NCBI GenBank assembly: GCA_964016885.1
Contig: OZ024754.1
Location: 12,276,001 to 12,340,000, forward strand
DNA from: Eledone cirrhosa
Taxonomy: Eukaryota
Length of the DNA stretch: 64,000 nt
Reading direction: 5' to 3'
Numbering within the stretch: the stretch's first letter is position 1; each line of letters begins with the position of its first letter. Positions 1-64,000 of this stretch are shown here, piece after piece. A program made the position numbers and the translations under genes. The notes below the pieces were generated by a model that was not told the origin of the DNA, did no database searches, and worked only from the letters and a program-made list of their open reading frames with translations.

Positions 1-21
1 AAATATATGTGTGTGTACATA

Positions 22-65
<44 letters not shown>

Positions 66-399
66 TATATATATATGTGTGTGTATATATATATATGTAC
101 ATATATATATATATATGTGTGTATATATATATGTATATATATATGTACATATATAGATATATAGGAGATTGTCATGATCATCATAATTTTTACATCCATT
201 TTTCCATGCTCTACTGCAGATTCCATTCACTGGGATTTCTTGGCACTTCTTTGGTTGGTTTTCTTGGTCACGCTTTATAACTATTGTGTTTAATTTGGAC
301 CTAATGTTTTTAACTTTTGCTCCATTGAGTACTTTGTGTTTGCCTCAAATAAATCGAAAAGTACTTACTGTGCAACAGCTAAAACTTTATACCTATTAT

Positions 400-774
400 A
401 AGAAACTCACTCAGATGGTGGATGGGTGCTACACGAGAATGCTGAGGATGGCTCTGAACATTAATCAGTATACACTGAGGATGAAAAACTCAGAGCTGTA
501 TGGGAGCCTCCCAAAAGTCAGCTCAAAAGTGACACAGAGGAGACTGAAGTTAGCTGGACATGCTCACCGACATCCAGAGTTGACATTGCACTCAGTGCTC
601 CTGTGGGAGCCCCTACATGGACACACTGGAAGAGGAAGACCAAGGTTAACATATGTTGATGCCCTAAGGACAGACACTGGTCTGTTGGAGACGCAGGACA
701 TGGCAGCGATAATGAGGGACAGAGAGCGCTGGAGAGAACTCGTCCATGGATCTCGGGAATTTTACCTGCCCTAG
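400..774 (+). pseudogene. 3' fragment of an RTE-like non-LTR retrotransposon ORF
   Basis: DGCYTRMLRMALNI...RRLKLAGH...LLWEP...GRGRP..TYVDAL..DTGL..MRDRERW is the typical C-terminus of RTE-type RT ORFs. The stop codon is followed directly by (TA)n. Confidence 0.8.
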
Positions 775-872
775 ATATATATATATATATATATATATGT
801 CTAATGGTAGCTAAGATGCTTCCATAGGTGGTATGCCGGTTGAGCACTCTATGCTCCTACAGAGCAGAGTAT

Positions 873-1184
873 GATATAATGGAAAACGAAAAATCAGTGA
901 TGCATCTGAACTCAATTTATTGTGTGTTACAAGTGTTTCCCCGGCGAACAGCTCGAGGTGCGATCTGTGTGTGGATCGACCTGACTCTACACTCACAGGT
1001 TCCTCGGACATGTCTATTGATTTCGGAGCAAGAGGTAATGCTCCGAAATCAATAGACGTGTCCGAGGAACATGTGAGTCTAGAGTCAGGTCGATCCACCT
1101 CGAGCTGTTCGCCGGGGAAACACTTGTAACACACAATAAATTGAGTTCAGATGCATCACTGATTTTTCGTTTTCCATTCTATAT
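873..1184. repeat. Fold-back palindrome (arms about 150 bp, 8-nt loop at 1031-1038) carrying degenerate hammerhead motifs with extended stem II
   Basis: 873-1030 is the reverse complement of 1039-1184, apart from a few substitutions and an internal deletion in the right arm. Right arm reads GTGT-CCGAGGA...GAAA-CACTTG-TA-ACAC. Confidence 0.85.
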
Positions 1185-1436
1185 CTATCTATATATATAT
1201 ATATATGTATATATATATAATTAAGTTAAAGTGTACATCTACATATGTATACGGAAGTATTAGTATGCATATAAATACACACATGTATACATATGTACAT
1301 GTACTGAGTTTTTCACTAGACACTTTACAGTGAGTGTCAGCTAGTCTGTATGTAACCACACAGACGGACCGGGTTTTAGAGTCATACGAGTTTTCAAGGA
1401 AACACATTTCCTCTATTCTCCAGAGAGCCAGACAGG

Positions 1437-1481
1437 AATATTGGACTAGTTTCGATGTTATTACATCTCATCAGCAATATT
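1437..1481 (-). ncRNA. Minimal type I hammerhead ribozyme (canonical core)
   Basis: Minus strand AATATTG-CTGATGA-GATGT(AATA)ACATC-GAA-ACTAGT-C^CAATATT: 7-bp stem I, intact CUGAUGA/GAAA core, 5-bp stem II, palindromic stem III ACUAGU, GUC cleavage triplet. Confidence 0.88.
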
Positions 1482-1899
1482 TACCCATCTTCCGGCTTCT
1501 CTGGAGAATTGTAAAAGCACATATCGTTATATGCTTTTTCTATGAAAATTAGTAGTGGGTAGACTAATTTGCATAGAACGTGAGTCATTGTACGCACCGG
1601 TTCAGCGGAAACGATAAAAACAAATAACGAAACGAAATTAAATTTCGTTTCGCTTCTAACTCACTTTTGTATGACTGACGCTTAAACAATTAAGTTAAAG
1701 TGTACATCTACATAAGTATACGGAAGTATTAGTATGCATATAAATACACCCATGTATATATATGTACTGAGTTTTTCACTAGACACTTTACAGTGAGTGT
1801 CAGCTAGTCTGTATGTAACCACACAGACGGACCGGGTTTTAGAGTCATACGAGTTTTCAAGGAAACACATTTCCTCTATTCTCCAGAGAGCCAGACAGG

Positions 1900-1944
1900 A
1901 ATATTGGACTAGTTTCGATGTTATTACATCTCATCAGCAATATT
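1900..1944 (-). ncRNA. Minimal type I hammerhead ribozyme, identical second copy
   Basis: Same sequence as 1437-1481, offset by 463 bp. Confidence 0.88.
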
Positions 1945-2422
1945 TACCCATCTTCCGGCTTCTCTGGAGAATATATATATATATATATGTATACATATAT
2001 GTATATATATGTATATATATATATATATGTATATATATATGTATGTATATATATATATATATATATATAACAAAGGAAATGTGGTAAGGAACCATATGGA
2101 CCAAAGTACGCACCAAAGTACTCAATACTTAGGGTAGTAGAGTAGGTAATAGGAACAAGTATGACCCCGACGGCAGAGCTCAAGCCGTTTCGACGATATA
2201 TATATATGTAGAAGTTCTATTTAAATTGTTGGGATACAACAAGCAAATATTTTTATAACTGATATAAAGCACTCAACAAATAATTGGAGTAAAAATACGA
2301 TATTAACAAATGGAAACTATATTTATAAAACCATATTTATTTCATTATACATATTTCAACAGTAATGGTTGCATTCTTTAAGGGTATGTCAATATTTATT
2401 TATAAAACTGCTCTATATTATA

Positions 2423-2483
2423 TTTTATCTGATGAAAGCACACCATAATTTAACTTGGTGTCCTTGAAATATGTATAATGAAA
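2423..2483 (+). ncRNA. Minimal hammerhead ribozyme motif
   Basis: TTTTAT-CTGATGA-AAGCACACCA..TGGTGTCCTT-GAA-ATATGTAT-A^ATGAAA. Stem I 6 bp, stem II 9/10 paired, stem III self-complementary with G-U pairs. Confidence 0.7.
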
Positions 2484-2524
2484 AAAATATGGTTTTATAA
2501 ATATAGTTTCCATTTGTTAATATC

Positions 2525-2560
<36 letters not shown>

Positions 2561-3438
2561 TTCGTTTTTGAATTTGTTTTGCAAGATTTCTTATTTGAAA
2601 ACGTGTGTTGAAACAAATATTGTTATACTTTGGGAGGGTCATGTTGCCAATAAAACACATGCACCTGTTGGTTTTCACTTCAATTTATTATAAATTTCCA
2701 GTTGGTTGGTTGGTTCGATATGTATGACCTCCTACAAGATGGTGTAGGACAGAACAAAGAAGAGACACAAAATAAAAACCTAGTCACTGAGGGGGTCACA
2801 GAATGTGTGACGAAAGAGCTTTGACAATATATAAACAACCTTCCAGTTATCAACCAACCAACCAGAAATTTACTGCTGATAGCGGGCTTATACTATTAAG
2901 TTTATACTAAGATATGTCAATATCTTAACACCAAATATTATATTTTATCTGATGAAAGCATACTAGAATTTAGTATAATTTAGAAATTAGAAATCATCAT
3001 CCTCCTCATCAATCATCATCATCGTTTAACATCTATCTCCCATGCTATGGCATTCATCATCATCATCAACTTCGTTTAACGTCCATTTTCCACACTAGCA
3101 TGGGTTAGACGGATTATAAAGATATTTTCCATTTATTAATTTTGTTAATATCTATCTACACACACACACACACACACATACACACACACACACACATACA
3201 CATATATATATATATATATAGTTTAATAAATAAACAGAGAACAAAAAACAGGAAAACAAAGAGGCAGTACAAATGATATTAGTATTAGTTTCACACTTGA
3301 GAGTGGGAGGGAGGGTATATAATACCAGTTCAAGTAGGTTACAATACTAGTGGTACTTGTAGAGCACATACCTAGATTCCTTTGGATTATACATTGTTAG
3401 TTTTATTACATAATAGTGTGAGAAAATTGTTTGTCATC

Positions 3439-3512
<74 letters not shown>

Positions 3513-3515
<3 letters not shown>

Positions 3516-3765
3516 TCATCATCATCATCATCATCATCGTTTAACGTCCATGTTCCACGCTTGCATGGGTTTGGACGGGAGTTTTCCCACTTGAGGCAAG
3601 AGTGGTTGTCATTGCTCACATAGGACTATCTGGCGGGTTTTCTACAGCTGGATGCCCTTCCTAACACCAACCACATTTACGGTGTGGGGCTGGGAGGTTT
3701 TTACCGTGTTGCCTACACGGCTACATTACAGCGTGGACTGTGTGTTTTTTAGTCGTGACACCTAC
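3513..3765 (-). mobile_element. 3' UTR fragment of the RTE-type LINE
   Basis: Near-identical to about 8046-8297, with a (TGA)n tail. Confidence 0.85.
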
Positions 3766-3784
3766 ACATATATATATATATATT

Positions 3785-3816
<32 letters not shown>

Positions 3817-4057
3817 TTTTCTCTCTGTCTGGTGGTTTTATATCTCTCTGTTGTTTTCCTCTGTTTTCTTTTTTTCTTTTTTCTCTCCCTTTCTTTTCTC
3901 CACGTTTCTCTCTCTCTCTCTCTCTCCATCTTTTTACTTATCCTTAACACAACGACTTACTAAAATAAACAAACCACTATCCTGATGTCTTCCAAAAGTA
4001 ACGGTCGCATTTTGAAAGGGTGCGTCAATGTTTATTTATAAAACTGGTATATATTGT

Positions 4058-4120
4058 ATTTTGTCTGATGAAGGCATAACATAATTTAACTTGGTATCCT
4101 TGAAATATGTATAATGAAAT
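4058..4120 (+). ncRNA. Minimal hammerhead ribozyme motif (same family as 2423)
   Basis: ATTTTGT-CTGATGA-AGGCATAACA..TGGTATCCTT-GAA-ATATGTAT-A^ATGAAAT. Confidence 0.65.
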
Positions 4121-4676
4121 AAATATGGTTTTATAAATATAGTTTCCATTTGCTAATATGGTATGTATATATATATATATATATATATACCCATATATAT
4201 ATATATTAGTATGTTTGTGCATGTGTCTGATAGTAGGTTTATCACATTCATCTTGATATTGACAAACTTTTAAGCTTCTTGTAGCATATGTTTAAGTCCC
4301 ACATAAAAAAAAATATGTCTTGCAGCATACCTAGTGATGAAGATGGGTTATATATATATATATATATTTGTGAGTGTGTGTGTGTGTGTGTGTATGCATG
4401 CGAGTATGTGTGTGAGAGAGTGTTGTAGCTTTCTTGAAGCATTGTCAAATATAAAAATTGATTGTTTTGGAAGCTACTACAGTGTAAATATTAAGTGAAA
4501 AATTCACATGAAGAAATGTATATATATAATATATATATATATGCAGAAGTTATATTTAATTTGTTGGGATTCAACAAGCTTAAAAGTTTTATAACTGATA
4601 TAAAGCACTCAACAGTTAACTGGAGTAAATATTCAATATATTAATAAATGGAAATTATATTTATAAAACCATAATT

Positions 4677-4739
4677 ATTTTATTATATATATTTCAAGGG
4701 CAACCAAGGCAGTTTTGGTGCAATTTCATCAGATAAAAT
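4677..4739 (-). ncRNA. Minimal hammerhead motif in the left arm of a palindrome
   Basis: Minus strand ATTTTAT-CTGATGA-(imperfect stem II)-GAA-ATATATAT-A^ATAAAAT. Confidence 0.6.
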
Positions 4740-4918
4740 ACAAAATTTGTTTTATAAATGTTGACACACCCTTAGAAAAACAACCTTGACCTAGAAATAC
4801 AACCTTCAACCATCAAGGTTGTTTTTCTAAGGGTATGTCAACATTTATAAAACAAATTTTGTATTTTATCTGATGAAATTGCACCAAAACTGCCTTGGTT
4901 GCCCTTGAAATATATATA
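4684..4918. repeat. Fold-back palindrome (arms 4684-4789 and 4813-4918)
   Basis: Near-perfect reverse-complement arms with a 23-nt spacer. The right arm ends in (TA)n. Confidence 0.9.
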
Positions 4919-5152
4919 TAACCAGATGGTGGTTTATTTATTGCCAAAGCTCTTTCATCACACATTCTGTGACCTCCTCAGTGATTAATTTGTTATTTTG
5001 TTTCTCTCCTTTCTTCTGTCCTTTACCGTCTTGTTTTTTTTTGTGTTGTGGCCACACAAACACAAGATGGTCTCTCTCTCTCTCCCTCCCTCCCCCTCTC
5101 TCTCCCTCTATCTATATATATATATTCATATATATATCATTTGTATATCATT

Positions 5153-5186
<34 letters not shown>

Positions 5187-5366
5187 GATTTTAGTCCAGA
5201 ATTAGCCGTCAAAACAGCTTGAGCTGAGCCGTCGGGGTCCTACTCATTCCTATATATATATATATATTATATATACATATATATATATCATATATATATT
5301 GTATATATCATATATGTATATTATTGTATATATTATATATCATATATTATATATATATATATATAT

Positions 5367-5367
<1 letters not shown>

Positions 5368-5401
<34 letters not shown>

Positions 5402-5724
5402 TTAAGGTCCACTTTTCCCTGCTTGCAAGGGTGGTACGGGAACTGATTCTGGCTTGATTTCTACAGCTGGATGCCCTTCCATACACCAACCTCACTTACA
5501 GTGAGTGCTGGCTGCTTTTTTTGCCGTGGCACCTCCACGACCACTTTACAGTAGAATAATATGGACCCCAGTCCCTATCATCTCATTTCTACAGCTGAGT
5601 AAACTGGAGCAATGTGAAATAAAGTGTCTTGCTCAAGGAAACAACACATCACCCGGTCTGAGAATTGAACTCACAACCTTTCGATTGCAAGGCCAATGCT
5701 CTAACCACTAAGCCATGTGCCTCC
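5368..5724 (-). mobile_element. tRNA-derived CORE-type SINE (family A) with RTE-related 3' tail
   Basis: Head GGAGGCACATGGCTTAGTGG (A box)...GAGTTCAATTC (B box). Middle CCTTGAGCAAGACACTTTA is CORE-like. Tail AAGGGCATCCAGCTGTAGAA...(TGA)n is shared with the RTE 3' end. Six near-identical copies in the window. Confidence 0.85.
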
Positions 5725-6583
5725 ATTATATATATATATATACACACACACCATTTTTCATTCCTATATGCTTTCCCCTTCACTGTGACCTGTCTTTTTC
5801 TCTTCCTTACTGCTATCCCCTTTCTCTCTCCCCCTTCTCTCTCCTTCTCCCTCTTACTTTCAATCACCCTCTCTGCTAGTCACCCTCTCTCGGCTAGCCT
5901 CTTCCTCACACTTTCACTCACTCACTCTCTGCTACTCACCCTCTCTCTCACTTCCTCCATCGTCCCACACCGTGCGAAATTCTTTCCTCGCTTAAGATGT
6001 GTCTTTTGTCTTCTCATCAATATTTGCAAGTTCTTATGTTCAAATGAATCATTGACTTGATTTTCTCATTATTTCCTCTCTTTACGTTGCATCACCATTC
6101 CTCTTTCTTTACCTGTCCCTCTTTCTCCACCCAATTCTTTTTATCCCAATAACTTATTTTAGTTATTGTTCGCGCTAGCCTGACATATCTGGTCTTTAAT
6201 GCGAAGAAATACCTATGATGGCCAGTAGACCACTGATGATGGATAGTCCTGGCTTCTATTTCTAATTCTTCCTTTTTAATTTGTATATCACATTTGCAAC
6301 AACACAGCATGCCATTTTTCATTCCTATATATATTACATATATATATGTGTGTATATATACATGTTACATATATACATTATATATATATATATACATACA
6401 TATATGTATATGCATATATAATTACACACACACACATACACACACACATACATAAATATATATAATTACACATATATATATATAATTACACACATATATA
6501 TATAATTACACACATATGTATATAATTACACACATATGTATATAATTACACATATATGTATATAATTACACATATATAAATAA

Positions 6584-7659
6584 CTAGCAGTAAAGCCCGG
6601 CGTTGCTCGGGGTCGCTCAGTAGCTGTGTTAAAGTTACAATGTTAAGTTTCTTTCTTGGCTTAAAAACTGTAGTGTCTACTGTGCAGACTTGCATGTAGT
6701 GTTTTTGATTAATATTCCCTCAACCAACAATATGCCTTATGAAGTTAAGAAAACATAACGATAACCCGAATGTTATAACAAAAGAGGATGCTGGGGATAG
6801 AAACTGCACTGGTTATTTATTAACAAAGATCGAAAATGTAAACACTGCAACGCAGAGAAAAACATTAGCGTAACCAAATTATCAGTTATGTCTGTCTGCA
6901 CGCCTATATCACCTCTCTGCACGACTGTCTGTCTGCACGCCTATATCACCTCTCTGCACGACTGTCTGTCTGCACGCCTATATCACCTCTCTGCACGACT
7001 ATCTGTCTGCACGCGTATATCACCTCTCTGCACGACTGTCTGTCTGCACGACTGTCTGTCTGCACGCCTAACGACGAAATATTTGCTTGTTTTACGTAGT
7101 CTTTCAATAGACTTGTTTTCAAGTAAAAATATTGTTTTAAAATGCTTTTAAATGGAAATGAAGCAAAACGGGGTCGCTCAGTAGCTGTGTTAAAGTTACA
7201 ATGTTAAGTTTCTTTTTTGGCTTAAAAACTGTAGTGTCTACTGTGCAGACTTGCATGTGGTGTTTTTGATTAATATTCCCTCAACCAACAATATGCCTTA
7301 TGAAGTTAAGAAAACATAACGATAACCCGAATGTTATAACAAAAGAGGATGCTGGGGATAAAAACTGCACTGGTTATTTATTAACAAAGACTGAGAAAGC
7401 CAGCGTAATTTTTTACGTAAGACGCTCAATGTAAACAGAACAAAGGGAAATAACTGATAACTTACGCTCAAAAATCGATACATTATATTCGATTTCGTCA
7501 CATAGGGTGGGTCAATTTGAAATTTTTTTTTCCGATGTCTTCGCTAGGGCTCAATGTACAAGTATAGCAATTTCGGTGCAATTCCGTGAGAGATTCTAAG
7601 AAGAGATGTGTGCCAAAAATCGATAGACAGACAGACAACCACAGTTTTATATATATAGA
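6584..7659 (-). mobile_element. Non-autonomous Helitron
   Basis: Minus-strand 5' end A|TCTATATATATAAAA and 3' hairpin CCCGAGCAACGCCGGG followed by ...CTAG|T. Insertion is between A and T without TSD, and removing it restores the satellite unit. Internal 220-bp direct repeat and 37-bp tandem repeat (6888-7070). Confidence 0.85.
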
Positions 7660-8045
7660 TTATATATATATAATTACACATATATATATATAATTACACA
7701 CACATATATAATTACACATATATGTATATAATTACACATATATAAATAATTATATATATATATAATTACACATATATATATATATAATTACACACACATA
7801 TATATAATTACACAGATATGTATATAATTACACATATATAAATAATTATATATATATAATTACACATATATATATATATATAATTACACATATATATATA
7901 TATATAATTACACATATATGTATATAATTACACATATATAAATAATTATATATATATAATTACACATATATATATATATATATAATTACACATATATATA
8001 TATATAATTACACATATATATATAATTACACATATATAAATAATT

Positions 8046-10560
8046 ATCATCATCATCATCATCATCATCAGGTTTAGCGTCCGTGTTCCACGCTTGCATG
8101 GGTTTGGACGGGGGTTTTCCCACTTGAGGCAAGAGTGGTTGTCTTGCTCGCATAGGACTGTCTGGCGGGTTTTCTACAGTTGGATGCCCTTCCTAACACC
8201 AACCACATTTACAGTGTGGGGCTGGGAGGTTTTTACTGTGTTGCCTACACGGCCACATTTACAGCGTGGACTGTGTGTTTTTTGTCGTGACACCTACACG
8301 ATCTCATTTGTTTCGGCCTGGATGTTGTGGGACCAACATAACTTTACATTGAAAGGGGCGGTGTGGGTGGGGTGGAGGTGGTGGGACGGGGGTGTGTTTT
8401 GATAGAGATGCCTACTGACTGTAGTAGGTTTTTACTTTGTATTTAGGTAAGGCGGGTCTTCTCTATTACTGAGTACCGCCAAAGGTCTCGGTCCAGTGAC
8501 ATTGTCTTGGAGAGGTGTAAGCGTGTGAGGTCGGAATTTATCAGCTCGTCCCATGTTTTTCTGGGTCTGCCTACTCCGTGGCTACCGTCTATCTTTATTG
8601 CCCTGCACTTTGTTATACAGCTGTCGTCTTTCATGCGCATCACGTGACCGTACCAACGTAGCCTTCTCTCGAGTAAACAACATCTGATCCCTCTTATTTC
8701 TAATTTTTTCCTTAGTTCGTTTATGCTTTGCCGTTCACGTATATTACTATTGCACATCCAGCGGAGCATGCAAGCTTCGTTCCTCTCTAGTCTGCGTATA
8801 TCCTCTGCACACAATGCCCAGGTCTCACTGCCATGCAGCATTGCTGTTCGTATGCAGGCATCGTATAACCTGCCTTTCATTTTTAGGGAGAACCCTCTAG
8901 CGGCTAATAGTGGTATAAGCTCTCTGAACTTTTTCCATCCAGTTCTGACTCTAGCTACTGTACTTTCAGAGCACCCTCCCCCACTGCTGATTTTGTCACC
9001 CAGATAACGGAAGCTGTCCACTATTTCTATAGAACCCTCTGCGCAGTTGAAGGAGCTAGTATTTTGTGGGCACTTGCTGCTACTTATTGCACCAGAGCAC
9101 CGGCCACATGTAAAATCTATGTTCTTAGTTAGCTTACCTGTGATCCCACTACATCTTTTATGCACCCATACTTTGCATTTGGGACATAAAATGGAGTTTC
9201 TACCTACGCCTTTCCTACACACTGAGCATGGCCATTTCCCCGATGGGACCGCCGCCTTATTTTCTTTCCTACAAACTAGAACTTTAGTCTTAGCCAGGTT
9301 AATTTTAAGGCCTTTTGATTCTAGGCCGTGCTTCCACGTTTGGAATTTCTTCTCTAGTTCGGTCATTGATTCAGCTATGAGCGTTAGATCATCTGCGTAT
9401 AGGAGTTCCCATGGGCAGCCGGTCTTGAACTCCTCTGTTATAGCCTGAAGGGCAATAATAAATAGTAGGGGGCTAAGAACAGAGCCCTGATGGACACCAA
9501 CTTTTACGCTAAACTCTTCACTATATTCGTTGTTAATTCTAACCTTACTGACTGTTTCTTTATACATGGCTTGTATAGCTCTCACAAGCCATTCGTCAAC
9601 ACCTAGTTTTCTAAGAGACCACCAGATAATGGAACGGGGGACTCTGTCGAAGGCTTTCTCCAAGTCGACGAAAGCTAAGTATAGGGGTTTACTTTTAGCT
9701 AGGTACTTCTCCTGTAGTTGTCGTACAATGAAAAGAGCGTCTGTGGTACTTTTACCTGACACAAACCCGAACTGCATTTCATCTAGATCAATTCTCTCTC
9801 TTAGTTGCGCTATTACTTTTTCCGTGACCTTCATGACCTGGTCGATTAATTTAATGCCTCTATAGTTACTCCTATCTAGGGCATCTCCTTTTCCCTTATA
9901 GCAGTTAACGATGATGCTGCTACGCCATTCCTTCGGAACAACCCCATTCTGTACGACTTGGTTAACTATCCGGGTGACCATGGTGTGTCCCACCGAACCA
10001 GATGCCTTCAGCATCTCAGCAACTATTTCCGAAGGCCCAGCCGCCTTACCCGTCTTCATATCTTTGATTGCCTTACTTATTATACTACCTTCAACTAACA
10101 CTGCTGGTCCCTCTATTGGATCGATCTGGGGGAGACTGTCTTTCTCCCATTTGTTCTCCTCATTTAGAAGCCTTTCGTAGTGACACTTCCAAGCTACCTT
10201 CTTATCAGCGTCGGTGATGGCAAGTATGCCATCATCGTTAAGTACACACTTCTCCCCGACAATATCACGGTTTTCCTTGACACATTGCCTGGCAATCCTG
10301 AACACCTCACGTTTTTGGTCCTCACGTTGTAGAACATGCTTGAACTTTCTTTCCTCTGCTTCCCTTCTTGCGAAGTACACTTGTCTCCTAGCTTCCCTCC
10401 TGGCCACTTGATAGTCTTCTCTACTTCCCCCATCCCGCCATACTTTCCAAGCCTGCTTTTTGGCCTTAATTGACTCCTCCACCTTACTGTTCCACCACCA
10501 TGTTACTCTCCTCCTACCTACAGGCCTGCTCCAGCCACAGACTTCGTCTGCCGCCATCAT
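8046..10560 (-). mobile_element. 5'-truncated RTE-type non-LTR retrotransposon with 3' UTR and (TGA)n tail
   Basis: Uninterrupted RT ORF, no endonuclease domain, about 370-bp 3' UTR ending in (TGA)n. Confidence 0.92.
8443..10560 (-). CDS. Reverse transcriptase (RTE-type) with embedded PHD-like zinc finger; N-terminally truncated
   Basis: Motifs NYRGIKL, QFGF, DLEKAFDRV, GVHQGSVLSPLLF, LYADD, FRYLG, LRWYGHV, GRPRKTW. Insert CSVC...CPKC..WVHKRC...CGRC is C4HC3. The start ATG arises at the truncation junction. Confidence 0.9.
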   Translation of the reverse strand: MMAADEVCGWSRPVGRRRVTWWWNSKVEESIKAKKQAWKVWRDGGSREDYQVARREARRQVYFARREAEERKFKHVLQREDQKREVFRIARQCVKENRDIVGEKCVLNDDGILAITDADKKVAWKCHYERLLNEENKWEKDSLPQIDPIEGPAVLVEGSIISKAIKDMKTGKAAGPSEIVAEMLKASGSVGHTMVTRIVNQVVQNGVVPKEWRSSIIVNCYKGKGDALDRSNYRGIKLIDQVMKVTEKVIAQLRERIDLDEMQFGFVSGKSTTDALFIVRQLQEKYLAKSKPLYLAFVDLEKAFDRVPRSIIWWSLRKLGVDEWLVRAIQAMYKETVSKVRINNEYSEEFSVKVGVHQGSVLSPLLFIIALQAITEEFKTGCPWELLYADDLTLIAESMTELEKKFQTWKHGLESKGLKINLAKTKVLVCRKENKAAVPSGKWPCSVCRKGVGRNSILCPKCKVWVHKRCSGITGKLTKNIDFTCGRCSGAISSSKCPQNTSSFNCAEGSIEIVDSFRYLGDKISSGGGCSESTVARVRTGWKKFRELIPLLAARGFSLKMKGRLYDACIRTAMLHGSETWALCAEDIRRLERNEACMLRWMCNSNIRERQSINELRKKLEIRGIRCCLLERRLRWYGHVMRMKDDSCITKCRAIKIDGSHGVGRPRKTWDELINSDLTRLHLSKTMSLDRDLWRYSVIEKTRLT

Positions 10561-12307
10561 ATATATATATAATTACACATATATAAATAATTATATATAT
10601 ATATAATTACACATATATAAATAATTATATATATATATAATTACACATATATAAATAATTATATATATATATAATTACACATATATAAATAATTATATAT
10701 ATATATAATTACACATATATAAATAATTATATATATATATAATTACACATATATATATATATAATTACACACACATATATATAATTACACATATATGTAT
10801 ATAATTACACATATATAAATAATTATATATATATAATTACACATATATATATATATATATAATTACACATATATGTATATAATTACACATATATAAATAA
10901 TTATATATATATATAATTACACATATATATATATATATAATTACACATATATATATATATATAATTACACATATATGTATATAATTACACATATATAAAT
11001 AATTATATATATATATAATTACACATATATAAATAATTATATATATATATAATTACACATATATAAATAATTATATATATATATAATTACACATATATAA
11101 ATAATTATATATATATATAATTACACATATATAAATAATTATATATATATATAATTACACATATATAAATAATTATATATATATATAATTACACATATAT
11201 AAATAATTATATATATATATAATTACACATATATAAATAATTATATATATATATAATTACACATATATAAATAATTATATATATATATATATATAATTAC
11301 ACATATATAAATAATTATATATATATATAATTACACATATATAAATAATTATATATATATATAATTACACATATATAAATAATTATATATATATATAATT
11401 ACACATATATAAATAATTATATATATATATAATTACACATATATAAATAATTATATATATATATATATATAATTACACATATATAAATAATTATATATAT
11501 ATATAATTACACATATATAAATAATTATATATATATATAATTACACATATATAAATAATTATATATATATATAATTACACATATATAAATAATTATATAT
11601 ATATATAATTACACATATATAAATAATTATATATATATATATAATTACACATATATAAATAATTATATATATATATAATTACACATATATAAATAATTAT
11701 ATATATATATAATTACACATATATAAATAATTATATATATATATAATTACACATATATAAATAATTATATATATATATAATTACACATATATAAATAATT
11801 ATATATATATATAATTACACATATATAAATAATTATATATATATATATAATTACACATATATAAATAATTATATATATATATAATTACACATATATATAT
11901 AATTATATATATATATAATTACACATAAATAATTATATATATATATAATTACACATATATATATAATTATATATATATATAATTACACATAAATAATTAT
12001 ATATATATATAATTACACATATATATACTAACTTACTAACATTTTTCTATTTCTATTTGACATTGCTCTCTCAGGCATAATCTTGTAACCTAGGAAACAA
12101 GATAATGGTGGGTGCAAGGGCCAACTGATATTAAAGATGTGATCAATAAGATACAACAACAACAACAACAACAGCAGCAGCAGCAGCAGCAACAACAACA
12201 ACAACAACAACAACAGCATCATAAGTGCTAGCAATAGTAGAAAGAGCATCAACAATAACAAGTTCTCTTTGAAATATTTGACCCAGGAAAATGTTTTCAA
12301 CTATGAA

Positions 12308-13052
12308 GGGGTTGGTGTGGGAGGGGGTGTTTGTGGAGGGGTTGGTGTGGGAGGGGGTGTTTGTGGAGGGGTTGGTGTGGGAGGGGGTGTTTGTGGGGGT
12401 TAGTGTGGGAGGGGTGTGGGAGGGGGTGTTTGTGGGGGTTGGTGTGGGAGGGAGTGTTTGTGGGGTTGGTGTAGGAGGGGCGTGGGATGTAGGGTGTGTG
12501 GGAGGGGATGTTTGTCGGGTTGGTGTGGGAGGGTGTGTTTGTGGGGTTGGTGTAGGAGGGGTGTGGGATGTGGGGTTTGTGGGGTTGGTGTGGGAGGGGG
12601 TGTTTGTGGGGTTGATGTAGGAGGGGTGTGGGAGGGGGCTGTTTGTGGGGTTGGTGTGGGAGGGGTGTGGGAGGGGGTGTTTGTGGGGTTGGTGTGGGAG
12701 GGTGTGTGTGTGGGGTTGTTGGTGGTGGTGGTGTGGGGGGGGTGTTTGTGGGGTTGGTGTGGGAGGAGTGTGGGAGGGGGTGTTTGTGGGGTTGGTGTAG
12801 GAGGGGTGTGGGATGTAGGGTGTGTGGAAGGGGGTGTTTGTCGGGTTGGTGTGGGATGTGGGGGTTGGTGTGGGAGGGGTGTGGGATGTGGGGGTTGGTG
12901 TGAGAGGGGTGTAGTTTGTGTGGGAGGTGGCGTTTGTGTAGGCGGGGTGTGGGAAGTGGGGTTGGTTTGGGTGGCGTGGGTTGGTGTGGGAGGGGTGTGG
13001 GTGGCGGGGTGTGTAGGAGGTGGGTGTGTAGTGGTGGAGGGTGGTGGGGTTG
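12308..13052 (+). repeat. G-rich degenerate minisatellite (GGGGTTGGTGTGGGAGGGGGTGTTTGT)
   Basis: Tandem G/T-rich units with many G3-G5 runs. Confidence 0.85.
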
Positions 13053-13162
13053 GTCTAAGAATCTGTTTATTTTATTTATTTATTTATTGTATTTTTTAGT
13101 TTTACTTTTATTTCTATTCAGAGTGGAAAGATAGGACGAAGAAATAAAGAATTCTTAGATAA

Positions 13163-13601
13163 TCAACAACAACAACAACAACAACAACAACAGTAATAAC
13201 AACTAAACTTCAACAACAACAACTACAACAATGACAGTGACAATAACAGCAACAATAACAACAATGACAAGTTAAAGAACAACAACTACAACAACAATAA
13301 TGACAATAACAATAACAGCAACAGTAATAACAACAACAACTACAACAACAACAACAACAATGACAACAACAACTATAATGACAACAACAACAACATTGTT
13401 GATAATGACAATAGTAAAAAAAATGATGATGATGATAATGTTAAATATGATAACAATAATGATAAAAGAATTATTATTATTAGTAGCAGTAGTAGTAGCA
13501 GTAACAGTAGTAGTAGTAGTAGTAGTAGCAGCAGTAGTAGTGGTAGTAGTAGCAGTAGTAGTCAAATTAATAACTATAAATGATAGCCTACACAGAGAAT
13601 G

Positions 13602-13652
<51 letters not shown>

Positions 13653-13656
13653 ATAT

Positions 13657-13688
<32 letters not shown>

Positions 13689-14695
13689 TAATAATAATAA
13701 CGCTGGGTGAGGTGGGGTGGGAGGTAGTTTTACATTTCAATATGGAACATATTATTATAATTTAGAAATCTTACCACTACCACCACCACCACCACATCCA
13801 CAAGTTGTTCCACCAGCACCACCACCACTACCGCCACCAACAACACTTCTACAACCACCACCACCACCTCCTCCACAACCTGTTTTGCTACCACCACCAC
13901 CACCACCACCACCATCATCAAAAGGAATGATTAAATAAACTTTAAATTAAATAAACAACAAAACATTGAAAAACGACACCAACACTACCACCACCACCGC
14001 CACCATCACCAACACTACCACCATCACCACCACCACCACCACCATCACCATCACCACCACCGCCACCATCACCAATACTACCACCATCACCACCACCACC
14101 ACCATCAACACTACCACCACCACCACCACCACTACCACCATAACCACCACCACCACCATCACCAACACTACCACCATCACCACCACCACCACCACCATCA
14201 CCACCACCGCCACCATCACCAATACTACCACCATCACCACCACCACCACCGACACTACCACCACCATCAACACTACCACCACCACCACCACCACCACTAC
14301 CACCATAACCACCACCACCACCATCACCACCACAACCACCATCACCACCACCACCACCACCACCACCATCACCAACACCACCACCACTACCACCACCACC
14401 ATCACCACCACCACCACCAACACTACCACCACCATCAACACTACCACCACCACCACCACCACCACTACCACCATAACCACCACCACCACCATCACCACCA
14501 CAACCACCATCACCACCACCACCACCACCACCATCACCAACACCACCACCACTACCACCACCACCATCACCACCACCACCACCAACACTACCACCACCAC
14601 CACCACTACCACCACCACCAACACCACCATCAGCACCACCACCATCACTACCACCACCCTCACCACCGCAACCAACAACAACAACAACAACAACA
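13163..14695. repeat. Compound trinucleotide arrays (AAC, AGT, ACT, CCA)
   Basis: Direct inspection. Confidence 0.9.
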
Positions 14696-14907
14696 CGACC
14701 AATAATAAGAGAAATACAAACAAAAGCCAATCATGCATGTTATCATCGTTATTCTGTTATGACTTAAGTTGAGATGATTGGAGTCTGGTTTCAATGGAAC
14801 TTTTGACATAGGATAACGGTCCCTTTGTTCTTCCATACTATTATAGGAAAACAATGGGAATGAACTACAGAAAATATGGGAAGAGGTTAGAAATGATTAG
14901 AGTAGAA

Positions 14908-15910
14908 GGTGGTGGTGGTGGTGTGGTAGTGTGTTGGTGGTGATGGTGGTGGTGTGGTGGTGGTATGGTGGTGGTGGTGGTGGTATGGTAGTGTGTTGGT
15001 GGTGGTGGTGTGGTGGTGGTGGTGGTGTGGTAGTGTGTTGGTGGTGGTGGTGGTGGTGTGGTGGTGGTGTGGTGGTGGTGGTGGTGGTATGGTAGTGTGT
15101 TGGTGGTGGTGGTGTGGTGGTGGTGGTGGTGTGGTAGTGTGTTGGTGGTGGTGGTGGTGGTGTGGTGGTGGTGGTGGTGGTGTGTTGGTGGTGGTGGTGG
15201 TATGGTAGTGTGTTGGTGGTGGTGGTGTGGTGGTGGTGTGGTGGTGGTGGTGGTGTGGTAGTGTGTTGGTGGTGGTGGTGGTGGTGTGGTGGTGGTGGTG
15301 GTGGTGTGTTGGTGGTGGTGGTGGTATGGTAGTGTGTTGGTGGTGGTGGTGTGGTGGTGATGGTGGCGGTGTGGTAGTGTGCTGGTGATGGTGGTGGTGT
15401 GGTAGTGTGTTGGTGGTGTGGTGGTGGTGTGGTGGTAGTGTGGTGGTGGTGGTGTGATAGTGTGGTGGTGGTGGTGGTTTTGTTGGTGGTGTGGTGGTGG
15501 TGATGGTGGTAGTGGTGTGGTGGTGGTGGTGCTCTTGTTGGTGGTGTGGTGTGGGTGGTAGTAGTGTGGTAGTGTGGTGGTGGTGGTGGTGGTGGTGGTG
15601 CTCTTGTTGGTGGTGTGGGTGGTAGTAGTGTGGTAGTGTGGTGGTGGTGGTGTGGTGGTGGTAGTGTTGGTGGTGGTGGTTGTGATGGTGGTGGTGTAGC
15701 TGTGGTGGTGGTGGTGGTGAGATGGTGGTGGTGTAGGGGTGGTGGTTGTGGTTGTGGTGGTGTGGCTGTGGTGGTATGGTGGTTGTAGTGTGGTAGCGGT
15801 GATGGTGGTGCGGTGCTGGTCGAGGGGCAGTGGTGGGGGTTTGTGGGGTGGTGTGGTAGTGCTGTTGTGATGGTGGTGGTGGTGTGGTGGGTGGTGGTGT
15901 GGGGGGGTGA
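14908..15910. repeat. (TGG)n-based array
   Basis: Direct inspection. Confidence 0.9.
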
Positions 15911-16161
15911 TGTGGGAGTGGTGTATGGCGAAAGAACTCCAGAAAATATGGGAAGAGGTTAGAAATGATTAGTGTAGAAGAAGATGGTGGTAGTGGTGTT
16001 AGTGTTGTGGTGTGGGTGGTGGGGGTTTGGGGGTTGGGAATGGTGTGGTGTGTGCTGGGTGGGGCTGGGTGGAGTTGTTGTATCAAGCAATTAGATAAAA
16101 GAAGAATTAAACAAAGAAAATGGAAGGGAAGCTAGAGAGAGAGCAATCGACAGATTCTACC

Positions 16162-16192
<31 letters not shown>

Positions 16193-16469
16193 ACCCCAGT
16201 AGGAGGGGTTATATATATATATATAATCAGACCGATCTGTCATTGTACATTTCAGAAAATATCATATTTCATATATTTTCACTAGCTCTAACAGTTGGCA
16301 GGTAACAGTATACAGTACTGATGAAGGGTAATCACCCAGAAACATCAGTGACTGCCGTTCTGTTTACATACCAACACAAGAGCCAGAATGATGGGGTCAT
16401 TCTACTGACATGGCTTTAAAGAGGCTCTTTGCATAATTGCAAACAAATCGAATATTATTATTAATGAAT

Positions 16470-16760
16470 TGGTTAACTTTACCTTTCATCCTTACGGAGT
16501 CGATAAAATAAAGTACCAGTAATACACTGAAATAATTGCTGGCCTTGTGCCAAAAGTAGAAACAATTATTAATGAATTGGCAGTATCAGTAGAGGGTCGG
16601 ATGCCATGCTTTGACGCATAGAGTTACGGCCCTTGCCATTCTGAGTTCAAATCCCGCTGAGGTTAACTTTGCCTTTCATCCTTACGAGGTCGATAAAATA
16701 AAGTACCAGTAATGAACTGGGTTATTGCTGGCCTTGTGCCAATAGTAGAAACAATTATTA
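16470..16760 (+). mobile_element. tRNA-SINE family B: truncated copy followed by a full copy
   Basis: TGGCAGTATC(A/G)GTAG (A box)...GAGTTCAAATCC (B box)...GCCTTTCATCCTTACGGGGTCGATAAAATAAAGTACCAG (resembles the Meta/MESC domain, from memory)...AGTAGAAACAATTATT. Confidence 0.8.
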
Positions 16761-16840
16761 ATATTCGAAAAACTCAGATTACATTTATTGTATTCAGCCA
16801 TGTAGAACGATAAACTATTTGTTATATATATATATATATA

Positions 16841-17233
16841 TATATATTGGTAAACGGAATAGAAAATGCTGACAAATTGTTCACAGTTGAAAAATGGTTT
16901 AATTAGGAATAAAAGAGTATTAGTGATTGTATGGGTTAGTATTCAGTTGTGGTTTTAAGTTTTTAAGTTTTTACCGGTTGCGCATTTCTAAATGCTTTTC
17001 AAAAATAATTTTGAGATAGAGTGTCCGTGCTGTTTGCTCAACAGCACGGACACTCTATCTCAAAATTATTTTTGAAAAGCATTTAGAAATGCGCAACCGG
17101 TAAAAACTTAAAAACTTAAAACCACAACTGAATACTAACCCATACAATCACTAATACTCTTTTATTCCTAATTAAACCATTTTTCAACTGTGAACAATTT
17201 GTCAGTATTTTCTATTCCGTTTACCAATATATA
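16841..17233. repeat. Near-perfect fold-back palindrome (194-bp arms, 5-nt loop at 17035-17039)
   Basis: Arms match except for one substitution that I could see. Contains a U3-A8 hammerhead-like motif at 17069-17105. Confidence 0.92.
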
Positions 17234-17262
17234 ATAACTTGTGTGTTACACCTCTATTCTTT

Positions 17263-17315
<53 letters not shown>

Positions 17316-17674
17316 AAAAGAAATATATATATATAAGGAAAAGAAATCAAAAATGTAACTGGGGTCTTTTTAAGAATATTTATTTATTTCCTTTACCGTT
17401 TTCACAGTTCTTATGCTTTTCAAAATTATAATTGGGATGGAGGGTTTATGGTTTGTATCGCATCTGGTACGATTTCTTTCCTTATACTTTCACCTGTGTA
17501 GGACATTTTCTTATATATATATATACATATATAGTAATAATAATAAATTTGAAGACTAAAATCCAAAGAGGGCTCGTTAAGGGTGAAAGCAGTGATTCTT
17601 TGCTTAAACTTTAATCTGTTATTTTAATAAATATACACACACACACACACACACACACATACATATATATATAT

Positions 17675-18056
17675 GGAGGTTTAGTGGTTAGAGCATTGGC
17701 CTTGCAATCGAAAGGTTCTGAGTTCAATTCTCAGACCGGGTGATGTGTGTTTCCTTGAGCAAGACACTTTATTTCACATTGCTCCAGTTTACTCAGCTGT
17801 AGAAATGAGATGATAGGACTGGGGTCCCTATCATTCCACTGCAAAGTGGTCGTGGAGGTGCCACGGCAAAAAATCACCCAGCCCACACTGTAAAGTGGAC
17901 ATGTAGGTGCCACAGAAAAAAAGCACCCAGCACTCACTGTAAATGAGGTTGGTGTTAGGAAGGGCATCCAGCTGTAGAAATAGAGCCAGAATCAGTTCCC
18001 GTCCCACCCTTGCAAGCAGGGAAAAGTGGATGTAAAATGATGATGATGATGATGAT

Positions 18057-18058
<2 letters not shown>
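17675..18058 (+). mobile_element. SINE family A copy with an extra internal 45-bp unit
   Basis: Homologous to 5368-5724. Confidence 0.85.
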
Positions 18059-18103
<45 letters not shown>

Positions 18104-19129
18104 CCTTTGGTGTGTTTACAGGAAGAATTGATAAGCTTTACACAATGGACAATGTCTTTTGTAGTAACTGTGTTTGTTTGCAGCAGTAGAATCTAATGAA
18201 TATGTGTATATGTTTGTGTGTGTGTGTGTATGGGTTTGTATCTGTGTGTATTTATGTGTGTTTGTGCGTGCATATGTATGTATGTGTTGTGTATATATAT
18301 ATATATATTTGTATGTGTGTATGTATCAACAATATCAACATTATACATCTACTTTTCATGCTGGCATGGATTGGATGGGTTGTAAAGGTCTGAGATTACA
18401 CAAATTACAGAAACCACTTCATGCTCATATGTTCCATATTTGGCATGTTGTGGACTCTATGGATATGTTTGGATGCCCTTCATAACACTGATACTTTAAC
18501 CCGTTAACATTTACACTACTCTATATATACTCTATATATTCTTCTGATAAAGGCTTTATCTTACATAATTTTCTCACGTAATATCGAGTGAGGTTAACTT
18601 TGCCATTCATCCTTACGGAGTCGATAAAAGAAAGTACCAGTAATACACTGGGATAATTGCTGGTCTTGTGTCAAAAGTAGAAACAATTTTTTTATTTTGA
18701 GAACAATACCTTAACACCAGTATGAGTGGCTGGTTATGGCCAGTTTGAACAGAAAGAGGTGAGAGAATTCTGGCCAGATATGGCCGGTTTAAAGGGTGTA
18801 ACAGGTTTATGTATGTATAGGCAATGAATTGGCAGAGTCATTAGAACGTCAGATAGAATGGTTTGCAGTATTCATTTCAGCTTTCTGCTTTCTGAGTTCA
18901 AATTCTGCTGCCTTCAACTTTGCCTTTCACCCTACTGAGGTCGATAAAAAAAGTCTAGTGCTGGGATTGATTCTTCCTCTATATCTCTTTCTCACTTCCT
19001 CTCTATTATTCTCTGGAAGAAATCTACTGTGTCCAGACCTGGAGAAGGGGTGGTCTCTGCCAGGCTTAATATGTCCAAGAAACACTGTATATCACTTCGG
19101 CGCTCCTATGACTCTATTACAGGAGACAT

Positions 19130-19318
19130 ATAATTGTTTCTACTTATGGCAGAAGGCCAGCAATTATCACAGTGCATTACTGGTGTTTTATTTGATCGAC
19201 TCCGTAAGGATGAAAGGCAAAGTTAACCTCGGCGAGATTTGAACTCAGATCATAAAGGGCCGTAACTCTTTGCTGTAAAGCATGGCGTCCGACCCTTTAC
19301 TGATACTGCCAATCCATC
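19130..19318 (-). mobile_element. SINE family B copy
   Basis: Homologous to 27864-28050. Confidence 0.8.
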
Positions 19319-19441
19319 ATATAATATCATATATGAGTGGGTGTGTGAGTATCTAAATAAATATGAATAGATATGAATATTAATAAGTGTGTATATCTGA
19401 ATTTATGTTATCATACATATGCATGATCATAGAGATTTGTA

Positions 19442-19523
<82 letters not shown>

Positions 19524-19530
19524 TATATAC

Positions 19531-19563
<33 letters not shown>

Positions 19564-19608
19564 CATATATATACATATATATATATATATACATATATAT
19601 TTATATAC

Positions 19609-19665
<57 letters not shown>

Positions 19666-19788
19666 GGAGGTGAGTTTTATTGTAGTACAATAAAGCAATG
19701 CAGATATCGGATAAGTAGCACTCTACAGTTTGTAGGACTGGAGTATAAATAATATATAAGATCAAAAGATGGTTAAAAGAGTTCCATG

Positions 19789-19859
19789 TATTTTATTATG
19801 CGCATTTCAAAAACAAATATCATCATGCGATGACATTTGCGTTTTCGTCAGATAAAATA
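19789..19859 (-). ncRNA. Minimal hammerhead ribozyme (mirror copy)
   Basis: Reverse complement of 19987-20057. Confidence 0.8.
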
Positions 19860-19986
19860 GGGAGACATGATATGAAGCTTAAAAAACACTTGTGAATAGT
19901 GCAGTTTTAAATCAACATATATATGATATGTTGATTTAAAACTGCACTATTCACAAGTGTTTTTTAACCTTCATATCATGTGTCCC

Positions 19987-20057
19987 TATTTTATCTGACG
20001 AAAACGCAAATGTCATCGCATGATGATATTTGTTTTTGAAATGCGCATAATAAAATA
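19987..20057 (+). ncRNA. Minimal hammerhead ribozyme
   Basis: TATTTTAT-CTGACGA-AAACGCAAATGTCATC(GCAT)GATGATATTTGTTTTT-GAA-ATGCGCAT-A^ATAAAATA: 8-bp stem I, long stem II, perfect 8-nt palindromic stem III. Confidence 0.8.
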
Positions 20058-20295
20058 CATGGAACTCTTTTAACCATCTTTTGATCTTATATATTATATA
20101 TATATATATATATATTAAAATTATAGCTGTCACATTAAGCAACGTTTTTCTTACTCATACATCCTCTATTGAATTTATTACGTTTTCGCATTTTCTCATT
20201 ATTAGGGTATAAATATTGAGTTTTCTCTTAGGTTAATCACTACCTTGATTAAATCTTAACCATTTAACATCTCAGGGTATGTCATCTATCATTAT

Positions 20296-20348
20296 ATTTT
20301 GTCTGATGAGGGCGTACTGTTGTACCTCTGAAATATGTATAATAAAAT
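20296..20348 (+). ncRNA. Minimal hammerhead motif
   Basis: ATTTTGT-CTGATGA-GGGCGTAC(TGTT)GTACCTCT-GAA-ATATGTAT-A^ATAAAAT. Confidence 0.7.
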
Positions 20349-20509
20349 TTAATTGATCAAAAGAACATCTATTTTATTAATATTTGTATTTTAATATTAA
20401 TAACTCTGGAAAATTATTTTTCTGTAGACTGCTTCCAATCTACTGTAAAACTCATTCTTTGATGTACTCATTGAATCTTGTTTAACTCTTTAATATATAT
20501 ATATATATT

Positions 20510-20852
20510 GGAGGCACATGGCTTAGTGGTTAGAGCATTGGCCTTGCAATCGAAAGGTTGTGAGTTTATTTCTCAGACCGGGTGATGTGTTGTTTCCTTG
20601 AGCAAGACACTTTATTTCACATTGCTCCAGTTTACTCAGCTGTAGAAATGAGATGATAGGGACTGGGGGTCCATATCATTCCACTGTAAAGTGGTCGTGG
20701 AGGTGCCACGGCAAAAAGGCACCCAGCACTCACTGTAAATGAGGTTGGTGTTAGGAAGCGCATCCAGCTGTAGAAATCAAGCCAAAATCAGTTCCCGTCC
20801 CACCCTTACAAGCAGGGAAAAGCGGACGTAAAATGAAATGATGATGAAATGA
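20510..20852 (+). mobile_element. SINE family A copy
   Basis: Full head-to-tail match. Confidence 0.85.
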
Positions 20853-20871
20853 TATATATATATATATATAT

Positions 20872-21061
20872 AAAACAAAGAAAGGAACCAGGTGGACCAT
20901 AATGCACCAGAGTACTCGATACTTAGAGTAGTAGAGTAGGTAATAGGAAGAGAGTCAGGAACCCAATGGCTGAGCTCCGGCCATTTTGACAGCTAGATCT
21001 GAACTTCGGATCTAGCTGTTGAAACAGCCGGAGCTCAGCTGTCGGGGTCCTGACTCACTTC
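20872..21061. mobile_element. (TA)n-bounded asymmetric palindromic element (also at 2068-2194, 5188-5250, 54711-54918, 60389-60592)
   Basis: Shared AACAAAGGAA...ACCAAAGTACTCAATACTTAG...GACCCCGACGGCTGAGCTC...CGTTTCGAC with a fold-back centre. Confidence 0.75.
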
Positions 21062-21101
<40 letters not shown>

Positions 21102-22558
21102 ATATGTTTGTATGTATATATGTGCATCTGCATGTGACCATACACACATATACATATATTGAGTATGTATATATATATGTGTGTGTTTGTGTGTTCATAT
21201 GTGTATGTGTGCATCTGCATGTATGACCACACACACACACACACACACATATCTGTTAGACACGCAGTGACTAACAACAGAATGATTTAAGTCTGCGTGT
21301 CTGACATATATGCGTAGCTTGGGAATAAAAAATTCAAGGGGTGTCGCTGGCCGTGGTGATCCTTGCCAAACATGTTTTGTAATGTATCATCTTATTGGCT
21401 AATCAACCAACGAGAGTAATTGTTGCTCAAAAGCATCCACCATTTTGTTTGCACGTTTATTTATCGTTTCGCTTTCGAATCTTCCTCCTGTATTTCGTTG
21501 TTTATCATCAAAATATTTTTCTCCTTTTGGTAAGTTATATTGTTAATTTATATATGATTTTTTAAATTTATATTAACTAATATTTTTTCAGTTCATTATA
21601 ACATGCTTATAATATTGGTTGTATCATATTTACTTGTATATTTGTCCATATTATTGTTCGTTTTATGTTAGATTATTTTATTATTATTATGTTAGATTAT
21701 TTTTTGGCGGGATTTGAACTCAGAATGGCAAGGGCCGTAACTCTATACATCAAAGCATGGCGTCCGACCCTCTACTGATACTGCCAATCCACCACCTTAT
21801 AACATATGAAATAATATTGTTTTCAGTAGTTAAATATTTGTCCTTTGTAATTAAGTTGAAAGTTAGTTATTTCACTAAAACCTCTCATAATCATTGATTA
21901 TTTTCATAATTAAAACACAGAAGCAGTGTATTCTGGTTAGAAATAAGACCAGCAAACAGTTAAATCTTATTTCAATGTTTATTTCTTTTTATTTCCATCT
22001 TTCTTGAGACTATAAAGTGTATGAGTGAGGTGTTGTGGGGGATGTGAGTTCTGACAACATGTATATCATTTCTTGAGGAAGCTTTAGCTTTTATGAGTAA
22101 CCAAATACAGGCTCCATTGCTGTGCATTGTTGCTGTTGTTGTTGTTGTTGTTGTTTAGCTCATGGTCAGCCATGATGAAGCAGACCTATGATAAAAAATA
22201 TTCCAACCATAACTACATCAGTCTCTCTAGTCTTAGTGGAGGAAGAGGGGCTGGGAAAGCCATGGGTTACTGCCCTTTTCCTCTGGAACTACCATGTTGC
22301 AAAAGAGAAAAAATTCCCAACATCTTGTATGTGAAGGAACCCTAAGATCACCTTCTCCAACATGTCCCTTTCCATGTAAGTAGGGTGTGATTTGAGGGAG
22401 ATTTTGTTGGTAGTTCCAGCAGGTTAAGCAAACATGTAAACATTTTGGGTCATGCAAGCACTGTAGTTGTATATGGTTGATAAGCTGAAGTGAGAGTGTA
22501 AAAAACTGAATTGATTTTGTTGAACGTGAAACTGTTGTTATATGCAGTGTGTAATGTA

Positions 22559-22596
<38 letters not shown>

Positions 22597-22606
22597 TGTA
22601 TGTGTA

Positions 22607-22637
<31 letters not shown>

Positions 22638-23324
22638 ATGGACCCATAACTCCTAATAGAGTTGTAGTGGCACCGTATTGACATACATCATTTCTTGGGC
22701 ATTTTAAGTCTGGCGGAGCTGAACCCTCTCCAGGCCTCAGTACAGCAGATTTCTTCCAGAGAGAGGAAGAATTGACCCCAGTACTAGGCTGGTACTTTTT
22801 TTTTTATCGACCTTGAAAGGATGAAAGGTAAAGTTGACCTCAGTGGGATTTGAACTCAGAGAGCTGGAATGAATACCATAAAGCATTCTATCCAACATTC
22901 AAATAACTCTGCCAATTTTCCGCAGTGTGTAATAAGGGTCGTGGATAGACAGAATTGGTTGAGAGTCAGATAAAATGCCATTGCAGTATTTGCTCTGGCC
23001 CTTTACACAAGAGTTGTCTCAATTTGTATCCAATGAAATATTTATAAAACTTGAATAAATTTTTTAGTAATTTTTTTTTTGTTATATTAAATAAACGAAA
23101 GGGGAATGGAGAGGGAGCAAACTCTATACTGTTAGCTGGATGGTAAATATTGCAGCTGCACCTTATTGACATGGGTCTGCCTCACCCAATATCAGTGAAT
23201 AGGGAGATGGTTCGGGGTCCAACAATACCAGAAGTCTTCATTGGTATATGCTATGTTAAACATGACTATATAAACACTCTCTCCCTTCTCTTTCCACCCC
23301 ATACCATCCAGTATTTATAATGAT

Positions 23325-23580
23325 GATTTCTTTATTAACCACAAGGGTTTACATAAAGTAGACATTAAGGACAGTGCAGGACAATGCAGGACGGTACAAA
23401 TGGGCATTTCTGCGTGTAAAAAACAAAAAACAGAGGATGTAACAAAAAATAACAATGAAAAATTCCCCAATAGGGGGGAGACTTCCGAGGGACATTTGTG
23501 GAGAAAGCCCAGTAAAAAGCCACAATGACCCTGACCACCAAGGCATATAATGATGCCAGTAAATCAGTTCAGCCATTGCC
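23325..23580 (-). mobile_element. Diverged 3' end fragment of a Tx1-like LINE
   Basis: Resembles the 3' UTR at 38838-39060 (CCCTTGTGGTTAATAAAGAAAT vs CCCTAGTGGCAAATAAACAGAAAT; CAATAGGG motif). Confidence 0.5.
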
Positions 23581-23811
23581 TCGCAGTCATATATATTCCT
23601 CTTCATCAGAATTCAACAGTGAAGCTGGGTTCTAATGAGATTATAAACAAATAAATAAACACACAAATAAATAGAAACATTGATTTTTATCACAAGTCTG
23701 CAACAATGACCTTTCATGGCTGACCTTGGTTAACCTGTATCCAACATACTGAATTACTAGTTCATAATAATGGTTAAGCCCACAGAATGGAAATCTCTAA
23801 GCTACCATTAC

Positions 23812-23857
<46 letters not shown>

Positions 23858-24138
23858 AACGGTCACCATCGCTGCCACAGCTGCAACCATTACCTTCCCC
23901 ACCTACACTACTACTATGACTGCACTCCTATAATGGCACCATTATTCTGATGATGGTTTCAATGTCTCTTGGTGGGAAATAATATCCTTTGTTAATATTC
24001 CTGCTTGTCTGTCACATACATAATTCTTTAATTCTTCAGTGACTAAGATTACAACTGATAACTCCGCTGTTTACCAAATTAGAGCAAAACCACATCACCA
24101 AAGTAAAATAGCCAATTGGTTATATTGTACAAACACAC

Positions 24139-24181
<43 letters not shown>

Positions 24182-24578
24182 CATCATCATCATCATCATC
24201 ATCATCAACAACATCAACATTTACTAGAGGATATGCAATTAAGTTAAGATTAAAGAAAACGAAAATTGTCTCCTGGTAAAGCCATTGTATAGACAGCAAA
24301 ATCGCAGAATCATAAGAATGGCTGATATGATGCTTTGCAATATTGGATTTGGCGCTCTGAGTTCAACTCATTCTAAAGCCAACTTTGTATGTCATCCTTT
24401 CAAAGTTGATAAAAAAATGTACCTGACCAATACTGGTGTCAAATCATCATTTAAATCTCTTTCTCAATTCCTCTCCCTCGTTCTCCTTCTTTGGAAGAAA
24501 TTGGCTGTGTTCAGATATGGAGAGAGGGGTGGGTTACACTAGATTTCAAAATCCCAATAAACACTGTATGTTGTTATA

Positions 24579-24766
24579 GTGGATTGGCAGTATTGATAGA
24601 GGGTTGGACGCCATGCTTTTCAGCATAGAGTTACGGCCCTTTACGACCTGAGTTCAAATCCCGCTGAGGTTAACTTTGCCTTTCATCCTAACGGGGTCGA
24701 TAAAATAAAGTACCAGTAATGCACTGGAGTAAATGCTGGCCTTGTGCCAAAAGTAGAAATAATTAT
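24579..24766 (+). mobile_element. SINE family B copy
   Basis: Full-length match. Confidence 0.8.
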
Positions 24767-25553
24767 ACTGTTTCTATAATTCCATTAGGAGTTACAGATC
24801 CATACATACAAACATACATACATATACACATACATACATACAACTAGTCAGGAAATTACAAGTACAATCCATTAATGGCACAGTAAAAATATGTAAAATA
24901 TTCCAAAAATTCTGCATCTATTAACTGCATATACACATGTACAGATACAAAGCATATGCACATGCACACATACAACTCAAAACATCCACATCCACACATA
25001 CAATAACATCCATACCTGCACACACATGCATGCATACAGACATGCATACATATCTACCTAGTTGATGTTGTGTAAATTCCAATGAGAGAGTCTTGTGTCT
25101 ATGTTAGAAACTGACTCTCTCTCTATTGGTAAAAATTTGTGAAATTATAAAACCAGAAGAACATACACTCATACATACACATACACACACACACACATAC
25201 ATACACACACACACATACATATACACATACATACATACGTACATATATACCAACATACCTACATATAGACATACATACATACATTCATACATACATATAG
25301 ACATACATACTTAAATATATGTACACACTCTATATTTGTGTAATTTGCCTAAAGGCATAACTTGTCTCTACCTGTTTTGTTATGTCTCAATTCAGACTGG
25401 AATGAAAGGTATCGACCTTAATGCACAGAAAACGTAGTGATTTGAAGAGGTTGGCTGAGGAGTTGGGATTTAAGAAATATATTAGTTTAACACTTGATAA
25501 CAAAGCAAAAACGATGAAAAATGAATAAAGAAAAAAAATAGAAACTCACTCAC

Positions 25554-25791
25554 CTAATAACGGCTGGACCTGTACCAAGATCAAAACGGAATTCCAGATG
25601 ACCCCCACTCATCGCCAACATGAGGAAATCACCTTTACGGTCAAGTGTGTAACCATTGTAAAGAATTAGTCCATCTAATGAAGTTGGTTTGATAATCATT
25701 TCAACTTCAGTGAAGGAAAGTGTGGTTCGGTGAAGCCCATGATATTTCAGGAATGAATGACCATTGAAACTGGGAACATGTAAACTGGAAT
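25554..25791 (-). CDS. Internal exon (238 bp, phase 1-2) encoding the N-terminal half of a laminin G domain of the same gene
   Basis: Acceptor ttattacAG|AT and donor AG|GTGAGT. Translation SSLHVPSFNGHSFLKYHGLHRTTLSFTEVEMIIKPTSLDGLILYNGYTLDRKGDFLMLAMSGGHLEFRFDLGTGPAVIR has the LamG motifs (PSFNG, DGLILYNG, GDF, EFRFDLGxGPAVIR) typical of agrin/pikachurin/EYS. Not present in the ORF track. Confidence 0.92.
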
Positions 25792-26280
25792 CTGTAATAA
25801 AAATGATGAATTATCCATAATAATTCTCTCCGTGTGTTTATATAATTATATATCCATCTCCAATCCTCATGTACCTCCATCATCCTATCCCCCAGTCCAC
25901 ACTGTAAAGTGGTTGTGTTGGTGTCACAATAAAAAGCACCCAGACCACACTGTAAATGTGGCTGGCATTAGGAAAGGCATCCAGCCATAGAAACCAAGCC
26001 GAAATCAGTTCTGTATGAGCAAGACATGGTCACCTGATCTGGCTTGTCTCACAATAGGACAACTCGTGTAACCCATTCTAGTGTGGTAAAATGGACGTGC
26101 GATGGTGATGGTCTCTGTCTGTAACTCTTTATACAATTTACACACAATACATTTCCTATCCCACTGCTTGGAATTTTGGGCAAATGTTCTACTATAGTCT
26201 TAAAGAATGTCTTATAATGTCTCATAATGTATTATGAGTGAATTTGGGAGACAGAAACTATAAAAAAAGACCGTTGATAA

Positions 26281-27208
26281 TATCACTAGTGCTGATACCA
26301 CACTGTAATACTCCCCCACCCTAAGGTATCACTAGTGCTGATACCACACTGTAATACTCCCCCCACCCTAAGGTATCACTAGTGCTGATACCACACTGTA
26401 ATACTCCCCCCACCCTAAGGTATCACTAGTGCTGATACCACACTGTAATACTCCCCCACACAAAGGTATCACTAGTGCTGATACTACACTGTAATACTCC
26501 CCCACACTAAGGTATCACTAGTGCTGATACCACACTGTAATACTCCCCCACACCCTAAGGTATCACTAGTGCTGATACCACACTGTAATACTCCCCCACC
26601 CTAAGGTATCACTAGTGCTGATACCACACTGTAATACTCCCCCACACTAAGGTATCACTAGTGCTGATACCACACTGTAATACTCCCCCACCCTAAGGTA
26701 TCACTAGTGCTGATACCACACTGTAATACTCACCCACCCTAAGGTATCACTAGTGCTGATACCACACTGTAATACTCCCCCATCCTAAGGTATCACTAGT
26801 GCTAATACCACACTGTAATACTCCCCCATCCTAAGGTATCACTAGTGCTGATACCACACTGTAATACTCCCCCACCCTAAGGTATCACTAGTGCTGATAC
26901 CACACTGTAATACTCGCCCCCACCCTAAGGTATCACTAGTGCTGATACCACACTGTAATACTCCCCCACCCTAAGGTATCACTAGTGCTGATACCACACT
27001 GTAATACTCACCCACACTAAGGTATCACTAGTGCTGATACTACACTGTAATACTCCCCCACCCTAAGGTATCACTAGTGCTGATACCACACTGTAATACT
27101 CCCCCACCCTAAGGTATCACTAGTGCTGATACCACACTGTAATACTCCCCCACCCTAAGGTATCACTAGTGCTGATACCACACTGTAATACTCCCCCCCA
27201 TCCTAAGG
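26281..27208. repeat. 46-bp minisatellite, about 20 units
   Basis: Unit AAGGTATCACTAGTGCTGATACCACACTGTAATACTCCCCCACCCT with internal hairpin GGTATCA/TGATACC. Confidence 0.95.
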
Positions 27209-27370
27209 ATATTCTGGACAGTGATTGTCATTAGGAAGGGCATTAATCTATAGAAAACATAAGAAAATGGAAGATACAAAAGCTAAGAATACTGCCCTTC
27301 TGTGTATTGTATGCCTAATAAATATCTTGTAATATGGGCACAAGGCAGTGGATTGGCAGTGACATTATAA

Positions 27371-27545
27371 TTGTGTCTACTTTTGGCACAAGGCCAGCAA
27401 TTACCCAGTGCATTACTGGTACTTTATTTTATCGACCCTGTAAGGATAAAAGGCAAAGTTAACCTCGGGGGGATTTGAACTCAGAATGGCAAGGGCCGTA
27501 ACTCTATGCGTCAAAGCATGGTATCCGATACTGCCAATCCACCAG
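27371..27545 (-). mobile_element. SINE family B copy with TSD GCAGTGACATTATAAT
   Basis: TSD at about 27356-27371 and 27546-27561. Confidence 0.8.
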
Positions 27546-27754
27546 CAGTGACATTATAATATCAGATAGAATGTTTTGCCGTATTTGTTCTGGCTTTCAG
27601 TGTCCAAATCCCATCTAGGTAAACTTTGTATTTTATCCTTTTGAGGTCAATTAAAGAAAGTACCAGTCTTGTACTGGGGTTGATTTTTCATCTCTATCAT
27701 TTCCAGGAAGAAATCAGCTGTGTTCAGACCTGGGGAGAGAGAGGCTCTGCCTAG

Positions 27755-28174
27755 TTTAGCCTTTTAATGTTCAAACCGGCCAGAATTCTCTACCTCTTTC
27801 TGTTAAAACTGGCTGTAAGTGGTCACTCGTACTGATGTTAAGGTATTATTCTCAAAATAAATAGCCGTGGATTGGCAGTATCGGTAGAGGGTCGGACGCC
27901 ATGCTTTCCAGCATAGTTACGTCCCTTTACGATCTGAGTTCAAATCCCGCCGAGGTTGACTTTGCCTTTCATCCTTACGGGGTCGATAAAATAAAGTACC
28001 AGTAATGAACTGGTGATTGCTGGCCTTGTGCCTAAAGTAGAAACAATTATTCTCAAAATAAATACTTTCAAAATCTCATAGATTCGATATTATGTGAGAT
28101 AATTATGCAAGGTAAAGCCTTTACCATGAAAATATAATAGTATCTATAGAGTAATGTGAATGCTAAAGGGTTAA
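27755..28174. mobile_element. piggyBac-type MITE interrupted by a SINE B
   Basis: Ends in AATGCTAAAGGGTTAA. Homologous to 57027-57254 and 18496-18800. Confidence 0.7.
27864..28050 (+). mobile_element. SINE family B with 19-bp TSD ATTATTCTCAAAATAAATA
   Basis: TSD at 27845-27863 and 28046-28064. Confidence 0.88.
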
Positions 28175-28757
28175 AGTTCCCAATACATATTGTATGTCAT
28201 GATGTCATGATGTGACACCTATAACTCCAGCAGCAGGTATGGGTCCATGTATACATACGGTATAGGATCAAAGTGAGAGTCAGGTTCAATTGAACTGTTG
28301 ATTAGATTGACTCCTATCTAATACTTCATTGGTATTTATCCTATTAATCTTAGAGATATTAAATAGCAAAGTCTGGCCAAGTAGGATTTGAATATAAAAC
28401 ATAACCAGAAATAACTAAATGCTGAAAGCCACTTAGTCTGGCACCATAGCCATTTCTGCTGCCATTCTAAAGAATTTAGACAATAACTATAAGAGGAAAA
28501 ACATCATCAACAATATGAACTGTGGAAAATGGAAATAAAATTAAGAAACTCAAGAGACAAAAAGTAATAACTACAACAACAGTTACTATTACAACAACAA
28601 TGGCAACACCAACAATAGTGACACAAAAAAATGATATCAACAATAATAACAACAACAACAACAACATTGGATAGTAATTGTTACAGTTATATCGATAAAT
28701 GTTGTAGGAACAATGACAACTGTAACAACAACAGTTACAATCATGATAATAATAATT

Positions 28758-28893
28758 GTAATTGTTTCTACTTTTGGCACAAGGCCAGCAATTATCCCAG
28801 TGTATTACTGGTACTTTATTTTATTGACCCCCGTAAGGATGAAAGGCAAAGTTAACCTCGGCGGGTTTTGAACTCAGTCCGTAAAGGGACGTA
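28758..28893 (-). mobile_element. SINE family B, 5'-truncated
   Basis: Homology to other copies. Confidence 0.75.
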
Positions 28894-29056
28894 ACAACAA
28901 CTGCAATAGCAGCAACAGCAGTAAGAACAAGAACAACAACAACTACAATAGCAACAACAGCAGTAAGAACAACAACAACAACAACTACAATAGCAGCAAC
29001 AGCAGTAAGAACAATAACAACAACAACTACAACAGCAGCAAGAACAACAACAACAA

Positions 29057-29101
<45 letters not shown>

Positions 29102-31895
29102 GAACAACAACAACAACAACTTCAATAGCAACAACAGCAGTAACAACAACAACAACTACAACAACAACAACTGCAATAGTGACAACAGCAGTAACAACAA
29201 CAACAACGACAACAGCAGTAACAACGACAACAGCAGTAACAACAACAACAACGACAACAGCAGTAACAACAACAACAACGACAACAGCAGTAACAACAAC
29301 AACAACGACAACAGCAGTAACAACGACAACAGCAGTAACAACAACAACAACGACAACAGCAGTAACAACAACGACAACAGCAGTAACAACGACAACAGCA
29401 GTAACAACAACAACGACAACAGCAGTAACAACAACAACAACGACAACAGCAGTAACAACAACAACAACAACGACAACAGCAGTAACAACAACAACAACAA
29501 CGACAACAGCAGTAACAACAACAACAACGACAACAGCAGTAACAACGACAACAGCAGTAACAACAACAACAACGACAACAGCAGTAACAACAACGACAAC
29601 AGCAGTAACAACGACAACAGCAGTAACAACAACAACAACGACAACAGCAGTAACAACAACAACAACAACGACAACAGCAGTAACAACGACAACAGCAGTA
29701 ACAACAACAACAACGACAACAGCAGTAACAACAACGACAACAGCAGTAACAACGACAACAGCAGTAACAACAACAACAACGACAACAGCAGTAACAACAA
29801 CGACAACAGCAGTAACAACGACAACAGCAGTAACAACAACGACAACAGCAGTAACAACAACAACAACGACAACAGCAGTAACAACAACAACAACGACAAC
29901 AGCAGTAACAACAACAACAACGACAACAGCAGTAACAACAACGACAACAGCAGTAACAACGACAACAGCAGTAACAACAACAACAACGACAACAGCAGTA
30001 ACAACAACGACAACAGCAGTAACAACGACAACAGCAGTAACAACAACGACAACAGCAGTAACAACGACAACAGCAGTAACAACAACAACAACGACAACAG
30101 CAGTAACAACGACAACAGCAGTAACAACGACAACAGCAGTAACAACAACAACAACGACAACAGCAGTAACAACAACGACAACAGCAGTAACAACGACAAC
30201 AGCAGTAACAACAACAACAACGACAACAGCAGTAACAACGACAACAGCAGTAACAACAACGACAACAGCAGTAACAACGACAACAGCAGTAACAACGACA
30301 ACAACGACAACAGCAGTAACAACGACAACAGCAGTAACAACGACAACAACGACAACAGCAGTAACAACGACAACAGCAGTAACAACGACAACAGCAGTAA
30401 CAACGACAACAACGACAACAGCAGTAACAACGACAACAGCAGTAACAACGACAACAACGACAACAGCAGTAACAACGACAACAACGACAACAGCAGTAAC
30501 AACGACAACAGCAGTAACAACGACAACAGCAGTAACAACGACAACAGCAGTAACAACGACAACAGCAGTAACAACGACAACAGCAGTAACAACGACAACA
30601 ACGACAACAGCAGTAACAACGACAACAGCAGTAACAACGACAACAGCAGTAACAACGACAACAGCAGTAACAACGACAACAGCAGTAACAACGACAACAA
30701 CGACAACAGCAGTAACAACGACAACAACAGTAACAACGACAACAGCAGTAACAACGACAACAGCAGTAACAACGACAACAGCAGTAACAACGACAACAGC
30801 AGTAACAACGACAACAGCAGTAACAACGACAACAGCAGTAACAACGACAACAACGACAACAGCAGTAACAACGACAACAGCAGTAACAACGACAACAGCA
30901 GTAACAACGACAACAGCAGTAACAACGACAACAGCAGTAACAACGACAACAACGACAACAGCAGTAACAACGACAACAACAGTAACAACGACAACAGCAG
31001 TAACAACAACAACAACGACAACAGCAGTAACAACGACAACAGCAGTAACAACAACGACAACAGCAGTAACAACGACAACAGCAGTAACAACGACAACAAC
31101 AGTAACAACGACAACAACAGTAACAACGACAACAGCAGTAACAACGACAACAACGACAACAGCAGTAACAACGACAACAACAGTAACAACGACAACAGCA
31201 GTAACAACAACAACAACGACAACAGCAGTAACAACGACAACAGCAGTAACAACAACGACAACAGCAGTAACAACGACAACAGCAGTAACAACGACAACAA
31301 CAGTAACAACGACAACAGCAGTAACAACGACAACAGCAGTAACAACGACAACAACAGTAACAACGACAACAGCAGTAACAACGACAACAACGACAACAGC
31401 AGTAACAACGACAACAGCAGTAACAACGACAACAACGACAACAGCAGTAACAACGACAACAGCAGTAACAACGACAACAGCAGTAACAACGACAACAACG
31501 ACAACAGCAGTAACAACGACAACAACAGTAACAACGACAACAACAGTAACAACGACAACAGCAGTAACAACGACAACAACGACAACAGCAGTAACAACGA
31601 CAACAACGACAACAGCAGTAACAACGACAACAACAGTAACAACGACAACAGCAGTAACAACGACAACAGCAGTAACAACGACAACAACGACAACAGCAGT
31701 AACAACGACAACAACAGTAACAACGACAACAGCAGTAACAACGACAACAGCAGTAACAACGACAACAACGACAACAGCAGTAACAACGACAACAGCAGTA
31801 ACAACGACAACAGCAGTAACAACGACAACAGCAGTAACAACAACAGCAGTAACAACAACAACAACGACAACAGCAGTAACAACAACAACAACACC
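28893..31895. repeat. 3-kb (AAC)-based higher-order array (ACAACAGCAGTAACAACG units)
   Basis: Direct inspection. Produces poly-Thr, poly-Cys and poly-Leu pseudo-ORFs. Confidence 0.95.
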
Positions 31896-32445
31896 ACCTA
31901 CAATAATGACAACAGTAGAAAGAAGGAGACAAAGTCAGGACTACACTGACCCCAGCATTAATTAATACCAGGAAAATATGGGTTAGCAGTATGTGTGCTT
32001 TATTCAATTATTTTTAATGAGGACAGGACACAATGGTAGGAGGGGTATGGAGATATAGAGAGGGTAGGAGTTGGAGGAGTAGGTGGAGGAAGAAAAACCA
32101 ATAATAAGAAAATAGCATAGACAGGGACTTGGATTGATGAAGAGGGTGAAAAGGGGGAGGGGGAAGAGGGAAAAAAGGGAGGAAGAAGGAGAGGAGGAGG
32201 AGGGGGTGGGGAGAAGAAGAAAAATTGAAAGAAAGAATGAAAAGAAGTAAAAGAAGAAGAATAACGTTCGTTATGGTAATTGGTTAAAGAAATATTGAAA
32301 GAGAATTGGACAAAATGAAATAAATGTGTTAGAAATTTTCATTAATTGAAAATATAAAGATTGCTGGGTGATTGGGATGGGGGGGGGGGGGAGATGTGTG
32401 GTCTGAAGGTAACCAGATTGGGGGATGGTAACTAGCAAAGATATA

Positions 32446-32779
32446 TCATCATCATCATCATCATCATCATTTTCCCTGCTTGCAAGGGTGGGACGGAAAC
32501 TGATTCTGGCTTTATTTCTACAGCTGGATGCCCTTCCTAACACCAACCTCATTTACAGTGAGTGCTGGGTGCTTGTTTTGCCGTGGCACCTCCACGACTA
32601 CTTTACAGTGGAATGATATGGACCCCAGTCCCTATCATCTCATTTCTACAGCTGAGTAAACTGGAGCAATGTGAAATAAAGTGACTTGCTCAAGGAAACA
32701 ACACATCACCCGGTCTGAGAATTGAACTCACAACCTTTCGATTGCAAGGCCAATGCTCTAACCACTAAGCCATGTGCCT

Positions 32780-32781
<2 letters not shown>
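32446..32781 (-). mobile_element. SINE family A copy
   Basis: Full match. Confidence 0.85.
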
Positions 32782-32859
<78 letters not shown>

Positions 32860-32912
32860 GCACACACACACACAGGCACACAAACACATATACATATATA
32901 TATATATGTATA

Positions 32913-32966
<54 letters not shown>

Positions 32967-33957
32967 TATATACACACATTTATATATATATACATACCTA
33001 TATATATATATACATATATAAAAAAAAAAAACTTATGGATTATTGGATGAATCATTCGGTGCTTTGAAATTTGAAAATATGGGAGTCCCAAAAGCAGAAA
33101 ACAACAGTAACAACAGTCAATTGCAATAAATAATAGCTTAGAACAGTCCATTTGTTTAGAAAGCTGTGAAATGCAAGTGGGTTAGATTGCTAAGGTCAGA
33201 AATCACTCATCCTTTTTTTTTTTTTATTTTGCTTCTCTCTCAAATCCCTTCTGACTTATTATCTGCGTAATCTAACCTATTTGCATTGCAAAGCTTTCTA
33301 AACAAACAGACAGACTTTTCAGTTTTATATTCCAAACTATTACAGTCTGTTATATATTGAAAACCATCAGTGACCATGGGGTTTGCATCAAGAAAGTTTC
33401 CCTTCAAGGCATAGATCTGGGCAAGGTTGTTTGAGGAAGACCAGCAGTCATCCATGTATACCAGTCTCCCCTCTACATGCCCCCAATGATGTCCAAGGGA
33501 AAGGCTATGGCCGATACAGCTTGGCACCAGTGACGTGACAACATATATATATATATACATACATATATATATATATTATAGATTTACTATATATACACTA
33601 CATTCACCTTATATACACTATATTTAGACTATTTATCGAATCTATAATTGATAGATTTTATTTTTACGAACTGAATTGTGGTCTGGCTTCTGAAACAATT
33701 GTAAACCAATGAATAAACCGTATTTCCTGGTGTCGAAGTCTCTACTTTTTTCCTAAAATAAGTCTAAAAAAATCTACCATGCGTCCTGGAAGCTGAAGGT
33801 CGTTTATTAATTTTTTTCAAATTTTTGGTTGTCAAAATTAGGGTGCATCCTCCAGGATGAAGCATCTTCGTCTATGGGACCTACAGTATTTATTAAAGAA
33901 TTTGGTTCTGTATTCTCTAACGATAATTTATATATGTCTTTTCATATACCACGCATA

Positions 33958-34143
33958 ATAATTGTTTCTACCTTTTTGGCACAAGGCCAGCAATTACCCA
34001 GTGCATTACTGGTACTTTATTTCATCGACCCCGTAAGGATGAAGGGCAAAGTTAACCTCGGCGGGATTTGAACTCAGACATTAAAGGGACATAACTATGC
34101 TGGAAAGCATGGTGTCTGACCCTCTACCGATACTGCCAATCCC
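33958..34143 (-). mobile_element. SINE family B copy
   Basis: Full match. Confidence 0.8.
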
Positions 34144-34696
34144 ATAATAATGCTGCTTAACAGTGTCGTGTCAAATACCGATGTTAAGCAGTATTTGAAA
34201 AAAAATATGTTATACATTCGAATGAATGCTCTATGGCATGTTAACATTTTGTAAGTACACAGTACTTGTGTTTGTATACATGAACAGAAATAATAGCATG
34301 ATCTATATCTTGTATATTAGACTTTTTCTTGCTTAAATCACCGTTGCCTAATGCGAAACATTAATATTTTCGCTGCTTTGCTTATGAATCTATCTCTCAT
34401 ATTTGACCTTTAAAAAAAGACTTTTTTCACTATGTCTGTTGTTTGTTGATTATTACTTGCTTTACCTGGTAATTGGGACATGGATTTCCCAAATTTAATA
34501 TTTGTTTCCTGAAGATATTTGTGCTTGCAATGTTTATTGATTTAAATAATCAATTAATTAATTGATCAGCAAATTATTATTGGTATTTGAAATTACATTT
34601 CCTTTAATTGAAACGGATGTAGTAATTAATAAAATGATTTGAATTATAATCTTTGGATTTTACCTAAATTGAATTATATATATATATCTGCATCCT

Positions 34697-35040
34697 GGAG
34701 GCACATGGCTTAGTGGTTAGAGAATTGGGCTTGCAATCGAAAGGTTGTGAGTTCAATTCTCAGACCGGGTGATGTGTTGTTTCCTTGAGCAAGAGACTTT
34801 ATTTCACATTGCTCCAGTTTACTCAGCTGTAGAAATGAGATGATAGGGACCGGGGTCCATATCATTCCACTACAAAGTGGTCGTGGAGGTGCCACGGCAA
34901 AAAAGCACCCAGCACTCACTGTAAATGAGGTTGGTGTTACGAAGGGCATCCAGCTGTAGAAATAAAGCCAGAATCAGTTCCCGTCCCACCCTTGCAAGCA
35001 GGGAAAAAGCGGACGTAAAATGAAATGATGAAATGCTGAT
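34697..35040 (+). mobile_element. SINE family A copy
   Basis: Full match. Confidence 0.85.
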
Positions 35041-35214
35041 ATATGTATATATATATATCTATGTATATATATATATATATATATATATTTACTTTTTCTT
35101 CCTCTATTTCTATATCCTTCTTTCTCTCTTGATCCTCATCAGCATTTAATGTTTATTTTCCATGATAGAATGGGTTAAATGAGCTGTCCTGTTGTGAGAC
35201 AAGCCAGGCTGAAG

Positions 35215-35598
35215 GTCTTTTTGTCATAACACCTACATGACCACTTTACAGTGTGATAAGGGCATTTTTTTTTATGACACTAACACAACAACTTTACAGA
35301 ATAGTCTGGGCACTTTTTGTCATGACACCTACACGACCACTTTACAGTGTGGGCTGGGTGCTTTTTGTCATGTCACCAACACAACCACTTTACAGTATGG
35401 TCTGGGTACTTTTTGTCATGACACCTAGATGACCCCTTTACAGTGTGAACTGGGCACTTTTTGTCATGACACCAACATGACTACTTTACAATATGGTCGG
35501 GTACTTTTTGTCATGACACCAACATGACCATTTTACAGTATAGTTGGGTACTTTTTGTCATGACACCAACACGACCATTTTACAGTATGGTCTGGGTA
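35215..35598. repeat. About 45-48 bp tandem repeat derived from the RTE/SINE 3' region
   Basis: About 8 units of TTTTTGTCATGACACCAACACGACCACTTTACAGTGTGGGCTGGGTGC. Confidence 0.8.
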
Positions 35599-35889
35599 TA
35601 TATATTATGTACACAAAGGCGACAAATTGCCAGTGTCATTAGAACAGTGGATAGAATACTTTGTGGCATTCATTCCAGCTTTCAGCACTCTGAATCCAAT
35701 TGATGTCAACTTTGTCTTTTATTCTTTTGAGGTTGATAAATGAAGTACCGGTCAAATACCGGGGTCAATTCATCCTCTATATCTCTTTCTCATTTCCTCT
35801 CTCTCACTCGTTTTCCTTTTCGGGAAGAAACTGGCTGTTTTGAGACATGAAAAGAGGGGATGGGTTCTGCTAGGTTTAAAGTGATGAAG

Positions 35890-36340
35890 ATATGGTGACT
35901 CTAGCAGGTTTTGCTCTTGAAATCTGTCCAGCGATTCTTTGCTGAGACATTCTAAAGCTGTGCCCATAGTATTGGAGCTGTGATCACTCAATTTGGAGAA
36001 GTAGCGGCTCTAGTTGGAGTGACTCTCTGATCTCTGAGCTATGCACTCTATCAAGTAATGTTACTCCAAAGACCCTTCAGAAGAACCCCCATTTTGGCTG
36101 TTTATATTTGTGATCATTTTCTTTTGGTCATTACCCAAGATTCATGACCATATATAAGGGTTGGCATCAATACTGAATTGAAGATAGCGAGTTTGGCTTT
36201 TACACCTACCTCCCTTCTTCTGATTACTGAATACTGAAGCTGGCGTATTACTGCACCAACTCCTGCAATTCTTGCACTTAATTAAGCCTCCTGCTTTCCA
36301 TCACTCATGGACACATTTCTGAGATACTTGAATTCCCGGA
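35890..36340 (-). pseudogene. Degraded RTE-like RT C-terminal fragment
   Basis: EFKYL...ARI...KAKLAIFNSVLMPTLIYGHESWVMT with in-frame stops. Confidence 0.7.
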
Positions 36341-37469
36341 ATACATTTGATCATGTCTGATAGTTCTGAGGCTAAATAATGATTTCTACTATAGGCACAA
36401 GGGCCAGCAATTTTAGGGGAGGGGAAAGTTTATTCAATTGACACCAGTGCATTACTGGTGCTTTATTTTATTGACCCTGTAAGGATGAAAGGCAAAGCTA
36501 ACCTCGATGGGCCAATAATGGAGATTATAGATGGCTGGCTGATCTGCTAGAAACAACAGCCAAATTGTCTTAAAAATCACACTCTAACATCTTAAACAAG
36601 ATATTTAAAAAATGTTAAAGATGCAAAAATTGAAGGAGATATTGAATAATGTAGTCCTAGATACTGAATGTCTGAAGAAGGAAAGAAAGAATGAAAGAAA
36701 AAGAAAACTGAAAGGATGATTAGAGCTGGAAGGTCTTTGATGAGAAGTTTGTTCAATCAAGAGTGACCTGGTCATAGCTGGAATTCCTTTGATCACAGGT
36801 CTGTTTGATCAGGGAGGACTTGGGAGACTGGGTTTGTGAATGTGTGTAGAAGGTGGGGTGGGGTTAGGATGGGGGATACGATGATGCCTCAACAACATCA
36901 ACAACAATATTGATTTCTTACCTAAGCATAAGGTCACAACAACAACAACAGCATGGTATCACAAACAACAACAACAATATCAGCATGGTATCACAAACAA
37001 CAACAACAACATAAACAACAACAACAACATCAGCATGGTATCACAAACAACAACAACATAAACAACAACAACAACATCAGCATGGTATCACAAACAACAA
37101 CAACACAAACAACAACAACAACAACAGCATGGTATCACAAACAACAACAACAACAACAACACATCAATATAAATTAAATTGGATAAAGGAAAAAAAATAA
37201 CATTACAAACAACAACAACAACAACAACAATAATAAAATCATTTAAAAATAATTTTTTTAATTAGTTTTTTTTAATATTGTTGATGATGGTGTTTTTTTG
37301 TTTTGTTCTGTTTAATTTGTATTGATGTTTGTGTTGAATGAACAAGGAAACATCTATATGGTTAGCTGACCTGCTAGATATAGCAGCTAAAACTTCCATG
37401 AATCACACTAGAAGGAGGTCACATTGCTGGATATAATATATATGAAAATGAAAGACAGGGGATGGGTGG

Positions 37470-37529
37470 ACAGATACAGAGACAGACATACAGACAGACA
37501 GACAGAGAGACAGACAGACAGACAGACAG

Positions 37530-37587
<58 letters not shown>

Positions 37588-37592
37588 GACAG

Positions 37593-37623
<31 letters not shown>

Positions 37624-37632
37624 GATAGACAG

Positions 37633-37667
<35 letters not shown>

Positions 37668-37752
37668 GATAGACAGAGATAGACAGACAGTCAGACAGAA
37701 AGACAGACAGAGATAGACAGAGATAGACAGGCAGACAGACAGACAGACAGAC

Positions 37753-37796
<44 letters not shown>

Positions 37797-37837
37797 GACA
37801 GAGATAGACAGACAGACAGACAGACAGAGATAGACAG

Positions 37838-37876
<39 letters not shown>

Positions 37877-37903
37877 GATAGACAGACAGACAGAGATAGA
37901 CAG

Positions 37904-37938
<35 letters not shown>

Positions 37939-37947
37939 GATAGACAG

Positions 37948-37981
<34 letters not shown>

Positions 37982-38017
37982 GCAGAGATAGACAGACAGA
38001 CAGACAAAGATAGACAG

Positions 38018-38052
<35 letters not shown>

Positions 38053-38061
38053 GATAGACAG

Positions 38062-38095
<34 letters not shown>

Positions 38096-38211
38096 GCAGA
38101 GATAGACAGACAGACAGACAGAGATATACAGAGATAGACAGAGATAGACAGACAGACAGACAGACAGAGATAGACAGAGATAGACAGACAGACAGACAGC
38201 CAGACAGACAG

Positions 38212-38249
<38 letters not shown>

Positions 38250-38254
38250 GACAG

Positions 38255-38289
<35 letters not shown>

Positions 38290-38334
38290 GATAGACAGAG
38301 ATAGACAGACAGACAGACAGACAGAGATAGACAG

Positions 38335-38365
<31 letters not shown>

Positions 38366-38396
38366 GATAGACAGACAGACAGACAGAGATAGACAG

Positions 38397-38431
<35 letters not shown>

Positions 38432-38440
38432 GATAGACAG

Positions 38441-38474
<34 letters not shown>

Positions 38475-38510
38475 GCAGAGATAGACAGACAGACAGACAG
38501 AGATAGACAG

Positions 38511-38545
<35 letters not shown>

Positions 38546-38624
38546 GATAGACAGAGATAGACAGACAGACAGACAGGCAGACAGACAGGCAGAGATAGAC
38601 AGACAGACAGACAGAGATAGACAG

Positions 38625-38655
<31 letters not shown>

Positions 38656-38664
38656 GATAGACAG

Positions 38665-38737
<73 letters not shown>

Positions 38738-38782
38738 GATAGACAGAGATAGACAGACAGACAGACAGACAGAGATAGACAG

Positions 38783-38825
<43 letters not shown>

Positions 38826-38837
38826 GATAGACAGACA
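37470..38837. repeat. (GACA)n/(GATA) array on the 3' flank of the Tx1-like element
   Basis: Direct inspection. Confidence 0.95.
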
Positions 38838-39061
38838 AATTTCTGTTTATTTGCCACTAGGGCACAAAAGAAAGGGACATGTACATGGGTGGGGGGAGTT
38901 TACATAAAAATCGAGTAAGAAAAATATAACAAACAAAATAATAACAAGAAGGTCCTCAATAGGGAGGGATCGTTTTGGGGTCACACACACCCCCGAAAAA
39001 AAGTGTGCGACCCTTCTCCACGGGAGCACAAAGAGAGGGTGCTCCCTTCTTTCTGTTCCAC

Positions 39062-42000
39062 CTACAGGCTGAGGTAGAGAGAAGGCCCATTCACACGGGC
39101 CATTCTCGCAACTTTCACCCATCTTTCATAAAACTGGCTGGAGTGGAGCACCTCTCTCTCCATCCTGATCCTTCTTCCGAAATGGTATCGGAAGAAAAGG
39201 ACCAGTTGTTGGCCGGAGAGAAAGGTGTCCGACCTCAGCCCTTTCAGACGCGTCCACCATATAGCCTCTTTTACCATGGCTATTACACAGAGGAAGACCG
39301 CCTCTCCTTCATTTTTGAAGGGGGGAGGCGGCTTGATCGTTACAATGGACTCGGTGGTCAACCTAATTGGTCCCACCCGTGACAACAGTCGTTCGACATA
39401 GCCCCACAGATCGGCAACGCCCGGGCAGTGCACCAATGCGTGCGCGACGGTTTCCTCGTCGCGCACGCATCTGGGACAGATCTTTTTCGAGGGGTCCCTA
39501 CCCGGGCGCCCGTGTCTGTAGAGCTTATCCCGAACGGGCAGAGCCCCTCGGTAGCACTGCCAGGCCAAGGACTTCTGGAAGTTGTCCATAGGTCCCGGGC
39601 CGAAAGTCCTACCGAATAGACTGGCCAGTTCGTCCTCCTCCATGCCTAGGGCTTCTCCGAGGGCGTCGTCGCACCCGCTAACCACCAGCCCTCTATAGAA
39701 TGACGAGGTGGAGTCTCCGTCGATAGCCGGGTCCGCCTGCCAGAGAGCCGTGAGCGCCTGGGCACACTCGGTGTGCCAGTCGCCCAGTTTTCTCGGTCTT
39801 TGCTTCACCCAGGACTGCAGCTCGGTGAGCGAGACGAGCCTCGGGAAGGCTCGCCTCACAAACGGGGCCCACACCGGTTGACCGGTGAGGAATACGTGGA
39901 GGTGCCTTAGCCTCAATGCGTGTTTACGCATTTTTAGCCACGGCATCCCCAGCCCTCCTTTCAAAGGGTGTTGACAGCAGATGGATCTCCTCACCAGAGG
40001 AGACCTCTTCTTCCAAAGGAAATAAAAGAGGGCGCGCTCCATTTTGGCGAGGATCTCACCCGGGCAAGGCACGACAGTCAAGCGGTAATAGATGACGGAC
40101 GCTATGTAAGCGTTCGCCACCTCCGCCCGACCTTTTAGGGATAGTTTGCACTCGGCCCACTTCTGGGTCAGTGCAAACACCCTATTCGTCACCTCACCCC
40201 AGTTTTTCTCCACCTGGAGGTCCGGTCCGAACCAGACCCCAAGCAACTTCACCGGGCCCTCCGTCCACCGTCCGACGATACCGTCGCACGACATCGCTTT
40301 GCCCCTCCACTCGCCGAGTTGCAAAGCGACTGACTTGTCCCGGTTCAGCTTAGCCCCTGTCAACCTTTCGTACTCCTCTAGTAAGGTGCCGATCGCCTCG
40401 ATTTCAGAGGCGGTCGACACCATTACTGTTACGTCATCGGCGTAGGCCGACACCGCTTTGCGCAATCCCGGTTCCAAAGGGATGCCCTGCAACAACTCCA
40501 ACTTCCGCAGTAATGGCTCGAGAGTCAACACATACAGAAGGGAGGAGAGAGGGCACCCCTGTCGGATGGAGCGGGTGATTTCGAACGGCTCCGAAAGGTA
40601 GCCGTTCACCTTGACTCTAGAGCAGATGCGGCTGCTGTGTATGGCAGTGATCCAGCCCCTGAAAACGGGTCCGAACCCAGCCGCCGCTAGCACCGCATCC
40701 AGGTAACCATGGTCCACCCTATCGAACGCTTTAGACTGATCTAAATTTATCAGGGCCCCACCAAAGCCGGGTTCGTTCCCAACCCTCTCTATGATGTATC
40801 GCATGAGGTGGAGGTTGTCGTGGATGGACCTGGACGGGATAGCGCATGTCTGCGCATCTCCCACCAGGCCCCCCACGACAAGCGCCAACCTCTTCGCTAA
40901 CACCTTCGCCAAAATCTTTAACTCTGCATTTAGCAGAGTTATGGGCCTAAAATTACTAATGTCATCCCCCTTGTTCTCGTCCTTCCTCACTAGCGAGACT
41001 ACGCCCTTGGTCACAGAACAGGGAATTCTCCTGTTCTGTTGCCAGTTGCAGTAGACCGCCTCGAGGAGATCGGGGAACAAGTCCGGCATATTAATATATA
41101 GTTCGTAGGGCAGACCATCGAGTCCTGGAGATTTGCGTTTGCCGCATAGGCTCAGCACGTCCCCTATTTCAGCCGCTGAGATCGGCCCGTCGCAGGACCT
41201 CGCCTCCCTGTCCGAAAGACGCGGCAGGCCGTCGAGGTATGGACCGAAATCCACATCTCCAACCGGCTCCCCGCCCCTCCCGAACAATTGGGCAAAGTGC
41301 CTTTGAAAGGCTTCGCACATTTGCTTAGGTTCAAGGATCAGCCGTCCATCCTGGTCTCGCAAAGACCGGATAGTGGATTTAATCCCACTTTTCGCTTCTG
41401 TCACGCGGGCCCAGCTAACAGCTTTGGTCCCCTCGTTTCCCAGAGCACGTATTTTGCTTCGGACAACGCAGCCTTCGTGTTTCGCGTCGAAGAACTGGTT
41501 CAAGACCGTTCTCGACGCTTGCACTCTGGCCACGTTGCCGCTTCTCATTGCCTCTTCAACATTAACTACCAACTCCCTTTCCTTCCTATTTCTATCTGAG
41601 GCTAACTCCTTACTAACTCCTATTGAAACTACTCTAATCTCTCTTTTTAGAGAGCCCCACCACCTGTTGTTGACGATGGCGCCCGTCAACTGCTCCTTAA
41701 CTAAGGTTCTAATCCGGTCCCTGTAAGCTCTACTTGCCGGTAAGGACAAGTTGAGCTTCCAGTAACCGGGCCCCTGCCTATGCGTTCTATCAAGGTGGAC
41801 TACGCAGGTCACTAACTTGTGGTCTGAATAGCCCACCATGAGCATTTCTGGACAACTTAAAAAGTCCCTATCCTTAATTCTAACTAAGAACCTATCTAGG
41901 TACGATCTAGATTGACCACTGTTATTTGACCAGGTCCAGGTTGGTACAGTCGGAAAATCTAGTCGGTATCTATCGGCCAGGTCGAATCGGCCGATTAACC

Positions 42001-42499
42001 CCTTAAGGCTGTTACACCCCCCTCTATCGGGACATGCCCCTACATAGTCCCAACGTGCATCTAGGATACCATTCCAGTCCCCCACTAAAAGCAAGGAGCG
42101 GGACGTCCCTAGAAAAGTCTCCAGACGATGGAAGAAGTCCGACCGCATTGCCCCAAAAGGGGCGTATACGGCGACAAGCCTAAAAGTTTCGCCTTCGCCA
42201 TTGCCAAGGTCCAGAACCACGAGTCGACCCTCCGGGTCCAAGTGTACCGTCTGTGTAGCGAGACCCAGATGTTTTTGCAGCAGAACGACAACCCCACCCC
42301 CACCTCCGGGCTGACAGAGAGATGCGTGCATCTCAAAGTCATCAAAGGTGGGGGTTAGCTGTCGCATGCTGCTGATCCGGGCCTCGCAAATAACCATCAC
42401 ATTTACACATTGTGACCTGAGGTCACTTAGAAGTTTAGCTTGCTTCCAAGGTGAGCCCAGGCCACGCGCATTTAGACAACCCACTCTTAAGACAGCCAT
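39062..42499 (-). CDS. ORF2: AP endonuclease + reverse transcriptase + C-terminal zinc finger
   Basis: CLNARGL, GDWN, YLDR, SDH; SPGLDG, FRPITLLN, DQSKAFDRV, RQGCPLS, YADD; CPRC..ET..HAL.HC. 1145 aa uninterrupted. Confidence 0.95.
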   Translation of the reverse strand: MAVLRVGCLNARGLGSPWKQAKLLSDLRSQCVNVMVICEARISSMRQLTPTFDDFEMHASLCQPGGGGGVVVLLQKHLGLATQTVHLDPEGRLVVLDLGNGEGETFRLVAVYAPFGAMRSDFFHRLETFLGTSRSLLLVGDWNGILDARWDYVGACPDRGGCNSLKGLIGRFDLADRYRLDFPTVPTWTWSNNSGQSRSYLDRFLVRIKDRDFLSCPEMLMVGYSDHKLVTCVVHLDRTHRQGPGYWKLNLSLPASRAYRDRIRTLVKEQLTGAIVNNRWWGSLKREIRVVSIGVSKELASDRNRKERELVVNVEEAMRSGNVARVQASRTVLNQFFDAKHEGCVVRSKIRALGNEGTKAVSWARVTEAKSGIKSTIRSLRDQDGRLILEPKQMCEAFQRHFAQLFGRGGEPVGDVDFGPYLDGLPRLSDREARSCDGPISAAEIGDVLSLCGKRKSPGLDGLPYELYINMPDLFPDLLEAVYCNWQQNRRIPCSVTKGVVSLVRKDENKGDDISNFRPITLLNAELKILAKVLAKRLALVVGGLVGDAQTCAIPSRSIHDNLHLMRYIIERVGNEPGFGGALINLDQSKAFDRVDHGYLDAVLAAAGFGPVFRGWITAIHSSRICSRVKVNGYLSEPFEITRSIRQGCPLSSLLYVLTLEPLLRKLELLQGIPLEPGLRKAVSAYADDVTVMVSTASEIEAIGTLLEEYERLTGAKLNRDKSVALQLGEWRGKAMSCDGIVGRWTEGPVKLLGVWFGPDLQVEKNWGEVTNRVFALTQKWAECKLSLKGRAEVANAYIASVIYYRLTVVPCPGEILAKMERALFYFLWKKRSPLVRRSICCQHPLKGGLGMPWLKMRKHALRLRHLHVFLTGQPVWAPFVRRAFPRLVSLTELQSWVKQRPRKLGDWHTECAQALTALWQADPAIDGDSTSSFYRGLVVSGCDDALGEALGMEEDELASLFGRTFGPGPMDNFQKSLAWQCYRGALPVRDKLYRHGRPGRDPSKKICPRCVRDEETVAHALVHCPGVADLWGYVERLLSRVGPIRLTTESIVTIKPPPPFKNEGEAVFLCVIAMVKEAIWWTRLKGLRSDTFLSGQQLVLFFRYHFGRRIRMEREVLHSSQFYERWVKVARMARVNGPSLYLSL

Positions 42500-42522
42500 G
42501 TTGGTGGCAAAGAAAGAGGCAC

Positions 42523-44283
42523 TTACCTCTCTGCGTCCCGGGGTTCGGGTCGCTCAGTTTCCATGGGGCTGGTGGCGGGGTTGATGGGTGGGGTGGTGGT
42601 TTGTGGTGGTGTGGGGGTATTGGTGTGTGGAGGGGTTGGGATCTTTGGAGTTGTGTGGGTGTTTGAGGAGGGGAGGGGAAAACCTTTCAGGAGGACGCGG
42701 TTGAGTGGCCTGGTGCAGGGTGGGCCCACGTCCTCAGGGTACATGTCTTTTAAAGTTTTAAAAATGTCAAGTGGGATTTTCACCATTTTCAGGTTAGGGA
42801 GCCCCATTGCCGTTACGAAATTCGGCCCTTCGGTTTGTATCGAAGGGTTGGTTTCTATTTTTAAAGTTAGGTTTTCATTGTTTTTGTTTATGTATGTGTA
42901 GAGTTTTTGTGTTGTTGTGTTTGTTTTTGCTTGTTGTTGTTGAGTGAGTTTGCGTTTTATTGTCTGTGTTGTGTTGTCAGGTGGGGTTATTTTTGTTGTT
43001 GTGGTGTGTGTACGTTTTTTTCTTTTCACTTTTTGGAAGGGAGCCCCCTCGTCTTCCGACGATATGAGCTCCTCTTCCGTATTGGAGGGGAGGGGTATAT
43101 CTCCGGGTTGTGTATGAACTGTTTTTGTATTTGTGTTCTGTGGGGTGGGGCTGGGTGGGACCGTGTTTTGGGTTGTTTTCTTGAGCTGTTGTTGATGTTG
43201 TTGTTGTTGTGGTGGTGGTGGTGGTGGTGGTGTTGTTGGTTTTTGTTGTTCTGGTGGAGATGGTAGTGTATTTTGTTGTTTTTGTGATGGTGGTGCTGGT
43301 TGTTTTTGTTGTTGTTGTGGTGTTTGTAGCAGTGGTTTTTTAGTTGTTAGTAGAGGGCAGGCCGTCCTCAGGTGACCTCTGCCAGCGCAGTGGTAACATG
43401 AGGGTCTCCTGCCTTCCACTGTGATATTTATGTAGGTTCGCCCATCCAGTAGCACTCGGTCGGGTATTCCGGAGATTCTCTCAGGTGTCATCTGTAAGAG
43501 AACCTCCAGACTTTTCCCCCCGAACAGTCCACTGGTGGACTCCCCTGCTGAAATTAGTATGTCCTTATCTAGGTCGGTAAATCCTGTTAGGACGGACCAG
43601 ATGTTAATTTCTGGCGTAGGGCTCCACATTCTTATCCTTTGTGTTCTTCTTCCTTTATATGTGGGGAAGAAGGTGTAATGTGGTGACACTATAGGTGCCA
43701 CCGAATATTTCTGAGCCAGCATTTCGTCCTTCATTCGGACCATAATGCTGGCATACAGCTTTCCTCTTTGAATAAAGAGTATGTCATTTTTAATTTCTTT
43801 CAGAACCAGCTCGATTTGACTTTCGGTCAATTGCGCTGGCTTTCTCGTTTCGTTGGTTATGGTTCTGTAGCTTACGGTATTCTTGTAAATCTGTTCACGC
43901 ACTTCTTCTGGGGAGTTGATCGTAAAAGAACCATCCTCCCCAAAAGATACGTATTTTCTAGCCTCTAGCAAATTTTCCTTGGCGTTCGTGATGTCAATGG
44001 CTTTGTACTCCGTGGCTCTCTTGAGTGTTTGGGCAAAAGAAATTTTGTCTTTGTTTGTTGTTGTAATGTTGTTGGTTTCCTTATTTGTGGTGTTATTTTT
44101 TTCTTGAAAATTAATTTTTTCATTTGAATTGAAATTCTTTTTTTCATTGGAGAGGAGGGGTTGTTCAACAGTTTGAACTGTTGTTCCCTCTTTCCCGCTT
44201 GTTTTTTTGGTCGGCGTGGCGTTCGCTTCCAATATGGCGATATCGTTTTCGACGATATCGTTATCAACGATATCGATAAACAT
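42523..44283 (-). CDS. ORF1 gag-like nucleic acid-binding protein
   Basis: 586 aa with zinc knuckle CYHCAGRGHLRTAC (CX2CX4HX4C), positioned upstream of ORF2. Confidence 0.85.
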   Translation of the reverse strand: MFIDIVDNDIVENDIAILEANATPTKKTSGKEGTTVQTVEQPLLSNEKKNFNSNEKINFQEKNNTTNKETNNITTTNKDKISFAQTLKRATEYKAIDITNAKENLLEARKYVSFGEDGSFTINSPEEVREQIYKNTVSYRTITNETRKPAQLTESQIELVLKEIKNDILFIQRGKLYASIMVRMKDEMLAQKYSVAPIVSPHYTFFPTYKGRRTQRIRMWSPTPEINIWSVLTGFTDLDKDILISAGESTSGLFGGKSLEVLLQMTPERISGIPDRVLLDGRTYINITVEGRRPSCYHCAGRGHLRTACPLLTTKKPLLQTPQQQQKQPAPPSQKQQNTLPSPPEQQKPTTPPPPPPPQQQQHQQQLKKTTQNTVPPSPTPQNTNTKTVHTQPGDIPLPSNTEEELISSEDEGAPFQKVKRKKRTHTTTTKITPPDNTTQTIKRKLTQQQQAKTNTTTQKLYTYINKNNENLTLKIETNPSIQTEGPNFVTAMGLPNLKMVKIPLDIFKTLKDMYPEDVGPPCTRPLNRVLLKGFPLPSSNTHTTPKIPTPPHTNTPTPPQTTTPPINPATSPMETERPEPRDAER

Positions 44284-44458
44284 TTCTCAAATATCTATTT
44301 TTCACCCCAAAAGGGGTGAAAATATATTTACCCGACGTCTAGAGTCCCAGACTAGGGGTTACAGTTAATTATACAAAATAATTCAAAAAAATCCACTCAC
44401 AAAATTAGCAGGTAAAAATCCAAATCACAGAGCGATATGACACACGTCTACTATCCTC

Positions 44459-44462
44459 AGAC

Positions 44463-44500
<38 letters not shown>

Positions 44501-44505
44501 GACAG

Positions 44506-44548
<43 letters not shown>

Positions 44549-44557
44549 GATAGACAG

Positions 44558-44600
<43 letters not shown>

Positions 44601-44667
44601 GATAGACAGAGATAGACAGACAGAGATAGACAGACAGACAGACAGAGATAGACAGACAGACAGACAG

Positions 44668-44706
<39 letters not shown>

Positions 44707-44789
44707 GATAGACAGACAGAGATAGACAGACAGACAGAGATAGACAGACAGACAGACAGAGATAGTCAGACAGACAGACAGACAGACAG

Positions 44790-44820
<31 letters not shown>

Positions 44821-44992
44821 GATAGACATACAGAGATAGACAGACAGACAGAGATAGACAGACAGACAGACAGACAGAGATAGACAGACAGACAGACAGA
44901 CAGAGATAGACAGACAGACAGACAGAGATAGACAGACAGACAGACAGAGATAGTCAGACAGACAGACAGACAGACGGAGATAGACAGACAGA
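44459..44992. repeat. (GACA)n/(GATA) array on the 5' flank of the Tx1-like element
   Basis: Direct inspection. Confidence 0.95.
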
Positions 44993-45199
44993 TTATATAT
45001 ATATATATATAAAGAGAGAGAGAGAGCAAGAGAGAGAGAGAGTGAGAGGGAGAAAAAGAGAGAGAGAAAGAGAGGGAGAGAGTGAGAGTGAGAGATTGAG
45101 AGGGAGGGAGGGAGAGAGGGAGAAAGACAGAATGTGAGTCAAGGCTGAAATAGTTTCTTTAGTCATGAAACTGCTTAATCAGAATTAACCTGGAAGTTA

Positions 45200-45245
45200 A
45201 ACAACAACAGGTACAACAACAACAACAACAACAACAACAACAGGT

Positions 45246-45317
<72 letters not shown>

Positions 45318-45905
45318 GCTACAGCAACAAGAGGTACAACAAGAACAACAACAACAACAACAGGTACAACAACAAGAGGTACAACAACAACAAGAACAAC
45401 AACAACAGGTACAACAACAATAACAACAACAACAACAACAGCTACAACAACAAGAGGTACAACAACAACAAGAACAACAACAACAGGTACAACAACAATA
45501 ACAACAACAACAGGTACAACAAGAACAAGAACAACAACAACAGGTACAGCAACATGTACAAGAAGAAGAACAACAGGTACAACAACATGTACAAGAACAA
45601 CAACAACAGATACAACAACAACAAGAACAACAGGTACAACAATAACAGCAACAGGTACAAGAACAACAACAACAGATACAACAACAACAACAGATACAGC
45701 AATAACAAGAACAACAACAACAAGAACAACAAGAACAACAACAGATACAAGAACAACAACAGATACAACAATAACAACAACAACAACAACAGGTACAACA
45801 AGAACAACAACAACAGATACAACAACAACAACAGATACAACAATAACAAGAACAACAACAACAAGAACAACAAGAACAACAACAACAGGTACAACAAGAA
45901 GAATA
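45200..45905. repeat. (AAC)-based array
   Basis: Direct inspection. Confidence 0.9.
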
Positions 45906-45925
45906 AGAAAGTGATATATTCTTAC

Positions 45926-46051
45926 TTGTGTCACAGTTACTGCCGACATATCCCAGAGGACAGAGGCAGATGTGAGTGTCAGCTGATTTCACTGCACATT
46001 TCCCACTGTTTTCACATAGCACAGCTGTACAGACATTGGAACTGCATTCAA
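45926..46051 (-). CDS. Internal exon (126 bp, phase 1-1) encoding an EGF-like domain of a pikachurin/SP2353/agrin-like EGF-laminin G protein
   Basis: Minus strand: acceptor tcttctgtctttccAG|, then xECSSNVCTAVLCENSGKCAVKSADTHICLCPLGYVGSNCDT (EGF Cys spacing, CxCxxGYxGxxC), then donor A|GTAAG. The final A joins the AT of the exon at 25791 to give AAT in frame. Confidence 0.9.
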
Positions 46052-46067
46052 CTGGAAAGACAGAAGA

Positions 46068-48672
46068 CATCATCATCATCATCATCATCATAGAAATATC
46101 ATCATCATCATCATCATCATCATTATCTCCATCACCACCACCATCACCTCCACCACCATCATCATCATCATCACCATCTCCATCATCATCACCACCACCA
46201 TCAGCATCATCTCCATCATCATCATCATCATCATCTTCATCATCATTATCTCCATCATCTCCACCACCATCACCACCACCATCATCATCTCCACCATCAT
46301 AATCATCATCATCTCCACCATTAGCACTACCTCCACTATCACCACCATTAGCACTACCTCCACCACTAGCACTACCTCCACCATCATTAGCACTACCACC
46401 ACCACTAGCACTACCTCCACTATCACCACCATTAGCACTACCTCCACCACTAGCACTACCTCCACCATCATTAGCACTACCACCACCACTAGCACTACCT
46501 CCACCAGCACTAGCACTACCTCCACTACTAGCAATACCTCCACCACCATTAGCACTACCTCCACCAGCACTAGCACTACCTCCACTACTAGCACTACCTC
46601 CACCACCACCAGCACTACCTCCACCAGCATTAGCACTACCTCCACCACCATTAGCACTACCTCCACTACTAGCACTACCACCACCACTAGCACTACCTCC
46701 ACCACCATTAGCACTACCTCCACTACTAGCACTACCCCCACCAGCACTAGCACTACCTCCACCACCATTAGCACTACCTCCACCAGCACAAGCCCTACCT
46801 CCACTACTAGCACTACCTCCACCACCATTAGCACTACCTCCACCACTAGCACTACCTCCACCACTAGCACTACCTCCACCACCATTAGCACTACCTCCAC
46901 CAGCACTAGCACCACCACCACTAGCACTACCTCCACCACCACTAGCACTACCTCCACCACTAGCACTACCTCCACCACCATTAGCACTACCTCCACCAGC
47001 ACTACCTCCACCAGCACAAGCCCTACCTCCACTACTAGCACTACCTCCACCACCATTAGCACTACCTCCACCAGCACTAGCACCACCACCACTAGCACTA
47101 CCTCCACCACCATTAGCACTACCTCCACCACTAGCACTACCTCCACCACTAGCACTACCTCCACCACCATTAGCACTACCTCCACCACCACTAGCACTAC
47201 CTCCACCAGCACTACCTCCACCACCACTAGCACTACCTCCACTACTAGCACTACCTCCACCACCATTAGCACTACCTCCACCACCACTAGCACTACCTCC
47301 ACCAGCACTAGCACTACCTCCACTACTAGCACTACCTCCACCACCATTAGCACTACCTCCACCACCATTAGCACTACCTCCACCAGCACTAGCACCACCA
47401 CCACTAGCACTACCTCCACCACCACTAGCACTACCTCCACCAGCACTAGCACTACCTCCACCAGCACTACCTCCACCACCACTAGCACTACCTCCACTAC
47501 TAGCACTACCTCCACCACCATTAGCACTACCTCCACCACCACTAGCACTACCTCCACCAGCACTACCTCCACCACCACTAGCACTACCTCCACCAGCACT
47601 ACCTCCACCACCACTAGCACTACCTCCACTACTAGCACTACCTCCACCACCATTAGCACTACCTCCACCACCACCAGCACTACCTCCACCAGCATTAGCA
47701 CTACCTCCACCACCATTAGCACTACCTCCACTACTAGCACTACCACCACCACTAGCACTACCTCCACCACCACTAGCACTACCTCCACTACTAGCACTAC
47801 CTCCACCACCATTAGCACTACCTCCACCACCATTAGCACTACCTCCACCAGCACTAGCACCACCACCACTAGCACTACCTCCACCACCACTAGCACTACC
47901 TCCACCACCATTAGCACTACCTCCACTACTAGCACTACCTCCACCACCATTAGCACTACCTCCACCAGCACTAGCACCACCACCACTAGCACTACCTCCA
48001 CCACCATTAGCACTACCTCCACTAGCACTACCTCCACCACCATTAGCACTACCTCCACTAGCACTACCTCCACCAGCACTAGCACCACCACCACTAGCAC
48101 TACCTCCACCACCATTAGCACTACCTCCACCACTAGCACTACCTCCATCACCATTAGTACTACCTCCACTAGCACCACCACCACCAGCACTACCTCCACC
48201 AGCACCAGCAACACCACTACCACCAGCACCTCCACCACCATCACCACCACCACCACCAGCATCCCCACCACCACCACCGCCAGCACCAGCACCACCAGCA
48301 CCACCAGCACCACCACCAGCACCACCACCACCAGCACTACCTCCACCAGCACCAGCAACACCACTACCACCAGCACCTCCACCACCATCACCACCACCAC
48401 CACCAGCATCCCCACCACCACCACCACCAGCACCACTACCTCCACCAGCACCACCACCACCAGCACCACCAGCACCACCAGCACCAGCACCACCAATACC
48501 ACCACCACCACCACCACCACCAGCACCACCAGCACCACCAATACCACCACCACCACCACCACCACCACCACCACCACCACCACCACCACCACCAGCACCA
48601 CCAGCACCACCAATACCACCACCACCACCACCACCACCACCAACACCACCACCACCACCACCACCACCACCA
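46068..48672. repeat. (CAT)/(CCA)-based higher-order array (AGCACTACCTCCACCACCATT units)
   Basis: Direct inspection. Confidence 0.9.
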
Positions 48673-49412
48673 TTATTTAAATTTATTATTTCAGATCCCA
48701 CCGAGGTTAACTTTGCCTTTCATCCTTACGGGGTCGATAAAATAAAGTACCAGTAATACACTGGGGTAATTGCTGGCCTTGTGCCTAAAGTAGAAACAAT
48801 TATTTCAGTAATTACTATTATCACTGCTAATGTTGCTGTTGCTGTTGTTGTTGTTGTTGTATATTCCTATCCAAATGTCAATCAGAGTCAGGTTAAAACA
48901 TTGCCAAAGAATGACAGCAACTTTGGCAATGGAAACTATTTCTTCTTTCTTCTTTCACAAATCACTTCAAGAAATGTAACAACAAACAAACAAACAACAT
49001 TAAACAGTTGTTCTTTGAGAGACAATTCCTGATGTCTGCTGTCATGTGTGTGTGTGTGGGTGAGGTGGGAGAGGGGGGGAGGCCGAAAGGGGTGGGGGTG
49101 GAGGGTGGGGGGAGTCATTGCCTTTGGAAGTTATTACATACACATAGAAAGACACCATACACACATGTACAAAAGGAATGAACCACCGCCACCACCACCA
49201 CCACCACCACCATTATCACCACCACCACCACCACCACCTGAATGCTCCCTCCGCCCTACTACACCGCCCACTAATGCCAACCACTTGACACAGTGTGTAC
49301 TGAGTTTGTTTTGTCATGGAATCACTACTGCCACCTCACTTAGTCTATTCATTGTCTTTTGTGGTGGCATTAGCACTTCCAATTTACAGAGTGGGCTGGG
49401 TGCATTTTTTCA

Positions 49413-49480
<68 letters not shown>

Positions 49481-49689
49481 GTTGGTGTTAGGAAGGGCAT
49501 CCAGCCGTAGAAAACCTGCCAGACAGTCCTATACGAGCGAGACATGGTCACCCGACCAGCCTTGCCTCAAGTGGGACAATTCCCGTCTAAACCAATGCTA
49601 GTGTGGAAGATAGACGTTAAACGATGATGATGATGATGATGATATATATATATATATATATATATCCTCCTCTCCCCCACCCTCCACTT

Positions 49690-50550
49690 GTTGTCACCAT
49701 ACCCACCAACCACCCCCTCTCCAAACCACCTGAACGTTCACTCCTTAGTAGAGGACTGCGCTTCATACCCCCACACCAGGTACAGTGACAAGTTCTGCAC
49801 TCGAGCAGATGTTGAGCAGTTCATGCGATGCACCAAGCTACAGGTGCACTTTCATAACACTCCATTGGCTCCAGATGCCCCAGACTGCTTCCTCGCCCTG
49901 GGCCAATGACCATCATACTGGATGCTGGCACGCGGACAGTTCAGCACATTGGGTGCCTTCATCGATGCCTGCCGTAGCGCAGTAAACCTCTCCAAACTGA
50001 GTAACACCACTTGAGCTGAACTCCTCGCTCTCCGCTCCCTCCATAAGTGTGATGATATCCTCATCAGATCGGTGGACAAGGGAGGCACTGTGGTGGTGTG
50101 GCATGCTGACATCTACTTGCTGAGGCCCTGAGGCAGCTCTGCAACCCCTTCTTCTACCCCCCCCCCCCCACTCTGACCCCACCCTCCACTATCAACACCT
50201 CGTCTCCTCCTCACTCCTACTGCCTCTCACCTCATTGTCCGCACCCCCTGTGCCCTCTCCATCTACTTCCTGCCTCAAAACCTCAAACCCAACACCTCCT
50301 GCCTCCCCATGGCCTCCGCCTGCAACTGCCCTACCAATCTCATCTCTGTCTTCGACTCCATCCTCCCCTCCCTCATCACCGCCCTCCCCCTCCCACATTT
50401 CCGACACCAACCATGCCCTCCGCCTTTTCGACTCCTTCACTTTTCCACCTCTCCACCTCCCCTCCTCTTCACCCTAGACATAAAATCCCTTTAACACCGT
50501 CATCCCTCACGCCGATGGCCTACGTGCCCTCCAACACGACCTTGACCTTC
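49690..50550 (+). pseudogene. Degraded Penelope-like element (Neptune-type) reverse transcriptase fragment
   Basis: Across frameshifts: LRSLHKCDDILIRSVDKGGTVVVW, IYFLP, MASACNCPTNLIS, SHI.DTNHALRLF, LFTLDIKSL, IPHADGLRAL. The DKG motif and this layout are PLE hallmarks. Confidence 0.85.
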
Positions 50551-50874
50551 ATTCCCTACTCCCAATGTCTTTGGATCCACCTTCGAGATTCGCCTAAATT
50601 AGAAACCATTGTTATATAGATATACTATAGGTCAGTGAGTTGGCCGAATCGGTAGAGCGTCGGACAACATGCTTTGTGGTATATAGTTACATCCCTTTAC
50701 ATTCTGAGTTCAAATCCTGCTGAGGTTAACTTTGCTTTTCCTCTTTACGGGGTCGATAAGATAAAGTACCAGTAATACACTGGGGTCAATTTAGTCAACT
50801 TTCCCCTCCCACCAAGTTGTGCCTAAATCAGAAACCATTGATGTTTTGAGAATAAAAATATTTGGGAAAATAAT

Positions 50875-51060
50875 TGTTTCTACTTTTTGGCACAAGGCCA
50901 GCAATTATCCAGTGCATTACTGGTACTTTATTTTATCGACCCCGTAAGGATGAAAGGCAAAGTTAACCTCGGTGGGATTTGAACTCAGAATGGCAAGGGC
51001 CGTAACTCTATGCGTCAAAGCATGGCGTCCGACCCTCTACCGATACTGCCAATTCACCGC
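50875..51060 (-). mobile_element. SINE family B with TSD ATATTTGGGAAAATAAT
   Basis: TSD at about 50858-50874 and 51069-51085. Confidence 0.82.
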
Positions 51061-51869
51061 CCTTGGGAATATTTGGGAAAATAATGCTCAGAATTTTCTT
51101 CTGAAACCAGAAATGAAAGAAGAGAGATGGTTATTTGTTCTATGATATTCAGTGGAAGGAAAAAGAACTTGGCAAATTGCTAACTGCAAAATCAAGTAAT
51201 ATCTCTTCTGATGCAAATAATACTGAAGATTCATGGGAGAACTTAAATGAAATGATCTATAATATATCAATGAAGATGATATTGGATTCTTGGAAATGGA
51301 AATAGTATGATTAGATCATTTAGGAAGACTTTGAAATACTACAAATTCTTGACAATATACACAAATCTCATCAGAAACGTTCTATGACTACCAACAATTC
51401 TTTTTGAAAAAATCCTAAACAGAACTGAATTCATAAACAAAAAAAAAATATTTTGCTTTTGTTTGAGCTTAGAAAAAACAGTAAAAACAAAATAAAGAAT
51501 GTATAAAAGGATAATGGAAATCACCATCATCATCACCACATCACTGCTGCTGCCACCACTACCATTATCATTATTACCATCATTACCACCCCTACCACTA
51601 TCACCATTGCCACAAGCACTACCACCATCACCAACATCATCACCATCATCAGTAGGGAGGGGGTGTAATAAAATGAAGTGAAATACCAGTGACATACAAG
51701 GGTAGATGTAACCGATTCTCCTTTGCCTTCTGCTTAAATATCTACACATACACACACATGCACACAGACACAGACATATACACACACCAACACACACACA
51801 CACACCGACACACACAGGCATACATAGACACACACAGGCATACACAGACACACACACACACACACACAG

Positions 51870-51911
<42 letters not shown>

Positions 51912-52231
51912 GCACACAGACACACACAGACACACACACAGACAGATATACACACACCGACACACACACACCGACACACACAGGCATACACACACACACA
52001 CACATACAGGCACACACAGACACACACACAGAGGCACACAGACACACACACACAGACAGACAGACACACATACACACACAGACACACACACACACAGACA
52101 CACACACCGACACACACAGGCATACACAGACACACAGACACACATAGACACACACACACATACACACACACACACATATATATATATCATCATCGTTTAA
52201 CGTCCATTTTTCACACTAGCATGGGTAGGAC

Positions 52232-52352
<121 letters not shown>

Positions 52353-52500
52353 ATAAAATGTGGTGAGGAAGCACATGAGTTAGGATATATATATATATAA
52401 CCCAGAAAGAAGAGAGAGAAACAAAAAAGGAAAAAGATATATTTTTCTTCCTAATAATCGTCTCTTTCTCCCTGTTTTCATATATATATATATATATAAT

Positions 52501-53052
52501 CATCATCATCATCATCATCATCATTTAACGTCAATCTTCCACGCTAGCATGGGTTTAGACGGGAATTGTCCCACTTGAGGCAAGATTGGTCGTCTCGCTC
52601 GCATAGGACTGTCTGGCGGGTTTTCTACGGCTGGATGCCCTTCCCAACACCAACCACGTTTACAGTGTGGACTGGGAGGTTTTTACCGTGTTACCTACAT
52701 GGCCACATTACAGCGTGGACTGTACGTTTTTTGTCGTGACACCTACATAACCTCATTTATTTAGGACTGGATGTTGTGGTACCAACATAACTTTACAGAG
52801 AAAGGGCTGGTGTTGATGAGGGTGGATGGGCGTGTATATTTTGGTTAAGAGGTGCCTACTGACTGTAGGTTTCGTTTTGCACTTAGGCAAGGTGGGTCTT
52901 CTGTATTATTACGTAGCGCCAAAGATCTTGGTCCAGTGAGATTGTCTTAGAGAGGTGCAAGTGTGTAAGGTCAGAATTTATCAAATCGTCCCAGTTTTTT
53001 CTGGGTCTGCCTACTCCGTAGCTTCCATCAATTTTGATCACCCTACACTTTT
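52501..53052 (-). mobile_element. Diverged 3' fragment of the RTE-type LINE
   Basis: KIDGSYGVGRPRKNWDDLINSDL matches the end of the 8443 ORF, followed by the same 3' UTR and tail. Confidence 0.88.
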
Positions 53053-53232
53053 TTATATATATATATATATATACGTCAATACTCATCTTTTTCCATTTTT
53101 CTGAGGGTTCTTAACCCCACTATCAGGCTAAATAATTTCTTTAATTTCTTTAGTCAAAATACGGCGATAGCTTAGATTTCTAATTTCAAACCCGCTCGCT
53201 GTTTCGAAAATATTCTTACTTGATATATATAT

Positions 53233-53367
53233 ATATTTAATGTAGAAATGGCTTCTACAGGACTAGAACTGTTTCATTTAAAGGAAATCAACAGGAAAGC
53301 TTTCCTGATGATTTCCTTTTGAATGAAACAGTTCTAGTCCTGTAGAAGCTATTTCTACTTTAAATAT
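53233..53367. repeat. Fold-back palindrome centred on AGGAAAGCTTTCCT, with a degenerate CTGATGA..GAAA motif
   Basis: Reverse-complement arms of about 65 bp. Confidence 0.8.
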
Positions 53368-53627
53368 TTATAGTCTGCTATGTATTGAGTACCTTCCTTA
53401 CTGTGGTTACCCCCGATTGAACCTGGGATACACACATATATACATACACACATATATATATATATATATATATGATAAAACAAGGATGTTTTGTTTACCC
53501 GTATTTATGGTTTTATTGGATATCGAACTGTTATACATTCTGCCCGTGTATTGGTACTAAATTACCTACATTATACATGCATACATATATACATACATAT
53601 ATATATACATTATACATGCATACATAT

Positions 53628-53666
<39 letters not shown>

Positions 53667-53685
53667 TATATACATATATATATAC

Positions 53686-53718
<33 letters not shown>

Positions 53719-54665
53719 CGTATATATATATATACATATATATATACATATATATACATATATAAATTGTAAATAATATATAATAAATAAAATCGTTAAT
53801 TTATATATAATAAAAAATATAAAATATACTATGTATAAATAAATATTATATATTTTTTATTTTACTATATTTATATATAATATGTATTATTTGATATTTA
53901 ACACTTTAACATTTACATTACTCCATATATACTATAGTATTTCATGGTAAACACTTTATCTCACATAATATCGAATCTATAAGATTTTGCTATTATTTAT
54001 TTTGAGAACAATACCTTAATATCAGTATGAGTGGCCAGTTATGGCCAGTTTGAAGGGAGAGAGGTGAGAGAATTCTGGCCGGATATGGCCAATTTGAATG
54101 CTAAAGGGTTAACATACTGTTATATCAACTCTACCACCCCCACCGGCACCTTAGGCCCAGGGCCACCTGGACCTTCTTAATGTCCCCTAGAGAGTGGTAG
54201 CACCTAATTTGAGAACCTCTGCTTTATATTCTCAACAGCCACGGAGGGATAAAAGGCAAAGCTGGTCTCTGCAAAGATTTGAACTCAGAGCATAGAATGT
54301 CATAACTACATAGCACAAAACATTTTGTCCAACGCTCCACTGATTCTGCCAGTGTTGCTTTAATGTCTACAGCAAACTGCTGATCACTAGAAAGGGATTA
54401 GCAGTTGCTATGGCTACTCTAGTCTCATAGAATCAATGGTGTTGGTCCTGGCAACGACAGGCTTCCAACTTCATGTCACAGCTCTGCTTCTAAGAAGAAA
54501 AGGAAAAGTTTTGCTGCAATGTACATGTGTAGGTGTGCATATTTGTGCACATGGGTGTACATGTGTAAGTGTGCATATTTGTGCACATGTGTGGGTGTGT
54601 GTGTGCATGTGTGGATGTGCATATTTGTGCACATGTGTGTACATGTCTATGCATATGAACCCATG

Positions 54666-54712
<47 letters not shown>

Positions 54713-55064
54713 CAAAGGAAATGTGGTAAGGAACCAGATGGACCATAACGCACCAAAGTACTCAATACTTAGGGTAGTAGAGTGGGTAATTGGAATGAGT
54801 AGGACCCCGACGGCTGAGCTCAAGCCGTTTCGACGGCTAATTCTGGACTAAATACGATTTAGTCCAGAATTAGCCGTCGAAACGGCTTGAGCTCAGCCGT
54901 CGGGGTCCTACTCGTTCCTATATATATATATGCACAGAGGTATCCACTGTAAGTTGTGGGGTCTATTCTGCATGAAGAACTCGATGTAATCCATATGTTG
55001 AAAATGTTGTAGGTTAAGATAAATCTCAGAAAACAATAAAACATTAAAAGGAAAACAGAGTCAT

Positions 55065-55391
55065 GATATACGTTAAAACAATGAAATAAAAAAATCAAGT
55101 CATTAGAGATATACTTCACTGCTTTACGATCGTTTCTAGATGATGATAATACAGTGTATCTATACTCAGTTATTGATCTATGTAAGTTTACAAACTATCA
55201 GAATAAAATTATTATTGTTTTTGAAAACAGCTGGTGATATGCATGTAAGTAAATATTCTCTTTATCTGATAGTTTGTAAACTTACATAGATCAATAACTG
55301 AGTATAGATACAATGTATTATCATCATTTAGAAACGATCGTAAAGCAGTGAAGTATATCTCTAATGACTTGATTTTTTACTTCATTGTTTT

Positions 55392-55396
<5 letters not shown>
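55065..55396. repeat. Fold-back palindrome (about 135-bp arms, about 60-nt spacer)
   Basis: Reverse-complement arms containing GAA-ACGATCGT-A. Confidence 0.85.
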
Positions 55397-55424
<28 letters not shown>

Positions 55425-55430
<6 letters not shown>

Positions 55431-55657
55431 AGATGAAATCGAAAATGCAACTGGAGTCTTATTTTAAAAAAAATATATATATTTATTTGGTTCCTTTACC
55501 GGTTTCGCAGTTCAGATGTGAGAAAAACCACAGACCCTCCATCTCAACTCTACTTTTGAAAAGCAGAAGAACTGCGAAACCGGTAAAGGAACCAAATAAA
55601 TATATATCTTTTTTTAAAAATAAGACTCCAGTTGCATTTTCGATTTCATCTTTTTTT
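55425..55657. repeat. Fold-back palindrome (arms 55425-55513 and 55569-55657)
   Basis: Reverse-complement arms. Family copy at about 17335-17510. Confidence 0.85.
55553..55588 (+). ncRNA. Minimal hammerhead motif, U3-A8 core variant
   Basis: CTT-TTGAAAA-GCAG(AAGAA)CTGC-GAA-ACCGGT-A^AAG. Confidence 0.6.
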
Positions 55658-56081
55658 CTTTATACTTTCACTCGTGTAGGACACCTTGGTTATTTTTCAT
55701 TTTGTAAAAAAACCTCCCTTTCTGTGTCCAGTGAAAAGCTCGGTACATGTACATATGTATACGTGTGTGTATTTATATGCATACTAGTATTTCAGTATAC
55801 ATATGTGGATGTACACTTTTAACTTAATTGTTTAAGCGTCAGTCATACAAAAGTGAGTTACAAACGAAACAAAATTTAATTTCGTTTCGTTATTTGTTTT
55901 TATATATATATATATATATATATAAATAAAATTAGTCCTTCATCAGTGATCTTCCAACCCTCATTGGTATTTCTTTGCATTAAAGATCATATATGGTGCG
56001 AGCAATAACTAAAAAAAAGTTATTGGGACACGTAAAATAGGGGGAAGCGAGCGAGACATGTAAACAAACATATATACATAT

Positions 56082-56430
56082 ATCATCATCATCATTTCAT
56101 CATTTCATTTTACGTCCGCTTTTCCCTGCTTCCAAGGGTGGGACGGGAACTGATTCTGGCTTGATTTCTACAGCTGGATGCCCTTCCTAACACCAACCTC
56201 ATTTACAGTGAGTGCTGGGTGCTTTTTTGCCATGGCACCTCCACGACCACTTTGCAGTGGAATGATATGGACCCCAGTCCCTATCATCTCATTTCTACAG
56301 CTGAGTAAACTGGAGCAATGTGAAATAAAGTGTCTTGCTCAAGGAAACAACACATCACCCGGTCTGAGAATTGAACTCACAACCTTTCGATTGCAAGGCC
56401 AATGCTCTAACCACTAAGCCATGTGCCTCC
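56082..56430 (-). mobile_element. SINE family A copy
   Basis: Full match. Confidence 0.85.
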
Positions 56431-56918
56431 ATATATATATATATATATATATAAGCACGGGTACATATGCATAGACATGTACACATATGTGCACACAAAA
56501 AGCATATATGCACACTTATACATATGCACACACCTCTGCACATGTACACACATGTGCACAAATATGCACACCCACACATGTACACCCATGTGCACAAATA
56601 TGCACACCTACACATGTACATTGCAGCAAAACTTTTCCTTTTCTTCTTAGAAGCAGAGCTGTGACATGAAGTTGGAAGCCTGTCGTTGCCAGGACCAACA
56701 CCATTGATTCTATGAGACTAGAGTAGCCATAGCAACTGCTAATCCCTTTCTAATGATCAGCAGTTTGCTGTAGACATTAAAGCAACACTGGCAGAATCAG
56801 TGGAGCGTTGGACAAAATGTTTTGTGCTATGTAGTTATGACATTCTATGCTCTGAGTTCAAATCTTTGCAGAGACCAACTTTGCCTTTTATCCCTCCGTG
56901 GCTGTTGAGAATATAAAG

Positions 56919-57507
56919 CAGAGGTTCTCAAATTAGGTGCTACCACTCCCTAGGGACATTAAGAAGGTCCAGGTGGCCCTGGGCCTAAGGTGCCGGTGGG
57001 GGTGGTAGAGATGATGTAACAGTATGTTAACCCTTTAGCATTCAAATTGGCCATATCCGGCCAGAATTCTCTCACCTCTCTCCCTTCAAACTGGCCATAA
57101 CTGGCCACTCATACTGATGTTAAGGTATTGTTCTCAAAATAAATAATAGCAAAATCTTATAGATTCGATATTATGTGAGATAATTATGTGAGATAAAGTG
57201 TTTACCATGAAATACTATAGTATATATGGAGTAATGTAAATGCTAAAGTGTTAAATATCAAATAATACTATATATAAATAATATTATATATAAATATAGT
57301 AAAATAAAAAATATATAATATTTATTTATACATAGTATATTTTATATTGTTTATTATATATAAATTAACGATTTTATCTATTATATATTATTTACAATTT
57401 GCGTGTAGGTAGGTCTCTCTGGGAATAGGGTTGGGGGAGCTGAGGGTGTTACATGGCCGTGAGAGGGGGTGGGGGTGGCGGTGGCCCCAAAAGTTTGAGA
57501 ACCTCTG
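56919..57507. mobile_element. hAT-type MITE (TIR CAGAGGTTCTCAAA) hosting a piggyBac-type MITE
   Basis: TIRs at both ends. Degenerate 8-bp TSD ATATAAAG/GTATAAGG. Confidence 0.7.
57027..57254. mobile_element. piggyBac-type MITE
   Basis: TTAA-CCCTTTAGCATT ... AATGCTAAAGTG-TTAA. Confidence 0.8.
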
Positions 57508-58061
57508 GTATAAGGGATCAGTTATTTACTGGGGTCAATTTGATTGATTTTTTTCCTATCCTCCCAAACTGCTGGCCTTGTGCCAATGTGAGAAAGAACA
57601 ATAATAAGGACCATAACAACAGTGAACATAACAATAGCACTCACAACAACAACAACAACTGTAAAAAAAAAATTACCAGAATTTTGACCAGCTCTTTACA
57701 ATCTGAGTTCAATTCCTACCATGGGAAACTTTGTCTTTCATTCTTCCGAGGTTGATAGAATATGTACCAGTCAAAAACTGGGGCAGATTTAATTAACTTA
57801 ATCCTCCCTCCCAAATGACTGGCCTTTTGTTTAAATTAGAAAAGCAAGAGGTACAGATGGGGTTTAAACAGTTTCTGTCTACCCAATTTCATTCACAAGG
57901 TATGGGTCGACCCAAGGGTATGGGAAATGACACTTACCTAAGGTACCACACATTGGGATCTAACCCAGGACCTAATGTTAGCAAAACTGGCTGCTTGACC
58001 ATTCTACCACAGTCGTCTAATAACATCTTTAGAACTTTAGATATTAGTTAATTAACCTCTT

Positions 58062-59038
58062 CAGTGCCACAGACGAGATAACTCATCCGAACATGTATAT
58101 ATTCCAGTGCCACAGATGAGATAACTCATCCTAACATCTATATATTCCAGTGCCACAGATGAGATAACTCACCCTAACATGTATATATTCCAGTGCCACA
58201 GATGAGATAACTCATCCTAACATGTATGCATACCAGTGCCACAGACGAGATAACTCATCCTAACATGTATATATTCCAGTGCCACAGATGAGATAACTCA
58301 TCCTAACATGTATATATTCCAGTGTCACAGATGAGATAACTCATCCTAACATGTATATATTCCAGTGCCACAGATGAGATAACTCATCCTAACATGTATG
58401 CATTCCAGTGTCACGGATGAGATAACTCATCCTAACATGTATGCATTCCAGTGCCACAGATGAGATAACTCATCCTAACATGTATATATTCCAGTGCCAC
58501 AGATGAGATAACTCATCCTAACATGTATGCATTCCAGTGCCACAGATGAGATAACTCATCCTAACATGTATATATTCCAGTGCCACAGATGAGATAACTC
58601 ATCCTAACATGTATATATTCCAGTGCCACAGATGAGATAACTCATCCTAACATGTATATATTCCAGTGCCACAGATGAGATAACTCATCCTAACATGTAT
58701 ATATTCCAGTGCCACAGATGAGATAACTCATCCAAACATGTATACATTCCAGTGCCACAGATGAGATAACTCATCCTAACATGTTTGTATTCCAGTGCCA
58801 TGGACAAGATAACTAATCCGAACATGTATGCATTCCAGTGCCACAGATGAGATAACTAATCCGAACATGTATGCATTCCAGTGCCACAGACAAGATAACT
58901 CAACCTAACATGTTTGTATTCCAGTGCCATGTACAAGATAACTCATCCGAACATGTATGCATTCCAGTGCCACAGATGAGATAACTCATCCGAACATGTA
59001 TGCATTCCAGTGTCACGGATGAGATAACTCATCCTAAT
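58062..59038. repeat. 43-bp minisatellite, about 22-23 units
   Basis: Unit CAGTGCCACAGATGAGATAACTCATCCTAACATGTATATATTC with hairpin GATGAG/CTCATC. Confidence 0.95.
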
Positions 59039-59919
59039 ATATTTGAGCTCTTTTCCAACAGTTCATAACTTCAAAGTTATGAACTTGTTTCCAACAGTTC
59101 ATAACTTGAAAGCTAGGTGGGGCTACTAGTTTATTGATGTGACATTTGTCAATCATTCAGATATGTGTTGTTAATAAATGTTTGTTTTAAAAAAATAGTC
59201 ATTTTACTGAACCCCCCCCCCCCCCCATTCCAACACAACACAGCAACTGCAGCTGTGTAAAATATATGTGGCAGTCAACAGGTTAATCACAATAATGTGG
59301 AAGTGATGAAGGTGATGATATGATGATGAAGATGATAATGGTCTTTGCAATGATGATGATGATGATGACGAAAATGATGATAGCAATAACTATGATGACA
59401 AAGATAACGAAGATGATGATGATGATGATGATGATGATGAAGATGATAATGATAAAAATGAAGATGATGAAGATGATAATGATAAAAATAATCATGAAGA
59501 TGATGATGATGAAGATGGGATTGGTGAAGATGATGATGATGATGATAATGATAAAAATAATCATGAAGGTGGTGATGATGATGATGATGATAATAATGAT
59601 GATGGGTATGGTAGAACTGACTATGATGGATGTGATACTAATGTAATGATGAAGATGGCAGTAGTAATACACTTATAATCACTCGAAATTACAATCTAAA
59701 TGGACTATCACAGAAAGATTGTCAATGAAGCAAGATTAAGTAAAATTATAAAATCTTTTATTCATTTGTTGGCTCCAGTCAATGGAGTGTTGTATGCTCA
59801 GGCACCAGTTATAAATCACAATATATATTTCAGTCTGATGTTTATTACACATCAATTGCTATTTATAAAATGGTTAAGTTACCGTTTCCTCTATGGAGAT
59901 GGAGCATGTTGTTTTACAC

Positions 59920-60193
59920 CAGGCATGGGCAACCTTTTTCGAGAAGCGGGCCACATCAGACGGGCTGCAAGCGCTAATTTACATTCGTGCCCACATTTAA
60001 AAAGAAAGGGCAGTAACTCAGGTTGTTTTGATTTGTTTCTTCAGAATTTGTACACGTTTTCCTCGATCGTAAAAATTGATAGAAAGGTAAATTATGACTG
60101 AAAAGTTGAGGTAAAAAAATCAGAAAGATTTCACTTAGGTGACTTAGGTGAGCTATTCAGAAAGCTTCACGGGCCGCAGGTTGCCCATGACTG
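59920..60193. mobile_element. hAT-type MITE
   Basis: TIRs CAGGCATGGGCAACCT / AGGTTGCCCATGACTG. Perfect 8-bp TSD TTTTACAC (59912-59919 and 60194-60201). Confidence 0.9.
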
Positions 60194-60666
60194 TTTTACA
60201 CCAACATACGTAGTAGACAGACACAGATACATACACACACAGATGTATGTATCCTTGTATTTAGAATAGGCACACCGTATCCCTGAATATCATAAGAGGA
60301 GACTAAAAGGGTTGATGTTAGGAAGAGCAACTGCCAGCATGGAAAAGTTGAAGTAAAAACGATGATGATTATATATGTATATATATATAAGAAAAAGTAT
60401 GAACCCGACGGCAGAGCTCAAGCCGTTTCGACGGCTATTTCCAGACTGAATTTAGTCCAGAAATAGCCGTCGAAACGGCTTGAGCTCTGCCGTCGGGGTC
60501 ATACTTTTTTCCTATTTCCCACTCTATTACCCTAAGTATTGAGTACTCTGGTGCGTTATGGTCCATCTGGTTCTTACCACAATTCCTTTGTTATATATAT
60601 ATATATATATATAGAGATATATATAAAGGAACAAAGAATTAGTGTTGCATCATATACATATTAATT

Positions 60667-60758
60667 ACATATTACATATGTTTCACTGTCAATCAGCTCG
60701 AGGAACGATCTATTAATGATTGAACCTGACTCTGGAATCGGAAGCTCCTCAGATATGT
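60667..60758 (-). ncRNA. Hammerhead ribozyme motif with extended (61-nt) stem II domain
   Basis: Minus strand ACATAT-CTGAGGA-[61 nt]-GAA-ACATATGT-A^ATATGT: 6-bp stem I, palindromic stem III. Confidence 0.7.
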
Positions 60759-62996
60759 TTTAATATGCAGGCTCGCATCTGAGACTGTATGAACATTTTC
60801 CAAAATCCTTCTTATAAGTTAGCATACATTCTAACATAGTGGTATCCAGCCGTACTTTCTCATTGGTTTATTACGCGACCCTGCATATTAAAACATAAAT
60901 ATAGCACTTGAAATATATATTAATTCATTGACAAGATCTCAGACCTCATTTGCTTACTGAGTGGGTGGGGATTGTGAAATTTGACCAAGGAAACAATGTT
61001 TCTATTGGTCTTTCCAAAGCTGATACTATTTATTGGTCACAACTCCAAACAGAAGGAGCAACATGAAATAAAGTGTTTTACTCAAGGACATAACACATTG
61101 CCCAGTCCAGGAATCAAACTTGCAACCTCATGATTGAGAATCCAATTCTAAAGCCACTAAGCTATGTTTGAATACATATACTGAGGCATTTTTAATTTGA
61201 TGCCTTAAAATAGCTGCAAAAAAAAATAAAATGATTATAAAACAGCCCCAATTCTTTGTATTAAAGATCTCAGAAAATTAAATAATAATTCTGGAGGCAG
61301 CAAATGAATTTTTTTTGTTCCTTCTTCACACATGTGCCACACTTTTCATGAATAGAGAAAATATGAATTTATGCTGTAAATGTTCTTCCCAATAGTATTC
61401 AAATAAAAACATTATTGTCTCCTCTCCCTAATTTTTCCCTAGAATTATTATTTCATTGTATTTTTCATAATTAGTTTTACTGTGATTTATCTTATGCTTG
61501 TCTTTCAATGTTGTATAAAAATGATAGCTATTTCAATTCACATTCTTTAAATTCAATTTCATATGAAAGAAAAATATTTCTATAGATTGATTTTCATTCT
61601 TATAATGTAATTTATAATACAAATCCAGATATTTCCATTGGATTTCAGCTATTTATTCTGTGATGCTATTCCATCACTATTGGATACAATAATTTCGATC
61701 TGTTTTTAGTATTATATCATTCAATTCATTAACCCTTTTGATGTCAAACCACCTGAAACTACTCCTGGTTTTATGATACAAAAATATTGGTTTTAATGTG
61801 TCTATATTTATCTAAAAGATGGGAAATTGTCAGAGTCATTAGAACATCGAATAGAATACTTTGCAGTATTCATCTGACAATTTTCTCCCTGTGTTCAAAC
61901 CCCACAAAGGTCAACTTCGCCTTTCATCCATTTAAGGTCGATTATAAAAGTACCAGTCTAATACTGGGGTCAGTTCTTCCTCTATATCTCTTTCTCACTT
62001 CCTTTCTCTCACTTTCTAACTTTGTCTGGAAGAAATCTGCTGTATTCAGACCTGGAGAGGAGATTGGGCTCCATCAGGTTTAAAATTGCCCTAGACATGT
62101 CGTATGTCAATATGGTGCCGCTACAACTTCAGCAGGAGTTATGGATCTATACATGTGCAAGACCCGTGAGGTGGAGTGGCTGTTTCAGTGCATCTCCTTC
62201 TCCATCCTCTGGGGCAATGTCTTCTCCATTCTGTCAGCCATAACCAAGAGGTGGAAGGCAAGTTAGTTTGAGGTGGAGGATACTCGTTTCAGCATCACTC
62301 ATATACACACATGTACACAACCACTTTGTTAAGTTACACACATTAAAACTACCAGACACTCACCAAGAATTACAGGATTGGATTAAAATAAATTCTGTAT
62401 GGTCAAATTTTTCTCAAAATAGAAGCTAACTTTGCTTGTATTTCCATTTGTGAAATAAGTGAGTTATGGTGTTAAACTACACTCCTCGACAGCTAAAAGC
62501 AATTCCACCTCGAAAATATTTTGGCCAATCTAACAGGATATTAAAAGGAAATGAATTTCAGAGGGCAGGCTACTTGGCTGAAAAGTGTTTCATACAAAAT
62601 CTGTTGCTTAGCTGAAGCTGAAGGAGTGTACTCTTTAGTTTTAGAGATAAAGGAAGTCAATAGTAGGAGAGTTGCTGGATACCAGTCTGCAAGAAACCAA
62701 TACTTTTATAGAAACACACTCAATAAAATGTTCATATACAGACACACACACAAACAAAAGTAGACACACACAGCTTAATAAAAGTTATGAAATATCTATA
62801 TAACGAAGTACAGGCAAATATATACAAACAGACAGAGAGATAAGTATACAGTCGGACTCACACATACACACACACAGAGTCAAACAAGCATGCATACATA
62901 AATAGATAGGTAGAAAAATAGATAGATATAAATCGACAGAGATAGCTAGCCTGCTAAATAAAGACATGCATACACAGGAAGATATATATATATATA

Positions 62997-64000
62997 CCGA
63001 AGCTGCGATAAACTGATTTAGGATCTCTGGCAAACAATCTATTTAGCACTTGTCGTTTATGTGCTGTTGACTTATATTTTAGTCTTTCTGTTGAAGCTGT
63101 GAGTTGTTTAAACTGGTGTAATTTGGAGTTCAAAGTTTTAAATTTTGTATCTCCAAATCGTCTCTCTAACTTTTATTTTAGGTCTTCCTGGTGTCGTGTG
63201 AAGTTGCTCTCTATGTTGCATTTCATAACGACTGCGATGTGTGAGATACTTCGTCTCAGGGACAAAATTTTGCTTTTTAAATTTCGCATCCACGCTGGTT
63301 CAGGCTTTTTGTTTGTATCTTAATTGCGTGGTTTTAGATATGTGTTATATGATAGCAATGTGACAGCTGAAACATATAACAAAATATTAAGCGTTTCAAA
63401 TGTCGTTTCTACACCTTTAGATCGTATAGCCTTCAGATAATTGTTTCTACTTTTGGCACAAGGCCAGCAAATACCCAGTGTATTACTGGTACTTTATTTT
63501 ATCGACCCCGTAAGGATGAAAGGCAAAGTTAACCTCGGCGGGATTTGAACTCAGAATGGCAAGGGCCGTAACTCTATGCGCCAAAGCATGGCGTCAGACC
63601 CTCTACCGATACTGCCAATTCACCGCTCTAGCCTTCAGATAATTGCCAGCTATTTCGTTCACATCTTCCAATTCCAATTTAGTGGGTTCTTTACTGATTC
63701 TGGTGTTGTATGGTCTGTCACTCACATTAAGGCTGTGTATCTCTTGAAACATATCGTCCCATATCACTTGTAAGGTGTCCACAAGTTTTTGGTGTTCTGT
63801 TTGTACAGCAGAGTCATGAATTTCAGCCTCGTTGTTGATGTGGTGACAATTACTGCTAGAGTTAGCTGACCATTCTCGCTGTTCTTCAGTGGAAGTGGGA
63901 TGGATTTCAGCAAAATTGTTGGTGAGCTGTTCACTGTTAGATTTAGCTGGCCATTCTCTTTGTCTGTCAGTGGAGGTGGGGTGGTTGTCTACAAGGGCTG
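62997..64000 (-). pseudogene. Degraded N-terminal (pre-RT) region of an R4/Dong-like non-LTR element, interrupted by a SINE
   Basis: Removing the SINE and one TSD copy restores a frame: ...LNILLYVSAV...PEPAWMRNLKSKILSLRRSI...LKYK...LNRLFARDPKSVYRSF (two stops), matching R4/Dong pre-RT motifs. Confidence 0.7.
63444..63628 (-). mobile_element. SINE family B with 17-bp TSD TAGCCTTCAGATAATTG
   Basis: TSD at 63427-63443 and 63629-63645. Confidence 0.88.

Follow-up and report, generated by a model that had tools for sequence, protein, structure and literature searches.

Metazoan non-LTR retrozymes have been described as dispersed tandem arrays of low-GC, non-coding units of 150-450 nt that carry a type I hammerhead ribozyme and whose predicted circular RNA is highly paired (PMC7229834). 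That 2020 study proposed Penelope-like elements as mobilisers; its main text mentions no cephalopod host, and its account of mobility as given there does not describe a tail or a two-armed insertion. A preprint on vertebrate retrozymes, with units of 51-972 nt, comes to the same conclusion, treating them as non-autonomous Penelope-like derivatives on the basis of co-occurrence and of pLTR homology in Xenopus; the sampling it sets out does not take in molluscs, and it ascribes arrays to unequal crossing-over (bioRxiv 10.64898/2026.07.22.740005). The retrozyme-Penelope link was thus proposed in 2020 and gained support from homology in this 2026 preprint. For Penelope-like elements themselves, work on Poseidon_Ac of the anole indicates that reverse transcription starts at two internal RNA sites, that the stretch between them becomes the genomic tail, and that both target strands are cut and extended by a protein for which a dimer is predicted (PMC11167929). 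The traits given for Penelope-like elements also include a bias for (TA)n, an inverted copy truncated at its 5' end and a tail that is present at one end (PMC8557442). Among cephalopods, the repeat annotation of Octopus vulgaris records active Penelope-like families, and the word 'ribozyme' is absent from its main text (PMC13282606). In the literature searched we found no report of cephalopod retrozymes or retrozyme tails; the supplements of hammerhead surveys may list these motifs.

The locus examined here lies in a 64,000-nt stretch of the Eledone cirrhosa genome (the window). That the minus strand carries two identical type I hammerheads, 463 nt apart, was confirmed by inspection of the sequence. 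CUGAUGA stands at 1937 in one and at 1474 in the other, and both include GAAA, a stem II of 5 bp, the GUC cut site and the palindrome ACUAGU. The features referred to below are as follows, in window coordinates unless a locus is named.

1219..1972, minus strand: the insertion in its entirety, a single arm that holds 1.6 retrozyme units, is truncated on its 5' side and has its 3' end at site E1
1878..1972, minus strand: hammerhead copy 1, whose extended stem I has 29 bp; the core motif spans 1900-1944 and the cut is predicted after C1907
1415..1509, minus strand: hammerhead copy 2, identical to copy 1; core motif 1437-1481, predicted cut after C1444
1444..1906, minus strand: predicted monomer of 463 nt, 36% GC, 70% paired when folded as a circle
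1614..1687, minus strand: 74-nt 'tail' between the fixed family ends E1 (1688) and E2 (1614)
1626-1652, minus strand: 13-bp hairpin inside the 74-nt tail
1541..1575, minus strand: hairpin also present in family B, which is ~70% identical; the octamer ATGCAAAT (1567-1574) lies in one of its arms
1183..1216, strand unassigned: (TA)n target, 3' side
1973..2069, strand unassigned: (TA)n target, 5' side
25553..25810, minus strand: open frame, listed for context, that contains a LamG exon from the agrin/pikachurin-like host gene
L180:4283-4504 and L181:6223-9725 (G000:C14), minus strand: downstream EGF and LamG exons of the agrin/pikachurin-like gene

The two motifs, their identity and their spacing had all been read correctly in the initial annotation. 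Its label 'minimal' did not hold, however: that name (min-HHR) denotes the form without helix III or loop 3 (PMC4209133), and since both motifs have a 2-bp helix III closed by a 2-nt palindromic loop (UA), they are, by predicted pairing, of the 'canonical' metazoan type I form. Of the RNA that it expected to be released, given as 1444 to 1907, the length of 463 nt stood and the upper coordinate did not, the predicted monomer running from 1906 to 1444. As a hammerhead in Rfam the pair was recovered in part, both motifs matching Hammerhead_HH9 (RF02275) at 32.4 bits (E 3e-4) but missing its gathering score of 52. HH9 shares the type I layout with a long extended stem I, which around each ribozyme here is 29 bp (z = -5.3; equally stable shuffles 0/200), but is a conserved single-copy motif of amniote introns, whereas the motif described here is multi-copy and mobile. 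Matches of the locus to Rfam microRNAs fell below threshold and were artefacts of (TA)n and hairpins.

The window copy consists of an E1 arm alone, which breaks off at its 5' side where the ribozyme stem has its foot; the E1 end is at 1219, with TA microhomology extending to 1217. The two part-copies within 1219-1972 are separated by one six-nt indel and three substitutions, with the ribozyme free of them; the family unit is 469 nt, and a 6-nt deletion brings the window monomer to 463 nt. No open frame of at least 100 aa was found inside 1217-1972 and (TA)n flanks both sides, as expected of the non-coding, (TA)n-bounded partial tandem repeat first proposed. One arm of the hairpin at 1541..1575 holds an octamer, ATGCAAAT, that might act as an snRNA-type promoter element, as in newt satellite 2; the octamer-bearing hairpin pattern has 17,273 matches in the genome (control 0). 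Because the literature searched gave no confirmation of such a role, and because the octamer is base-paired in a conserved hairpin, we treat the promoter reading as a lead only. Adjoining the insertion, at 799-1182, is another back-to-back two-armed element (arms 874-960 and 1096-1182, 99% complementary), one arm of which continues for ~75 nt more before (TA)n, an extension that again resembles a tail. It is in the (TA)n end of this element that the retrozyme is located.

The insertion had been placed on the strand of a LamG gene and probably in an intron, and exons on both sides agree with this. Upstream there is a LamG exon at about 25.6-25.8 kb in the same orientation as the insertion, and downstream, 26-35 kb beyond the window start, come exons for EGF and LamG, again on that strand; because of these exons, which are those further out rather than the ones immediately flanking the insertion, the copy appears to sit in sense within an intron of the agrin/pikachurin-like gene.

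On every sequence feature tested, the family conforms to a metazoan non-LTR retrozyme. A complete type I hammerhead occurs in at least two consecutive units; the tandem unit of 463-469 nt, longer than in the 2020 set and within the range of the preprint, has 36% GC (retrozymes lie below 45-50%); no protein is encoded; the arrays are pure tandems, not an LTR pair around an internal part; and copies are dispersed over many loci. The retrozyme-like reading of the initial annotation was thus well founded. The element is real and of a known kind, with an unusually clean mechanistic footprint, and we have good confidence that it belongs to a young, non-coding, ~469-nt non-LTR retrozyme family likely copied into (TA)n by a Penelope-like reverse transcriptase-endonuclease.

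The family is multi-copy, as a genome count made clear: the exact 39-nt ribozyme motif occurs 1,376 times (reversed control 0), and a looser hammerhead pattern finds 23,413 motifs (control 0). A similarity search of the species' own 3.0-Gb genome found 867 candidate places; the 39 that were scored held 366 matches, in arrays of 469-nt units and with 92-100% identity among the matches listed. Seven subfamilies, at 87-97% identity, were distinguished among 69 loci with a full unit, and a more distant family B, with a 466-nt unit, aligns to the retrozyme unit at 68-76% in patches. The genome thereby gains more than 20,000 hammerheads of one type, some of them, the window copy included, lying in sense in introns. 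A 5'-truncated copy of a sister subfamily is also present in the window at ~55716-55902 (plus strand), ending at E2 in (TA)n and carrying no hammerhead.

Conservation of the stems is evident across subfamilies. Among 23 variants, picked to cover the subfamily groups out of 54 distinct ones, both partners have changed in 7/17 hammerhead pairs, and pairing is retained in 93.6% of cells (0/500 shuffles as high). Because the core is held invariant by the search pattern and the variants represent a few related subfamilies, this covariation shows a kept hammerhead fold rather than 23 independent events. The cut triplet across variants is GUC, GUU or GUA, and a GG-UA bulge seven pairs from the core is retained across families, which fits a need for loop contact. 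Among young copies, by contrast, private mutations fall in the core in 7/195 cases against 5.4 expected (sample 1, below), so that no signal of core conservation was seen there; because private mutations strike the core as often as elsewhere, daughter copies are without visible selection. The tail varies in 2/75 columns against 18-27% elsewhere in the unit, a low value that is partly forced, sample 2 having been picked by an exact match to the last 22 nt of the tail. A-to-I editing of an RNA intermediate was not supported: on the ribozyme strand, A>G changes number 8 against 3 T>C among 26 inherited variants (p = 0.14; L031-L069), and 21 against 22 among 195 private ones.

What is new relative to known retrozymes is the anatomy of the insertions, with a strict rule of one site per arm that is not seen in existing in vitro data. 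If numbering of the unit starts at 1688 and descends to 1219, family 3' ends sit at two sites. E1 is the unit end, where TA microhomology of a few nt is seen, and E2 lies 74 nt beyond it; most sampled loci consist of two 5'-truncated arms joined back to back (5' to 5'). In sample 1, the 39 best-scoring loci picked by a two-ribozyme query, 30/39 were two-armed and 9/39 single-armed; both ends were intact in 26/30 two-armed loci, every one of which paired E1 with E2 (26/26), and the other 4/30 had one broken end. Sample 2 comprised 40 E2-anchored loci taken consecutively along C1 (from the first 43 matches 41 were used, 2 being already in sample 1; L095/L096 are one duplicated locus, so that its pairs amount to 22 independent ones). 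Here the opposite arm ended at E1 in 23 loci and at E2 in none, was broken in 4 and ran off the fetched stretch in 1, while 12 loci were single-armed, 5/12 of these showing by eye a 10-20-nt inverted E1 remnant. No E1/E1 or E2/E2 combination was thus present among the 26 and 23 intact pairs of the two samples. The strict pairing indicates that the two starts are not drawn independently, one being used per target strand. Intact outer ends adjoin (TA)n in both samples, where a target-site duplication, which in metazoan non-LTR retrozymes exceeds 4 bp when present, would be masked by the (TA)n, and exact E2+(TA) junctions number 1,948 genome-wide (control 0). Family B, by our own reading of 18 fetched loci, has the same layout with a ~64-nt tail, in 5/5 contiguous two-armed loci with both ends intact.

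These end statistics bear on whether the arrays could be ordinary satellite DNA, spread by DNA-level recombination or as rolling-circle DNA, with the hammerhead a relic. Head-to-tail arrays of about 30 units do exist, and some show later homogenisation. Dispersed short arrays with two fixed 3' ends, scattered 5' ends, an inversion and (TA)n targeting are nevertheless marks of target-primed reverse transcription, by which the satellite reading is largely refuted; we consider it scarcely credible. Retrotransposition could alternatively have been driven by a LINE enzyme (RTE, CR1 or Tx1-like), with the inversions arising from twin priming. LINE reverse transcriptases are present in the window (8446-10572 and 39065-42553), and no Penelope partner with a sequence match emerged among 80 Penelope-type loci. 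Twin priming yields one fixed 3' end plus an inverted 5' part. It would not give a pair of outward-facing 3' ends, each at a fixed internal site of its own, and the family ends carry neither poly-A nor a repeat tail, which makes this origin very improbable.

A Penelope-like enzyme most likely made the insertions, because the two-site tail, the inverted 5'-truncated arm and the (TA)n bias match Penelope-like traits. Poseidon_Ac (PMC11167929) and Neptune/Naiad (PMC8557442), as reported, likewise have two internal starts from which a tail at one end results; they too show an inverted arm truncated at its 5' side, insert at AT or (TA)n targets and have a hammerhead upstream of the starts. The retrozyme differs from them in having no open frame, and thus no reverse transcriptase with GIY-YIG, and in its tail of 74 nt (64 in family B), compared with the 30-40 nt given in these two reports. 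Its strict E1/E2 pairing also differs from the in vitro results described for the anole enzyme, in which the start site did not vary between strands (PMC11167929). In contrast to the vertebrate case, evidence here comes from insertion anatomy, and no pLTR homology was found in the 80 Penelope-type loci.

The search for a partner covered these 80 loci with 1.5-kb flanks, namely 30 of an intact Neptune-like family, 20 of a second Penelope-like family and 30 GIY-YIG loci, the genome having 10,595 GIY-YIG candidates, of which 150 were scored. None of these three sets had sequence shared with the retrozyme unit or a matching hammerhead; the matches that were seen at Penelope-type loci are retrozymes inserted nearby. 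A genome search with the spacer only returned family copies alone. An intact Neptune-like element beside L082, considered as a partner, merely hosts a retrozyme in the (TA)n of its 3' region. The young Neptune-like element has a unit of about 4.8 kb with an intact 777-aa frame, in copies 98-99% identical (L110-L139, e.g. L115:4784-5044). Its 3' ends, which adjoin (TA)n and so share the TA targets of the retrozyme, fall at two sites separated by a 39-nt tail; no canonical hammerhead was found in the stretches fetched for it (L110-L139). The second young family has 713-aa frames (L158-L177), and one of these, in L160, is preceded by a hammerhead-like hairpin whose core is non-standard. Clade names such as Neptune-like are presumptive, assigned by us from sequence motifs and PMC8557442.

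Cleavage had been envisaged through a double hammerhead, working best as a dimer through the palindromic stem III. In the predicted lowest-energy fold of the two-copy RNA (-258.2 kcal/mol), the core C-U-G is paired with the palindrome (pair probabilities of 0.68-0.86), an inactive state. A nested double hammerhead is possible at a predicted -253.7 kcal/mol, 4.5 kcal/mol higher, but requires two 29-bp stems to swap partners, and the strand-swapped pairs have probability 0.00 in the ensemble; modelling thus disfavours it. Most invertebrate retrozyme hammerheads are reported to cleave efficiently without need of a dimer (PMC7229834), and 8/9 Xenopus retrozyme dimers gave no cleavage in vitro in the preprint (bioRxiv 10.64898/2026.07.22.740005). 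It seems unlikely that a double hammerhead forms through ACUAGU at the two-copy locus and that this locus is in its own right a notable source of a 463-nt circle: although the palindrome is present and the locus lies in sense in an intron, closure of each 29-bp stem is possible while the second copy is still to be transcribed, and the locus is an ordinary 5'-truncated daughter copy among thousands, with its own private mutations. Monomer cleavage aided by the long stem I is the route that we prefer on the predicted folds.

The arms also inform on the RNA that was copied. The cut lies 225 nt upstream of E1 and 299 nt upstream of E2, so that no arm made from a cut linear monomer could exceed these lengths. 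In sample 1, whose two-ribozyme query shapes this count, 66/69 arms span a cut site, and 5' ends fall within 240-252 of the unit (the cut being after 245) in 1/69 and 2/66 arms, about as a uniform spread gives. Because arms cross the cut site and 5' ends do not pile up there, the template was thus circular or uncleaved, not a cut monomer.

Variants within loci point both ways between these two forms. Full units are identical in L059 (8/8), L083 (10/10) and L094 (6/6); L083, L094 and L099 are identical-unit arrays with haplotypes of their own, 3 differences from the nearest sampled locus, and locus-level variants are often common to both arms (L047, L050, L055, L064, L068), which would favour a one-unit bottleneck with rolling copying. 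Elsewhere, variants present in only some units are in register between arms (L034, L048, L102) or periodic (L041, L073), which would favour heterogeneous multimers or later recombination over a single monomer circle. Both circular and multimeric templates probably occur, and we lean slightly towards a circle having served for at least part of the insertions.

The sequence of events that we envisage begins with transcription of arrays, the window copy being transcribed at least as part of the host intron. The GUC sites would then be cut by the hammerheads, which likely act as monomers with the aid of the long stem I and a loop contact, and the monomer so released would be circularised by a host ligase. 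A borrowed Penelope-like enzyme would nick both strands of (TA)n, with one cDNA primed from E1 and the other from E2; these cDNAs would cross unit junctions on circular or uncleaved multimeric RNA, stop at random and be joined 5' to 5', the window copy having kept its E1 arm only. More specifically, and tentatively, we suggest that a pair of Penelope-like enzymes grips the circular ribozyme RNA at the two fixed sites and rolls from both starts, a proposal to which we give a little short of an even chance.

Penelope-driven insertion might instead always have used an uncleaved linear multimer, with the hammerhead a slow or protein-dependent passenger, the circle irrelevant and the long arrays grown later by unequal crossing-over. 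The in-register and periodic variants fit this account, as does the lowest-energy fold, which locks the core to the palindrome; for the anole element, moreover, insertion is reported to proceed without need of hammerhead cleavage, unprocessed RNA being the main in vitro substrate (PMC11167929). Against it, the identical-unit, own-haplotype arrays need a one-unit bottleneck and re-expansion, the stems covary across subfamilies, and coral, mussel and axolotl retrozymes are described as abundant circles (PMC7229834). We regard it as possible, if on the whole doubtful. Should rolling from a circular template be correct, the thousands of two-armed E1/E2 arrays would be a genomic record of circular-RNA-templated retrotransposition in an animal. 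With two starts mapped to within a few bases, a known target and a 469-nt non-coding substrate, the family offers a tool for studying the mobility of animal retrozymes and the origin of Penelope-like tails and inverted arms, and with intact young Penelope-like families in the same genome, circular and linear templates can be compared directly.

Other elements in the window include the LINE reverse transcriptase frames at 8446-10572 and 39065-44286 (both minus strand), one with a PHD finger; the other LINE has an endonuclease, reverse transcriptase and zf-RVT, plus an upstream frame. A second hammerhead-like family, with a long stem II and GAAAUAUGUA-type ends, occurs at 2429, 4065, 4692/4870 and 20303, with a decayed copy at 2949, and forms an inverted pair at 4684-4789 and 4813-4918. 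Further hammerhead-like motifs, in other repeat families, were seen at 16318-16342 (plus strand), 19805/19995 and 4953. In total, the window contains 21 matches to the hammerhead core pattern, compared with 2.55 expected.
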